A stretch of DNA of 64,000 nucleotides from Rhizodiscina lignyota. Taxonomy: Eukaryota. The position numbers and the translations under genes are program-made. How positions within the stretch are numbered: the stretch's first letter is position 1; each line of letters begins with the position of its first letter. The stretch is taken from NCBI GenBank assembly GCA_010015805.1, contig ML978128.1, positions 992,001-1,056,000 of the forward strand, given 5' to 3'. Shown here piece after piece: positions 1 through 64,000 of the stretch. The notes under the pieces were generated by a model that saw nothing but the letters and a program-made list of their open reading frames with translations, ran no database searches and was not told where the DNA came from.

Positions 1-555
1 CAGGTCGATATTCATTAACCCGGTTCTGGCTAACAAGACTACGCTGATCAGTCTGGACCTGACGCATCAATGTCTTGCAACGCGAAAGGTGCGGGAATTC
101 TTACTCCACGGAGCTACGGGGTCTCCAGAGGGCAAGGAGCCATCACGACTACGGAGGTTGAACGAGGAGATTCTCGCTCACTTTGCATCCTCATACGAAG
201 AGTTCTTTGAAATGAGCAGAGGGCGTAAGATCGCATGCTGTTATCAGGGAAGCCATGGACTGACTAGAAACCAGCACCGTTACACGACCCGCTCGCTGTG
301 GCCGCAATCTTCGGCTTCGAGAACGACGCCATTTTTCCAGACGATGGTGCACGCTATTCCGTTAGCGTCGTAACTGCGGGAGAGCATGGAACTTCAGACG
401 AAGTCAGAGGGCAAGTCGGCAGGACAGTAGTCACTAAGCTGCCTGATGGCTCAAGCGGTGGTGTCCGAATACCACGAAAGCTCAATGTCGACGCCTTTTG
501 GAAGATGTTGGAGCAATGCTACTCTATTGCAGAAGCCAACGGAGCTATGCTATAG
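1..555 (+). CDS. Inosine/uridine-preferring nucleoside hydrolase (URH1-like), 3' part; 5' end outside window
   Basis: Frame 2 reads SIFINPVLANKTTLISLDLTHQCLAT. An intron at 225..274 (GTAAGA..CTGAC..CAG) joins to GPPLHDPLAVAA, the IU-NH family His motif, then GQVGRTVV and FW near the C-terminus. Stop at 553-555. Confidence 0.85.
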
Positions 556-589
556 ACCGACTCGACCTGTCTAGACTCTTCTTGTAAAT

Positions 590-1814
590 CTACGTATTCC
601 TCTCTGCGATCTCTTTGACAAACTCTCCGAAAGTCAGATCTTTCTCTTCATCTACTACCACATCAAGATTTGGTTGCATGAACAGTGCAAGCGTGTTTCT
701 AGCCACACCCTTGCACTCTCTCGGTGCACGCACGTAATGCGGCACCGCTTTGAAGGCGCCCTTCGTGATGAGCTCGAGCGCCTCTCCGGTTTGAAAGGCG
801 AGACAGTCAGGCGGGATGCTGACTTTTACGATCGAAGAGGTTCGCGAGGCAATATACAGACCCGCCTGGGGATCCGGTGGTGTACTCAGAGTATTGAGAT
901 TTTTGAGCTCCGGCGTACCGTTTGAGGTCATGATAGGTGGAAGAGGACCGGACTCGTCAATGTAGAGAGCGCTCGTCAAGGCGGTGAGGCAGCCATCGTC
1001 GAGATGAGTGGCGCACCAGTCATCATCGTCTTCTCGTGATCCATTTGATGCTGTTGCGTTTGTGGAACCGTTCACAGAGGACGATTCTGAAGGGAAATAG
1101 TGCAACAGCCTCGCCTTGTGTGTGATGCTCTTCTTCACCACCTCCTCAAGGAATCCTCCTCTGTATCCTTCCACGTGCTCCATTGCAAAAGAGTCGCATG
1201 CTTTTGCAACTGTTGATGCAAATTCCATGATCAGATCACACAGCTCCTCGAATACGGCTTTAAAGCCAGGGAGAAGCTCCTCCGCTGGCCAGAGACTTGG
1301 TGCGGTGTAGTCGTGAAACTGAACTTGATCCGCCACCGATTGCTCACGCAACGCCGACGTCTTCGAAACAGCAACATCTTCTGATGCGTATCGTAACCTG
1401 CATCCAATGTAGAAGGAGCCTTTGTGCGTGTCGTATGCTCCCGATTTCAACTTCTCTTTCCCATGACTCCAGCCTACGTTGTAATGAGTCTCAGGGCTCG
1501 TCAATAAATCTGGACCGTTAATTAGACCATGCTCTAGCCCAACTAAAGAGCCAGATATTACCGAGCTCCGCTTCCGGGAGCCGTGCTAGATACGATGCAT
1601 ATTGCAAGAGAGACTCGCGTAGACTTAGGAATCTGGAGGGAAGATCCTTTACGATCAAGATACCCAAACTGGACGGTCCGAATGCATCGACAAGCGAGGA
1701 TATTGGGACAGAGCCTGAGAATATAAATTAGTTCGACAATTTCGTCTGATGGACAAGAAGCTTCGAACCCCTTTTGAGATCTGCGAGGCTCACTGTAACA
1801 GGAGCACTTGACAT
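590..1814 (-). CDS. 2-oxoglutarate/Fe(II)-dependent oxygenase (isopenicillin N synthase/clavaminate synthase-like fold), 3 exons
   Basis: ATG at 1814 (MSSAPVTVSLADLK). The middle exon reads AFGPSSLGILIVKDLP. The main exon has YNVGWSHGKEKL, KARLLHYFP, the HxD motif WCATHLDDGCLT and the distal His in FKAVPHYVRA. Confidence 0.85.
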
Positions 1815-2191
1815 CTCGTCTACCTTACGCCAAGGTGCGAATCAGCCCATGGAATTGTGACCCTCACCACTCAACATCGTGATCTCATGTTCTGTGTCGC
1901 ACTGAGATTGCCATGCGATGTCGCTCCATCGTAGGTCATCTCCACACGGGAGCTGACAGCCGCGGATTTCGGGCCGGTTATTATCACAGCGATTGGTGTG
2001 ATAAATGATTCAAATAAGGCTGTCTAAGATGTCATGTTCATTTACATAGAAGCTAATGTATTTACAGCAATCGCTAATCGCTTGAATGTGTAACGAAGGG
2101 TATATGCGCTCATCAAACGAATGCTTTCAAAACGCTCAGTAGCGTTTCGCGAAACCACAGTCCAACTCCAGCAAATCCTGCAAAACTCCGT

Positions 2192-3730
2192 CTACAAGAT
2201 GGCGGCGACAATAACAACCGCTTGCACGGCCCTCAGCCTATCTTGCTCTTTCTTCATCATCACCAAAGCTGTGGCGACAACTACCTCCTCGGGGACCAAT
2301 TCCGTGCATCCAGGCTCGAGAACCAAATCCCCACCGATGCCTGCTCTTAGGTAGCCCTTGTCGCCCTTCGCATGTTGGGTAAATGCATCTTCGGATCGAA
2401 CAAGCTGAGCCAGCACACGTTGCGTTGGCTTCCCGTTGCTTTGCTTCGATAACGCAGTTGCTCTTGCCGCAGCCAGAATACCACTTGCATTCGACGGCTG
2501 CCGCTTCATCGGTCCACAATCCGACTGTTTGAGATCTATGTCTGATTTCGTTGGGAAGAGACGCTTCGCCTGGTCGAGCTTTGCGGCCACAGCTATCTTT
2601 TCGAATGAAGTTTGGGAGCACTCGCTATCATTTCGTCGAGCGCCATCTTTCGGTTGCTTCTGCACAAGGATGAGACGTTCCAGACGCCGGCCCCGCGCGT
2701 TTCTGAGGTTGGTGTACTTCCATTCGAATTCTCGACCCTCTCCGTCTGGAATGCGGAAAGACTGGTTCCGCCGGAAGCCCTTCGAGGTGATCGTGAAAGG
2801 CTCGAGCACAGCTGAGTCGGATCGTAGAGATGTTAGGATGGTCTGTCTATCGTATGATGCCCCGAGGATATTGCCTCCCTCAGGCGTAGAGAGGACGAAA
2901 TTCGGAGTTGACCGCTTTGCACGTGTGGAGGTGTAGGCGAGGGTGCCATCCGAGTTGGTGACAAGAATGCTGAGCTCTTTTGAAGCGAGAGGCAGACGGA
3001 TTGGGTGCATGCCCCGAGCGTGTATTCGCAAGGTCTTGCTGTCTGCAGATGGCGGAGAAATTGGTTCAGGTATAGAGTCTGTCATGTGCATACTATAAAT
3101 CGATTCTTCCCGAGCAAGTCCAGCATCGGCGTCTGCTTCTTCATCCTTTAGAGTTTCTCTTAAAGCTTCTTTCTCGGCCGCTGTGAGCGTAAAACTGTTT
3201 GTGGGGTCAAGAGGGTGACCAATAGGCGATTCCACTTGATATTCCGGAGGTACATCGCTATAGCTTGCGCTATATCTTATTGATGAAGTCGAGGACGTCC
3301 TTGAGGTCCTTGTGGTTCGCCGTGATGGTGATCTGACTGGGATTGCTGGACGTTCATCGACTGAAGTATATGATGGAGGTCGTCCTCCACTAATTTGGCT
3401 GTCCTCTAATTGCTTGATTGCCCGGTCCAGAGAATCATCGCTTGAGTAAGAAGTGGCGCTCGAACCGGAGGGAAGCTCAACCGGTGACGAAGTTGTTTCC
3501 GAAGATAGCTCGACAGGCGTTATTGGTCTTGATTCTGGAACTATAGATAATCGAAGACCTCGTCTTGACGATTTTCGAGGAATAGGCGGCGCGGGACCTG
3601 ATGGAATCGTTGCGGTGAGACTACTGAACGAACTAAGATCACTGAGCAAAGCAGATCTTTGAGGATCCCGTTGAAGATAGACTATTTCCGGATCGCTCGC
3701 ATCCGGTGGATAGATGGCAATTGCAGACAT
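2192..3730 (-). CDS. Hypothetical fungal protein, 512 aa; Ser/Pro-rich disordered N-half and a globular C-terminal domain
   Basis: Long uninterrupted ATG-started ORF. The C-terminal part (LAYTSTRAKRS...FEWKY...AQLVRS...RAGIGGDLVL..EEVVVATALVMMKKE) resembles a recurring uncharacterised ascomycete family. Confidence 0.7.
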   Translation of the reverse strand: MSAIAIYPPDASDPEIVYLQRDPQRSALLSDLSSFSSLTATIPSGPAPPIPRKSSRRGLRLSIVPESRPITPVELSSETTSSPVELPSGSSATSYSSDDSLDRAIKQLEDSQISGGRPPSYTSVDERPAIPVRSPSRRTTRTSRTSSTSSIRYSASYSDVPPEYQVESPIGHPLDPTNSFTLTAAEKEALRETLKDEEADADAGLAREESIYSMHMTDSIPEPISPPSADSKTLRIHARGMHPIRLPLASKELSILVTNSDGTLAYTSTRAKRSTPNFVLSTPEGGNILGASYDRQTILTSLRSDSAVLEPFTITSKGFRRNQSFRIPDGEGREFEWKYTNLRNARGRRLERLILVQKQPKDGARRNDSECSQTSFEKIAVAAKLDQAKRLFPTKSDIDLKQSDCGPMKRQPSNASGILAAARATALSKQSNGKPTQRVLAQLVRSEDAFTQHAKGDKGYLRAGIGGDLVLEPGCTELVPEEVVVATALVMMKKEQDRLRAVQAVVIVAAIL

Positions 3731-4771
3731 GATGATTCCACGTGATCTAGGCGGTAGGTGCGTGCCGGTGGTCGAGATTCATATGGGAGGCGAGCGACGG
3801 CGTGGCGGTGAACGTCCAAATCCGAATATATTGGAAGTTTAGAGAAGCATCAGCGGAAATTTCGGTGGAGCTGTAGAGGCGTATATAATGCAGATGAGGG
3901 GTTAGTAGATTTGAAAAAGGTAAGAGGTGAGCGAGGGAATTGTGGCAGCGAGAAGCGTCTATATGTTTGCCATCCGAGATGTGCCTCACAGCATGATATG
4001 TTGATCAGCCGCCTACGCCCGTACAAAAGATTGGTCAGGTCGGACTCGTACTTCTCGCACGCAAACGCGTCCGCCTGGCGGCTGCGTACTTAAACAAAGC
4101 CCACGGAAGGACTCTTTCGCTTTTTCTCCGCCTCAACACATTCCTGCAGCACTCGGGCAAAAGCAGCCGGAGCGTAACGCACTGATCTCGCATCGTAGGC
4201 TAAACGCAGGCCTCTCGCAAGGCGGAGTTCTGCGGGATGATGGCAGTGGTTGCTGCAAGCGGCGAGGATCTGACCGGAGTCATGGGTGACGTGCGAGGGG
4301 TGGCTCAGCAGCCGCTGTCGGCCGACTGGTACGACTGGTGCACAAAACAGCCTGTAGCTACGATGTACCCCTCTGGAGCGGGGCGTTCAGGATCAATCTG
4401 TCATTGAGGACACCTTTGCGACGGGTGCATGCGACCAAAGCGAGTCGAGCGAATAAGACGACGCGATGTCGCCCTGCCGAAGACAGACGTTGCTTTTGCT
4501 CTGGCGGACACTTTAGAGTGGGGGACAAGGCAAAGCGTCCCGACTGCGGGGCGTGATTGCACGCTTTTCGGCGCTAGCCGCTCATTCGCCAATTCCCAGT
4601 CAAAGCTCCCCCTCCATGCATGATGCGGGTGACGGGTGCAAACTCCTCACGGCAGAGCTCGAGGAGGTGTGACGATACACTCTCGCGAGTCATCAGGCTT
4701 ATTGCACATACTGTAACGCTGTCAGATTACTGTCCATTCCATCCTTCTCGTAAAGTCAATTTACCAGTCCA

Positions 4772-7278
4772 ATGAGATTCGGGCGAACGCTCAAGACCCA
4801 GGTCTACTCGCCATGGCGGGACCAGTACATTGACTACGACAAGCTGAAGCAGCTGCTTCGCGAAGCTGGCTCTGACCAAGGCATTGACCCTCAAGATGAC
4901 GATGACTGGACCGAGCAGGACGAGAGTGCCTTTGTTGAAGAGCTGGTGAACAATCAGCTGGAGAAGGTTGCCAATTTCCAGAAGCAGACCAGCCAGAAGC
5001 TACGAGACCGGACGGCTGAATGTGAGAAGAAGCTCGAACCACTTGGCGATGGACTCCAGATCAAGGTCGAAGACGCCGACAAGAAGCAGGAGCCGAACGG
5101 AGAACCGAGCAAGGCCGACATCAGTGAAAATGAGAGGAACGAGATCCTGAAGAGCGTGCTGAAGGAGCTCGATGAAATCACCAAGGAGACGAATGAGCTG
5201 GAGCGATACAGCAGAATCAACTATACTGGTTTCCTCAAAGCCGCAAAGAAGCACGATAGGCGAAGAGGGCACAACTACAGAGTCAGGCCACTCCTTCAAG
5301 TTCGCTTGTCGGCATTGCCATTCAACCAGGAAGACTACTCGCCATTGCTATTCAGGCTCTCGGTTATGTATTCATTCGTTCGGCAGAAGCTTGATGGCAA
5401 GTCCACGCAAGACACGTCCTTTTCTGATAACCAGACTAGTGGAGAGAGCTTCGTGTCGCACAAATGTAGGCTCATCCGTCTCTCGATATAAGAACGCTGT
5501 ACACTAACAACGGAGCAGTCTGGGTGCATCCTGAGAATCTTCTCGAAGTCAAGACAGTCATCCTTCGCCGTCTTCCCGTCCTCGTCTACAACCCTCAAAC
5601 GTCCAAAATTGCGGAAGGGAGCCAACGAGACCCTGAGCTCACATCCATCTACTTTGACAATCCAAAATTCAGCCTATACACAAAGAAGGTCGACCACGAA
5701 CCGAATGCCACCTCGCTACGGTTGAGATGGTACGGGCAGCTCTCCGAGAAGCCAGAGATTTTGCTTGAGATGAAGACCATCAAGGAGGGAGATGTGAGCG
5801 AGGAGCAACGCTTCCCAATCAAGGAGAAATATATACAGCCGTTCATCAAGGGAGAGTACAAGATGGAGAAGTCCATTGAAAAGCTCAAGCACCGGGCAGG
5901 AGACGCAAATGGCGACAAGGTTGCGGAATTCGAGAAATCGGTGGATGAGATTCAGTCCTTCATCCTGGACAACGATCTGCAACCAGTTGTCCGTGCCAAC
6001 TACAGCCGCACTGCGTTCCAGATCCCTGGTGACGATCGTGTTCGCATCAGCCTCGATACGAACCTCGCCATGATCCGTGAAGACGCAATCGATGCTGAAC
6101 GACCATGCCGCGACCCAGATGATTGGCACCGCAAGGACATTGACGATGCAGAAATGGAATTTCCCTTCTCTCGTATCCGCAAGGGCGAAATTAATCGCTT
6201 CCCGTTCGCGCTGCTCGAAATCAAGATCAAAGGCAATAAGCAGTACGAATGGATTGATGACCTGATGAACAGCCATCTCGTCACGCCCGCACCACGCTTC
6301 AGCAAGTTCGTGCAAGGCGTGGCCAATTTGTTCGAAGATTACGTGAACAGCTTCCCATTCTGGCTCAGCCAAGTCGAGACGGACATTCGCCGCGATCCAC
6401 AACAGGCGTTTGAAGAGGAGCAGGCAAGGCGAAAGAAGATAGCTGATGATGATATCGCCGTCGGAAGCCTTCTTAGTGCAACCCGTAACAGCCCTGCTCT
6501 TCGCCAGAATCTCGGTAGCCCGGTGGGTAGCCCGGCCAGGCAGCGCGAGATTGCAGGCAGCATGAGCGGGCGCGCGATGGCTGACATGGCCAAGAATGCC
6601 GCAGTCGCGGGTCAGGAGAAGACTGGTAAGGAAGACGTCGTCGAAGAGGAGGACTCGGATGATGATGGAGTGCAAGGCGATAGCCAAGAGCATGAATCCC
6701 ATGGTTTTGCTGCCCTCTTCCCTAGCTTTTCCACAAGCAAGTACGCTCGTGCGCGGCGTGAGAGGGGAGGGGAGGCCAAGCTCCCACCTGGTGTGAACAC
6801 ACCTACTTACTGGCTGAAAGACCAGGGCCCTGTCAAGGTCGAAGCAAAGGTGTGGCTTGCGAACCAGCGAACCTTTATCAAATGGCAGCACGTTGCCATT
6901 CTACTCGCCTCGCTGTCGTTGGGTCTTTACAATGCCGCCGGCGAAACCAATAATATCGCCCGCAGTCTGGCAATCGTTTACACGCTCGTCGCAGTCTTTG
7001 CCGGGATTTGGGGCTGGGGAATGTATTTGTACCGCAGCAACTTGATTGAGAAGAGGAGCGGGCGTGAGATGGAGAGTATGGTTGGACCAATCGTCGTTTG
7101 CATAGGCTTGGTCATCGCGCTAAGTCTGAATTTCGGGTTCAAGGTAAGGCTCGAATATTATTTATTGGAGGTATCTCTTTGCTAATGATTCGGACAGTAT
7201 CACGCTGCGATGCTGGACAGGGAGAGAGAAAGCGGTCAGAATGGCACTTCTCTATTCCTGCATGGTGAACTACTGTAA
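4772..7278 (+). CDS. VTC2: Vacuolar transporter chaperone subunit Vtc2/Vtc3 (SPX + VTC + DUF202 TM domain), 3 exons
   Basis: SPX start MRFGRTLK..W..YIDYDKLK and NYTGFLKAAKKHD. Intron 5466..5518 gives HKFWVHPEN. SIYFDN, LRLRWYG and FSKFVQG mark the VTC domain. KVEAKVWLANQRTF plus 3 TM helices is Vtc2/3-type. Intron 7144..7197, then last exon to TAA at 7278. Confidence 0.9.
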
Positions 7279-8067
7279 ATGCAAGAATGATCGAAGTCAG
7301 GCCGCGCGGTCTGTCTTCCAAGTACTATATCCTGGCCCTCGACGTATTCCAGGTGGTCAAACGGGTTAATGAGTAAACTGTAGTCGGGTCGAACTGGAGT
7401 AATGCTCAGGCTGACCTGAGGTGGTGCTCCCTCTGTATATGCTACGAAATGTGGATATTCATTCCTGGAACTTGAACAATTCGCTCAAAGCATATCGAGA
7501 TGCAATGAGCTTCAACATTCATCTTATTCTCTCATTTTGACTTGAAGCCTTAAACACGACTGAATCCTTTACTTGGAATTTTGAGACTGATATTGCTTTC
7601 GGACCCTGGTCAGCCTTGGCACTGGACCAGCTATCAGGCTATTTCGACCGCCTCCATCGAAATTCCCTCCACATATCAACCTAAACATCATTTTAGCCGT
7701 AGTTCTTTGTGTCTTGGTATCACTAGCAATGCATGCTGGGGTCTTGAAATCTCAAAAGTGTAATTCAACACTTGGCTTGTCGAGTGGCCGGCGCGTCCTC
7801 CATCCGAGCGCGTCATGCCATCGTGAAGCCAAGGTTGCTTTCCTCAAATTACCTACAGATGGATAGAGCGTTTCATGAGAATCTTGAGCTGACTATGATA
7901 GAAGTGTGTTGAACTGCAATCCTCCGGAGGTCTATGGTGAGACGCGAGGTTGTGGAATCTCCTCCTCACATTCCGTGTTTTCTTTGTTCTTGCACCGTGG
8001 ATACATATCACTCTCTCCTGGCCTAATCCCAGTCATTCATTTTGACCATGGTACATCTAGAGCAGCA

Positions 8068-11000
8068 ATGATCTATCAAGATCCTCTACTGGCTCTGCTG
8101 GTGATTTTGATCGCCGTCCAGTCTCTACTCGTCAACGCGCAAAGTTCGACCTGCAGTCTTTCTCGACTTACTTTAAGGTCCACGAGCTATTCAACCGCTG
8201 CTATAATTACTGTCACTCCTTGTCCTACTGCTACTTGGGGCACTCTTAGTGTTATTACAGAGACCTGCCCTGTTGAATATGTCACTTTTACGTCCTTCGT
8301 TACGCTGCCAGACATTGAATCTATTAGTACATTCACCGCGAATGCGTCCACTGTAACCCTTACAGCGCCGCCTTCAACCATCTTCTCTACCGTTACTCTG
8401 TCCGGTTCAGCTGCGCCGTCACCGATCATTGCATCTAACGCATCTAAGGTAGACCTTCCACTTGACAACATCGCTCCAAATACGGAATACTCAGCCTCCG
8501 GAACGGTTTTAGTCACTTCTGGAAGCACTCGTCGGAAGTGGAAGAGACAGTCGACCGGCTGCACCCTTTCGATCACCAATGATGGCACCACAATCGCCGT
8601 AATAGACCTTGATCAAGCGGCAGCAAACGGCTCACTAGCGTATACCACCGATGATTTCTCGCCATCGCCAGGGTCGTCGCTCGAGTACGTCGAATCATGT
8701 CCTGACGGAGTTACGGCCCCCGTTGTTTCAATTGGCAATGTCCAGTTAACTTTTCTGCCGCCCACTCTGTCTGGAGTCAGCCGACTGGCGCCGGCCGAAG
8801 AATCAACTACAACCATTGTCCAGACAAGCTTCATCACAATACAAGTCAACGGCACTGAGACACTGTTTCAACCGAGCATAGTTGCGAGCACTCTGGTGCT
8901 GAATACGACTCTCACGGAAACCGTCAGTGCCACTCAGGTTTTAACATTTACCGAGACTGAGAGCGCAGCGAGATTGACTTTCACCGAGACCGAGACCTGG
9001 AACGCTACTCAAGCCTTCACTTTCACAGAGACGGTCAGCGCGACTGAGACATCCACGACCACGATATCTCCTCCGCCTCCGTCAATCCAGATTGTTACTC
9101 AGTCGATTACGACCATAGTTGTTGTGGAGCAGAACCAAACAACGACTCTTTCACCGCAGATACAAACAGTTACAAATACTCAGCTTGAAACAGTCACCGA
9201 ATCTGCTCCGTATTTACAGCCCACAACGGTCTATTCGAACATCTTGGCCGTCAGCACCACAACAGAGTTTCAGGCATCTGTGGAGCCTACGATAGTCTAC
9301 GAGTACATCTCAATTGTTAGCACCACGACAGAGTTTCAGGCATCTGTCGAGCCTTACACGATTTACTCGGACATCTTGTTTGTTAGCACTACGACAGAGT
9401 TCTACGCATCCGCCGAGCCCATCACGATCTATTCGAATCTCGCAATACCAACAACAGTGTTCTCAAACGTATCCATCGTCAGCACGACGACTCAATTTCA
9501 GGTCTCCGCCGAGCCAACAACAATATTCTCAAATATTACGGTTCCAACAACTATCTTTTCAAACCTCACGATTCCGCAAACTATCTATGTCACTTCCGAC
9601 GACACTATCGTTGAGCTTTCGGCAAGTCCTACAACAATTATCCAAAGTACAACGCTATATCAGACCAATACGGCCACCCAGACTCTCTGCTTGGTCACAG
9701 GTTCGAGCCTTTAGATTGATTCAGCATAGTGCACATACTAACACAATCAGAGACGTCAACATCACTCGCGGCATACTCTACCATAACGGAATACTTTGAA
9801 ACTCTCGAGACTGTGTGTTCCAAGCTTTGTCCGACGGAATATGGACTCTACAATTGCTAATTGCTGACTGAAGGTCACGCCGACTCAAACAATCCTCGAG
9901 TCTATACCCATGTCGACAGCATACGCCACGACAACCATTACGACCACAGTTGTGGAGATTATCCAGGAGTATGTGTAATTCCTAATCAATGATTGATTTG
10001 CTAACCGGTCGAAGGCCCTCCGTAATTCTCACTACGAGCACGACAAGCACTACAGCGACGACAACGGTGACTACGACCTTGTTTTTCCCCAAGCAACGTC
10101 GAGAGGCAGTTATCGGTGAGCAGACAGACCCAGGATCTCCCATGTACACTCCTCACATGCTCCAAAAACGTCCAGCGGGACCGCCTCTACCATCATCAAG
10201 CCCTTCCTCGATAGGGGCATCCATATCCGCGATACCATCCATTGTTTTGACGCCATCCACCTCGGTTGGCTATTCCCCGTCAGCTGCGAACTCAGCCTTC
10301 GTACAGAGCACAGCGCCACCAACGAGCTCCGGGTCTCTTGAAAACTCCATCTTGATTGCGAATTCGGCAGCCTCCGCCGCCTCCTGTGATTCCTATAGTA
10401 TAATTACGACTGTCGTTAGCATCACATCCACGGTCAGCAGCGAATTACATACAACTAGAACTACGTCGTTGTGTAAGCATCCTGCACATGATACCGTATA
10501 GATGTTAGCAATACTGAGTCTTGAATAGCAGCTATTGATGTCACAGCAATGGTATTTTATATCGACACAATAGTGCTTACGGAGACCTCAACAGCAAGTC
10601 CCACTCTACAAAGAATTGACGGATTTCTGCTAATTCGGATGTAGTCTGTCAATGCAGTCACATCGACGGTTGATTACACGTTCACAGTAGCAACAACAAC
10701 ATATTATGTCACAGGTCTGTTCTATTTTCCAGGTCCCAAGGAGCGAGCTGACGGAAACCAGCGACTGATTTGACCGACGTGGGCCAGCACACAGTCCTAC
10801 CCACTGCATGTCCTCAGACTAGTATACTCACTGCCTCAACGGTCGGCAACGGCCAAACATTACACCATCCTTATACTCGCTACTATGCGGGCACTGGTTA
10901 TTCAGAGAACCTCAACAATCCCGGAAACGATGGAGGTTCTCAGCATCCGGCGCAAAGCACGACCTTCCCGGGCACCGTGGCGCCGTGCAATGCGCTTCAG

Positions 11001-11186
11001 CAGTGCGGCAATTACATTTGGAGCCTGGAGCCCAATAGCGCGGTCTACTATTCGTGGCAGCTCCTATTCCTTGCCAGCACGTCCAGTTGGGTCTGCCAAG
11101 GATTTTGGGATCCCAATGTTGATGCTTCGTACTTCAACGTGCTGAATCCTAATGTCTTGTGGGCTTATGGGTATAGTAGCCCTTAA
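8068..11186 (+). CDS. Secreted Ser/Thr-rich mucin/adhesin-like protein with internal repeats and a Cys/aromatic-rich C-terminal domain, 7 exons
   Basis: Signal peptide MIYQDPLLALLVILIAVQSLLVNAQ from ATG 8068. Six introns (donors near 9701, 9813, 9969, 10473, 10594, 10715) splice in frame through to ...WAYGYSSP*. Contains STTTEFxASxEP repeats. Confidence 0.75.
9250..9580 (+). repeat. Coding tandem repeat, about four 22-aa-type units (VSTTTEFQASVEPTIVYxxIxx) plus short PTTIFSNxT units
   Basis: Repeated nucleotide blocks agcaccac.acagagtttcaggcatctgt.gagcc are visible at ~9253, 9318, 9384 and 9481. Confidence 0.8.
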
Positions 11187-11434
11187 GGCTCATGATTGGC
11201 ATAAATTTTGAGGCCAATTGCTCATGCTCATTTCTTATACTGCTGAAACTGCGGGCCACGTCTCTCGCAAGAATAGACGTCGGACGATGGTGAGCTTCGC
11301 TAAGAATATGGAGGAGAATAAGGAGCCGAAAATCGACTTCGCGTCCGAGCGTACGAAATAGGTCATCCTCCTTCTAGCTGGATCCATGGAACTGCTGTCA
11401 CATAGAATCATGAAAGCTTGCAACGAGAAGACAC

Positions 11435-12427
11435 TCAAAGGAACAGAGGTTGATTCAAATCCATCTCAGAGCCCACACTAAGCTGCGGAACCTGCGTATA
11501 CCTCTGCCTCAACAACCACCTCGTGTTCTGCAAGAGCTGCAAATAGCTCAGATTCCCATACGCCCGCACCGTCTCCAAGAACGCCCAGCTCATCGCGCCG
11601 ACATGGCCGCCTGCGATGTTCGCATCCGCCGACGTCTGATCGTCCCTGCACCCGGAGAACATGATCACGCGCTTGTTCTCCCCCTTCCAGTTCTCGCAGA
11701 AGTACTCCTCGCCCAAGCCCTCCTCGTGTGACTCGCCGATGTGCTGCAGTGATTTGAAGAAGGTCTTCGCGCCGGCGTAGAGCTGCCGCGCGTCTTGGGA
11801 TTGCTGGATCGAGAAGTCGCCTTGGAGGAGGTGGGAGGCGGCCGAAGCGAGGCGCATGCCTTGTCGGACGCTGCAAGACAGTTAGCTACGAGTCTTCTTC
11901 ATTTCGTTCGCAAATGATCGAACATACTTGTCCAACATACGCACGTTGCCGTCTGAGTCGCTGCGGTAGACATATGGAAGCTCTATCGCCGACCCGCTGT
12001 GACAGCAGTCGAAAACGACGTGCAACTGACATCCTGGAGCTAAGGCGGAGACGAGATGTCGGTGCAGCGTGCCGCTGTCAATCTGGCCGCACCACTGGTA
12101 GTCCACGGGGACAATCGTATCGCTGAACCCAGACGCGCGGTCTCCGACCTGATCAGGAACCTGCCCGCCGTGTCCAGAGTAGTGGAGGAAGAGCGAGCAG
12201 TTCGGCTCGGAGACCAACCAGTCCATCGCCGCGAGGATGTTGTGTCCGGTAGGGAAGTGAGGCCCACGGAGGTCGTCCGCGAGTATCACCATGCTGCTCT
12301 CGTCTGCCACGAAGCCGCGAGACTTGAGGAAGGGCACCATGTTCCGGACATCCTGTCTGCAGCCCTTGAGCTCGTGCTGGCTGCCCGTGTAGTTGATGCC
12401 GATCAGAAGCGCCTTGCGACGACCCAT
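11435..12427 (-). CDS. Metacaspase (peptidase C14B), 2 exons, apparently without N-terminal prodomain
   Basis: GRRKALLIGINY, LKGC..D, catalytic HYSGHG and DCCHSG. The p10 region has MFSGCRDDQTSADA, GAMSWAF and QVPQLS. An intron at ~11872..11928 (GTATGT..GCTAAC..CAG) joins the two ORFs. Confidence 0.92.
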
Positions 12428-14082
12428 CGCGGGCTCTCATAGCCGTGAAGTGTGCATTCCCCCATCTTTAATATCCCGCCGTCGCCTCGTCAGCTCTCTC
12501 AGCCGGTGGAGAGGATTACGTCGGCGCCATCCTCGGTTTGGCATAGGGTCGTTGGGGTTGCAGTCGAGGCCTTGCGCGCCTCGAACTCAATCTCAGCTAA
12601 TCGCGTGTACTTCTACGTCCGAAGTTAGCCTCTGAGGCGGTCTGAACAGAATAGTGGTTACAGTACGTCATGTTTCGGCTCGGTGCGCTGTAGAAAGTAG
12701 CCAGTCATTTCAGCTTTTGCATGGGCTCCTTCGGAAGCGCAAATTCGCGGGATGAGTAAGTCGGATGCAGTGGTCAACCATGCTTTGAAGAATTCGGAAA
12801 AGTCAAATGACCCGGCTGAGAAAAGTAAGAGGCGCGATGTGACATTCGACTACCGCAATTGTGAGGCAGAGTAGAGAAGAGAAAGTGGGTAGTGATGGGA
12901 TCAGTTGCGAGTATCACCGCTTCCGAAGTGGGCAAAGATAATCTTCTGGCTAATTTCTTGGGACTTTGAAGACGGCGATCAATGTCAGAATAGTGGTCAC
13001 TGCACTGTAATTATTGCACGCGAAATTAGTGAAAGAAAGTGAGAGTTTTTTATTGTACCATCGTGAGACCTATCGAGACTCCCCAATTCAGTCCCGTTCA
13101 AGTGACCTCGCATGCCAGAGTAGCAGCGAAGGTCAGGAACTTGATGCCGTAGTCTCATAACAAAGCCGTATGAACCGAAAAAGAAAAAAAGACCGTTGTT
13201 CCCTTATCCACTGAGCCAACATTCCGTCCTGTATGATCCCCATACCATATCCCTGAGAGACAAAGTGTGAAAACCATGACCGTCCGATATTGCCCAACTC
13301 AAGTGATCCGAATATGGAGACAGAAACTGCCCGTAACAAGATGTTGCTAGATTGCCGAAAATGTTCGACAACCACGCCCAACCTGCTCTAGTAGTAAAAT
13401 CCGTTCCAATATTCAAAAGGGGAACAACGGTGTGAAGTGAAGGGTTGTCAATTTGGTGTGAAAAGCAGAACCAAAGGGGTTAGAAGGGACAACAGTTTTG
13501 AAGTGATCACTGCCGGTACGCCGCCAATTTTGCCGGAACTTCCTGCCATGATCTGATGTCCCCCCTCCCAATTCGTAAACAACATGTAGGAAATCCAAAG
13601 GGGTAAACAAAGGAAAGGTGCAGTTTTAGGGGAAGGGTGCTGAGGAGTCTTATGCAAGCGTACCTGTGTCGAGCGGGTGTCGTCAAAATACAAAAAAGGG
13701 TGGAAACATGAAAAGAAAAAGTCCGCAGGGCAATGCCGAGCCAGTAAATGACTCGTCAGATGCCATGTGCTGAAATCAGAAAGTGTATTTCCCAGTCCGT
13801 GCCGCAAATGCCCGACTCGCTGTGCTGCCGCAAATGCTGGTCGTATGCGCTCGTATTGTACAGTTGTTGACTGAGAACCGGGAAACTGGTGTGAAATTTT
13901 TCTAGTGGTAACAAAGGGTGAGGCCGTTACGAGTCGTTGATCGCTTGCTTGCGGAGCAGAGGCAGGATCTATTGTGAAAGTAGTCGCAGAGTCATGGCTG
14001 TAGTCCCAGTTGGCCGTTCAATCGTTCAAGCGTAATTCGTCATGCGGAAAGTCCAAGGGAGCGCTTTCGCGGGATTGAGAGC

Positions 14083-17000
14083 TTAGAAGAAGTTGCGGCT
14101 GAAGGCAACAGCGTACTCGGGGCCTGGCCGACTGTGCATGCCGGCTTGAAACGCACGGTGAGGCTGAGGGCTGACAATGTTGGGAGTTGGAGAGCCGAAG
14201 CCGTTGAGCTGACCATAGCCAGAAACTGGTGATAGTGAGTTACGGTGATTATAAGTTGGAGTCATTGGGTCAGTAGTAATCATACCTGCAAGCTGCTGGG
14301 GACTATTCAAGTGAGCAGTAATAGTGCTGTCATACTCCTGGATCTTCTGCATGAAGCGACGGCCGTGAGGAGTGTTGCGAATCTGAGGCACGATTGCCTT
14401 CAACTCATCCATAAGACGGGTCTTGGTCTCGACATCGGCGTGCTCAATCGCGGTCTGAACGACGTAGTTGGCAAATGAATCGTTCGTCATCCTGGACAAC
14501 TCGCCCGGAGACATGATCTCCTCGATCATGATGCGCCTCGTGTCACGGTCGGCAACACGGATGCACTTCTCGATCACATTGGAGCTGAACTTCTGCTTGG
14601 AAAGGGTGCCGATGTTGCCACGGAATCCCAGGCACAGAGGAGTGGAGAAGCCAGGCTCACCAAGATCCAAGATGTACTGCACAACATAGTTGCCAAAGGG
14701 GTCCTGAACCAAGGCAAAGGCGTTGGCCGTGATCTGGCGAACAAGCTGAGCACGCTGAGGGCCGGAAGCATGATCAATGCAGCGCTGAAGGACACAGCAG
14801 CCATGACGGTGAGTGCCAACAACGACGCAGTGAACGCCAACAGCATCGAAGATGAACTGAGCCTCCTGGGGGGACAAGTGGTTCAAGCACTTCTGGATGA
14901 CGTGGTTGCCGTTCAAGTCCTGGATGAGAGAAACGACCTCGTCGCCGATTGCAGCAATGATGGTCTCAATCTGTTCAGGAGTGGAGATGAACTCGATCAT
15001 CTTCTGGAGGGCACGGGTGCCATGCTGATTGAGAGCAATCCTAATCATCTGACTGGAGGCATTGATGATCAGCTCAGTGCGCTGCTCGACGGTGGCAAAC
15101 TCCAGGAGCTTCTGGCAGAGGTAGTTGCCGAATGGGTCTTGCATCAACTCCACGACGTAGTCCTTTGTCTCGTTGAAGATGAGCTGCGTCTGCTCAGGCT
15201 TGTTCTCCTCTAACTTCTTCTGGAGGAATCGACAACCGTGCTGGTCCTTGCAGTACTGGTAGACCTGGCCGTGCATCTGATTGAGGTCGAGGTTGGCATA
15301 GCGAGCGTTTTCTGTATAAAATGTTAATCATGGCACACTAAGAAGATTGAAAGAGACTTGCCCTCGCTCTGCTGAAGGCGACGCTGCTGAATGACACGAG
15401 CCTGACTGTCCGTGAAACGGGCTTGACCGTACTTGAACTGATCAATGGCGGCCTTGTAGCTGTCAAATGGAGTCTGATAGGCCTGCATCTGCTGGTTGTT
15501 CCACTGGGGCTGGGGGTTACCAATGTTGAGGTTGTGCATGCCGAGGGTCAAGTTATTGGCCATTGGAAGACCATAGCCACCATAGTAAGTCGCTCCAGCA
15601 GTAGTGTTGGAGTTCGGGCTAGCTGCAGCATATGCATTGTTCGAGGTCGATGTCAAAGTGATAGGTGCCATGCCGGTGGAGAGAGTAGTTGGAGTTGGTC
15701 CAAACGGCGCAGCGTTTGCGTGAAGTGCAGACTGCATGGGGCGGAAAGCCTTGGCCTCGTCATTGCGAACATCGCCAGAAAGCTCACGACTGTGACGGTT
15801 GGCAACGCTGGCAGGGATGCGACCGATGCTTGCATTATGATTGTGAAGATGCTGCTCAGCATGGGTGTTGGTAGCGGTTGGAGTAGTCATGCCGTTGGTG
15901 CCCTTGACGGTGGGAATGTCGTTGGTAGAGTACGAAGAGGTAAGCTTTGGAGGGCCACCTGCAAGACCATTTGGCGGTGAAGCAATCAAGCTGGAGCGCT
16001 TGTTCTCGAAGAAAGGATTAGCCTTGACTTCCATGGAGTACCGAGTCTTGGCTGCAGTCTTGGTGGGGGTGTCGAGGATGCCAGTAGCGTGAGATTCAAG
16101 GTCATCAGCATGAGTGCTGTTGCGCAACGAGTTCATAGGAAGGCTCTGCTGGCCCTGACGATGACGGTTGAAGGGAGGCCAGCCGGTTGACTGCTTCTCA
16201 AGATCGGGGGACTGCTGCTGAGACGCCGCAGCCAACACCGAGGGATCTGGCTGCTGCGCGCCAGTTGGACGCCTCACAAGCGTGGGGAACTTGTCCTGGG
16301 TGTAACCCATTTCGAGTGAAGCCTTGTCGTCGTCGTCAAGCAAAGAAGCAGCAATGTTATGCGGATCATGAACAGAGTAGTTGTCTTCACCCAGAGCACG
16401 AAGATCTGACGCAGCCATCGGCAGCGAGATCCTGTTGGGGCTGTTATTTGCGTCAGCCATGACTTGAGGTTGATGCAAGAGGAACGCAGGAATGTAGTCG
16501 AGGAAAGGTAGTGACCCGAGGATTTGGGTCTCGAGGAATGTGGGGTGTGAGAGGGGAAGTTGAGGGAAGGAAGGAGGAAGTGGGCAGATATATATATTCC
16601 GCAAATCACTCAGGCAACAACCAAAAAACTCTGATTCAATGGATTGATTGTTGCCTGAAACAAGGCGTTTCAAGAATGGCGGTGGCTGGATGTGACACGT
16701 GAAAGTGGTGTTGCGTTGTGTGTTAAAGTGAGTGAAGAGGGAACTAACTTTGCGCCAGTGCGAGGCATTGGAGCCTGAAGATCGAACTCGTACTCATCCT
16801 CCTCTTCGTCAGAATTGCGTCGAGAGCCAGGCACACTCTTGGAAGGATTGTGCGAGCTAGACTGGAAACCAGCAGCCATGGCTTGGGAGCCCGAGCGACT
16901 TGTGCGGTTTGAGAAGGAGGTTTGGCCGTTCGGAGGGGAAGCGAGGCTCGCAGAAGAGTAGCGGTTTGGACGCGAGAGTGAAGTAGGAAAACCAGCTTCA

Positions 17001-18039
17001 CGATACTCGGGAGGGGTAGTAGGCTCGCTCTGGTGGCCAGCGAAGGTCGAGAGATCGCTGTGAAGCTTCTGCAATTCCTCTTCTTCACGCTTGCTCTGAA
17101 GATCCAAGAGCTCCATTTGAGTCTGGAATCGGAGACGCTGTTCTTTTAACGCTTCGTATTCCTTCTTCTTCTTCTCCAACTGCATGCTAGTCTTAGTAAA
17201 GTGAAGTGTTTGAATTTTGAAGTGTGGTGTGCGAAGTTAAAAAGGTCGATATCGGAGGTGTTGCAGGGGTCCAAGTTTGATATTGGAGCTTGGGCTCCTC
17301 GCAACACTGAGACACTGAGATTGCAGGGAGCAAATTCACTCTCCTGCTTACAAATGCAAAGCTCTCGAGAAAATAGGCTTGTGAAGGTTCGGTAGGGGGG
17401 TGAGTTGTGGTGGGGTGAAGGAGGTGAAGCTGGAGCTTGGGGGTATCAAGTGGCACGCCTGGTAAGAGGTCGTGCTTTCGCGGGAAAGGAATTGGGTAGC
17501 TTACAAGTTGCACTTTATGATACGTCTGAGATATAATGCAAGTTAGCAAGTTCCAACCTTTTCACAACGTTGAAGAAGAGCATATGTCGCGCAGCGAGAG
17601 CGTCATGCAGAAAGAGCATGGGGCACTTGAAGCTGGCCTCCCCACAATGCAAACTGGTCAACAGGCCAATTGTGCTATCATCTTCCCAAATTGCCCAGAT
17701 TGACTCTTGCTGGGCAACGCCATAGGTGCAGCCCTGAGGTCAAGATAAAGTCACAACCGCTCCACCACGAGGCTCATACAGAAGCTCACTTACCGCAGAG
17801 CTCAAGTCCGTCGACTCCGCTGCCTGCCTGCGCTGTTGACCAATTGCTGACAATGATATTGTAGGAACAGCATTTGTAGTAAATCGGCGTTGCAGCGTCG
17901 TGCGCGGATCGTATGTGGAAGAGGGCATCTCGCCGCCCAGGGCTCGAAGAGGAGAGGTATAATTAAACGACGCTTGTTCTCGCGGCGACTGCGCTTCGCG
18001 GAACCGCATTTCGTCGATGCGGTCGTTGGAGAAGGCCAT
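14083..18039 (-). CDS. Pumilio/PUF-family RNA-binding protein (Puf4/Mpt5-like), 5 exons including a 21-nt microexon
   Basis: The last exon encodes 8 Pumilio repeats (CKDQHGCRFLQKKL, QDPFGNYLCQKL, NQHGTRALQK, DLNGNHVIQK, HRHGCCVLQR, GNYVVQY, KFSSNVIEK, DSFANYVVQT). Upstream exons 18039..17794, 17525..17505, 17179..~16749 and ~16440..15362 join in frame. Confidence 0.9.
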
Positions 18040-19968
18040 GCGGCACAGGATGTTTGCTGTCCCACAGTAAGAGCTCAAGATTCCTTTTCGTCCTTGTTCA
18101 TGTGTCCGCAAATTCTGTGGGGTATGGAAGGGCGGTCTAGCTTTTCATTCTCGGACACGCAGTGTCGAGCGGCCGCCAAAGCGCATAAAGGAACGAGGGC
18201 ACTTACTGATGTCCGGTATAGCAGATCAATGTATCAGGAACGACGAGGGCCAGCGAATGTGGTGGTGGTGACGGGCAGCTCAAGGACTCGGAACGTGAGT
18301 AGGACAAGAAGCCCCGTACCGTCACGCTGGGGCTCTGCGGATGTCTGAGCGCGCCTCACACGGTATGACGGCGCAAATTTGCGGGAGCAAATGGCAGTCG
18401 ACAAAGTCCCTATCATACAATGGACGACAAATGCAAGATACAATGATACACGAAGGGAAGAGTGGAATGTGTGTTGAGGAACTTCATGCAGAGTATAGCG
18501 TGGCGCGCAAGATCAGGGTCGCTTGCATACGCTCAGGGTCAGGCAGGATAGACACGCCCGAACCCGCGGCCAGCTTTGCAATTCTACGCCGACGAGAAGA
18601 GCTTTTCAACCACGAGTGCTACGTTCACCTAAGCAGGAGCTGGCCGTTAACTGCCCGCGCCCCGCTGCCATCCATCTGGTCGGCACGAGTTGTGCTGCTG
18701 CTGGTACTCAGCTCCAACGCCCTGAGTCGTGCCCCCACAAGATCGGCTTTTCCTCTCACGATTGCGCGACTTCTCAGTGGTCTGGCTCCTCACCCGCCGA
18801 TCGGCTGGAATGAAACGGTTGAACAGCCTATCCAGACCGCCCGGACGTGGGAGTTCTAGATACTACACACTGGTCGCAAAGACGCAACCCACACCCGCTC
18901 CAATCCCCCCCGCCTTCCATGTGAGATGGTTTGGTGAGCCTCCTGTTGTTCCTGATTATGTTCATGTAGCATCCCGACCAAGCTATGGCTGCCCTGCAGC
19001 TTGCAACGGCCAATAGACAGGCAGAAACAGAACGGGGCCGAGAGACATACTGGATTTCGCCGATTGTCCATTTGCCGCAACAGATGGCCTCTTCAGAGGC
19101 AAGAGGCGTGCAAATGCCTTCCAACCCCACAGCACGACAAAATGGGTGGGGACTGGCTCGTACGTATTGCCAGGTGGTGGTGGTGCTGTCGATACAGGGA
19201 TAGGTGTCACGGTGGTACGTCTCATGCAGAGGCCAGGCCATCAGAGCGTTCGAGGCAACTCGCCTGTCACTCGTGTGCCGTATTCCGCCAGCGTCTGAGA
19301 ATCGCGAGTGATGGAAATGTGCGAGTCGCATTCGATCAGCGAACGAGGCCATCTCACCGCCCGAAGCGCGTGTGGCCAGCGAAACCAGCAGAACCAGCAG
19401 CATGGGAGGGAGGGGGAGCGACCTCGGGAGCACAAGGATTTCGCTGCAGAAGCCGTGCAGAATCGCAAGCATCGGATTTCGGGACGAAATCAGCTTTGGC
19501 CTTTTGACTGGCGAGTGGTGCGGTCAATGTGCAGCGCTCTTCAGCGTCCGACGGGCAGAAGCTCGTCTCTCTGCCTGGAGTCGGGCGGACAGCATGAGTG
19601 GCGGGTTATATATTTGTCTCGAGCCCGCATACATTAGGCGGTGGTGGACAGTCGGAGTGCAATCATTACGAGTTTCCCATGCGCTGCACGATGCAAGTCG
19701 AGCGGGACGATGTGAAACACGCTGTTTGCTTGCATGACAAACACCCACTGCCAAGACGTCCGCCATGCCATTCCGGCCTCGCGTAGCCCCGGTCCCGCCC
19801 CCGGCCCGGGCCCGCCTCGGCCCATCTTTTGATCTTATCTTATCTGCACGTGATATGCCGCGCTGATCGCATCGCGCGAACCGAACTGGAGTACACAAAA
19901 AACTCCAGCAACGAGTCACACCCAACAAATATGCCTCTTTGAGTTTCGGAAGCCTCTCACCACCGTCC

Positions 19969-22900
19969 ATGGCCCCGAAAGCGAGAAAGGCGGCGCCCGC
20001 TGAGGCTCCTGGAGCATCTGCACAGGTCGGAGATTTCTAAGTGAAGCATCGGGATACCTTCTAACATTTTGCGAAGGACGCCACAAAAGCTCCAAAGAGA
20101 CGAGCTGCACCCAGAGCGACAAAACAAAAAGCATCAATCATCGCTGCTGAAGACGGCTCACGTTCCCAAATTCCAGAGCCAGAGCCCGTAGAGGCTTCAG
20201 CCGCGCCCCAGAGGCCCAGCAAACGGAAGAGACCTGCGCCAGCTCGTGACGACGCGTTTGACGCACTTCTTGAGCCTTTCTACTACGGAAAGTCTCTGAC
20301 TGATCCCGTCAATACCGCCACGGACAAATGGAATCTCCTTCCTGCCTTCCTCAAGGTCAAAGGGCTTGTCAAGCAGCACATTGACTCGTTCAATTTCTTC
20401 ATCGAGCACGAGCTCAAGAACATTGTCAAGGCCAACCAGATAATCCGCAGTGATGTCGATGACAGATTTCTCTTCCAGTCTGTCCCCCAAAGCTTTTCGT
20501 GGTGATCGTTTCCCTGACCGACAGCAGATACCTCGATATCCGAGTGGGCAAGCCCGACAGAGTGGAGGACAACGGTGTTGATCAAGCACTTACTCCCGTG
20601 ACTCCGAATGAGTGCCGTCTCAGAGACATGACCTATTCTGCGCCAATCTACGTTGATTACATGTACACCAGAGGAAAAGGCTTAGTCAGGAAGAGGAACA
20701 TCCAGATTGGCCGGATGCCGATCATGCTCCGAAGCAGGCAATGCATCCTCACCAACAAGACAGAGCATGAGATGGCTAAGCTCAAGGAATGCCCTGTTGA
20801 TCCCGGTGGCTACTTCATAGTACGAGGCCAGGAGAAAGTCATTCTTGTTCAAGAGCAGTTGAGCAAGAATCGTGTGATTGTGGAGGCTATGAAAGGGCTC
20901 GTGCAGGCTTCGGTGACCAGGTAACTATCTCTCTATTACTTTACTAACCCACCTTTATGGTACTAAAGTCTGACAGTTCCACCCACGAGCGCAAGTCAAA
21001 GACATACGTTCTGCTCAAGAAAGGCCGACTGTATCTGAAGCATAACGTCTTCACCGAAGATATCCCTGTCGTCATTGTCTTAAAGGCAATGGGAATACAG
21101 ACGGACCATGAAATTCTGTTGATGGTAGCTGGTGAAGACTCCGACTACCAAGACGAGTTTGCCATCAACTTTGAAGAGTCCATCAAAGAAAATGTGCACA
21201 CACAGCAACAAGCCTTGGAATATATCGGCCCTCGCGTCAAATCGAAGGGAAAGCTCATGGGGAGGATGCGATACTATCACGTTGAGGCTCTTGAAGCGCT
21301 TTCTTCGGTCATCATCACTCACGTGCCTGTCAACGGCTCGAATTTCCGACCAAAAGCTCTGTACATCGCATTCATGATTCGACGTGTCCTCATGGCAATG
21401 CAAGACCCGACCCTCATCGACGACCGCGATTATGTTGGCAATAAACGCCTAGAGTTGGCAGGACAGATGCTGTCACTTCTCTTCGAAGATAACTTCAAGC
21501 GCTTCAACTCGGATTTCAAGCTGCGCATAGAAAAGGTCCAGCGCAAACCGGCACGGACGAACGAATTCGATGCTGCCGACCACTTCTTACAGCATGGAAA
21601 TACAATCACGGCGGGTATGGAGAGGGCAATTGCGACTGGAAACTGGAGCTTGAAACGCTTCAAGATGGAGAGAGCTGGGGTGTCACACGTCCTCAGCCGT
21701 CTGAGCTACATCAGCGCGTTGGGCATGATGACGCGCATTCAGAGTCAGTTTGAGAAGACTCGGAAAGTCAGCGGCCCCCGTGCTCTCCAAACGTCTCAGT
21801 TTGGTATGCTCTGCACTTCGGATACCCCAGAAGGCGAAGCCTGTGGACTGGTGAAGAACCTTGCACTCATGACGCACATAACCACGAATACCGACGAAGA
21901 GTCCGTCCGCAAGCTAACATTCATCTTGGGCGCCGAAGACATCTCTTCGGCCACTGGCGCTGAGGTGCATGCAGAGGGATCGTATACCATTTTCATCAAC
22001 GGTACGCCAATTGCACTCACTCGCCAACCAAAACAGTTTCTCGACAACTTCCGCGGCGTTAGACGCATGAGGCGCGTTTCTGAGTTCGTCAGCATTTTCA
22101 TCAACCACCATCATTGTGCTGTTCATATCGCAACCGATGAAGGCCGAATCTGCCGGCCACTCATAATCGTGCAGAATGGACGATCAAGAGTAAACATATC
22201 CTCTCTTGACTCGTTGCGCAGAGGAACGATGGACTTTGACGATTTTCTTGCGAGGGGCCTGGTGGAGTACCTTGACGTGAACGAAGAGAACGAGTCGAAC
22301 ATCGCCATGTACGAAAACGAGCTCGATCCTTCCACCACCCACCTTGAGATTGAGCCTTTCACGATGCTCGGAGCCGTTGCAGGCCTTATTCCCTTCCCAC
22401 ATCACAACCAGTCACCCCGAAACACTTATCAGTGTGCTATGGGTAAACAAGCAATTGGCGCTATTGCATATAACCAGTTCCACCGCGTCGACACTTTGCT
22501 CTACACGATGGTCTATCCTCAGAAGCCACTTGTGAAGACTCGTACGATCGAGCTCATCAAGTACGACAAGCTGCCTGCGGGACAAAATGCAATCGTTGCG
22601 GTAATGTCCTACTCGGGTTACGACATCGAGGACGCACTGGTGCTGAACAAGGCCAGCTGTGACAGAGGATTCGGACGTTGTCAGGTCTTCAAAAAGGCCG
22701 TGACCACTTTGAAGAAATATCAGAATGGCTCCCAGGAAAGAATCAACTACGATTGCTACGACGAGTCGAGGGCAGGCATGATTAAGCTTGGCACGGATGG
22801 TATCGCTAATCCTGGTGAATTTCTGGAGAAGGGCGACTTCTTCGTGCTGAAACAAATTCCACTGAACACTGGCCCAGCGGCTGGCCGAAGTGGAACAAGC

Positions 22901-23800
22901 AGCGAGACTTCATCACAAGTAGCTGGAGGTCGGGAAGAGTATCGCGATGCATTCATGCAATACAGGCTTCCTGACCGTTGTATTGTGGACAAGGTCGTCT
23001 CCACAGCGAACGAGTCGGATGTGCGCATCTTCAAAATTCACACTCGGCAGACACGCAGACCTGAAATCGGCGACAAGTTCAGCTCACGCCATGGACAGAA
23101 AGGTGTCGTTGGCATCATCGCTGAGCAAGCAGACATGCCCTTCTCCGAGGCCGGTGTCGTTCCCGACATTATCATGAACCCGCACGGTTTTCCTTCTCGT
23201 ATGACCGTCGGCAAGATGCTCGAGCTCCTCGGAGGCAAGTCGGGCGTCATGAAAGGAGAGTTCGCATACGGAACAGCATTCGGTGGCACACCAGCGGAAG
23301 ACATGAGCGCGGCTCTCATTCGGAATGGGTACAATTACCAGGGCAAGGACATGCTCATTTCCGGTATCACTGGAAAGTGCCTTTCTGCATACGTCTTCAA
23401 AGGCCCGATCTACTACCAGAAGCTCAAGCACATGGTGCAGGACAAGATGCACTCTCGTGCCCGCGGCCCTCGCGCCATCCTCACGCGCCAGCCCACCGAA
23501 GGTCGTTCCCGCGATGGTGGCTTGCGTCTCGGTGAGATGGAGCGCGACTGCTTGATTGCGTATGGTGCGAGTCAGTTGCTGCTCGAGCGGTTGATGATCA
23601 GTAGCGACGCGCACCAGTGCGAAGTGTGCGAGGTGTGCGGAATGATGGGGTACAATGGCTGGTGCCAGACGTGCAAGAGTGGGCAGGGCGTGAGGAAGTT
23701 GATGCTGCCGTACGCGGCGAAGTTGTTGATGCAGGAGCTGTTGAGCATGAACGTGAAGACGACGTTGAAATTGGAGGATGAGTTTCCGGACAACAAGTAG
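19969..23800 (+). CDS. RPC2: DNA-directed RNA polymerase III second-largest subunit (RPC2/RET1), 4 exons
   Basis: [82 protein letters not shown] and a C-terminal Zn-binding CxxC..CxxC. Introns near 20026, 20479 and 20921. Confidence 0.96.
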
Positions 23801-23881
23801 GTGCGGATGCAGGAGCTGCTGAGCATGGACGTGATGGCCATGAGAAGAAGGCAGATACATGAGTTCCCAGATGACGACTGA
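23801..23881 (+). repeat. Diverged tandem copy of the last ~24 codons of RPC2, in frame after the stop
   Basis: gatgcaggagctgctgagcatggacgtga...gagttcccagatgacgactga versus the CDS end gatgcaggagctgttgagcatgaacgtga...gagtttccggacaacaagtag. Confidence 0.85.
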
Positions 23882-24716
23882 CGGTGACGGACGAAATCCC
23901 AAATGACGAGTAGATACGATTACGATTAGAGGATGACAATAGTACAACAACCCCAAGTACTTCTAAGTACTGGGGTCCACAGCCGTCAAAAAGTAGCAAC
24001 ATTCACCACTCTTCTCGTGCCTTTTCTTAATTGTGATGATTGTCATCCGAATCTCGGCTTCTCCCGCAGAGCCGCAACCTCAAGCGCACGGCCACATTTA
24101 GGGTCGGCCGTCCAACTTGGCTCCCTCGTCTCATCTTCCTCCTCTTCCTCCTTTTTCTTCCACATTTCAGTACACTTTTAATGACTATGTCGATACGCTG
24201 AGCCAGACATCCCTTTTCTTCTCACGTTTGACGCAGGTTGTGGTCTCATGTAAGCATTGTCAAATTGTGCCATCGTTGCGCACGGACCACAGGGACTGAC
24301 CGTGTTAATCAGACTTCCAGAAGGAAACGAAAGTCCAGCCTCGGAGGACAATCAATTCATTAGCAATTCGGTACATTAAACGTATATTTGCTTCGATCCG
24401 GTTGTATCAAGAGCTACAAAGGAATCTCGGCGCCAATATGTCTCGTTGACGCTGAGGACGAGCTACACATCTGCGAAGGGGACAATAACACTCAAAGCAA
24501 CGGCCCGCCCCGCCTGGCACGTGCGCGCACTAGGCACCAGCATATAAACAAGCTGCGCTCTTTCTCTCTTCCTCTTTCCTACAATCTCGTTCAACCAACA
24601 AGCCAGCTGCCCATCAACCACCAAGTATGTGACCCACATCGAGCGCCTGCGCCGAACTACACTAACTTCCAGTAACTAGCTCAACCAGCTGGACGCTTAC
24701 ATAAGTTGAACGCACA

Positions 24717-26390
24717 ATGCCGTCAAAGCGGTCAAAGCGGCCAATCCCGCCACCCAAGAGACGCGTGAGTTACAACTAACACTTGCACTTGTTCTACGGT
24801 CACCCTGTTGTCCCATATCGATCACCTCTTGCGCGGATTCTATCTGCTCATGCATAAGCTGACCAAGCACAGTATGAGGTGCCAGGTATGTCGACCGCGG
24901 AAGAATACGTCGACCTTCTCTACTTGGAGTTCCTGGAAGAACAAGCAGCACAAGCAGCTGCTGGCCAAGCTGTCCCAAGCAGCACTACTAGTCATTGGAA
25001 TACTCAAGCATCGCCATTCGCTTCCACCACTTCTTCCATCAATTGGAACGCTCAAGCATCGCCATTCGCTCGTGTCGCTTCTTCCATCAATTGGAATGCT
25101 CAAGCATCGCCATTCGCTCGTGTCGCTTCTTTCAATGCTCCAACGTCCAATACTCAAGCATCGCCATTCGCTAGTGCCACTTCTTTCAATGCTTCAGCGT
25201 GCAATCCTCAAGGGTCGGCATTCGCTAGTGCCACTTCTTTGAACGCTCCAGCGTACGATCCTCAGGCATCTGCATTTGCTCCTGTCACTTCTTACAATGC
25301 TCCAGCGAACGATCCTCAGGCATCAGCATCCGCTTCCAACACTTCATCCGGCCTTCCGGCGTACAATCCTCGAGCATTCGCATTCGCTCCTATCACTTCT
25401 TACAATACTCCAGTGTGCGATCCTCAGGCATCGGCATCCGCTTCCGCCATTTCTTTCAACGCTCCGGCGTACAATCTTCAAGCATCTGCATTCGCTCCCA
25501 TCACTCCTTCCAATGCTCCAGCGAACGATCCTCAGGCATCGGCATTCGTTCCCATCGCTTCTTCTAGTTCCACTTCAGGCAAGTTAAAACAGTATCCATT
25601 ATCTACAAATGAAATGTTGCCAATAGAGCGTCTAGGAAATCTCGCTTTAGAAGACGCCAGCATGACACCCTCCGGTCCCACTGCGACGAAATCCACCCGA
25701 AAGGAATTCACCTCGAAGGGCCCACGCCGCCCCGTACCGAGCAAGTACTATCTGGACTCGGCGAAGCAGGCAGTGCAGATACATAAGCCTCGACCTCAAG
25801 AGTTGCTAGTGGTACTCGACTTGAACGGCACTCTGCTCCATCGATCGAATACCGGCAAGGGCCATTCAGTGAAATTCATCGCGCGCCCCGGAGCGTACGA
25901 GTTCATCTCATGGCTGATGAACGACGACGGCAGGCAAGGACATGACCATCGCGTCATGGTATGGTCTTCGGCAAGGCCTGAGAACGTTCAAGGCATGGTC
26001 AAGAAGCTCTTCACAGAAGAGCAGCAGAAGAAGCTGGTCGCGGTTTGGGGCAGAGACACGTTGGGTCTGACACCGAAGCAGTACGGTGCGAACCCGCAGG
26101 TGTACAAGGAGCTGAAGACGGTCTGGTGGGACAGGAGCGTCGCAGAAGCACATCCTCATGGGGGGGATTGGCAGCAATTCAACACTGTCTTGCTGGATGA
26201 CAGTGTGGAGAAGGCGGCTGGCAACCCGTACAACCTCATCGAGATTGAGACGTTCGTGGCGGTGGGCGGGGAGAAGGAGCAGGTCAACGACGGTGCGCTG
26301 GAGAGGGTGAAGGAGTATTTGGTGGAGCTGGCGAAGTACAACAACGTCAGCAGCTACATGAGGCAGAACCCCTTCAGGAAGGGTACATGA
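24717..26390 (+). CDS. NIF/FCP1-like HAD-superfamily phosphatase domain protein with N-terminal repeat array, 2 coding exons
   Basis: ATG 24717 (MPSKRSKRPIPPPKRR). Intron 24765..24872 (GTGAGT..GCTGAC..CAG) is in frame with the long ORF. Motifs LVVLDLNGTLLHR, RPG, VMVWSSA, KEL..VW and NTVLLDDS..KA..NPYN. Probable 5'UTR intron at ~24625..24672. Confidence 0.85.
24995..25555 (+). repeat. Coding tandem repeat, 11 units of 48 or 54 nt (xNxQASxFAx core)
   Basis: Recurring ctcaagcatcgccattcgct / atcctcaggcatc.gcatt blocks. The first spacings are 16 aa, then 18 aa. Confidence 0.9.
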
Positions 26391-27304
26391 GCAGACGGTT
26401 TGGGCTTCTGCTTCATGTGGCTGCTGGCGTTAGCATAGCGTAGGTGATCACAAGTGAAAATTCAAGCATGATATCACCTCTCCAATTGAAATGCAGTAAT
26501 GAATTCATCCGTAACTTTACAAGTCAGCCATGACCGAGTAAGGAGCGCCTATGCGTAATCAAATGCATGCTCGTTCGTCCGGACTGTTCGGTGGATAAGC
26601 GGGTGACTTGGGTAATACAGGCTCTTGCGTAATAGAGGTGAAGCTCACATCATAGCGCAAGATATATGAGCACAAAGTGACCTTATATAAAGTCTGCTTC
26701 TGTTATTGGAAGAGAAAAACGCAGGGGTGTAACTTCAGCAATGAGTAAGTAGTAGCTTGAGCCGTGGTTGAGCATAACTGAGCTCGCCGGACCCTTATGC
26801 AGGTATTATTTTCTATTCAATTGAAAATTCCCAAGACTGTATTATATAGAAATCTCGCACTTGCAGCTGACAGTAGCTTAAGTATACCCTATGTTCCAAT
26901 ACTAGTACCGTCGGGTTTCGTGTCTGTGAAGCGCTGCTTTTAGACCTCGCCACGCCCTAGCATTTCTTCGCCTCCTCGAGCACCCGTCGGCGCATAACAC
27001 AACAACCTACACACTACACTTTGCAAACACTGGCTTTGTGACAGCATCCGCACACTGAGGTGTAAGGAGCTTCATAATTCCAGTAGATATGAGCGCATGC
27101 CTTAACATCGCCAGGACTATGAAACGAGCGCTAATTTAAGGCACAGCGTTGGGCGCGTAGACAGCCACGAAATAAAGTATAGACGCCGCGGACGCACTGC
27201 TAATATGTTCTTGAGCTTATTTTAGGAACTGCTTTCAAAACCGAGATATGGATAAGTAGCCAATAAGTCTCAGGACTTACGCAAGCGAACGTCCGACTTT
27301 CGTT

Positions 27305-28300
27305 ATGGATGATGAATCTTTCTCTGACCCCAACCTGGCACACAGCGAGGCCATCAAGATCGTCAAAGGCGTCCAATTCTCGAAAGAGGATGACGATCAT
27401 GTCCTGAAGCGTGCTTTTAAGCGTCTGCATTTGTATAATCTGTATCACAAACATTCACGTCTCGTACAGCTTGACAAGAAAATCGCGGAACTGGAAGTGG
27501 GAGTAGTGGGAGGGAAACCCGGCGAACCTGTCCCAGATGTTCGTAATATAGCAGTCAACATCGGGCAACTTCTCACTCAAGTCGACCAAGCCTTGAAAGA
27601 CTTCGGTACATCTTCTGAATGAACCTAGCTTTGGAGATTTGATGCTAAAGAGATCGACAGATGCCGCGTCACTCCAATTCCAACGTAGCATGAACGCGCC
27701 ACAGGTGCCGTCATACTTTCTCCAGCAGCTGAAGCGGGTGACAAGGACGAGGAGTTTGTCGGATTATCGTAGCCAATACGACAAGCAAGACGGATGGGAT
27801 GAATGCACCTTTCATCTCGCCTCCGAGAAAGGCTTCATCCACAGATGTGTCGATCGAAATGACGCTTTGAAAAAGGTTTTTGTGAAGGTTTGTTGCATCA
27901 TCTCTACATCGTTTTGAGCTTCAAGTCTCGTATGCTCACAAGTCACGTAGGACCCGGAAGCTCAGCAGTCGATAATGTACTCATACTCTGCCACCGCTGT
28001 GCGCGTCTTCGAGGAGGTGCTGGTTCATATATGCTTCTGCTTACTCCTTCTTATCCCTATCGTTGCACTCTCGTACATCAAGGACAAGGTCGGAAAATTG
28101 ATGATCGTTTTCGGGTTTATACTCCTGTCGGCCATGGTTGCTTCACTTTTAGCAAATACAACACAGAAGAGTAGTATTGCTGTTATCGCAGGGTAAGTTT
28201 AGAACCTCTATATTCTTACGCGATGCTTGAGTAGAATTTAACTTTCCCCAGGTATGCTGCGATTTTGGTGGTCTTTCTAGGCAATAGTCAAAGCAACTGA
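27305..28300 (+). CDS. DUF6594-like membrane protein, 4 exons
   Basis: N-terminal RAFKRLHLYNLYHKHSRLVQLDKKI resembles the DUF6594 signature. Three GT-AG introns join in frame to C-terminal TM helices LLLLIPIVALSYI..LMIVFGFILL..IAVIAGYAAILVVFLG. Confidence 0.7.
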
Positions 28301-28458
28301 GTTTCTCGGTTGTGTGTTGACGGAGCGCGAGCAACTGTCACTGCGCTATGCAGACACTGTATTCGTCCCATTGTATATGCGTAAATATTTCGTTTATATC
28401 GAACCTCGGTCTTCGTGTTGATGACAAAACAAATTGCCTGCTATGTAAGAGCAAACAG

Positions 28459-30273
28459 TTACTGTATCCTATGATATACATCGTCCCGAGTCCCTGCGGA
28501 TGACGTTGACCGCGCCAGTAATGCGGAGATTTGCCCCTGTGTCTTTTGGACTTCGAATTCCAAGCCAAACCAAGCAGCACCATATCCATCAATTGTGCAT
28601 TCGCCGCTGACAGGATACACACTGAACGTGTCTTCGCGAATCCAGGCCATTCTTAATTCTTGTGTGCGCTTTGGGTGTTTGGGCGACTGTCCATCGACGT
28701 ATACTTCAGCTTCGTGATTCTTCATATCGATAATGATCCGTTGTTGTGATAGTCTGTGCTCGTAGACCCCGGCCAATCTGGACAGTTCCTCGAGGTTGAA
28801 TCCATTGTGATCTGACCGGGGCTCTGTGTTTCTTGAGTCGATCAAGAACTGCCGCCTGCTCGCATAAATCTGTCTTACTTTCTCCACAAAATCCACACGA
28901 GGCTTCAACTTTAGCATTTGCTGTAACATGTACTGGCCAATATGGTTAGACATGTCGATTATGCCGGACGAATTGGTGAGAACAATGACGAATATGCCCT
29001 CATTTGGCTCGATATAGTAATGGCAGCTGTACCCCTTTACCGCCCCAGCCTTGGAGATAACGTAATGGCTTCCTTTCTCTTCTTTCCCAAGTAGGTAGGG
29101 AGCCTGCTCCGTGCGGTCGAAGGACTGCATTCCCATCACAGGCGAGTCCAGGAGACCATAATTACCTATGGTGGTGCTTGTGTAATCGAAAGTGTCTGTT
29201 CCAACCCCATGGAGCCTAAAAAACTCCTTCCAATCCTCCATTAAGAATTTCCTGGTCAGAAAGGCAAGTAGTTTTGCTAAGTCTTCCACACAACTGTAAC
29301 CCCCACCGACGGACAGCTCGGTCGTGTCTTGAAAATAGCGAGGCCGGTCAACCCGGTGGCATCCGAGTTCAACTGTATCAATGAACGCTTCCGCTATACC
29401 CGTTTTCTTTGTGTTGAAACCGTCAAGATCTAGCACGGTGCAGCTCATCTTCAGCTCATCCAGAACTAGTATTTTCAATGCCTCTGACAACGTTTTCGTG
29501 CCCATTGTCTCTTGGACGATCATTCCAGCGACCACGTAGTTCCAGTTACTGTATGACGAATTGTATCCCAGTGTATCGCCAGCTTTATCGCCAAGATCCC
29601 TCATGATTCTTTCAAACACCTCGTCTGACATGAAGATTGTCCCTTCTGGGCCGAAAAGATATCGTTGGTTGGCAGAGAAGGCCCGGACGTGTACAAGCAA
29701 CTCTTTAAGGGACGGAGAAATGCGACTCGGTATTTCCAATGTTTGCTTGCCTCGAATCCCGCGTAGCTGGTTTAATATTAGAAAGGCAGGCTCACTCCAT
29801 GTCTCTTCCCCTTTCATTATATCTTGGATTTTTGGTGCCTTATCGTCTTTCAGCCGTGCCAGAGTGGTCGGCTCTTCGACTATGAAACCAAGTGCTGTAG
29901 CTATGATTGTCTTCTGGACGGACCCGATCCCGAATAGTGTGTTCTCATCGATTGTGCCGTTAGGTGAAGGACCAGCGACGAGGGGTTCATTTGGAAGGCC
30001 ATCATTGGAGGTACGGTTTCCCTCATAATCGACCATTTCAGCGTAGCAAACAGCATTCCTTTGTCCAGTTGTCTTGAGCATCTCCTCGATAACATCGCGG
30101 TCGATTGAGGCGAGCATTTCTTTCATGCTGGATACACTGCTTGCAGGCTCGACGGGTGGAAGATGGCTTGTTTTAGATGGACGTCCGCGGCGTTTGGACA
30201 GGAGACGGGAGATATTGCGATGAATGGTGGCTTCCCGGCTAAGGGGGGACGCTTCTGGCCGAGAGCTAGACAT
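28459..30273 (-). CDS. Beta-lactamase/penicillin-binding-protein-like serine hydrolase, single exon, 604 aa
   Basis: TLFGIGSVQKT (SxxK), LKELLVH, YSNWNY (YxN), GGGYSCVEDLAK, SKAGAVKGY (KTG-equivalent), IVLTN. No signal peptide. Confidence 0.8.
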   Translation of the reverse strand: MSSSRPEASPLSREATIHRNISRLLSKRRGRPSKTSHLPPVEPASSVSSMKEMLASIDRDVIEEMLKTTGQRNAVCYAEMVDYEGNRTSNDGLPNEPLVAGPSPNGTIDENTLFGIGSVQKTIIATALGFIVEEPTTLARLKDDKAPKIQDIMKGEETWSEPAFLILNQLRGIRGKQTLEIPSRISPSLKELLVHVRAFSANQRYLFGPEGTIFMSDEVFERIMRDLGDKAGDTLGYNSSYSNWNYVVAGMIVQETMGTKTLSEALKILVLDELKMSCTVLDLDGFNTKKTGIAEAFIDTVELGCHRVDRPRYFQDTTELSVGGGYSCVEDLAKLLAFLTRKFLMEDWKEFFRLHGVGTDTFDYTSTTIGNYGLLDSPVMGMQSFDRTEQAPYLLGKEEKGSHYVISKAGAVKGYSCHYYIEPNEGIFVIVLTNSSGIIDMSNHIGQYMLQQMLKLKPRVDFVEKVRQIYASRRQFLIDSRNTEPRSDHNGFNLEELSRLAGVYEHRLSQQRIIIDMKNHEAEVYVDGQSPKHPKRTQELRMAWIREDTFSVYPVSGECTIDGYGAAWFGLEFEVQKTQGQISALLARSTSSAGTRDDVYHRIQ

Positions 30274-31679
30274 GTATAGCCTGTCAGGGTGTGGTAAGTG
30301 ATTAAGAGACCTTTCGGAGGCCGCTTCGAAAGACTAACTGTGGGATGGGAAGCAATAGAACGTTAAACATGAGTTATTGGAAGTTAGGAAATTGCGCGCA
30401 ACACCAAACTCCTGCGGGAAGTCTATTCCTCTTCGGAGACAGTCAAACGCGACTTCCCCTTAGTCAACTTATGCCCATCCAACATTGTGTCCCGACGGCT
30501 ACTCCTCACTCATCACGAGCGGGCAGTCATGGCGAGTGCAGATGGAACGGAACGTCTTGTCCTTATAGCATTTTGTCGTTGTTAGCCGTTCAATTCCGGG
30601 GACGAGCGCGTTTTGTCTGATATTGGTACACTAGTTGGCACCGATCCTCATCCATCATTCCGAGGCTTGGCAATTCGTAAACCACCGTCTACAGACTTGG
30701 ATCACCTCGTCCATTCAGAAATACCTGCCAATGCATTTGCGGCCTCGCTACTGCACAATTTTCAATAGCCCGGGTGGAAAATTGAACTCCTCAAAGAAGT
30801 AGCAAGCCCTTCTCCTTGATCCGGATTCTTAACCACCTCTAGCAAGAATGAAATAAGGCTAATACACGAGACATATCACAGACGAAACACAGAGACACTT
30901 CTATGTTCTCTCCTCATACGTACAATCCATCGACAATGACATCCCTTGGAAATGGTGGAATGTGATGGAACACTGTCAAGCTGTCATGGAGGAGGCTTAA
31001 AGGGGAATCAACTGCTGGGGACAGGAAATACAAAGAGAATCTGCACATCATGAGCTCTATTCCAGAGAGCATTGCTGCCAGGGAAAGATGTGGAGGACTG
31101 AGGTAAAAGAGTAGTAAATGGCAACCGCAGGGGAACAAAATGGGCGGAGTGAGCAAAAGAACACGCCCAAAAATATGACCAAGAAAGACATCAAGAACTG
31201 AGGGCTAAGATAAACTGCAGAAAGACCCTTAGCTGGTTCGGTGACTTGCGAAATGAGAAGCCAACAGCCTTCGGAATGTAGGCCCCGCCAGTCCTGCGGA
31301 TTTTTCTTATGCTTTGCATACGTTATGCATCCCCATCAACGACGTATACTTTTCCAGAAGCAAGGAGAACTCTATTGGAGCATTTCTCATTGAGCCTTGC
31401 GGCCTCCTTTCGAAAAAATGTCTCAATGCTGTAGTGAGTGTCGCATTGTGCTATCGGTAGGTCACATGAATTCTCTCGATGTTACGCGTACAGAAAGTGC
31501 AAGCTCACTGCATAGGGCCTATTCGACAAATTAGCAAAGCACACGTCGGTCTTGCAGGAAGAACGTACAGCGTACATATACTCTTAGCTATTTTGTCAGA
31601 CGTCTCTTCCTCCCCAAAAAAACCCCTTTCCGCGAATGTCGCATGTTTTGACTTTACTTATCCCAACGATCAAGAATCT

Positions 31680-32082
31680 ATGTCTGGGCCTGGGTCTGGG
31701 TCTGGGTCATCCACAATGAGAGGTTGGGACAAAGGGAAGATGACGGAGATGAGCAGAACCCCGTACAAGCATCGTCCGGAGCGGGTGCCCCAGAAGCAGG
31801 ATTCTCAGTCGAAAGGAGCTGGCGAAGACGAGACAAAGACCAAGTCGAAGCACGGCAAAAAGGGGGAGGAAAAGAAGAAGTCGGTAAGCGCAGGCTGACT
31901 CGTCGCGCGCGAGGAAGCCATCCGCTAACTAGAAGAACGGCAGGGGTGTGTTCTGCTATGATGTGGGAAGCGCAAACGAAAATTGGCGGAGAGTACTGCC
32001 CTTGGCGTTCGATGCACGGGACAAAGTGGCATTGGAAGGATTCCGTGGGACCGAAACACCAGGAAGGGCGATTTACGATTAG
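31680..32082 (+). CDS. Possible small Lys-rich hypothetical protein, 2 exons
   Basis: ATG 31680, then MSGPGSGSGSS...KKGEEKKKS. A plausible intron follows (GTAAGC..GCTAAC..AG), then a short second exon. No family recognised. Confidence 0.3.
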
Positions 32083-32499
32083 GAGTCCACTCCTATGATT
32101 TCTCCACATAAGTGTCTATATGATTTTGCGTGAGAATGCAAGCTGTAAAGGGCATCTTGAGGAGGTGGGATTCAATCCTTTGCCGCTAGTTGTGAGCCTA
32201 CTTTTACATGGAATACTTGCCGCAATGCCGTCACGCCACAGAGCGCAAGGGCCGAGCCGCGACCCCCCTCCAGTGCGGTCCGTTCCTACATGCAAGCTTA
32301 TCGTTCTAAGATCCGATACGTGAGGGACAAAGTGGTGACTATGTTTGCTACTCTTATGACTACATGCTCCGTTAAATTCACAGCTAGTGATTGGGTGGCC
32401 GGCCCTTATTATAATGAGAAATAGAGATCGCCGAGCGAGTGGAGGTCCACGGGTGTTGTAAACGGGGTGCATCACGTGATATATTCTGAGCCCAACATC

Positions 32500-33187
32500 T
32501 ATCTCGTCTCGTAAAAAGAGGGCTAGAGATATAGTATATTAAAAGATAGTCATTTTGTCTACGATAATAGCCTAATATGGAAGTAGTGATATTTCTCGAA
32601 GTTCGTGCACAATAGTCAAGTAGATTCGACGAATGTTTACATTATTACTTAGGTAGCGCGCTACAACTAGGCTTTAGTGCTGCTAACTTAGGCGAATTAC
32701 AGCTGTATAGCCAGGCAAGTATGGAAATTTCTAAGGTTGTCTTTAGGAGATAGAGGTGACGTCTTGGTACACATAGAGTGAGATTCTCGTAGATAGCCTA
32801 ATCTGGAAATGGTGATGTTTCTCGAGGTCCGTGCTCAGCACCGCCGAACGTCTCGAGAAGGCATCAGCGACTCTGGAGAAGCTTGCCGAAACCGAAGGCT
32901 ACGACGTCGATCTGGCTAATGTACGATCGCGCATCGAAACGCGTGGAAAGGGAAAAGCAAAGGCAAAGTTGGGATCCCAACCTCTCAAGGATACGCTGCG
33001 AGGCCACAATCAAGATCAATTTGTGCTACTTGAGCGACCCACTGCGGTGCAGAATGGAAGGCTGCGGTTCACAGGCGCGCAAAGGCGGCGGCAACTTGGA
33101 AGGAGAAAAGAGTGCAGTATAATGCTCGTTCAAGAACGTCTCAGCGTAAAATGCGCCAGCAGGGCGCATGAGCAAACGTTCGGCTAG
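32500..33187 (+). pseudogene. Degenerate, TpA-rich (RIP-like) coding relic with a ~44-bp imperfect direct repeat
   Basis: Copies at 32567..32610 and 32793..32836 differ mostly by transitions, including TG->TA. Reading frames are broken by stops, and only a residual ORF remains at 32831..33187. Confidence 0.45.
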
Positions 33188-33290
33188 AACAACTCAGAAC
33201 TCAGAGCGTAGGCTTGCTACAGACAGAGGATGGCGGCTGGTGTTTATTACTTCTTAATTAAGCGAGTTGAAGCTAGATAGCTAGTAAACC

Positions 33291-34086
33291 TCATAGCTTG
33301 GCTTTTGCTTCATCTGGAGGAGTGATTCTGACTGGAGTAAAAGGCACACCTAGATGGTAAAAGACCTGGTCCCAACGATCATTCCCAAACCAGTCCTTCC
33401 TTTCTCCCTCCGCATTAGTAGCCACAATCCACGGTGCGCCGAAAGCGCCAGCGCCCATCGTTTGATCGACGACTCGTTTCTTGTTCTCCGGCGTCACTGC
33501 TTTCTTCATAATCTCTTTAATCTCTTCAGGGGTGAAAATGCCCTCAAGGGCCTGGAGAACGCCCTCAGGAGTCGAGATGTTGATCCCTTTACTCCAGAAC
33601 CCTTCACTAAAAGCTGGAAACGTTTGATCGAATTTCTCAGCTGGATAGTGGTCTTTGACCCACGTCGCTACGCGAACTGGCTGTGATTACTCGTCAATTC
33701 TGCTTCAGTTTTCTCAGCCAATATAGAGAAACCCACAAAAAGAGACAGGATGGGGAAGACTTTCGGTCGCACAACTTTCAGTCCAAGAATCTCCCCAGTC
33801 ATCTGTGCATCTTGGTTTGCAAAAGCCAGCTTCGCCTTTGGAGTAGGCGTAAATGGATTCCCTACACTTTCGCGAGCGGCCCCGAGGAAGAATGGGATGA
33901 TATCAACAGAAACCCCGTAAGCATTGAGCAGTGGGCGGAAGCGGACGATATTCGTGAATCCGAACCATGAGTACGGCGATACTACACTCGAGTGGTTGGC
34001 ATGAATAGTCACTAAGTAATCATAAGAGGGGAAAACAAACCGCAGTCAACATAAATGACGAGATTCCCACCCTTTGGACGACCCAT
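33291..34086 (-). CDS. Glutathione S-transferase kappa / 2-hydroxychromene-2-carboxylate isomerase-like (DsbA fold), 3 exons, PTS1 -AKL
   Basis: ATG 34086 MGRPKGGNLVIYVDC|VSPYSW (catalytic Ser motif D.xSPYS), PFFLG, GAFGAPW and FGNDRW (kappa FGxDR). Ends DEAKAKL*. Confidence 0.88.
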
Positions 34087-34315
34087 GGTGATGTTGATTG
34101 TGCCGCAAAGGTGGGCCCCTGTTCTCCTGGGGTTTTCTCCAATTTAATACTGCGCGATTCTTCTCAACTTCGCTAGACTCGTTCGAATGCTAGCTAGTAT
34201 CGTACCACTCCAGGAGGACTGGGCCGCAAAAAATAGTATAGGGGAGTATGTCAGAGAGTGGTTATCGTTGACCTAGAACCAATGTTCGAAGGTGCGAAGC
34301 CTGGGGTAGCGCCTA

Positions 34316-34321
34316 CCGAGG
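34316..34321. promoter_or_regulatory. CCGAGG (FarA/FarB/Ctf1-type core site) in the divergent GST-kappa / CoA-ligase promoter
   Basis: Exact hexamer about midway in the ~500-bp divergent intergenic region. Short motif, so it could be chance. Confidence 0.4.
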
Positions 34322-34584
34322 TTCGCCCCACGACAAATCATTTGTAGCATTAGATAGTTATTTCTCCACTTTTATATCACTAATCTCATCTCAAGCCTTA
34401 AAGGACACCGCTAAAGAAACCACTGACAGTAAACACTGGCGTAATTTGCATCAGGAAACATGTTATATACTCGGTGGGACGATGAGTGCTTTTGGCCCTT
34501 GGCCATTCCTCACCATCCTCAGGCTCGACATGCTCTGAAGGATTGTCCTAAAGGACTTCCTCTCATCCTTTTGACTTCGATACG

Positions 34585-36351
34585 ATGACTATCACATCTG
34601 CTTATCCACCGATCACTGTCCCTCCGGTGGATCTATGGACTTTCTTATTGGAGCGAACCGATCGTGAATACTCTGATGACCATGGTAAGATTGACCTTCA
34701 AACATAATGCCTACTCACCCTCTGCAAGAATCTGACATACCTGGCAGCGATATACGTAGATATTGCCGCCCAAAAACGACTCAATTTTCGAAATATCCAT
34801 CACAGTGCAGAACAATTTGGGCGTGGGCTTCGGCAGCATTGGAATTGGCAAAAAGGAGATGTGCTGGCACTGTTCACGCCAAATTCCGCAGAGGTCGCGG
34901 CGGTCACTTTTGGTACTCTGTGGGCGGGTGGAGTTTTGTGCCCTCTGAACAACCTCTATAAAGTTGGAGAGCTGGTTTCGCAATTAAGGTCGTCCCAAGC
35001 AAAGGCTTTAGTGACTAACACTGCGTGCCTAGAAGTCGCGCGACAGGCAGCCCTGATTGCTGGATTACCTCTGGACAGAGTTCTCCTCCTGGGCGGATCA
35101 GATTCCAAAGGCCGATTTCAGCATTTCTCTAACCTGCGGAGTACATCTACTGGGATCGAGAGGGCATCAATCAATCCGGGGGAGGATTTAGCCTTCTTGG
35201 TATACTCATCTGGAACCACTGGCCTTCCAAAGGGGGTCATGTTGACTCACAGAAACATGATTGCGAACGTTATCCAGTCCAGTGCCACGGACCATGGAAT
35301 GCTCGATTTCAGGAACGACCGAAATCTTGGATTCTTACCAATGTTCCATATTTATGGTAAGTCAGACTATCAGATATTGCAGGGAGTGTTTGTTTGTCCA
35401 GGGAAAAACTAACTCTACGTTTCAGGTATTGCTGTTTTGATTCTTGGTCCAATATATCGAGGAGTTACTACGTATATCATGCAACGCTTTGATTTGAGGC
35501 AATTCTGCCACACTGTTCAGCAAGAGAAAATCACCTTCGCCTACATCGTTCCCCCAGTCGCACTCGCCTTGGCCAAACATCCTCTGGTTAACAATTTCAA
35601 CTTGAGCTCGCTCCGAATGATGCATTCATCAGCCGCACCCGTAGCCAAAGATCTGATTGAGGCAATCTATCAACGCCTCAAGGTTCCTGTTAAGCAAGGC
35701 TATGGCCTGTCCGAAGCTTCTCCGGGAGTCGCCTCTCAGAGATGGAGCGACTGGAATAATCCTATCGGCTCATGCGGGCGTTTGGTCCCCTCAATGTCGA
35801 TGAAATTTGTTGTCGATGGGCAGGAAGTACCTACTGGTGAAGAGGGAGAGATTCTGATTCAAGGACCAAATCTCTTCAAGGGTTATGACAATCCAAAAGC
35901 AACTGCGCAGTCTATCGACGCGGATGGATGGTATCGCACAGGTGATATTGGATACGTCGACAAAGAAGAAAACATATACATCACAGATCGAGTGAAGGAG
36001 TTGATCAAATACAATGGGTTTCAGGTTGCGCCGGCACAGTTAGAAGGTCTCCTGCTTGCTCATCCCGCTGTCAATGATGTGGCAGTGATTGGAGTGTACT
36101 CCGAGGAACGAGCGACAGAATTGCCCAGAGCATACGTTGTTTTAGCCAGTGGCTACAAGGCTGACGAGAAAATGGAGAAAGAGTTGAGCGACTGGTTAAA
36201 TGAGAAAGTTGCTCCATACAAACGACTTCGTGGCGGGATCCGATTCATCAACGAGATCCCAAAGAGTAGTGCCGGGAAGTTGTTGAGACGATCCCTCGTT
36301 GAACAGGCCAAAATGGAGCAAGGGCAGGAAGCTCTCAAAGCTAGACTCTGA
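34585..36351 (+). CDS. 4-coumarate-CoA-ligase-like / phenylacetyl-CoA-ligase-like AMP-binding enzyme, 3 exons, PTS1 -ARL
   Basis: ATG 34585 MTITSAYPPITVPPVDLW. AMP-binding loop YSSGTTGLPKGV, LPMFHIYG, QGYGLSE, WYRTGDIG, DRVKELIKYNGFQVAPAQLE and IPKSSAGKLLRR. Ends LKARL*. Confidence 0.92.
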
Positions 36352-36748
36352 GTTGGAAGTGATATATTGCACGACTTCAGTTCTGTGGATGAGAAAACGG
36401 TCTTTCCGTTATTACAACGGTGGACTGTTCGGCGGAAAGACAAGATATGGAACTCCAGTCATGTCACTGTGTGTGCATGCCTTAAAAACTTATATGATAA
36501 CCTTCCGATACAGAGTTATTTTGCAACACATTTAACAGTAATGCTGTCGCTGCATCATATAATGCCGCTAAAGAATTTCGAGAATCGTCTCGCGCCTCCT
36601 CCTTGCTGACGAGGAAGCAGAACTCAAGAGAAGGACCAGTGCGGCCATAAATACAGAATAAGACGAGTATCTCGGGGTTCTGAAAATAGTTATAAGATTA
36701 TCGTACTCCGTACTTTTCTGTCCAATACATTCGACCATTCGTGTGCAT

Positions 36749-37537
36749 TCACAATTTACTAAACATTGTCTCCTTCTGCGCCCTCGCATCCAACTCCTGT
36801 GTCCAGGCACTTCGAGGCTGAATGTGAAGAAACCAGTACGTCTGAGCCAGATCGGCGGGCTGGACGAGATATGAATCAATGTCTTCCAGCTTGTCCTGCG
36901 CGCCTTCGCGTTGCCACTGTCTCCGGCGCACGCCGCCAATCAATTTACCGTCTACAGGGCCGTCCACAATGATATGTGCCGCATGGATACCCTTGGGCTG
37001 GTATTCTCGAGTGATAATCTGACATAATGACCGTAGCCCGAACTTGCCGGGCGAGAAACTCGCAAGCCCGGGCATCCCTCGTAGGGCTCCGGTCGCGCCA
37101 GTGAAGAGAATCGTGCCCTTCTCCGCAGCCAGCATGTCCGGGAGGACGCACTTTGTTGACCAAAAGGCACCGAAGAGATTGATTTTTGTGAAGTTCTCGA
37201 ATTCCTCGGTGGTCGTGTCCAAGATTGACCTGCCGTTGACGCGGCGAGCGCCGGCGTTGTAGACTAAAACCTGTACAGGGCCTAGGTCACTGCGGATTTT
37301 CTTGAAGCTCGAATTCACAGAGTCCTCAATACGGAGGTCTGTCAGGTAGTATTGTGCTGTCCCTTTGCCATAGTCCGCGTCGATGCCTTGGACCATTGTC
37401 TGCAGTTTGTCTTCCGTCCGGGCGAGCAAGGCGACAACGAAGCCTTCTGCCGTGAATCGTCGTGCAACTGCTTCTCCAATTCCCGGCCCAGCACCGACGA
37501 GTGCAATGACTGGCTTGTTTGCCGAATTGAGAGACAT
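36749..37537 (-). CDS. Short-chain dehydrogenase/reductase, atypical FxxxK subgroup, intronless, PTS1 -SKL
   Basis: VGAGPGIG Rossmann motif, VYNAG, FTGATG, FSPGKFGLRSL (Phe in place of the catalytic Tyr), GIHAAHIIVDG and WTQELD. Ends MFSKL*. Confidence 0.9.
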   Translation of the reverse strand: MSLNSANKPVIALVGAGPGIGEAVARRFTAEGFVVALLARTEDKLQTMVQGIDADYGKGTAQYYLTDLRIEDSVNSSFKKIRSDLGPVQVLVYNAGARRVNGRSILDTTTEEFENFTKINLFGAFWSTKCVLPDMLAAEKGTILFTGATGALRGMPGLASFSPGKFGLRSLCQIITREYQPKGIHAAHIIVDGPVDGKLIGGVRRRQWQREGAQDKLEDIDSYLVQPADLAQTYWFLHIQPRSAWTQELDARAQKETMFSKL

Positions 37538-37775
37538 GTTGGAGAAACGGGTTTAAAAAAGCAGCTAATGTTAACTGTATTGAATTCTAAGGCGGTGATG
37601 AATCAATCTCTCCACTAATCGAACGGTCGTGAAAAATCTTGTATGCCTTGCATCAATGTGAATTGTCGGTCAGGAACCTAGATTTAGTTTATACTCTCGC
37701 AGCTCTATGTAGTTGCTAGGTCGTTGATTGACGTGCTTTACAGCGAATAGTAATCGGTGGGGGGACGAGATTGCG

Positions 37776-37781
37776 CCTCGG
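37776..37781. promoter_or_regulatory. CCTCGG (FarA/FarB/Ctf1-type core site) ~240 bp upstream of the SDR start
   Basis: Exact hexamer in the SDR upstream region. Short motif, so it could be chance. Confidence 0.4.
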
Positions 37782-38472
37782 CCGGCTACTCTAAAACTTG
37801 TGCATAATAAGCAGCGTTGCCGTGGGATATTGTATTTGATTATGATGACTACCAATAGTATCGAGAAATTCTACCGAAAGACATTACAGCTCGGTATATC
37901 GTCAGAAAATTTCCTCTACCAGATCCAGATATGTAGTGAAGGACTGCCTGACTGACGGCGGGAAAGGTGCACTTCGGGCTTGCCCGTCCTCTTGGAAGGC
38001 CATTATTACGTGCATTGAACCTTAATGCTCGGCACATTTTCTTCGCCAGCGCATTAGACTCTTACGACCATGGATTCATGTTATGCATTTCCATGCTTCG
38101 TACATATTCCTACCGAACATTTCACTCGGAAGCCCATCCATCATGGAAGAGAGGGAAAGAAATGCTAGTGGTTGTGGTGAGTGGTGTGTCCAGCAACGAA
38201 AGTTGCCCTTTTGAAGAAACTGGAGGTGGAGAAATTGGAAGAGGGAAGAATTGGAATGAAGAGAAGAGGGTACTGGAGGAAGTGCGTGCAGTATTTGAAG
38301 CTACGTTCTGCCAGCCACAGCTTTCTGTGAAAAACAATTCAAGTGCCCTGCACTACCCACCTGACTCCTCGTGGCCACGAGATAGAGTGAAGCACCAAGG
38401 TTCATAAAAAAGAATTAAAAAAAGTACGCTATGACTTCATGCTATCCATAAAATTGGCATTAATCATACAGT

Positions 38473-41400
38473 TCATCCTTGACTGCCCTCGTGGGTCCTG
38501 TCTTTGCCAAAGCTTAGTCTAGCTACTCTCTCCGCAACTCCTTCTTCTTCATTTTGCCACTCCCTGCTTGAGCCCCTGCTCTTCTTCGGCGAGCCTGGCG
38601 GCGAAGTAATTTCTTCGGGGCTCTTTCTGAGCCCAACATCGCTCGTCGAAGCGACCGACTCAGCAGGCGTCGTCGTTGACGGCTCACTCTGCGTCTTCCC
38701 CAGCTCTTCCAGACTATCAGGCTCGTGCGTTAGATTATCAGCAATCTGCGGCTCCTTAATCGCGGAAGGTGACGACGGTTCAGCATCAGCAGTCTGCTTC
38801 GCACGCTTGTCCTTCTTCGGCGGAGGAGATAGGAGTCGCTGAAATGCGTTCGATCGCCCATCTTCCTCGTCATCATCCTCGTCGTCAGACCTAAAATATG
38901 CCTCATCCCAGCTTCCACTGTCGTCCCGGGCCATCCTCTTACTCTCCCCACTGCCTGCTTCCTTCAACGGCTTCAGTTCATCAGTCGCCTCCCTCATCTC
39001 ACTCGCGGTTCTTCTCGGCGCGTCGCTATCCTCCTGCCCCTTAACATGCTCCCCGTGATCCCCAATCGGCTTATCGGCATCCTTCGCCCTGTCCCTCGCA
39101 GGCTCATCCTCATCGCGGGTACGCGCAGAATACGTGTCGCCAAAGTGCGTGTCGCACAGGTGCTTGACGACCGGCCAGCCATACGCGTTGGCAAACATTC
39201 GGCGCACGACTATGTTGTTGTGAGCATCTGGCTCGAGGCGCACGAGTACCTTGCGCCACGTGAGATCGCGATGATAGGCACGCGCAATCTTCTCTTCCAC
39301 TCGCATGCCACCGATGTCTGCTGAAGAGCCATTGCTGACGCTTTGGTCCGAGAAAGTAGATGAAGTGCCGGAGTCTGGTCCCCAGGTACTTCTGTCAGTA
39401 GACAAAGTGCGGCCCATCCTAGACGGACGTTTCGTTGGTGGAGGAGGAATATCTTCGGGGTGATAGACACGATCGTGCCATATCGTGCGGACGCGGCTTG
39501 CAGGATCGTTGATCCAAGCTCCGGAAGGGATTGGTGGGGCGAGCAAATCACCAGCAGACTCGAAAATAGATGTTTTCGGGGGTGCCTGCATGTTCGTCGG
39601 ATCTTCTAGAATTGAGTCGCCACGTGTTGCAGGAGGACGTTTGTGAACATGGGTTTGTGCACCATGCTCACCGTCGTCTCGATTAGGAATATGATGCTCG
39701 CTAGAAGGCCGTCGTGAGGAGCCACTGTCACTGCCGCTGCGTTCCCATCCAGGAGGTTTCAGTGTCTGACTTCTTTTGAACACCTTGGAATCTTTCTTTG
39801 AAGGCAGCTTTGGTGATTTTGGAGCACGTGGGGAGGACGGTGACGGTCGGAAAAAGTTGAGGAATGTATCAATTGGGCCTGTTGCTTCGCCATTCGTATT
39901 AGTATCAATGTGCAGCTGCCGACTTGACTCATCAAACGACTGAGTTCTGCGGGCTGGTCCAGTAGTCTGAGTTTCATCGTCGACATTCGTTGTGTCTTCG
40001 GCAGGTTGTGGGACCTCTGAGCCAATATGATTAGCTTGCGGAGGTGAAGAGATGTCATCATCCTCATCACCACTGATAGCTGATGCTGTTGGATGAGGAG
40101 ATGAGTTCTGTCCTGTCATTTCCGCCCATCCCCAGCTCGCCATAGTACCAATTAAACCGTTCTCTCTTCTTGCCTTGTCCACCTTTCCAAGACCTCTCCA
40201 GTCGAGGAAGAGAAGGCAGCTGGTTCTTAGAGGGACAATTCCATCGTTGACTACGTTTGAATAAACTGTGCGGTTTCTGAAACGCCGCAACACTTGGTGA
40301 GCAGGGCCGGTGGGCAGGATTCTGAGGAGCGGCTTTGAGCCTGGATCTCCTTGCGATTTCTCTTTCTGGCCCACTCCGAGTCCGCCAACCATGGCACTCC
40401 ACCCGCTCCTGGTTAAGGTTGCCGGCCGCCATGTCAAACCCAAATCTTGACCAGTTCTACCCACAAGACCAAAGTCCAACGCAAATTTGACATACATCGG
40501 GTTCTCGTTGCTAAGTCCGAGGAATGGCGATGCAAGCGCGACAAAGTTGATAGGCTTTATGCGCTCGAAGAAGGTTGGAGAGTGTTTCTGGATATAAGCA
40601 ATCGCATACAGCTGCACGAGTCCGCCCAATGAGTGGCCAACGAAACTGATGCTAGTGTATTTGTATGCTCGTTTCTCCATCTTCTCATCAGGCCTCTGAA
40701 TGCTGCTGTGATTATGAGCCGGCACGCCCTCTTGAGAATCTTTCGACGATTGAGACGAGAAGGCACTGGAGATCTTTCCGGACATTGACTTCTTTACAGG
40801 TAGAACTGGCTGGTCCGGATAAGTCATCTCAAGGATACTTTTTGCCATGCGTTTCCCGAGATATTGGATACCCTTCTCGGTACGAGTCGCATTGCCGTTA
40901 AACCCACGAACGATGATCTGCTCTTCGTCATCATCCTCTTGATCTTGCTTGAGTTGATCTTGCCCTCCGCTCAAAGGAGCAGTTGATGCTTCTTCTGTTG
41001 AATTATGCTTGTCAGACTGAGGAGCTTCAGGGGCATGATCCTCGCAATCAACAGCATCTGAGGGGATTGGTTCGGCTCTCTTCCTCTTCCTCCTGTTCTC
41101 TCGCGCTTGCCTAACTGTAGCATCGATGCTCTCCTTTAGGTAGAGCATGTCCGCCCCCAAATTGCTATGCAAACCATGGGTAAGTACAACAAGATGAATC
41201 TTTTGCTGTTTCTGCACTCGCTTTGTATCTCCCCGTTGACTCCGTTGGCGTGTAAATGAATTCCGTGATTGTCGTCGCCTGCTCGGCGGTCGTTCGTCCC
41301 ATTCCGGAAGCGCCGGCTTATTCCACAAGCTTGCGGTATCATCTACGACCATCTTGATCGCCTTGGAGTATATTCCCTTTGACTGCGCAGAATGATGCCC

Positions 41401-42018
41401 ATCCTTCCCATGCGCCTTCTGCTGATGGTCCACAATCTGGCCCGGTTCTGGCCTCACCCTGCCGGCCACAGCAGCCCAGCCCAGATCCAAACTCTTCTCA
41501 TCGCGGCTAATGAGCATTTCGTAACTTGTTGAAGCAGACAGGGAAAAGATGATCTGCGACGCAATCTCCAATATCCACGTCACGCTTCTACTGCCATCAC
41601 CGCTGTCTGGTGTGCTTGAGCTTGCAAACGACTCTGCTGTCTCCCGGATGTCCTCTGGTACTGGTAGTTTCGCAATCCATTCGCCGCCTGGCTTGAGATA
41701 CGGCTCGAATTGTGGTACGCCGACCCGCCGCTGGTCCTTGGTCTTGTGGTTTGGGTCGAAAGTCGATGGGTACGCTGCGGCATATATGTTGTATGGGCCA
41801 TGAAGATAGGCAGCTCGTAGCGGAATCGCGGCATGATTCTTAATCTTGACGTAGAGGGCGTGTGGGGAGGGGAGGATGCGGTCGTCGGAAGGGGTGTAAG
41901 TGAGGGTATACCTTTTCTATATTAGCTTAAAGTACATTATCATGTAGTAGTTCCTTAAATCGACATACCGAATAACCTCTCCAACCTTGACGGTGCCTTG
42001 CTGGTGAACTAGGAGCAT
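38473..42018 (-). CDS. Putative lipase/serine esterase (DUF676, ROG1-like), 2 exons
   Basis: ATG 42018 MLLVHQQGTVKVGEVIR|YTLTY..LRAAYLHGPY. Motifs HLVVLTHGLHSN, nucleophile elbow GHSLGG, YSNVVNDGIVPLRTS and DAHNNIVVRR. Confidence 0.88.
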
Positions 42019-42654
42019 GCTCAGGGCTTTGCGTGTCGCTTCTGCCCTCTCTCTAAGAGATGGCCTCCAGCGTATGTATGGGCTGTTCTCTCCCAGTCGA
42101 GTGGCGCCACGATCAGGTACTTCGGCAAGTTGAACGACACGCGGTGTAAGCAACATTCATCCGATTCATAGTGTGGTCTCGTGCCAGCGTATATAGGTGT
42201 ATCAATTGTGGGAACCAGTCCGGATGCGCGCGCAAGGCTGCTACTCTTGGAACTGGGATTCAAAGTACAATATTTATGGAAGGGAGATGAGGCTGGAGAA
42301 AGACGAGCTTGAGAAATACGGATTAGCCAAGGCGTTATTCTGTTCTTGCTGGATGTCTTTCAGCCCCAGGTCGCGTGGCGCGTTGGCAATACCCAAGGTT
42401 AAAAGTTGCATGGGATGCAACGCAACGTCATTGCACAAGGAGGTAAGGGGCGCCTGACGTGAAACCCATGTGTGTTTCTTATTTTCATAAAACTTGATTT
42501 TGGAACTCCTGGGTATGTGATATATAATATATGATTCCTGCATGTTGGTGCCCAAAACCGCTAAACTCGCTGTCCGGAATATTGCGAAATGCCTCACCAC
42601 CCTTGCGAAAATCCAAGTCTACGTAGAAAGATACAGTGCAACAATCGTGAGAGC

Positions 42655-44948
42655 CTACGCCTTACGCTTCAAAAGGCCCTTGAAGAAGTCGAAACTATTA
42701 CTGTCGCTCTGCAACTGCCAAACTTTCCCAGTCCGTCTATCCTCCCAGCCCAACTCTTCCGCCAATAGCATCCCCCAATCACGCGTGATACCTTTGATAC
42801 GAGCGCGTGCGCCTCCCTCGGTATCGATAGTGACAATCTGGTCACTATGTTTAAAGACATTAGCGAGTTAATCTAATAGATATGGTTCGGGGGACTTGCC
42901 TGTGAAGCCAATTTCGATAGTACATATCCTCAATGTCCCTGCTCCATCCTTCTCTGACGAACTTATTGTATAATTGCTCAAAGCTCGTCAGTATCCGCGC
43001 AAGCAATTTCTCTGTCTGGACTAGCGGTAGGCCCTTTGCCCTGGCGAGTGCGTTGATGCTTGTAGTTGGGGCGGCATTCGCCAAATTTATGCCGACACCG
43101 ACTACGAGGGTGTAATCGGCGCCTGCATAGCTGGAGTTGACTAAGACGCCTCCAATTTTGACATAGTTCTTCTTCGTTGATCCATTCCTGGCATTGCCAT
43201 TGGAAGCAGAGCCTGGATCGGCTGCGTAGATGTCGTTTGGCCACTTGAGCTTGATGTCAAGATCTTGATACCCAGGTTCGTATGTGTGAATGCCGATGAT
43301 AGCGGCAAGACCAGCGAGATACTGCACGAATACGACTGGCGCTGATTGTGTCAATTGCATCGAGTGCCGTAGGACGACGCTGTAAATGAGGGCGCCTGGA
43401 GGGGAGACCCAGACATTTGAGCCACGACCACGACCGGCGATTTGTGTCGTAGCGCTCGCCGTGAATCCTGACGGGAGTGAATTCAGGAACTTGTTATTTC
43501 TGTCGTGATGTTAATTGTGTGCCATATGTTATGGAAAGGAAACAGACTTCTCGAGCAACGTATTGGTGCTGGTAACCACCTCGCCGTACATGAGGTACTT
43601 CCCGAATTCGCCTTCTATCCCTTTCGTCTTCGTTTGATAGTGCCTCAGGTTCGCAAAATACGCATGGTGGTTGAAGTTTGGCGTCTCCTTGTTCGTTGGC
43701 AGGTCTGTCTCGTGGGCAACAAGTCGCTTGACGACTTTATTATAATCGAGAATGATCCTGTCGCCATCCCCATCACCATCGTCAGCCTTCGAGTCTTCAG
43801 TCACCCCCTCAAGCGCAGAAGCAATAGAGCCAACGACTCGGCTCAGAGTCCCCATAGACCACCGCGACGGCTTTTCAAGGTGGAACGTGTCGTTCTCGGC
43901 CTTGATGTACTCCTCACCGTCGTCGAGGGAGATGATGTCCGCCCACGAGGACACGAGCTCAGAGACGTCGGAGGCGTGCTGCGATGAGAGATGGAGACGG
44001 GAGAGGGACGGTACCGATTGTTCATGTTCATTTATGTTCAAGCCAAGCTTCAGAAGGCAAGCTTTGAGAAACGCTGCGCGTGGTTTATCGTCTGCAGCTA
44101 TAGCTTCGACGACTTTGGCGTATGTTTCGCCGCCGTCTTGCTTGTGCAGATTGACGGCCGCAAATCTGTCTCATATCAGTCATCTCCAAGGACTAGGACG
44201 TAAATAAAACAACTAACTCAGGGTGAGGGCCGGTCAGTACGACATGCCCTTCTCCGGCCTTTCGATATACGACTGCGGCCTTTACAGGCCCAGTGTCAAC
44301 TTTTAGATCTTCAGTGAAGCTAGCGAGAACCTCGACTCCTCGCTCCGCAAGCTTGTCGGCATCAACAAAGGCGCCTCCTCCATTGTAGTACACTCGAAAG
44401 GAGTCCGAGAGAGGATCTGCCTGCTTGACCAAGGCAGACTTGTTCACTTTGAGTTCCACAGCCTTCGCTCCTTTCTCGCTGTGATACACGAAGCCTGGGA
44501 ATGCAAGACCACGGCAAATACCAGGATAGAAGGCAAGTTCACGGTCGCCTACAACTTCCATTCTCTTGTCACCAACTTCGAATTCGCATCGCTGGCTGCC
44601 GTAGTAGGCCCCAGCGCAAAGGCCAAGAAATGCTCCTCCCGCATTAACATATTGAATGATCCGCCGGTTGCCTTCGCCGTTGAGTGTGCGACAGTAGCCT
44701 AAGTCTGCGCCTCCTGGGAAAACAAGCAGAGCGCAAGTTGCAATCCATGGCTCTTTGATGATTGCTTCGCCGTTAACAGGGATGACTGCATAGTTAGGCG
44801 AGAGAAGGCGGCGGAGAGACCACACAGCATGACGGACTGACTCCACTGTGCTGCCATTCCCTGACAATGTGTTAGAGCTGCGAATATGTTTTAAAGAAGT
44901 GTTAATACCTGAATAGACCAACACATTGACCTTGCTGGATCCCGTCAT
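42655..44948 (-). CDS. BPL1: Biotin-protein ligase / holocarboxylase synthetase, multi-exon
   Basis: N-terminal BPL_N domain (VLVYSG, FPGGADLGY, GLCAGAYY, GPHPE). Catalytic domain motifs TSTNTLL, QIAGRGRGSNVWVSP, KWPNDIY, KIGGVLVN and GVGIN. Ends SFDFFKGLLKRKA*. Confidence 0.93.
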
Positions 44949-45054
44949 TTTGGCTGCCTGCTCCGTGCCACCCGAGACTTTTCCGCACGTTGCAACCTAG
45001 ATCGAACACCAAAGACCTCCCAAGTTTGAAAACTTGAACGCAAAGATATACACA

Positions 45055-45499
45055 ATGGCAGAAGAAGAGAAGAAGAATCAAACGAGCGCTGCAGGTGCAG
45101 AAGATGAGGAGCCAGACGAATGGTATGCCGAATTTGAGGTGGTCGGCTTCCCCGCAAAACCGAAGCTGACGAACGATCTTTGCTGCAGGGACAAAAGGAT
45201 TTTCAGCACCGGATGCGCAGGTACTGAATCATCTCAATGATTATTTTTGATCAGTTTGACTCAAAAACGATAGATGAGAATGCGAGATTGACGGATTGCT
45301 ACTATGAGAAGAAGGACTGGAGAGCTTGTGTAAAGGAGGTGAGTCTGTTGGGACTTGGCTAACCCTCACCGAATGGACTTCATCTCACCTTCGCATTTGC
45401 ACCACCACGACGCTGACAAGGTCTATGCAGATGGAAGAGTTCAAACAGTGCTGGAAACGGCAAGGGAATGATCAGAGGACCGACACAAAAGACGTATAG
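45055..45499 (+). CDS. COA4: Cytochrome c oxidase assembly factor 4 (twin CX9C), 4 exons
   Basis: Spliced product MAEEEKK...EPDEWDKRIFSTGCADENARLTDCYYEKKDWRACVKEMEEFKQCWKRQGND..., with two CX9C motifs. Confidence 0.85.
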
Positions 45500-46119
45500 T
45501 GCTCCTTTGGCCAGCAGCTTTCACATTGTCTCAGATCGCGCGATACACCTCCCTACTCCTTGTCCAATTAGCAGCGTCTTTCTACTCATTTATCACCAGT
45601 TCCTTACATATTCCATGGCTAAATATGAACAATGTCATCCTTCTCCTCCGAATACGTTTGTGGAAGGATACCTCTGCAGAATATCAATCTGTTCATCCAC
45701 CGGCGACCCCTTTCCTCATTCCAATCAGCACGCCGACTCTTCTCCATTAAAGCGTTTAATTCAGTCATCTCTTATTAAACTTAGTCGCAGACGAACAGCA
45801 CAAGTCCATTAGAACCTTTACCGATAGCCACTCACAACTTCCATGACGTCGTGGTAGTCTCCTCAGATGTCAACCGATGCGCCGTCTGCAACGACTGGAT
45901 GCCCACTGTCCGATCCACAGTTCCTCATTGCTCGGACGCAAAAGGCAAACTACCCTTGCATGTCCAGCGCAGCTATAACAGCAAGCTCGTTCTCGTCCAG
46001 CCAAAGACATTTGGACAATAGACACTTGCACGAGCTCATACTGAAAAGTATGCTCGGCTCCGTTCACATAAAGTAGAAGAGCAAAAAAAAAAAAAAAAGA
46101 GAAAGAGAATTAAAAGGAT

Positions 46120-46430
46120 AATTGTCGAGGGCAGAAACAAAAGCTCACCGCCAGACCCCACTTCCGGGAGGAAGTAGAGGCTGACGGCTACGAAACCCCC
46201 TCACAGAACTGCAGGTATTACGCCTTCGCCGTATGGCGACCTGCAGACTGATCCTACGGGATTTCTTCGCATCGCTTCACGAGTAATTTCGAGTACATGG
46301 CAGTGAGCAAAGGGGAGGGGGGAAGGGAAAGGGAGATGTCTTGCCCGAGACTCGAACCCAGTGCACTCCAGTGATGGAGCAGTTGTTATGAGACGTGGAG
46401 GGTTGGGCCCAACGCACCATAACAACAAAG
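46120..46430 (-). ncRNA. Candidate structured non-coding RNA (~300 nt) with Pol III-type promoter elements; identity unresolved
   Basis: Minus strand has TATATA at 46457-62, A-box-like TGGTGCGTTGG at 46409-19 and B box GGTTCGAGTCT at 46348-58. Several long helices are present, and a T16 run lies at 46083-98. Confidence 0.55.
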
Positions 46431-46944
46431 ACGGAGACTCAAAGTTTGACGTGACGTATATACTCACTATCCTAAGAAGGCACGGGTACCGTCGGCAGCG
46501 TTTCTGGCGACTCAACGCGACCACAGCGCGAGACAACAAGGCGGACGAAGGGTAGTATGCGTTTCTACAAGCGCTAATGAGTCTAGTTCCAGCTTGAGGT
46601 TCTTGTTCCTTCCTTGTATTCGCCATTTCGCGGCGTTGCAGGCGATATCAACAAATGCCTTGGCGCCGGGCGTCATGCCAACAAAAACTGAGGTTACTTT
46701 ACTTTTGGCTGCTGGAATTCATTTGTTTTGATAGATTTGAGATTTTGTATTCTATCAAGTGCGAGCGCTCAACTTATAACTCGCACAGAAAGCTCCAGGC
46801 CCCAGTGTTACCTCCTTTGAGATGAGTCACCTAGCTCCAAGCTTGTGGATATAGTTCAAGCTTCACTCGATCATGTATGAGCTCCCGACTTAAGTGAAGT
46901 GAATTCTCTTCCATTTGGGGTATTTGCTACATCAATGAACCGTC

Positions 46945-48107
46945 TCATTCCCAATCCTCGATCTTAAACTCGTACTTCCTGTCTCCCAGACCTTTAGGCA
47001 CTGGATTCACATCCTGATCGAAAAGCGTCCTCTCAAAATACGTCACCTTCCCTTCGTTATCGGCCAATATGACAGTTTGTTTCTGAGTCCCATAAAGCCC
47101 AGCCTTGGTGGATGTATCAGGCACGTTAGGGTTTTCTTGTTCCGTTTCACTCCCTTTGAGCGGCGAGTCTGTTCTTAATGGTGTGGCCACGCCCGATATT
47201 CCTGACGACGGACCCTGCAGTGGGAAGCTTCGAACGAAGACCGACTTCTGCATCTTCCTGGTGTACGCTTTCCACTCCTCCGAGCCGTCGTATGCGGGCA
47301 TCGCATCCGTTGAGAGCACCTTCAGCAGTCGGGAGATCAACCTGTCTTCGTCTTCTTGCGCATCGACACTCTGCTTTATGGCAGTCTCAAGCAATGCCTC
47401 ACCATCGATAACCTTCCTCCACGTCCTGTCGCCGAACGGCCTACATATTGTATCAGCATATGATTTGATTGAAATCCCAGAGGAAAAATATTTGGGCAGT
47501 GAACATACGCGTTAGATACTGCGATAGTCTGGTTTGCTTTTCCAGCAATATATGGCAACGCAGAACCGACAGTCGTGCGATTCGACAATATCGCCAATCC
47601 GCTCGGTCTCTTTCCTTCTCCATTGACGTGTCCATTCTCCGCGCTCTTCTTGTCCCATATCCCCAATTCCCCTAGCTTCCCATACATGAGCGTGAAACCC
47701 CCCACGCCCTCCAACTCTCCGTCCTCCACCAATCTTTTTGCCCACTCCTCTGGCTTCTCGTCGGTTGTTAGCCAGTTCTTGATGATGACCCCCCTGCTCA
47801 CGGCGCCCTTGACTACCTTCGCATCCTCCTCATGGAAGTTGGTCAGGCAGGCTATGCGTCCGCCTTTGGTGATGCCGAGCCATGTACCGTGGGCAGGCCT
47901 TTCCATATCGCGGCCTGAGAGGATGTGGTTGTGTGGAGGGTCCCAGTATGCTGCCGGGGAGGTAGGACGGCAGAGGTATTCCTAATATCCATTCAATCAG
48001 CTAGTGGTCTAGTAGATTTATTAAACATACAGAGGCCTTACATCGCGGTTACTGATGAGGATGAAGGGGTATTTCGGGTGGGAGGTGGTGATGATTGCTA
48101 TGCACAT
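46945..48107 (-). CDS. NRDE-domain / TANGO2 (DUF833) family protein, 3 exons
   Basis: MCIAIITTSHPKYPFILISNRD|EYLCRPT, SGRD, GTWLGIT..GRIACLTN, SRG, AVSNA and YGTQKQTVIL. Confidence 0.9.
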
Positions 48108-48917
48108 CGTGTAGCAAGTTCCCAAAGTGGAAATGAGGACTTGAGAGTAGCAGAAGATTGACTGTGTGGTATCACAGACATCAGTATAGTTTGTTTGCAA
48201 GAAGAAGCCAGAACGCGATGCAGGCTGAAAAGTTATATGTAGTTTGCATCACAAGCACCAGCGGCAAAGAAGGCGGTGGAAGCGACCTCGGGCCCAGTCT
48301 TCAACCATTCAACCATCTCCTGAGCCCAAAGTCGACCAGCGCACGCAGATTCCCACCAAGCAGCAGCGACTGAGGCCTGAAGCAGACTCCAGCATGTTGT
48401 GACAGTGGAATATGGATGCCAGGACGATGGCCTGACTCAGTGCAGCTGCGGTGCTCACAGCGCTCGACGTCCAGCGCCGCAGCGTCACCTCGGCCAGACC
48501 TTCTCCAGGCCAGGACATGGATGGGCCGAATCGACCGTCACTCAAATCGCAACGCCGCTGCGCATGACCTGCCTGCGCTCTTTGTGTCACTTTCCCGTAC
48601 CAGACCGGCCTCACGAGGACGCTGCGTTCACGACTCTGTGTTTTCTGACCGCTATTTCTTCTTTCATACTCTCCGTTTCCTTCCTTCTCCTGCGTACCAC
48701 CTGTCTGCTCTTCTCTGGCCGTCGAACTGCCCTATCGGAGATTATTGAGTCTATCGATAACGCGCGGTACCCCTCCCCTCACACGACCCTGACGACAGGC
48801 ACGAGCAGAAACCTTTCTGCCTGGCACCAGAAATCCACGTATACCTTTACGACGAGTACTTAAGCCTGTAAGAAACTCGTGGGAGCCTTCAGAGCTCCAG
48901 AGACCAAGTTGCCCATC

Positions 48918-49974
48918 ATGCTCGACTTCATTGCCGACCTCTTAACGTGAGTATGCCATCTTCGTTTGCTCAACGCCTCATGTACCACGCGATACACTCC
49001 CAGCTTTCGCACACCCCTTCCGTAGCTTCATATTACCTTCAAAATGCTCCAAATCAAGACTAAAGCGCCTCAGAACAACATGCACCGTCCTCTTCCCCAT
49101 CTTCGCCTCCTACAAAGCCCTCCGCACCTCGGACCCCTCCCAGCTAACCCCCTGGCTCATGTACTGGGTCGTGCTGTCGCTCTTCACCGTCGCCGAGTCC
49201 TACACCGCCTTCATCCTCACCTACATCCCCTTCTACGCGTGGATCCGCTTCTGCCTGCACCTCTACCTCGTGCTGCCCGGCAAGCAAGGCGCCACGCAGA
49301 TCTACACCACCTACGTCCACCCATGGCTGTCGCAGCACGAGGACGAGATCGAGAAGTTCATCTCGGAGGCGCATGAGCGAGCGCGCGCTGCGGGCATGGA
49401 ATACCTCAAGCAGGCGATCAATTGGGTCAAGGTGAACGTGCTCAATCAGCAGCCTCCGCCGCCGTCGCCTCCGCGCCCGAGCAGCCAGACGTATGCGCAG
49501 CAGCTCCTCGCGCGCTTCAACATGCCGTCTGCTGGCGCGCCGGCTGCCGCGGCGGCCGGCGATCTGTATGGCATGTTGTCTGGCGCGCTGGCTGGCTTCA
49601 CCGGCTCCGGCGTGAGCAGGGACCAGGCCGCAGAGGACTTATCCGCGAGCGGGACGCTGATACCAAAGGAGCTGGAAGGCAAGGGCGCGGCAGAGAAGAT
49701 GCAGTACGTGAGCGCGACGAGGGAGTCGCTGCGCGTGCTGCTGCAGGCGTTTGACAAGGAGGCTTTCACCCTCGCGTCCGGAGAGGGTGCGCAGAGCGGC
49801 GATTTGAGCAAGAGCAGGAGCGAGGCGGACTTTGATAACATCGATAAGGATGAGCTGGCGTATGGAAATGTGGCAGAGGCGGGGAGGGGGCCGCAGAGGA
49901 GTGCGAGCGGCGGATGGATGCCGTGGAATTGGGCGCAGAAGCCGGAAGTGGAAGACGATAAGAAGATGCAGTAG
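48918..49974 (+). CDS. HVA22/TB2/DP1 (REEP) family membrane protein, 2 exons
   Basis: ATG 48918 MLDFIADLL, then an intron (GTGAGT). Continues LFPIFASYKAL..PWLMYWVV..IPFYAWIR..LVLPGKQGATQIY..YVHPWL. Confidence 0.88.
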
Positions 49975-50253
49975 ATGCGTGCATATAAGGCTTGCCGCGA
50001 GGCGAATACCAATGGGATCAGGATGGCGCATTTCGGTTCTCGGCTGGACAGGGTTAGATACCATCCTTAGGCAGTCGCTAGAATTGGGCGGCATATACTC
50101 GTGACGAAATGTACGAAATTTGACATGTCTTCGGAGACGTCCTTCGCCGTGGATGAGAGTGATGATTTTGCAATTGTGTGAGCAATGTTGTACATGGTAT
50201 CTAGCTCCTGTCTATACATCATCCAATCCAACACCTTTGGTCCGAGTACTAAC

Positions 50254-51347
50254 CTACGGCCCTTTGACCTCTTTGTACGGATATGCCACGCCTCCTCCAA
50301 TGCTCTTCTTGGTCGTGATCTTCCTCTTCTTCTTAGTAGTGACATGCTCCACCCAGACCTCTCGCGCATGCTGCGCCATGAACTTGCGCAGAAACACCGG
50401 ATCCCACAGCTCACTCGCGACGCCCAGGTCCTTACAGCAGCGCATCAGCGCGTTCGACTTGCACCCCTCGGTCGCAGTCGGGATGCCTTCGGGATCGAAG
50501 TACTGCTGCTCGCCACGGGCTATTGATACGAGTCTGGTCGTAAATTAGACAGAGCGACAAAGGACATAGTAGGAGCGTGGAGGACATACCGCCCATGGAC
50601 AACCAATCCATACTCCCTAGTTACGCTCCTTCCCGTAACCAGCGTCTCTCCTCTCGGCGCTAACCCCCATCCTCCGGGCCCAAATGCGCGATTCAGTATC
50701 CGGCGGTACTTGATCTCGGGCAGGTATGCCAGGCCGTCTGGCTTGATTTCTATGTCCTCCTCTTTTAGAGGCTCTTGTAAGATGCGCTGCGCTTCCTCGG
50801 AGAAGGGTTGCGTGGAGAGGCCATGGAAGGAGCGCGTCCAGTCCACCGCGTTGCTTGAGGATGTGGAGGGTGTGAGGAAAGGTGCGTCAGGGGAGGATTC
50901 GCTGGTTGGGAGAGGCGGAGTGTCTGCGAGACCGAGGGTTAGGTCGCTGACCGGAATGGAACTATTTCTGCTGTTTTCCTTCGTCTTCAACGGGGGTGGT
51001 CGTGGTGGCGCCGGGGATGAATTGCTCGAGGTCGAATTTGATGCAGTTGAAGGTGAAGATCGTGCTACGTTGTTCGCAGGTTTCGATGCTACCGATGAAG
51101 CAGTACTAGCTGGTCTCGATGAAGAGGTTGTGGATTTATTCGCTTTGTATGTGCTAGCTGGTTTCGCTGCCGTGGCCGCTCGAACATTCGAACTCGACGA
51201 GAAATATCGGTGGCGGGATGGTTGGTGAGGGCCATTGTATGACCGGTCGATGGCTGAATTGCTTTGAATTCGCTTCAGTCCTCGTATAGAGGGCCTTGAG
51301 AGTGTCAATAAGCACCGGTAGCCCTCCCGAGGCGCGATCGTCGTCAT
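50254..51347 (-). CDS. MGM101: Mitochondrial genome maintenance protein Mgm101 (Rad52-like), 2 exons
   Basis: [43 protein letters not shown] and [26 protein letters not shown]. Arg/Ser-rich presequence-like N-terminus. Confidence 0.95.
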
Positions 51348-51942
51348 CGTGTAAAGCGTTATTGAAACTTGTACGCGGTCGAGGCGCGAAGTCACTTGAG
51401 CACAGAGAATCTCGGCCCGAGCCATCCACATGCCGAAACACACCAAGGACCTACCATTTCTAGTATATTGCACGTAACATATGATAGAATCATGGGTGAA
51501 TAATTAAATTTTCGAGATTCACGGTTTTCCTCCCCTATGTTTACAATAACACAACTGCGGCAAACTCTGCACGACCACAGGTCTTTCTGCTCCATGTGAC
51601 TAAGGCCACCAGAGCCCGACTATACTCTACAAAACCATCCACAACTACAAGACGCTCAAGATTGTCTCAAGAACCCGCCATGCTATCCCTTCTTTGCTGC
51701 CCGATAACTCCCATGCTTGCGCATTGCCAAGCGCTGTTTTCGATGAACCCTTTCAAACCCAGGAGGAAGACGCCCGTCAGAGGCCGTAAAATTAGATATT
51801 ACTACACGCATGAAGACCACCTCTCCTCTTTTGCGCAACCCGCAAATGGAAGGGTGATCGACACTCCGAATAGGGGAGGCAGAAACGAAGATTCTGATGT
51901 TAAGACATTGGCAGAATAGGCAAGAAGATATTAGAGATCGTT

Positions 51943-53686
51943 TCAGTCCGAATAAGCGGCCTCGAAGAGGTAGATGATGCCGAAGACGAGGAATGCGTAG
52001 GCGCCGCCTAGAGTGACTATCATATATATGTCAGCAAATGGTGGCAACTTCATCTCGGTGATCTCTGGCGACTTACCAACTCTCATGCTCACTCTTCCAG
52101 CGATAGCTTTCCCTCCCAGAACGGCAATACCGGTGCATACCGCATGTCCTGATATGGCACCGCCAGTAACCCACCAATAGTCCTGACCTGCGGCCATGGC
52201 AATCGTCGCAATTTGACTTCGATCGCCCCACTCTCCCAAGAACGTCATGATGAACGTCTGCACCCAAGCCGGGCTAAGTAGCAAACCGAGAAGATTCGAC
52301 AGTCCTGTCACCGCACTATTCATGCCACCATTCGGTGCCGGCGAAGGTGATGTTGACGGACTCCGCGGGGGCGGTAGACGCGAATCGCTGCGTGATCGTC
52401 TCCCCCTGCCTGCCTCGAGTGCATACGGCGTGATAGACGACTTGCGGCGCGACTTGCGGCGCATACTGTGCTCCTTCTCTTCCAGCTCCATCTCAACCTC
52501 GCGCATCTCCTCGCCTACGCCCTCATTCGGGCTCATCTTCCAGCCCTCTCTCAGCATCTTTGCGCCAAAGACCAGGAACAGAACCGCAGCTGCAAAGTTG
52601 GTGAAGCGTTTAGGCAGGAGAGTAGGGACGGCGTGTCCCAGGACGGCTGATAGGACGGTCATGGTAATGAGGGCGGAGAAGGCAGCAGAGAAGACGACCA
52701 TACGAGGATGGCGCATCGCCATGAGCGCCGCCACTAGGAACGTCTTGTCACCTATTTCTGAGAAGAGGATCATGGCGAGAGAGAGAACGAAGGAATGGAA
52801 GGGTTGGATGATGCCTTCTGGTTCGTCTTCTGGGGAGGTTGAGGGTGAGGTGTCTGCGGGTGCTTTAACGGGCGGCTCGGAAAGTGGATCACCTGTTTGA
52901 GTGCCAGGTGGTGCGGGATGAGGGATGTCGTGTGGTTTGTCGGGGAGATCCGCTGGCTTCTATGCAGGGGGAGAATCATTAGTACAGTCATGGACAGCCA
53001 TATGTAATGATGAAACATACCTCGAGGCCATGTGAGCCCGTTGATGTCTCTTCCTCCGTGGTGTGCTTGATAGTCTTCTCCTTGGATGACTTCGGCTCCT
53101 CACTCTCAGGCAACGGTGGCACCTCCTTTGGTGATTCTGGCCTCTTAATATCTGGCGGTCCCGCTTTTGTCTCTTCCTGCGCTTTCTTCAACCTGTCTCT
53201 CTCCGAGACACCACCCTCTGTCCCCGTTGTACCCTCCTTGGGGGCCTCGCGATGCGGATCATCCATCACCGTATCTTGCGCCTCCATTAACAGTCTATGC
53301 TGTTCCTTCTCTTGTTCCGTCGCGCCATCCGGATCTAATAAATCATCCTTGTCCTGCTTGCTCGTCTTCTGGCTAGGTACGATGTCCTCCACGGTCTGAG
53401 GCTTCTTTTTTGTCGAGCTGGAGTCCACAAACGGTCCTGCGTGCGGCTTGCCGTCCAGTCCGTCAACCGGCGCGTCTTTCGTCCCTACATCTTTGGGAGA
53501 TGTTAACGATGTTTGGATAGACGCGACAGGGACGTCTGCGGCGACTGCGGCGGCGATGGGGTCGCTGGCGAGTTGCTCTACGGAGCCCGGCTTACCCTTC
53601 GTTGCATCGACGGCGACGGAGGCGGCGAGGTGAGGGAGAAGGATAGGGAGCAAGAGAAGAGGTGTTCGTCTTCTTCTAATTCTCAT
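51943..53686 (-). CDS. GDT1: GDT1/TMEM165 (UPF0016) Ca2+/Mn2+ transporter, 3 exons
   Basis: Signal peptide and acidic luminal N-terminus. The two family motifs are EIGDKT and EWGDRSQ. Confidence 0.93.
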
Positions 53687-54641
53687 CGTGTGTTTTCTTG
53701 AGTATTAAAGGAGTGGAAAGGGGTCGTCGAACGACCGCGGTTGTGAGAGCTGAACTCTGCTCTCTGAAAGGATTCGTGTCGTCTCGTGCTGAGCAACTCC
53801 AGTCTTGCGCAGTATAGTCGAGTAGATGCTCAATGAATTCTGCAAGGGGAAAAGATGGAAGACGATCAACGGTGGAAAATGTTTTGCAAGTGTCACTGGA
53901 GCTGAGAGATGCCAGCGGTGCGTGCTGATCGCTGGGTGTCGATTGTCACGCAGCGCGCACTTTTCTGGCTGTGGCTGTGGGGCGACTCGCAGGGATGCGC
54001 TCCCTAAGCGGCCCCTGATTTGGGAGTCCCGTACCTGGAGTATCTGGGGAAAGCAGATTAAAAGATCGATTTGACAAATATTTTCATAGGGCAGAGCGTT
54101 CATAACGCGCTCGGCGACAGCAAGAGTGCCTCTATGCATTCCTTAGCCCGCATTCTCAGGGTCTCTTTGCGGCAACAGAGTTTCACTGAGGGTATCGAGT
54201 CGCAGCCCACGCAGGCGCGTTGAAACGACAGGACGCCGCTCTCGAAGCACCATAGATATCGTGGGCCTCTCGTTTGGGGCCGTTTCGACACAGATAGGCG
54301 TGGGGTGAAGATGTGAAGTGTACATGGGCGCATGTTCGCACGAGATGCGCGATTTACGGCTGAAGGTACGATGGATGTACCTTTGAACCTAGAGTGGAAG
54401 GTGCGTATGGTAAGGCTGGGTTTTGGCCTGGTCGACCTGCCTCGGGCGTGACATAGTTCTGCATGCAGGCTCATGGGGAACATGCAGAGACGTCATTCGA
54501 AGTGCTTTTTTCACTTCTGAAGTCAACGAACACGGAGTTTGTTCCTTTCTTGCGAACACTTGAGATGCTTTGCTGCTGGTCATGAGAGCCCCGGCGGTGC
54601 GCTTGCACCGAAGCGGTCTAGCGCAGGTTTCTCCAACCGGC

Positions 54642-54673
54642 TTCTAGGGTTTGGCCGGCGCCAACCCTAAGAA
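54642..54673. promoter_or_regulatory. Inverted repeat containing telomere-like TAGGGTT / AACCCTAA half-sites
   Basis: ttctagggtttggc-cggc-gccaaccctaagaa, 70-100 bp upstream of ATG 54745. Confidence 0.5.
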
Positions 54674-54744
54674 TCTTCCAAACACCACCACCCACCCCAT
54701 CGTCGACATCCATTACATTCGGCGCCAGCTCGTTATCCGGAGGC

Positions 54745-57649
54745 ATGATGGCTCGTAGCACTAGGTCGACGAGGAGTGCTTCGCGCGAGATCAGTGCGCC
54801 GCCAGCAGGTACGCGAGGAAGCGCGCGCCGTGCTAAAAGCGCAGAAGTAGAGAACAGCGGTGACACTGTCGCCAACGCAAGCACGGCGCGAAGAACACAA
54901 AGGGGGAAGAAGAAGAATGCAGATGGTGTGTAGTCATGTCTCTTTTCCTTTGCGCAATTGGTTTGCTATGCCCTCAGCCCATTGTTCACTACGTCAAACC
55001 TCTTGAGTGTGCCAATTGTCTCGGCCAAAGCCCCCAATCTGTGCTTTATCAAAGGTTCCCTCCGAGCATTTACATGGCATGTCCCGGCTTCACTTGGTGT
55101 TGATACAACGCTGCGCATTCACCGTCGGCGCTTTGATCTTTCAGGGTCGCATCCGACCTGCAGCATCATGACGAGGCATAACCCTGGTCAGAAAACAATC
55201 AAAAAGAATACGAGCTCTCCATTTCCAAATTCCATGCGCCGCGTATCTTTCACAATGAGATTCACTTACGGCAGGCAAGAGTGGAACGATATTGTTAACA
55301 AAATTTTGGCAGCTTCAAAACTTCCCGTCCTTGAAGAAACTCCGGATATGGAAGAGGATGAGGACGATCCTCAGGAGCGCCTCCTGGTCGCCGCGCAACA
55401 GTCTCCTGGAGCTGTCTCGAATGTATCGGGTACCACAGCCGTCACGCAAACTACGGCGGTTGGAGGTACCGACCTGGACTTTGAGGAAGTCGCCTACGTC
55501 CTACCCTATCTTTACGATACAGGCGAAGACTTCTTGAAGATTCTCACTCCAGACAATGCAACTGCCGATGACCTGCACACCATCGTTAATGACCTGAAGA
55601 TGTCCAACTCTAAAATCAGTACTCAGGTGAAGCGGAGGGAGGCGGCTTTCGGGACGCAGTATGGTAGTTTGACCGACTCTCCTTACCTCGACCCGCCAGT
55701 GTTCCTCAAAAATAGCATGAAACGGGGCCACATGCCCAAGCTGGATACAGATCCGTGGAGGCCGGACGATATCCTCTTCAAAAGTAACGGAGTGAATCTT
55801 GCACGCATTTTGGTGAAACAAGAACGTGGAACGGCAGAAACGTATCGCACAATCAGAGAACTGGACAACATATTCCCCGCGCTCTTCATCAGCGCTTTCG
55901 GAGCATTCGCTTCTGGAGAGCCTCCGATCGGAGGCAGTAGCCTACTTCGGCAGACTGTTGATCTAGCACTAGAGATCCGGACCCAGTCACTGATCATGAC
56001 TTTAGCGAACATCAAGGATGACGACACATTCGATCCGGACGTAACCTTGAATCAAGTCTTCTTCACAGCCTCAAGCACCAGTCAGGGCCAGCAGGAACTT
56101 CGAAAGTTTAGTCTCCCTCAAGCGGGCATCGCAACGCCAATGAAAAAGGATTTCGACAAGAGAACTCTTGAAAGGATCCAACGCATTCGGAGCCATTTCT
56201 TAGACAATGCCGCTTTCGTTGACTGGGCGGCATTGGAGGGCGACTTTCCGTGGCCTTCATTCCAAGTCTTGGTCCTTGACTGGGTCCGAATGCGTAACCG
56301 TGAGCTCAACAGCATGATCTTGGCACGCGGTGGCGCTCGAGAAATCGTCGAGATGCTTGAGGAGGCAAATGCCGGGATCTGGAAGGAGAGACCTTTGCGT
56401 GTTAATACTGGATCTGGCCAAATAACGCCTCAGAGGGCACAGACCCAGCCAACACCAGTGGAGAAAAGGCGACCTGCTGGGACCCCAACAACCAAGTGAG
56501 TTCGGACTTTTTTCGGTGTTTAGCTCTCTGCTTGCTTTCGTCGGTCAGTAGAATATCTTTTGACGTTGTAATAGTGATGCGAGCGATCTCGCCCTACTCA
56601 AAGCGCTTGACAAGCGCATTTCCGGAAGTCTTACCTCAGCAGCATTTGATCCGATACCACAGCCAAGCACTGCGCCCGCTGTTTTGCCGGTGCAACATGG
56701 CGACAACGGTGCTCTGGCAGAGCAACAGCTCCAGGAGGAAGATACGTGGCAGCCACCGCCCGACATTTACGAAGATCCAGTAATCGACCCAGATGCTGGT
56801 ACGAGCAACATTCCCCAGTGGCAACAGGCGACTCTTGAGGCAGCCGCAACGCAAGATCGGCAGAATAGAGAGGGTCTGCGACAGCCACAGCAGCAACCAC
56901 AGCGGCGCTTTCTCGACCCTCAGTCAGGCGCAACTCGAGTAGAGTTTGACGAGTATACCCAACCTCAGGAGGTAATTCCAACCAGCAGCCGTAACGCAAA
57001 TGGCAAGCGGCCCGCTCAAGATGATGACCAAGAGGGGATCGATCCAAGTCAAGACGTTGGCTTCCAGAGCGATGACCGTAACATCGATCCTGTGGCCCGC
57101 AGATTGGCCGCACCAGTCCCTCAGGGCCGCGCACCCGTAGCGCAGATGATGCCGAGTTCGCGAAAGCGTGCGAGGTTCTCGGCACAGGTTGACGAAGAAT
57201 ATGCTGATGATCCGGATCATGATGCGGATGCCGATGGCGACGATGACCCCGACCCAGCGTCCTCCTACCAGAGGACAAAAGCTCTAGCCAGAGGAGCGTC
57301 CCGGCAGGCTTCACAAGAAGGAATCCTCGCGCGTCCCACCGGCGCTCAGGGTGATATGGGTCGAGCACGAGCTAATCCGGGGAAGCGCAGGTGGACCCCC
57401 GAGCAGGAGGAAGCGCTGATCCGCTACATTGAGGATAAGGGCTGCAAGTGGGCTGAGATCAAGAAGTGGGACGACGAGCACGGAGAGCGAGTGCTGTTGG
57501 ACTGGAGCCAGGTCGATATCAAGGATAAGGCGATTAACATGCGTCTTGACTTTGAGAAGGCGCGCACTGGCCTGCCGAGGAACTTCGAATTGATCACGCT
57601 GAGGAGGCGAGACAAGGAGAAGTTGGAGAGTATGGGCATTATTGTTTAA
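54745..57649 (+). CDS. Telobox-type Myb/SANT DNA-binding protein (TRF/Tbf1/Taz1-like), 3 exons
   Basis: C-terminal RRWTPEQEEAL...KWAEIK...SQVDIKDKAINMR resembles the telobox LKDKARN. Central helical domain LALEIRTQ..FDPD..L..VF. Introns ~54926..55312 and ~56496..56574 join in frame. Confidence 0.75.
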
Positions 57650-57970
57650 GTGTGAGGTCCGTTGGTTTTGTGGGGGATCGTCTATTTTGTGGGGTTGTGG
57701 GGGGTTGTCTGGGGAAGGAAGGTGATGATGGGCCTTGGGGGCGCTATGGTTGTTTCCGTGATTTTTCGCAACGTCAGACCTTGCTTCGCAGCTGGTACTA
57801 GGAATTATGCTCTTTTGTAGCAACAAGTCGCTTTTTGCAATGCCATCTGTCGCTATCGATACACTATGATGCTTTTTGCTTTTTGCTTTTTGCTAAATTC
57901 GGGGTCGGGATGCAAATCTTGTTCGGCTTCACCGTTGGTCAATATGTTTCTTGGAGACTGGAGACACCTC

Positions 57971-59295
57971 TTAGTCTGTTCGCCCTACGACTGACATTCT
58001 CCTTGCCTGCACATGCAGTAGTCTGAGAACTTTGATCAGATCGCCGGTAACACCCATGGCTGTCACCTCTCCGCCAGCGCTACATTATAGTTAGTCTCAC
58101 ATTAATCCTCTTCCCGTGGACAATCAACTCACCCTGCACCTTGAATGATCAGCGGGTTGTCTCCGTATCGCTTTGTGTAGAAGCTAATAATATTGTCGCT
58201 CCCTTTGAGAGCGGCGATCGGATGCGAGGCATCGAATCTAATTGTCATCAGCACCCGGACTTGCGCCCATCCGTATACGAGACCGAGAGACTCACTTCTC
58301 CAAGCCAACCTTGACACCCTTCTTCGCCACATCAATGCTCCCGACAAACCTCACAACCTTACCCTCCTTGGCAGCCTCCTCCTTGGTCTTGTCCATCTGG
58401 CCATCAAACTGCGGCAGCTTCTCCAAAAACTCGTCGCCACTGGAACAGCTTTCCAACTCCTTTGGAATCAAGCTCTGTACCGGAAAGCTCGTCGCGCTCT
58501 CGACATCCAGTCCCACCATCCGCGCCAGAATGGTCAGCTTACGCGCAACATCCAGGCCGTTCAGATCGTCTCTCGGATCCGGCTCGGTGTAGCCCAGCTC
58601 CTTCGCCTTCTTCACCTCGGCGCTGAACTGGCCGCCGCCGCCGCCAACAGGCATGAATGAATTGAAGAGGAAGGACATGGTGCCGCTGAATACGCCCTCG
58701 ATGCGGGTCACTTCATCGCCCGTCTCAACGAGTTCCTTCAGGGTACTGATGACAGGCAATCCTGCACCGCACGAGCTCTCGTGGAAGACCCAACCCCCAG
58801 AGCCGGTGCCGTTCGAAGCGGCAGAGAAGATCTCTTTCCACAGTGCGAGGGAGGATGAGAATGCCTTCTTGTTGGGCGTCACGACATTGATGCCCTTCGC
58901 CAGGAACGTGGGGTAGGCGTCTGCTATGTCCTGGTTGCTGGTATTATCTATCAGGATGGTCTTCTCAGGAGCCTTTTCAAGGTATTGCGCGATCTCTGCC
59001 GGGCTCATAGGCGTGGTGGTGGAGGATTGTAGGTCGGAGGCACAGGTGGAGAGGTTGAGATGGTGGTAGTTCGGGCTGAGGAGCAGCTTCTTCGAGGAGG
59101 CGAGGAGGATGAGAGAGATGTACATGGGCTGGGAGGGATTCTGGGACATTCGCTGGGCCAATTGACTCAATTGACCAAGGAAGGCCTTGCCCACGCCGCC
59201 GACGCCTGGAAGAAGGTGGTTAGCTGGGGATTAAAAGTCGGATTTTGGAGGGGTATACCAATGATGGCGACGAAGACTTGTCGTGGTGGTGCCAT
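57971..59295 (-). CDS. HOM6: Homoserine dehydrogenase, 4 exons
   Basis: VAIIG|VGGVG, DNTS, TPNKK, HESSCGAGLPVI, EGVFSGTMS, GYTEPDPRDDLNGLDVARK, LKGSDN and QGAGAGGEVTAMGV. Confidence 0.95.
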
Positions 59296-60075
59296 TGCTT
59301 AAGGTGTGCTAGATTGTAACGTAGAGGAAGTCTTCGAGACAATTGTTCTGCTCAATTGGAGATTATTTTCGTGCGAGGATGACTATGTATAGGTAGCGTC
59401 GGGATTTGAAGTTGCAGTGCGGCAGTGCGGCTAGCGTGATTCAACGACTCCAAAGCTCACATGCGTTCGCCGGTAGGAGCTGAACTATATAGATATCACC
59501 GTCGGGTGCAGCCGGGTGTGGGGTACATGGGAAGTCTTTGTGGTGTCGAGTGACATTCGAATGACGGGCCCCCTGAGTATACAAAACGACTGTTGATCAA
59601 CAAATGCAGTTCGTTCTGCAGCGAAAGACGCAGAGCAAGTCACACCCCGCATTTCCCTTTTCGGATGATTGCGGGGCGGTGATGGCTCGGATGGTGCACC
59701 TCAGATCGTGACAAAAAAGCTGGTCGCGATGGTGGTCGAAAGAGTGATGCATAGAAGGGTTCTGCTCTTCAATAGAAACGAAAGCATTGCTGAAAGTTCA
59801 GTATAATATGCTTTGGAGTGCACTGGTCAAGATCGCACGGCTCCAGTAAAAATAGACCGCCCTGATTGGATAGAGCGTGTATCCTGGCAGCTCCACGTGT
59901 TGAAGGTGTGGCGCAACTTTTTCGTCACCCAGATCTGGGCACGTCAACTGCCAACCGCTGATGACATCCCTGCAGCACTTCTTCAACTGCGGCTTTGTAA
60001 CAGAGTTGCTAAGCTCTGGCACCTCACATCTCTTCCTCTTCCCCGGGATCGACCGTCTCTGTACATGTTGTTGCA

Positions 60076-61125
60076 ATGGCCTCCAAAGACACGGCCATCC
60101 CCCTGTACGGCGCGCCTCGTCGCAACAAATCACACGCCAAAGAGATCTCATCGTCTTCCACACTCAACTTCACCTCGCAGCTCTCCTCACTTATCACCGC
60201 ATCAAAATCCTCCGACGCACCTACGTCCAAGTCTTCCACCGGCCGGCAGCGGCCTAAGAAAGAAGACATCTTCACCAAGCACAACAAGGGCTCTAAGAAG
60301 CGTGCTTTGGCCGACCTAGAAGAGGACGATTTCACGAAGCAGAAGCACAGCACGAGCTCTGAAGCGGTAGACGAGGCACAATGGCGCCGCGCAAAGCGGA
60401 AGATGGAGGAGAAGGCGCGCCTCTACGATGCACTGAAACGCGGTGATCTAGAGGATGTCAACGACAAATACGGCGTCGATTTCGACAGGAAGTGGGCAGA
60501 GGCGCAGGAGAGAGGTGACAAGGATGAGGAAATCTCGGACAACGAGGACGATGACAGCGGCAAAGAGGAGGAGGAAATGGTGGAGTACATCGACGAGTTT
60601 GGCCGCTTACGACGCGGTACGAAGGCCGAAGCCAAGATCCAGGAGAAGATTAACAGGGCGAGGGAGATGGGTGTGGACCACGCAGATCGCTTTACAGCCA
60701 GACCTACCGCACCAGAGAACGTAATCTGGGGCGACACAGTTCAGACTGCAGCTTTCAACCCCGACGAGACAATTGCACAGAAGATGGCCGACATAGCCCA
60801 GAAGCGAGACCGCTCGCTCACGCCGCCACCGGACACGCACTTTGACGCGAGGCAAGAAGTTAGGCAGAAGGGACAAGGCTTCTTCCAGTTTAGCGCGGAC
60901 GAGGAGACGAGGAAGAAGGAATTCGCGAATTTGGAGAAGGAGCGCGTTGAGACTGAGCGCAGGCGCCAGGAGAATGCTGATAGGAAGGAGAAGAGGAAGA
61001 AAGAGGTGGAGGAACGTAGGAAGGCTATCCAGCAGAAGAGGGGCAAAGCAGAGGCGGACAAGTTCTTGGACGGATTGATGGGAGAACTTGGAGAAAGTAA
61101 GGCGGAGGAGAAGGGTGATGACTAG
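60076..61125 (+). CDS. CCDC174-like (DUF4078) coiled-coil protein, single exon
   Basis: KMEEKARLYDAL, VDFDRKW, VEYIDEFGR and HFDARQEVRQKGQGFFQFS. Confidence 0.8.
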   Translation: MASKDTAIPLYGAPRRNKSHAKEISSSSTLNFTSQLSSLITASKSSDAPTSKSSTGRQRPKKEDIFTKHNKGSKKRALADLEEDDFTKQKHSTSSEAVDEAQWRRAKRKMEEKARLYDALKRGDLEDVNDKYGVDFDRKWAEAQERGDKDEEISDNEDDDSGKEEEEMVEYIDEFGRLRRGTKAEAKIQEKINRAREMGVDHADRFTARPTAPENVIWGDTVQTAAFNPDETIAQKMADIAQKRDRSLTPPPDTHFDARQEVRQKGQGFFQFSADEETRKKEFANLEKERVETERRRQENADRKEKRKKEVEERRKAIQQKRGKAEADKFLDGLMGELGESKAEEKGDD

Positions 61126-61496
61126 GTTCGTTCCGCGCAGCATATTTGAGGATACATGCCTATACCCTCCCAGCGTATTAGGAGTCCTGGCTAGAAGGTT
61201 GAATGATACCCCTCTGCATGATAGCATCTCCGCCTGCGGTACAGCAACAGATTCTGAGTAATCAAACTTTCAAACGCCCTTCTACTCCAATAGCCAGACT
61301 TCAATTTTCGTGGGGATCGCAAATAGAGTCTCTTCTCCCTAATGTGGCGTCTGTACCCCATACTTTTGCGGCGGCGGTGCGGAGGTTCAGATCCATCTTT
61401 GGATTAGCGCCTCTTGGACCCCATGTCCCTGACTTTAGGCACACTCCCTTGAGAATTGAAATCCCTTTCATCCTATGGCGGCTTGCCAGTGTCAAT

Positions 61497-62645
61497 ATGA
61501 AACCACGGCCTAGTCAGAGATGTCTTACGGCCATCTTCCTAGCTGGCTTGCTGTTCATGCAGTTTGCAGATGCATCCATAGGTGACAGACTACCTGAATT
61601 CAAGAGCTGTGTCGAGGTAAGCGTGGAAGCATTTTCAAGCTTGACTGGCACGCGACTGACGAGTGGTAGACATGTAAAGAGACGAATTGCGTCCCTAATG
61701 GACCATCCATCCGTACGATTCTCCATATTCCGTCTATCCAATCGCTCTGGAACCATGACTGACATTCGTCTCTCAAGCTTTCCAACGCCGTCTCCTCCTC
61801 TGGGACTGCCCCTCCGAATGCGATTATACCTGCCAGCACATAATCACCTCCGCGCGCATCGCCAACCATGATCCCATCGTCCAATTTCACGGAAAATGGC
61901 CGTTCTTCCGTTTCCTGGGCATGCAGGAGCCCTTCTCTGTGCTCTTCTCCCTCCTGAACTTCCTCGCGCACGACTGGGGCATGCGCAAACTGCGCGAGAC
62001 GATTCCCGCTTCCTACCCACTGCGGAAATATTATCTTCTGTTCGGCTACTTTGGGCTGGCGAGCTGGGTGTTTAGCATGGTGTTCCATACGCGGGATTTC
62101 AATCTCACGGAAAAGTTGGACTATCTTGGAGCAGGCGCAAGTGTGCTTTATGGGCTTTACTTCGCTCCCATACGCGTCTTCCGACTCGACCAGTCCAACA
62201 CAGCACGTACAGCCTACAAGTCCTCCATTTTACGTCTCTGGACCATCGTGTGCTTGGTACTCTACGCCTTTCACGCTGGATTCCTCTTACTTGTAAGGTG
62301 GGACTATACGTACAACATGGCGGCCAACGTGGCTGTCGGGATCGTGCAGAACATTCTGTGGAGTGGCTTCAGTATTGTCCGTTTCAGAAGGATGAAACGC
62401 ATCTGGGCAGCATGGCCGGGCTTAATTGTCGCGTGGATCATCTTGGCCATGTCTTTTGAATTACTGGATTTCCCTGGCCAGATTATAGACGCCCATGCTC
62501 TATGGCATGCGGGGACTGTCGTACCGACTATCTGGTGGTATAAGTGAGTGATAGCAGCATGGTTACAGGCATGGAGCTAATCTGTGGCAGTTTCTTGATT
62601 AAAGATGCGCAGGAGGATATGCATGGCGTTAGGCTCAAAGCTTGA
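61497..62645 (+). CDS. PER1: Per1/PGAP3 GPI-anchor remodelling protein, 4 exons
   Basis: Signal peptide then ASIGDRLPEF..C. Motifs WDCPSECDYTCQH, QFHGKWPF.R, QEPFSVLFS, FHTRD..TEKLDY and DAHALWH. Last exon ends GVRLKA*. Confidence 0.95.
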
Positions 62646-63217
62646 CCGTGAATGTAAAACATGTTTGCATGGGCGGAGTATGGTAATTGAGCATTGTACA
62701 GTTAGGGATGGACACCCAATGCGGACACTAGGCAGAGTACGTCCAGGTGGTGCCAGAAAAACTTTCTTCTGGTATGAGTAAGGCCGATCGGACGAGAAGA
62801 CCATTTCCCTGAGATATAGCCTCAAATATGGCCATATATGATAGGATCAGATTTTAAAGTTAAATATATAGTTTTACACACAGCCGACACTGCAAGCTGG
62901 AGCTCCCAGCCATCTACTATCGTGTGAACATATTCACGAAGTGAGTATTGAACTTCATCAATATTGAATTACAATTCCACCATGTAATCCCTTATATGTG
63001 TACCCACGCTCTTTCCCGAAATACTGTATCCACACTCCAATAATATAATTGCAACACATAATTGTCTGCAACTGTGACCGTGGCCGCCGAATAGATTCCG
63101 AGGCTCGGAACAACCGGTGGACGGCAGAAGCCGCGACGTGCTGCATCGTCATAGCTTTGAGAACATAAACAGAGCTTTACTTTCCGCCATATCTCTCCAC
63201 ACATCAGGGCACCAAAT

Positions 63218-64000
63218 ATGTCAAAAACTGTTGGAAAGCAGCGCCAGGTGCGCGGTGACCTGTTGGATTTACCTGCGGAGCTGCGACTCAACATCTATGA
63301 CCTCATTCTTGGAGACGATGAAGCCGTCACCATCAGCGGCCGAGAGATTGTTGACGAAGAGGGTGATGTTGATCCAGAGGAGAGTTCGGCCTCAAATGTG
63401 TCATGGCGACGTGTTCGACGTGTTCCAATCATCAAAAATTTCTACGATGAGTCTCTGCTTGCGATAGCACCTCGAGTCCACCCTTTGCCTGCTGCCGAAA
63501 ACGTGCTAGCCCCAGGGTTGAGACGGAGATATCGGACAGCAGACGAGCTCGCAGCAGAGAATCCAACAATTGGATATAGCAAAATTCTGGCTGCATCAAC
63601 CAAATCAGAAACCAAACCTGAGGCGTCATCAAGCAGCTCGACATACATTCCAGCACATCTCGCGCTCCAACAGACGTGTAAACAGATCTACCAAGAGCTG
63701 CAACACCACATGTCATCTCGTACAGCCATCAATCCGATTCTCTACGTGACATACCCGCACGGCGTCATAGTGCTCAAGGAGCACTGCCCACATCTCTTAA
63801 AGCAGGCTCGCGCCATCAACATCTGTGGCCCGTTCCTGTATGGCAAGAGGCCTCACGAGTGCACTGGCTATTGGTGCTGTCCCGGACAAGCTTGGAAGCC
63901 GTCCCAACCACTGGGTCGTACCGAAAATCCGGCAACCCTCCTTGCGGCGACGGAGAGCCTTACCTGGCTGGTGCGATCGGTCCTATCCCCAAAGGGCCAT
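63218..64000 (+). CDS. Hypothetical protein with N-terminal F-box-like motif; 3' end outside window (absent from ORF track)
   Basis: ATG 63218 opens a frame with LLDLPAELRLNIYDLIL and later LQQTCKQIYQE, typical of fungal F-box-like proteins. No stop was seen in the part translated. Confidence 0.7.
   Translation, partial: MSKTVGKQRQVRGDLLDLPAELRLNIYDLILGDDEAVTISGREIVDEEGDVDPEESSASNVSWRRVRRVPIIKNFYDESLLAIAPRVHPLPAAENVLAPGLRRRYRTADELAAENPTIGYSKILAASTKSETKPEASSSSSTYIPAHLALQQTCKQIYQELQHHMSSRTAINPILYVTYPHGVIVLKEHCPHLLKQARAINICGPFLYGKRPHECTGYWCCPGQAWKPSQPLGRTENPATLLAATESLTWLVRSVLSPKGH

Follow-up and report, generated by a model that had tools for sequence, protein, structure and literature searches.

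A block of three genes at positions 33291-37537 of the window (here, the whole 64,000-nucleotide stretch of Rhizodiscina lignyota, class Dothideomycetes, that was analysed) encodes a kappa-class GST, a 4CL/luciferase-type acyl-CoA ligase and a Tyr-less SDR, and, judged by gene order in other genomes, this trio is a conserved unit in the Dothideomycetes, Eurotiomycetes and Leotiomycetes. The favoured reading, to which a probability of about 0.6 is assigned, is that the block represents a three-gene peroxisomal cluster of the Pezizomycotina, with products imported via PTS1 signals and both promoters driven by a Far/CTF1-type regulator, that would process a CoA-activated unsaturated acid.

Gene models and genomic setting

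An earlier, sequence-only reading of this DNA had described three enzyme genes, a divergent GST-ligase promoter of approximately 500 bp, CCGAGG at 34316 and CCTCGG at 37776, all of which were recovered through gene models, Pfam families and a motif scan:

33291..33680, minus strand: kappa-GST exon 3, stop codon (33291-33293) included; C-terminus ...DEAKAKL; Pfam DSBA
33737..33981, minus strand: kappa-GST exon 2, with the SPYSW active-site motif at its start
34041..34086, minus strand: kappa-GST exon 1, ATG at 34086-34084; translation matches the deposited protein
34087..34584: GST-ligase head-to-head intergenic region, 498 bp from start codon to start codon
34316..34321: core site of the Far/CTF1 type from the motif scan, reading CCGAGG on the plus strand and CCTCGG on the minus strand
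34585..34684, plus strand: acyl-CoA ligase exon 1, spliced model
34748..35356, plus strand: acyl-CoA ligase exon 2, AMP-binding domain with SSGTTGLPKG motif
35426..36351, plus strand: acyl-CoA ligase exon 3, remainder of AMP-binding plus AMP-binding_C; KARL, then stop
36749..37537, minus strand: Tyr-less SDR, one exon, 262 aa; T149/F161/K165; C-terminal FSKL
37776..37781: CCTCGG upstream of the SDR, at -244 from its ATG

The two GST introns (59 and 56 nt) both run from GT to AG, and splicing yields a minus-strand product of 226 aa ending in AKL; the plus-strand ligase has 544 aa and ends in ARL. The deposited Rhizodiscina lignyota proteins P0397 (GST) and P0121 (ligase) are identical, letter for letter, to these spliced translations. 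The suggestion that the block lies in an accessory-looking region was not borne out, as it is flanked by housekeeping genes (RNA polymerase second-largest subunit, biotin-protein ligase, Mgm101, GDT1, TANGO2 and HVA22).

Linkage of the three genes among fungi

With the SDR as anchor, 54 metagenomic fungal loci were collected and dereplicated into 43 groups, in 25 of which a ligase and/or GST lay beside the SDR. The SDR was accompanied by a full ligase and GST in nine groups, by a variant pair consisting of a DsbA-like protein (25-30% identity) and a ligase (49-51%) in three, by a ligase remnant and GST in two, by a ligase in five and by a GST in six. Both partners were missing in three groups with 10 kb on each side of the SDR and in two with one long flank only, and the flanks of the other 13 were shorter than 4 kb. 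Consecutive NCBI locus tags across the three classes were found in Boeremia exigua (OPT61_g1803/1804/1805), Rhinocladiella mackenziei (Z518_10308/10309/10310), Exophiala sideris (PV11_10161/10162), Friedmanniomyces endolithicus (LTR12_012523/012524), Cadophora sp. (IFR05_011057/011058) and Fonsecaea erecta (AYL99_04670/04671), and the co-localisation proposed from the window was thereby upheld by synteny.

SDR, ligase and GST were the only recurrent families at the SDR-anchored loci, the next family occurring in three loci, and no recurrent backbone synthase, tailoring P450, transporter or pathway-specific regulator was seen beside the trio in these loci. The flanking ORFs of the window had no match in any of them, such that adjacent, non-homologous genes keep their linkage beyond local synteny, as in a fungal metabolic gene cluster. 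The GST and ligase were head-to-head in all ten loci with both genes intact; two loci (L002 and L040) have the pair flipped with respect to the SDR, and in another (L026) the GST comes after the SDR without an intervening ligase. In two loci the ligase has decayed and the GST and SDR are still present, which, together with the arrangement in L026, indicates that there is no strict interdependence among the three genes. Similarly, the three long-flank SDR loci lacking both partners still carry CCTCGG, indicating that the SDR functions even where no partner lies next to it, and that its role may be a general one.

Promoter motif and C-terminal tripeptides

Within the window, CCTCGG occurs at chance level (32 seen versus 32.75 expected). 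Across species, de novo searches ranked CCGAGG/CCTCGG first among 6-mers in the GST-ligase intergenic regions with intact ligase (10/10, against 8 for the best k-mer at the 95th percentile of shuffled controls). CCTCGG also ranked first among 6-mers in the SDR promoters, taken as 600 bp of upstream sequence (at least one site in 31 of 32 dereplicated loci; shuffled 95th percentile for the best k-mer, 19). Under stricter dereplication the site was present in 25/26 mutually unalignable SDR promoters and 9/9 independent GST-ligase promoters, against 156/578 (27%) of 600-bp windows of natural flanking DNA from the same loci, and the earlier claim of CCTCGG-type sites in both promoters is thus backed by phylogenetic conservation. 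None was found in the two GST-ligase intergenic regions with a decayed ligase. CCTCGG is described as a site bound by Far/CTF1 proteins in two studies (PMC5068947, PMC10512302), and the presence of this core in the 5' region at both trio promoters points to a regulator of the Zn2Cys6 FarA/FarB/CTF1 type. Such control of both promoters would place the cluster in the fatty-acid and cutin-monomer inducible regulon.

The C-terminal tripeptides of the three window proteins (AKL, ARL and SKL) all conform to (S/A)(K/R)(L/M), and the view that each is PTS1-ended was corroborated by conservation among orthologues of all three. Among SDR homologues, 118/120 end in [ST][KRH][LMIV]; 37 of 49 full-length GST homologues end in [SA][KR][LM], with 11 more carrying near variants; and 46/47 putative ligase orthologues end in x[KR][LM], 31 of these in [SA][KR][LM]. 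Import of the three products into peroxisomes via C-terminal PTS1 signals is accordingly predicted. On these comparisons, adjacency, tripeptides and motif all exceed chance across species, although the motif does not do so within the window.

It is extremely improbable that the adjacency and three PTS1-like ends are a coincidence or gene-prediction artefact. The chance-level motif count in the window and the shortness of PTS1-like tripeptides would be compatible with such an origin, but the deposited proteins equal the gene models, the tripeptides are kept in orthologues, and linkage is repeated across the dereplicated loci (25/43) as well as in named genomes from three classes.

The three enzymes

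The GST is of the kappa class, GSTK1 type, by its domain and active-site motif, and glutathione-dependent activity is predicted. PF01323 (DSBA) was detected on exon 3 alone (29.6 bits, cut-off 25.6) and is a precomputed annotation of P0397, and residues 9-210 align end-to-end with residues 8-213 of human GSTK1 (E 7.6e-14), consistent with a DSBA-like thioredoxin fold. VSPYSWFGF of the fungal protein aligns with LSPYSWLGF of human GSTK1 (1yzx), S-P-Y-S-W standing in place of CxxC; the motif, whose Ser we take to be the catalytic residue, is kept in 7/7 GST orthologues printed. Mammalian GSTK1 (PDB 1yzx, 3rpn) likewise has 226 aa and belongs to the same DsbA-like fold family, but identity to the fungal GST is only about 25-30%, and the fungal gene has a CoA ligase and an SDR as its conserved cluster partners, whereas we know of no such clustering of the animal gene. 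The match to kappa GSTs is better than that to 3fz5, a solved putative HCCA isomerase (E 6.7e-4). In mammals GSTK1 is peroxisomal, and its role there is discussed mostly as redox-related and described as still unknown (PMC10565873).

For the ligase, Pfam AMP-binding and AMP-binding_C were matched with E values of 2.1e-40, 1.6e-32 and 1.7e-17, and the translation contains SSGTTGLPKG, YRTGD and the C-terminal catalytic Lys, as in the ANL superfamily. Among PDB entries it is closest to 4CL2 (5bsm) and luciferases, and the deposited name, '4-coumarate-CoA ligase 2', derives from similarity alone.

The SDR matches adh_short (E 1e-35) and has the Rossmann Gly motif GAGPGIG and the NAG motif YNAGA, but FSPGK where classical SDRs carry YxxxK. 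The catalytic Ser-Tyr-Lys set is incomplete, with T149 aligned to the Ser, F161 to the Tyr and K165 to the Lys of 4fn4, and F stands at the Tyr position in 89 of 125 subfamily sequences, with L there in 23, H in 5 and Y in 2; this set comprises the window SDR and 124 full-length representatives. NADP(H) binding is dictated by a basic residue after strand 2; R40, directly after that strand, is invariant in all 125, and by this residue the SDR is predicted to be NADPH-type. The best PDB match, 3h7a, is a structural-genomics SDR without assigned function. Human PECR is a peroxisomal SDR with its active-site Tyr replaced by Phe; the window SDR has F161 at the Tyr position and an NADP-type Arg after strand 2. 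However, neither PECR nor DECR was among the 60 best PDB matches, indicating that these (di)enoyl-thioester reductases are not close relatives, so that the reductase activity proposed for the window SDR is putative and drawn by analogy. Reduction of a thioester-conjugated double bond by SDR-superfamily reductases is reported to need no Tyr acid/base (PMC2792337). Other enoyl-thioester reductases carry out this step with no catalytic Tyr.

Bacterial counterparts

The sequence-only reading had named FxxxK SDRs and HCCA isomerases as neighbours in bacterial operons, and a neighbourhood of these SDRs with HCCA-isomerase-like DsbA proteins proved real. The 80 best matches to one alphaproteobacterial SDR-subfamily query gave 77 bacterial loci, which are not independent, many being from Bradyrhizobium or Afipia. 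Counted as Pfam-annotated clusters per locus, neighbours included GST (28/77), DSBA (25/77), CoA-transferase III (20/77), AMP-binding ligase (19/77), acyl-CoA dehydrogenase (13/77) and thiolase (9/77), and a GST or DSBA protein lay at most 300 bp from the Tyr-less SDR in 27/77; 26/77 showed no neighbour of either the glutathione type or the CoA-activating type.

The bacterial DSBA neighbours have FDFGSPNAY, a Ser-type motif, and Ser-Pro thus takes the place of CxxC both here and in the fungal VSPYSW. The bacterial HCCA isomerase and Ser-type DsbA-like proteins share a Pfam family with the fungal GST, and such bacterial proteins are neighbours of the same Tyr-less SDR subfamily in the 25 DSBA-bearing loci. 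The fungal GST had no match among the bacterial neighbours by tblastn at E 1e-4, its similarity to the bacterial DSBA proteins being about 21-30%, and, in contrast to the setting of HCCA isomerase, the fungal trio has no naphthalene-pathway genes nearby. That these families come together again, both in the variant fungal cluster and in bacteria, suggests that the three genes may act in one pathway.

Proposed pathway and alternatives

For the favoured reading, we infer both the substrate and the order of steps. The ligase would make a CoA thioester from an unsaturated carboxylic acid, fatty-acid-like or phenylpropanoid-like; the SPYSW Ser of the kappa GST would activate glutathione, with the enzyme isomerising, conjugating or de-conjugating an electrophilic alpha,beta-unsaturated acyl-CoA; the NADPH-type Tyr-less SDR would reduce the thioester-conjugated carbon-carbon double bond; and the product would pass into ordinary beta-oxidation.

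A less probable explanation, though one to be taken seriously, is that these are three co-regulated and co-located peroxisomal helpers that are functionally independent, clustered through Far-type control and a bidirectional promoter rather than one substrate. All three would then have general roles: the GST as an antioxidant or thiol-repair enzyme, as proposed for mammalian GSTK1 and in line with its mainly redox-related discussion (PMC10565873), the ligase as a fatty-acyl-CoA synthetase and the SDR as an NADPH reductase. The solitary SDRs that keep CCTCGG in the three long-flank loci and the neighbours persisting beside two decayed ligases are compatible with this, and peroxisomal 4CL-like ligases appear to be common, since a widespread paralogous ligase tier (53-58% identity) has an AKL end in 57/66. 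However, the variant cluster relinks the same three families with non-orthologous partners, the block travels as a unit among unrelated genomic contexts, and bacteria, which have no peroxisomes or Far regulators, pair the Tyr-less SDR with a GST or Ser-type DsbA-like gene, often with CoA-activating enzymes near.

A biosynthetic rather than catabolic trio, making or tailoring a signalling lipid or a toxin side chain of peroxisomal origin, is improbable. The comparison is with jasmonate-type oxylipin shortening and AK-toxin-type peroxisomal steps, pathways in which peroxisomal 4CL-like ligases participate, and the distribution does look patchy, with no Aspergillus or Penicillium names among the best 120 ligase matches or the 114 GST matches. 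Against this, none of the synthase, P450, transporter and regulator genes named above recurs at the SDR-anchored loci, the conserved motif of the promoters belongs to the fatty-acid catabolic regulon (PMC5068947), and the bacterial counterparts adjoin acyl-CoA dehydrogenases and thiolases, i.e. beta-oxidation-like catabolic genes.

Extending the favoured catabolic reading to Proteobacteria is more tentative, and given somewhat less than even odds: both groups would possess a common ancient module (Tyr-less SDR, Ser-type DsbA-fold glutathione enzyme and CoA-activating enzyme) for an undescribed unsaturated-acid conversion that depends on glutathione and CoA, placed in fungi in the peroxisome and under Far/CTF1 control. 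If true, kappa-class GSTs, mammalian peroxisomal GSTK1 included, would for the first time be set in a physiological pathway, and the cluster would offer a handle on the role of human GSTK1, a relative of its GST.

Comparison with described pathways

The Aspergillus niger hydroxycinnamate pathway (hcsA, foxA, katA) is described as peroxisomal, CoA-dependent and beta-oxidative, under FarA, and resembles the trio in being opened by a 4CL-like CoA synthase and in having putative FarA CCTCGG sites in its promoters; the gene numbers of hcsA and katA are neighbouring (PMC10512302). In contrast to the trio, it has no GST and no Tyr-less SDR, and the cluster ligase is unlikely to be orthologous to HcsA, given the missing Aspergillus matches among its best 120.

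In bacterial isoprene degradation, the isoGHIJ module brings together glutathione transferases, a dehydrogenase of the SDR type and a CoA-transferase of family III, the last a predicted maker of glutathionyl-acyl-CoA (PMC10057887). The same family composition, SDR-GST-CoA-transferase III, appears in two of the bacterial loci (L055 and L056). IsoH differs in being an NAD-reducing alcohol dehydrogenase, and the bacterial SDR loci here have no adjoining monooxygenase genes.

Gene content and chromosomal setting

Splicing of the window DNA at four introns (59 and 56 nt in the GST gene, 63 and 69 nt in the ligase gene), all with GT...AG ends, gave translations identical, letter for letter, to the deposited Rhizodiscina lignyota (Dothideomycetes, Aulographales) proteins P0397 (GST) and P0121 (ligase). 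The DNA reading, this splicing and the match to the two deposited proteins showed that the genes, coordinates, C-terminal tripeptides and motif positions proposed in the sequence-only reading were all correct.

Features of the cluster and its immediate flank
34086-34041, 33981-33737 and 33680-33291, minus strand: kappa-type GST, three exons, 226 aa, C-terminus AKL
34316: CCGAGG in the GST-ligase intergenic region
34585-34684, 34748-35356 and 35426-36351, plus strand: acyl-CoA ligase, three exons, 544 aa, C-terminus ARL
37537-36749, minus strand: short-chain dehydrogenase/reductase (SDR), intronless, 262 aa, C-terminus SKL
37776: CCTCGG, 244 bp upstream of the SDR start
38476-41916, minus strand: 1147-aa stop-free frame, DUF676 serine-esterase (GHSLGG), with long low-complexity stretches

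The GST and ligase genes are arranged head to head, with 498 bp between their start codons. Pfam assigned the GST to DSBA, the ligase to AMP-binding and AMP-binding_C, and the SDR to adh_short; none of the three proteins reached the cut-off of any NCBIfam family, and a protein atlas search returned only generic SDR names. Human GSTK1, also 226 aa, aligned with the window GST over the whole length (E 7.6e-14) with the SPYSW motif kept, a better match than that to a putative bacterial HCCA isomerase (E 6.7e-4). The nearest solved structures to the ligase were tobacco 4CL2 and beetle luciferases, and the core adenylation motifs were all present in its translation. In Paraphoma chrysanthemicola there appear to be two GST-ligase pairs on different contigs, P0415/P0139 and P0422/P0142, which would mean that the pair has been duplicated.

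The description of this region as accessory-looking was not upheld, as the flanks encode the second-largest subunit of RNA polymerase, NIF phosphatase, a beta-lactamase-family protein, biotin-protein ligase, TANGO2, an HVA22/Yop1-type protein, Mgm101, GDT1 and a PUF protein; the trio therefore lies in core chromosome. GC content is flat across the window (0.47-0.58). The approximately 3 kb adjoining the GST (30334-33290) contain no ORF of at least 150 aa. The DUF676 frame lies 935 bp upstream of the SDR and does not recur next to the trio at other loci.

Linkage of the three genes across fungi

Metagenome contigs were scanned with an alignment of SDR orthologues, giving 54 fungal loci that were dereplicated at 97% SDR nucleotide identity into 43 groups.

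Partners of the SDR in 43 groups of fungal loci
SDR, full ligase and GST: 9 groups
Variant trio, in which an orthologous SDR stands with a DsbA-like protein (25-30% identity) and a ligase (49-51%): 3 groups
SDR, ligase remnant (37-43% of length) and GST: 2 groups
SDR and ligase only, the contig mostly ending there: 5 groups
SDR and GST only: 6 groups
SDR without either partner, 10 kb on both sides: 3 groups
SDR without either partner, one long flank: 2 groups
Flanks too short to judge: 13 groups

The proposed co-localisation of the three genes was thus recovered in other fungi, both as the nine full trios and in named genomes with linked genes spanning Dothideomycetes, Eurotiomycetes and Leotiomycetes. 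All three genes carry consecutive locus tags in Boeremia exigua (OPT61_g1803, 1804 and 1805) and Rhinocladiella mackenziei (Z518_10308, 10309 and 10310), and tags are consecutive pairwise in Exophiala sideris, Friedmanniomyces endolithicus, Cadophora sp. M221 and Fonsecaea erecta. The head-to-head orientation of GST and ligase was found at all ten loci with both genes intact; at L002 and L040 the pair is inverted as a whole relative to the SDR. In an all-against-all comparison of ORFs from the 54 loci, the recurring families were the SDR (54), GST (22) and ligase (21), with the next family at 3, and the remaining window ORFs in the 15-55 kb interval had no match in any of the loci. Since only these three families recur and no other window ORF is matched, the trio block is conserved and its surroundings are not.

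No fourth conserved gene was found among the ORFs of the 54 fungal loci, the runner-up being a nitronate-monooxygenase-like family at three of them. These PF03060 genes lie beside the trio at L029:3686-4675, L040:15535-16317 and L001:3789-4419, and may represent an occasional fourth member. Between the SDR and GST at L001:1244-1946 and L004:2717-3352, 37-43% of the ligase is left, and the gene looks decayed. The frequent occurrence of the SDR alone, the two loci with decayed ligase and a further locus (L026) at which the GST follows the SDR with no ligase are evidence against strict interdependence of the members. Loci with the SDR only (L003, L007, L009 and L016) had no alternative partner in common. 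The variant cluster, at L012:10975-13805 and also at L013, L017 and L018, combines an orthologous SDR (approximately 80% identity) with a DsbA-like gene that follows it on the opposite strand (25-30% identity to the window GST, C-terminus SLL) and an intronless ligase (49-51% identity, C-terminus SKL); its partners belong to the same families without being orthologues.

Conservation of putative peroxisomal targeting signals and promoter motif

The PTS1-consensus ends noted for the trio are conserved in homologues of all three proteins. Among the 120 best SDR matches, which share 77-96% identity and come from Dothideomycetes, Eurotiomycetes, Sordariomycetes and Leotiomycetes, 118 end in [ST][KRH][LMIV] and 76 of them in SKL. 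Full-length GST homologues end in [SA][KR][LM] in 37 of 49 cases, with 11 near variants (AQL, SHL and others) and one that is neither. For the ligase, 47 putative orthologues were retained at a minimum of 57% identity to the part encoded by exon 3, after removal of rows of at least 700 aa (fused insect and plant proteins); x[KR][LM] was found at the end of 46, and [SA][KR][LM] at the end of 31. C-termini read in the metagenomic loci agreed with those of the database homologues.

Within the window, CCTCGG occurs as often as expected by chance (32 instances versus 32.75 in shuffled sequence), and the two promoter sites prove nothing alone. However, unbiased counting of all 6-, 7- and 8-mers in GST-ligase intergenic regions with an intact ligase ranked CCGAGG as the top 6-mer, present in 10/10 regions (95th percentile of the best k-mer in shuffles, 8), CCTCGGC as the top 7-mer and AGCCGAGG as the top 8-mer. 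The site was absent from both intergenic regions adjoining a decayed ligase, towards the GST at L001 and L004. The same 6-mer ranked top in the 600 bp upstream of the SDR (31/32 dereplicated loci; null 95th percentile 19), and loci with a solitary SDR are among them. After mutually alignable promoters were merged, the site remained in 25/26 SDR promoters and 9/9 GST-ligase regions, versus 156 of 578 600-bp windows (27%) of natural flanking DNA from the same loci. The claim of CCTCGG sites in both promoters therefore stands as cross-species conservation but not as enrichment within the window, and footprinting across species recovered a 6-bp motif without statistical meaning inside one genome. 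In the SDR promoters of L009, L031, L035, L036, L042 and L047, and of L019, L027 and L050, CCTCGG is often inside a longer conserved word, TAATCAGACCTCGG, and three related loci carry CCTCGGAACCTCGG as a tandem in the SDR promoter. ACTAATC-type words came second in k-mer conservation in each of the two promoter sets.

In PMC5068947, Fusarium CTF1 alpha and beta and Aspergillus FarA and FarB are described as binding CCTCGG and thereby regulating fatty-acid and cutinase genes, and PMC10512302 reports that A. niger also requires FarA to degrade hydroxycinnamates by the peroxisomal CoA-dependent route. We infer a Far-type regulator at the trio promoters. As judged from these comparisons, the trio is a real, conserved, PTS1-tagged three-gene cluster with a Far-type motif, and more strongly so than the sequence-only reading could have known. 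We place it among fungal metabolic gene clusters as a putative member of the Far/CTF1 regulon, to which it would add a module of catabolic or auxiliary function; it is invisible to standard cluster finders because it has no backbone synthase.

A subfamily of SDRs lacking the catalytic tyrosine

Residues T149, F161 and K165 of the window SDR align at the Ser, Tyr and Lys of classical SDRs, and its best solved relative (E 1e-41) is 3h7a, a structural-genomics entry sharing the F...K feature. An exhaustive search gave 150 cluster representatives at E < 1e-30, of which 124 full-length sequences were aligned with the window SDR. Only 2 of these 125 sequences have Y at the Tyr position, against 89 with F, 23 with L and 5 with H; Ser is replaced by Thr in 107, and Arg40, directly after strand 2, is invariant. 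PMC2792337 attributes NADP(H) binding by SDRs to a basic residue following strand 2 and states that the Tyr acid/base is dispensable in enoyl-thioester reductases; given Arg40, the subfamily is most simply read, by analogy, as putative NADPH-dependent reductases of a thioester-conjugated double bond. PECR and DECR were not among the 60 best solved matches of the SDR, so the likeness is one of analogy and not of membership. This large bacterial and eukaryotic subfamily, with T-F-K replacing S-Y-K and 3h7a as its solved structure, has so far no assigned function. Conservation of the SDR was unusually high, at 77-96% among its 120 best matches versus approximately 50-73% for the GST and 57-73% for the ligase.

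Bacterial neighbourhoods and a candidate pathway

A search with 12 bacterial members of the Tyr-less SDR subfamily yielded 77 bacterial loci, which are not independent, being mostly from Alphaproteobacteria with many from Bradyrhizobium and Afipia. Neighbouring ORFs were clustered and representatives scanned with Pfam.

Families neighbouring the Tyr-less SDR at 77 bacterial loci
Canonical GST: 28
DSBA-like protein: 25
Family III CoA-transferase: 20
AMP-binding ligase: 19
HxlR regulator: 17
Acyl-CoA dehydrogenase: 13
Nitronate-monooxygenase-like protein (e.g. L060:191-1198): 10
Thiolase: 9

A GST or DSBA gene was located within 300 bp of the SDR at 27 loci and anywhere in the locus at 44, and a DSBA gene was directly adjacent at 11, including those of Gammaproteobacteria, a myxobacterium, Rhizomicrobium and Hyphomicrobiales; at 26 of the 77, no neighbour of the glutathione type or the CoA-activating type was observed. 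The bacterial association of FxxxK SDRs with HCCA isomerases named in the sequence-only reading is borne out for HCCA-isomerase-like DsbA proteins. These DSBA neighbours have a Ser-type motif, FDFGSPNAY, in place of CxxC. Their likeness to the fungal GST is weak (approximately 21-30% identity), and the bacterial loci gave no tblastn match to the fungal GST at E 1e-4, the DSBA and GST neighbours having surfaced only through ORF clustering and Pfam.

The recurrence of a reductase, a glutathione enzyme and CoA activation in organisms without peroxisomes argues for shared chemistry, and not shared regulation alone, as what joins the trio families. A known case of the combination seen at the bacterial loci is provided by isoGHIJ of isoprene degraders, which, according to PMC10057887, comprises glutathione transferases, an SDR dehydrogenase and a family III CoA-transferase, enzymes that act on a glutathionyl acid as well as on its predicted CoA ester. 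In the most likely mechanism for the trio, an unsaturated acid would be activated to its CoA form, the kappa GST would isomerise it with glutathione or handle an adduct, and the Tyr-less SDR would carry out an NADPH-dependent reduction.

A bolder possibility is a glutathione- and CoA-dependent pathway, not yet described, common to fungi and bacteria; a literature search, with subscription journals outside its coverage, found no description of the trio cluster. In mammalian peroxisomes, according to PMC10565873, the kappa-class GST is the sole known glutathione-dependent enzyme and has as yet no established physiological function; a shared fungal-bacterial pathway, if true, would be a physiological role for kappa GSTs. 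The kappa-GST orthologue shares a conserved fungal cluster with a CoA ligase and a Tyr-less reductase, the triad of families occurs again in bacteria, and together these make kappa-GST function a concrete, testable substrate hunt. In the bacterial Tyr-less SDRs (proteins P0250-P0390), the place of the fungal PTS1 is taken by a conserved tail, P-x-x-E-[KS]-[FW], and an amoebozoan member from the Dermamoeba algensis transcriptome (P0244) ends in SSL.

Follow-up and report, generated by a model that had tools for sequence, protein, structure and literature searches.

Does the intergenic DNA next to the TANGO2 gene of Rhizodiscina lignyota, a fungus that lives on wood, encode an RNA of its own, and which polymerase would transcribe it? 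The question concerns the minus strand of a 1445-nt convergent intergenic gap on contig ML978128.1, within an analysed stretch of 64,000 nucleotides (64 kb) that is called the window below. An earlier note on this DNA had proposed a highly structured, unannotated non-coding RNA (ncRNA) with RNA polymerase III (Pol III) signals, lying between genes that it named COA4 and TANGO2. The gap is long, yet others of 1214 and 1398 nt exist in a crude coding map of the window.

A match to PF05742 confirmed that the right neighbour is TANGO2. It lies on the same strand as the element and has its stop codon at 46947-46945, about 515 nt upstream. Three short pieces taken from exons on the left side matched no Pfam family, so the name COA4 for this neighbour is that of the earlier note only. 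The closest relative of the TANGO2 protein (P0002) is 74% identical and is encoded on a 3.7-kb contig, and all its other relatives are at most 45% identical. Judged by these protein comparisons, the host lineage is isolated. Metagenome scans with a TANGO2 exon and with alignment A1 as queries matched 313 and 316 pattern stretches, none of which was confirmed, and the 98 stretches matched in prokaryote genome contigs scanned for fungal contamination were not confirmed either. The unit lies between the two arms of an inverted repeat of 17 nt with 88% complementarity (45941-45957/46548-46564). Neither tRNA nor 5S genes were found in the window.

Our folding analysis bore out the claim that the element is highly structured. 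The minus strand from 46428 to 46099 (330 nt) has a minimum free energy of -123.4 kcal/mol, against -96.6 +/- 5.5 kcal/mol for its shuffles (z -4.87), and none of 100 shuffles folded as well. The plus strand of the same 330 nt also beats its shuffles (z -2.93, with 1 of 100 as good), so part of the fold signal is strand-symmetric. For 22 random 330-nt segments of the same 64 kb, z was +0.32 +/- 0.88 and the lowest value was -2.44; in a scan of 1158 segments, the nine with the lowest energy after GC correction had z values between -1.39 and -3.92 only. The z of the element thus lies below that of every other 330-nt segment scored in the window, about 6 background standard deviations under the mean. 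The structure exceeds chance. In 120-nt segments it was limited to about 46070-46460, while 46400-46700, upstream of the fold, gave z values of +0.4 to +2.4. This indicates that the fold begins just past the TATA box and stops just short of the T16 run, as placed in the following list of features.

46457..46462, minus strand: TATATA box, whose first T precedes G46432 by 30 nt and 46428 by 34 nt
46428..46432, minus strand: putative transcription start, placed from the TATA spacing and the helix map
46382..46426, minus strand: 5' hairpin H1, 45 nt, 14 bp plus 3 apical bp
46409..46419, minus strand: A-box-like TGGTGCGTTGG, a poor match to TRGCNNAGTGG
46365..46380, minus strand: hairpin H2, 6 bp, UCAC loop
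46348..46358, minus strand: B-box match GGTTCGAGTCT, at about +75 to +85 from G46432, within 46345-46361
46337..46359, minus strand: 5' side of the long-range stem that closes the large domain, 17 bp in three segments, pairing with 46116-46139
46322..46336, minus strand: unpaired pyrimidine tract UCUCCCUUUCCCUUC, 15 nt
46196..46321, minus strand: inner domain, closed by CCCCCUC/GAGGGGG (46321-15/46202-196)
46147..46188, minus strand: 3' hairpin, 18 bp with four G-U pairs, UCCC loop, the most stable local element
46116..46139, minus strand: 3' strand of the closing stem, pairing with 46337-46359
46083..46098, minus strand: T16 run, putative Pol III terminator, 17 nt past the last helix

The ensemble is well defined, with 100 pairs including 12 G-U pairs and pair probabilities above 0.9 in most helices. 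Five of the six individual elements fold well alone, and for four of these none of 200 shuffles was as good. Hairpin H1 (46382-46426) has an energy of -18.5 kcal/mol, a z of -4.32 with none of 200 shuffles as good, and a mean pair probability of 0.98; the corresponding z and probability of H2 are -3.31 and 0.94. The closing stem pairs with probabilities of 0.88-0.92, and the domain that it closes (46359-46116) has a z of -4.20, again with none of 200 shuffles as good. Within this domain, the pyrimidine tract is unpaired with a probability above 0.8 throughout, and the stem of the inner domain forms with probabilities of 0.94-0.99. The inner domain (46196-46321) contains three hairpins, 46312-46265 (z -1.26), 46262-46251, and 46250-46204 (z -3.99). 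The 3' hairpin (46147-46188) reaches -28.8 kcal/mol with a z of -5.69 and a probability of 0.95, and none of 200 shuffles was as good. The hairpin loops of the fold are CCCAA, UCAC, a 14-nt loop, CGUA, a 10-nt loop (or AUAC), and UCCC.

The four helices described previously are all present in the DNA: 46426-18/46390-82 with nine of nine Watson-Crick pairs, 46308-298/46153-143 with 11 pairs including one G-U, 46246-39/46216-09 with eight of eight pairs, and 46346-37/46139-29 with one bulge and 10 pairs in the fold. The 3' hairpin had been described as a competitor of the 11-bp helix, and in our ensemble the hairpin wins with a probability of 0.95.

Is this fold framed as a Pol III gene would be? 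The TATATA box, announced as lying about 30 nt upstream of a start, was found at 46462-46457. Since this hexamer occurs 14 times per strand in 64 kb, it is its placement relative to the fold that counts, and not the motif alone. We placed +1 at G46432, because this is the nearest purine if the TATA box stands at -30 and because the first helix opens at 46426. The T16 run is likewise present on the transcribed strand at 46098-46083, and it is the sole run of at least eight T or A on either strand of the whole 64 kb. Inside the element the longest T run is four and none reaches five; two T4 runs precede T16, at 46142-46139 and 46115-46112. For budding-yeast Pol III, the available part of a review gives efficient termination at 7-8 T and requires a fifth T for release (PMC5356446). 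Both T4 runs are probably too short for termination. The locus combines a TATA box at about -30 with a putative transcribed-strand terminator of at least five T, and the element in between is free of runs of this length. The region was first chosen for looking this way, so the framing is partly post hoc.

Analysis of the putative internal promoter gave a weaker picture. An A-box-like sequence does lie at 46419-46409 as had been noted, but as an A box it deviates from TRGCNNAGTGG at three of nine specified positions, and no A box was found at two or fewer mismatches on the minus strand of the element. The B-box match at 46358-46348 has one mismatch to the consensus GGTTCGANTCC and stands at a tRNA-like distance from the start, but such matches are at chance level: the window has this one only, where chance alone predicts 4.13. 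A distance of 50 nt separates the A-like box from the B box; spacings of 31-93 nt are given for yeast in the available text of PMC5356446. The T-arm-like sequence CTGGG-TTCGAGT-CTCGG, in which the B box had been placed, sits at 46361-46345 on the minus strand. As a hairpin it is unstable: its energy is -2.7 kcal/mol, a value that 65 of 200 shuffles equal or better, and its pair probability is at most 0.015 in the ensemble of the whole RNA. In the predicted fold it is not expected to form. With a poor A box, a chance-level B box and an unstable T arm, an internal promoter, the defining feature of most Pol III genes in fungi, is only putative here, and its support is weaker than the earlier note implied.

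At a threshold of 80% likeness, which older and more diverged copies would escape, the element matched 2 of 15,746 contigs (34.2 Mb, one DNA run). Both are the locus itself (at least 99%), one of them covering 46122-46944 within a 35-kb contig. No second copy was found elsewhere in the window, and the region left of the element is also single copy. A single copy means that the element is not a SINE; the tail of the transcribed strand is also T-rich, and no direct repeat was found flanking the A16 of the plus strand. A retroposed insert ending in this A16 is unlikely, because of the missing direct repeat and the single-copy region on the left.

The reported lack of a convincing open reading frame held up. 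The ORF over the element (141 aa) matched no Pfam family, and none of the 73 and 4 candidate homologues of near and shorter lengths was significant. Its codon-usage score was -0.071, against +0.12 and +0.15 for TANGO2 exons. With neither a family nor a homologue and with a poor codon score, this ORF was rejected as a protein-coding gene.

The best-folding segment of the window stands between a TATA box (about -30) and the only long T run, an arrangement that fits a Pol III RNA gene. We give about an even chance to the reading that the minus strand carries an independent gene, present in a single copy, for a structured ncRNA of approximately 335-350 nt of an orphan Pol III type. The Pol III ncRNA proposed previously is partly supported: structure, copy number, lack of coding, lack of a family match and TATA/T16 framing fit it, but its internal promoter is weak. 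The fold with its statistics, the TATA/T16 framing, the copy number, the coding signal and the family matches were computed; the polymerase, the transcript ends and any processing are what we infer.

In such a gene, TFIIIB would be placed on TATATA at about -30, perhaps aided by TFIIIC bound to the B-box match (about +75). Transcription would start near G46432, pass the two T4 runs and stop in T16. The RNA would fold into two 5' hairpins and then a large domain closed by 46359-46337/46139-46116, which would hold the 18-bp 3' hairpin and the 15-nt unpaired pyrimidine tract, and its 3' end would be a free U-rich tail. Two layouts may be considered. In one, the promoter would be carried by a leader of ~85 nt that is cut off later, in the manner of yeast RPR1 and SNR52; in the other, as in SCR1, the mature RNA would retain the promoter elements. 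Our guess is that the candidate RNA is the scaffold of a lineage-restricted RNP, with the pyrimidine tract serving for binding or pairing. A more specific proposal, which we put forward only tentatively, is that it might be the first representative of a family of structured Pol III RNAs (~335 nt) not described so far, in an isolated lineage of Dothideomycetes, with a TATA-assisted leader promoter of the RPR1/SNR52 type and an RNP-scaffold body.

The alternative that survives best, although we consider it unlikely, is that there is no gene here and that intergenic DNA folds by chance, perhaps as what is left of a decayed tRNA gene or inserted element, comparable to the ZOD1 and ETC sites of yeast, which retain a B box. 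The T16/A16 would then be a homopolymer grown by slippage or an old retroposition tail. The chance-level B box and the poor A box fit this explanation, as does the only tRNA returned by ARAGORN under relaxed settings, an implausible tRNA-Met with a 115-nt intron (46335-46535) that starts upstream of the TATA box. About 0.06 inverted-repeat pairs like the bracketing one are estimated by chance in 1.3 kb, so this repeat might be an old terminal repeat. Relics of yeast tRNA genes, moreover, still bind the Pol III machinery according to the available part of PMC5356446. Against this, the fold is stronger than in every segment scored, and most of its parts fold well on their own. The 12 G-U pairs, together with the difference between minus and plus strand, argue for pairing at the RNA level rather than at the DNA level. 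Repeat-induced point mutation is linked to AT-richness, and the GC content of the element (~52%) shows no decay of this kind. An inserted element would also have to be reconciled with the lack of a direct repeat flanking A16 and of any other copy at 80% likeness or more.

A second alternative, which we regard as rather improbable, accepts the structured RNA but assigns it to Pol II, either as the 3' UTR or read-through of TANGO2 or as a separate ncRNA starting at the TATA box. The element does lie downstream of TANGO2 on the same strand, a TATA box at -30 suits Pol II too, and the internal Pol III promoter is weak; the 18-bp 3' hairpin could even be a small-RNA precursor. However, the region between TANGO2 and the element (46430-46700) is unstructured, and the fold opens right after the TATA box. 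At about 850 nt, such a 3' UTR would also be long for a compact fungal genome. The T16 directly after the fold answers a need of Pol III, whereas the 3' UTR of a Pol II transcript would seem to have no known use for it.

It is highly improbable that the element is a known SRP, RNase P or MRP RNA, too diverged for the Rfam models. Neither the Rfam families nor, at its default settings, ARAGORN for tRNAs gave a match to the element, in line with the earlier suggestion of a divergent or undescribed RNA. A length of ~330 nt and Pol III-type framing would suit SRP or RNase P RNA. No SRP-clan model reached the gathering score in the window or an E of 10 or less on 751 or 388 bases, and at the laxest filters no SRP, RNase P or MRP model did so on the 388 bases.

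The SRP RNA suggested by the earlier note was thus not supported. UGUAAU is the 5' motif of the SRP Alu domain, and AGCA is a motif of SRP RNA. UGUUAU at 46424-46419 is one mismatch from the former; three further one-mismatch sites occur in the same 411 bases. AGCA is absent from the minus strand of the element. The available part of PMC4605306 describes a GNAR tetraloop and a conserved symmetric loop in SRP helix 8, and a tetraloop with a tertiary-contact adenosine in helix 6. No hairpin of our fold carries a GNAR tetraloop, and the single GNAR found depends on a different pairing of the 3' hairpin. Computational searches have missed SRP RNAs before, in Basidiomycota, but ascomycete SRP RNAs are reported to keep a canonical S domain, and the available text states that alterations of this domain occur nowhere in Ascomycota (PMC4605306). 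SRP RNA was rejected on the absence of an Rfam match and of the helix 6 and helix 8 features.

As for RNase P and MRP, GAAAUCCC (46265-46258) can pair with GGGGUUUC (46200-46193) when read by eye, a faint echo of P4, but only ~57 nt separate these strands, and they compete with helix 46321-15/46202-196, which has a probability of 0.99. The P4 consensus of MRP RNA is gaaAGuCCCC / acnnnanGGGGCUnannnu, and in Pezizomycotina these RNAs are far longer, their P10 helix exceeding 200 nt (PMC1796607). Neither P4 half was found at two or fewer mismatches on either strand. Sites resembling the CR-I consensus of RNase P appeared only once two mismatches were allowed; their numbers, five on the minus strand and six on the plus, are at the level of chance. 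These results, with no Rfam match, led us to reject both RNAs.

A tRNA was rejected because ARAGORN at its default returned no gene or cloverleaf and no stable T arm exists; a C/D snoRNA because no RUGAUGA C box was found on the minus strand at one mismatch or fewer and no Rfam snoRNA matched the element; and a telomerase RNA because CCCTAA is absent from both strands of 46060-46470. By eye, the 3' hairpin is almost wholly paired, with no large internal loop such as an H/ACA pocket.

If the tentatively proposed new family is real, it would add a new, abundant housekeeping-type RNA in filamentous fungi to tRNA, 5S, U6, 7SL, and RNase P/MRP. A structured, single-copy Pol III RNA of ~335 nt without a family would mean a new RNP component to identify, and a fungal class that has been little studied would gain a natural cassette of Pol III promoter and terminator. 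Should the locus prove silent, it would illustrate how far the combination of TATA box, fold and T run can lead astray when expression data are lacking. To our knowledge, next to nothing is charted of what Pol III transcribes in filamentous fungi past the universal RNAs, and a non-exhaustive search of the literature on Pol III ncRNAs in Pezizomycotina and Aspergillus found, for filamentous fungi, only a survey of RNase MRP. The yeast additions snR52, RUF70, ZOD1 and RNA170 came by direct experiments, as the available parts of PMC2566860 and PMC5356446 describe.

Among these, RUF70 of Yarrowia resembles the candidate in being a fungal orphan Pol III RNA with no known function or family. RUF70 is ~70 nt long, has 13 copies and no promoter of its own, and is co-transcribed behind a tRNA-Trp gene, according to the available text of PMC2566860, whereas the candidate is ~335 nt long, single copy and stands alone. 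The ZOD1/ETC loci of S. cerevisiae, which are relics of tRNA genes or lone TFIIIC-binding B boxes, share with it a B box without a tRNA, here between two protein-coding genes. In contrast to them, the main signal of the candidate is its fold, and its large stable structure, TATA box at -30 and long terminator are not reported there.

SCR1/7SL is similar in its length of ~300 nt or more and in having promoter elements in the transcribed region, as given in the available part of PMC5356446. The 5' sequence of the candidate is also one change from UGUAAU. Unlike SCR1/7SL, the candidate has neither the helix 6 and helix 8 features nor an Rfam SRP match, and its 5' end forms a hairpin of its own instead of being part of the long helix 5.

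In S. cerevisiae, RPR1, whose first 84 nt are a leader, and SNR52 carry their A and B boxes in the leader, according to the available parts of PMC2566860 and PMC5356446. The candidate body, unlike theirs, matches neither RNase P RNA nor a C/D snoRNA, and its A box is poor. It also has an upstream TATA box, which the available text of the yeast review names for SNR6 but for neither RPR1 nor SNR52 (PMC5356446). Removal of a leader is, for the candidate, hypothetical. The likeness lies in the arrangement: the first ~85 nt hold the A-like box (about +14) and the B-box match (about +75-85), both precede a structured body closed on itself, and the candidate, like these genes, would end at a T-run terminator.

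Folding of the minus-strand RNA from 46428 to 46099 gave an MFE of −123.4 kcal/mol, against −96.6 ± 5.5 for its shuffles (z = −4.87, the folding energy relative to shuffled sequence; 0 of 100 shuffles equal), while the plus strand of the element gave z = −2.93, equalled by one of 100 shuffles. As background, 1158 windows of 330 nt were folded over the 64 kb on both strands, and a subset was then shuffled. The z values of 22 random windows were +0.32 ± 0.88 (minimum −2.44), and those of the nine with the lowest GC-corrected energy ranged from −1.39 to −3.92. Since all of these are weaker, the element folds more strongly than every other segment scored and departs from the background by about six of its standard deviations. 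The fold is a real observation and is statistically unusual. With 120-nt windows the structure was limited to about 46070–46460, and the 270 nt upstream of it were unstructured (z +0.4 to +2.4). The second-best 330-nt fold scored was found at 17161–17490 on the plus strand (z −3.92, 25 shuffles), on the border of the window's largest non-coding gap (17237–20064, 2.8 kb, between divergent genes). Another 330-nt window, 43671–44000 on the minus strand (z −3.59), lies within the coding ORF 43532–44170.

The predicted ensemble of the RNA (334 nt) is well defined: its 100 pairs include 12 G-U pairs, most helices exceed a probability of 0.9, and the mean base-pair distance is 25.5. Four of the six local elements tested alone were better than all 200 shuffles.

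Features of the element and of its right-hand neighbour
5′ hairpin, minus strand: z −4.32, 0/200 shuffles as good
Small second hairpin, minus strand: z −3.31, 0/200 shuffles as good
46336–46322, minus strand: unpaired pyrimidine tract, 15 nt
46250–46204, minus strand: hairpin, z −3.99, 0/200 shuffles as good
3′ hairpin of 18 bp, minus strand: z −5.69, 0/200 shuffles as good
46359–46116, minus strand: closed domain, z −4.20
46948–47981, minus strand: TANGO2 gene

The complementary stretches of the 9-, 11-, 8- and about 10-bp helices proposed in the earlier note are all present where it placed them. The competition it described between the 11-bp helix and a 3′ hairpin was also seen, but the helix itself did not hold, the 3′ hairpin winning at a probability of 0.95.

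The fold is framed by a TATATA at 46462–46457 and a run of 16 T at 46098–46083, both as first described. TATATA occurs 14 times per strand in the window; this one precedes G46432, the putative start, by 30 nt and the first helix by 36 nt. Apart from T16, no run of 8 or more T or A occurs on either strand of the window. T16 shares its strand with the better fold and follows the last helix by 17 nt. Between the two signals, T runs do not exceed four: the longest are T4 at 46142–46139 and 46115–46112. In budding yeast, Pol III has been reported to terminate efficiently at 7–8 T, release needing the fifth T (PMC5356446). By our rough estimates, a TATA-type hexamer would fall within a 15-nt slot by chance in about 0.5% of cases, and a single long T run within 40 nt of the fold end in about 0.06%. 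The triple coincidence of fold, TATA and T16 is therefore unlikely, even though the region had been picked for such features.

Analysis of the internal boxes was less favourable. The A-box-like TGGTGCGTTGG is indeed at 46419–46409, but three of its nine specified positions are wrong, and no A box with up to two mismatches was found on the minus strand. The B box, with one mismatch, is the sole such match in the window, against 4.13 expected by chance. It lies in the T-arm-like stretch 46361–46345, as proposed, but the hairpin there is weak when folded alone (−2.7 kcal/mol; 65/200 shuffles equal), and in the full RNA its pair probability is at most 0.015, because 46359–46337 pairs with 46139–46116. 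The A-like box and the B box are 50 nt apart, and the spacing in budding yeast is given as 31–93 nt (PMC5356446). A Pol III transcript is plausible and the best available reading, on the basis of the framing signals and not of a convincing internal promoter.

It is possible, though rather unlikely, that there is no gene here, and that a chance or relic structure stands beside a homopolymer grown by slippage. An inverted repeat (45941–45957/46548–46564; 17 nt, 88% complementary, 590 nt between arms) brackets the whole unit, and about 0.06 such pairs are estimated by chance in 1.3 kb. It is compatible with an old insertion, and may be what is left of one that carried the unit in; no obvious target-site duplication was seen beside its arms.

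That the element is transcribed by Pol II or belongs to an extended TANGO2 3′ UTR is quite improbable. The TANGO2/NRDE-family gene was confirmed as the right neighbour by PF05742 in both large exons (E 7.7e-32 and 5.5e-17), with its stop codon at 46947–46945. The left neighbour, called COA4 in the earlier note, lies on the plus strand with several short exons and a stop near 45497 by reading; three short exon pieces had no Pfam match. These convergent genes have about 1445 nt between their stop codons, the second-largest of 17 non-coding gaps of at least 500 nt in a crude coding map of the window, where other convergent gaps are 1214 and 1398 nt. Just downstream of T16, a small hairpin (46025–46056, minus strand, GAGCAUACU-UUUC-AGUAUGAGCUC) was read from the sequence, and 120-nt windows over 45980–46129 gave z −2.0 to −3.2 on both strands. 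It may be part of the left neighbour's 3′ UTR, on the opposite strand.

That a known housekeeping RNA has diverged beyond Rfam recognition is highly improbable. No described family was matched: Rfam gave no hit in the window at gathering score. Relaxing to E ≤ 10 brought up three hits in a search of 751 bases and two in one of 388; every one scored far short of its threshold, and SRP, RNase P, MRP, snRNA and tRNA families were not among them. The earlier note's suggestion of SRP RNA is rejected, as the GNAR loop is also absent from every hairpin of the fold; according to PMC4605306, the S domain of ascomycete SRP RNAs stays canonical. RNase MRP RNA is rejected too, its published P4 consensus (PMC1796607) having no match at up to two mismatches. 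ARAGORN found no tRNA, relaxed settings yielding just an implausible intron-bearing call, and no tRNA, 5S, snRNA or snoRNA gene was detected in the 64 kb. A SINE is rejected by the single copy, the T-rich tail on the transcribed strand and the unseen target-site duplication. No second copy was found in the window, and in one DNA run, whose assembly breaks at the homopolymer only, the two of 15,746 contigs matching at ≥80% likeness were both the locus itself (≥99%). A protein-coding gene is rejected as well: the 141-aa ORF over the element has no Pfam family or homologue, in agreement with the absence of a convincing ORF, and its codon-usage score (−0.071, 22nd percentile of 143 mid-sized ORFs) compares with +0.12 and +0.15 for the TANGO2 exons.

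One TANGO2 exon is 100% identical to an NCBI protein whose source attributes it to Rhizodiscina lignyota, a Dothideomycete of the order Aulographales. In a collection of 5.8 billion proteins, the next relative of its TANGO2 protein is 74% identical and known solely from a 3.7-kb contig; the rest are at most 45% identical. The lineage is therefore isolated and, with a single near relative, poorly sampled. Two scans of metagenomes and one of contigs from prokaryote genomes turned up no relatives of the gene. Comparative tests of non-coding features in the window would require new genomes.

We give an even chance to the element being an orphan, single-copy Pol III gene, its polymerase, ends and function being deduced from sequence. 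If real, it would represent a new family among fungal Pol III non-coding RNAs. TATA at −30 would place TFIIIB, possibly aided by TFIIIC at the B box, and transcription would begin near G46432 and end within T16. The product would be an RNA of about 335–350 nt that carries two 5′ hairpins and a very stable 3′ hairpin. A long-range stem of 17 bp would close its large domain, and it would also have the 15-nt unpaired pyrimidine tract and a free U-rich tail. Its first 85 nt or so may be removed as a leader, the arrangement in RPR1 and SNR52, or kept in the mature RNA, the arrangement in SCR1. According to PMC5356446, the boxes are in the 5′ leader of RPR1 and SNR52 and within the mature RNA of SCR1, and SNR6 uses an upstream TATA. 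The RPR1 leader is reported as 84 nt (PMC2566860), and the B box of the candidate ends at about +85.
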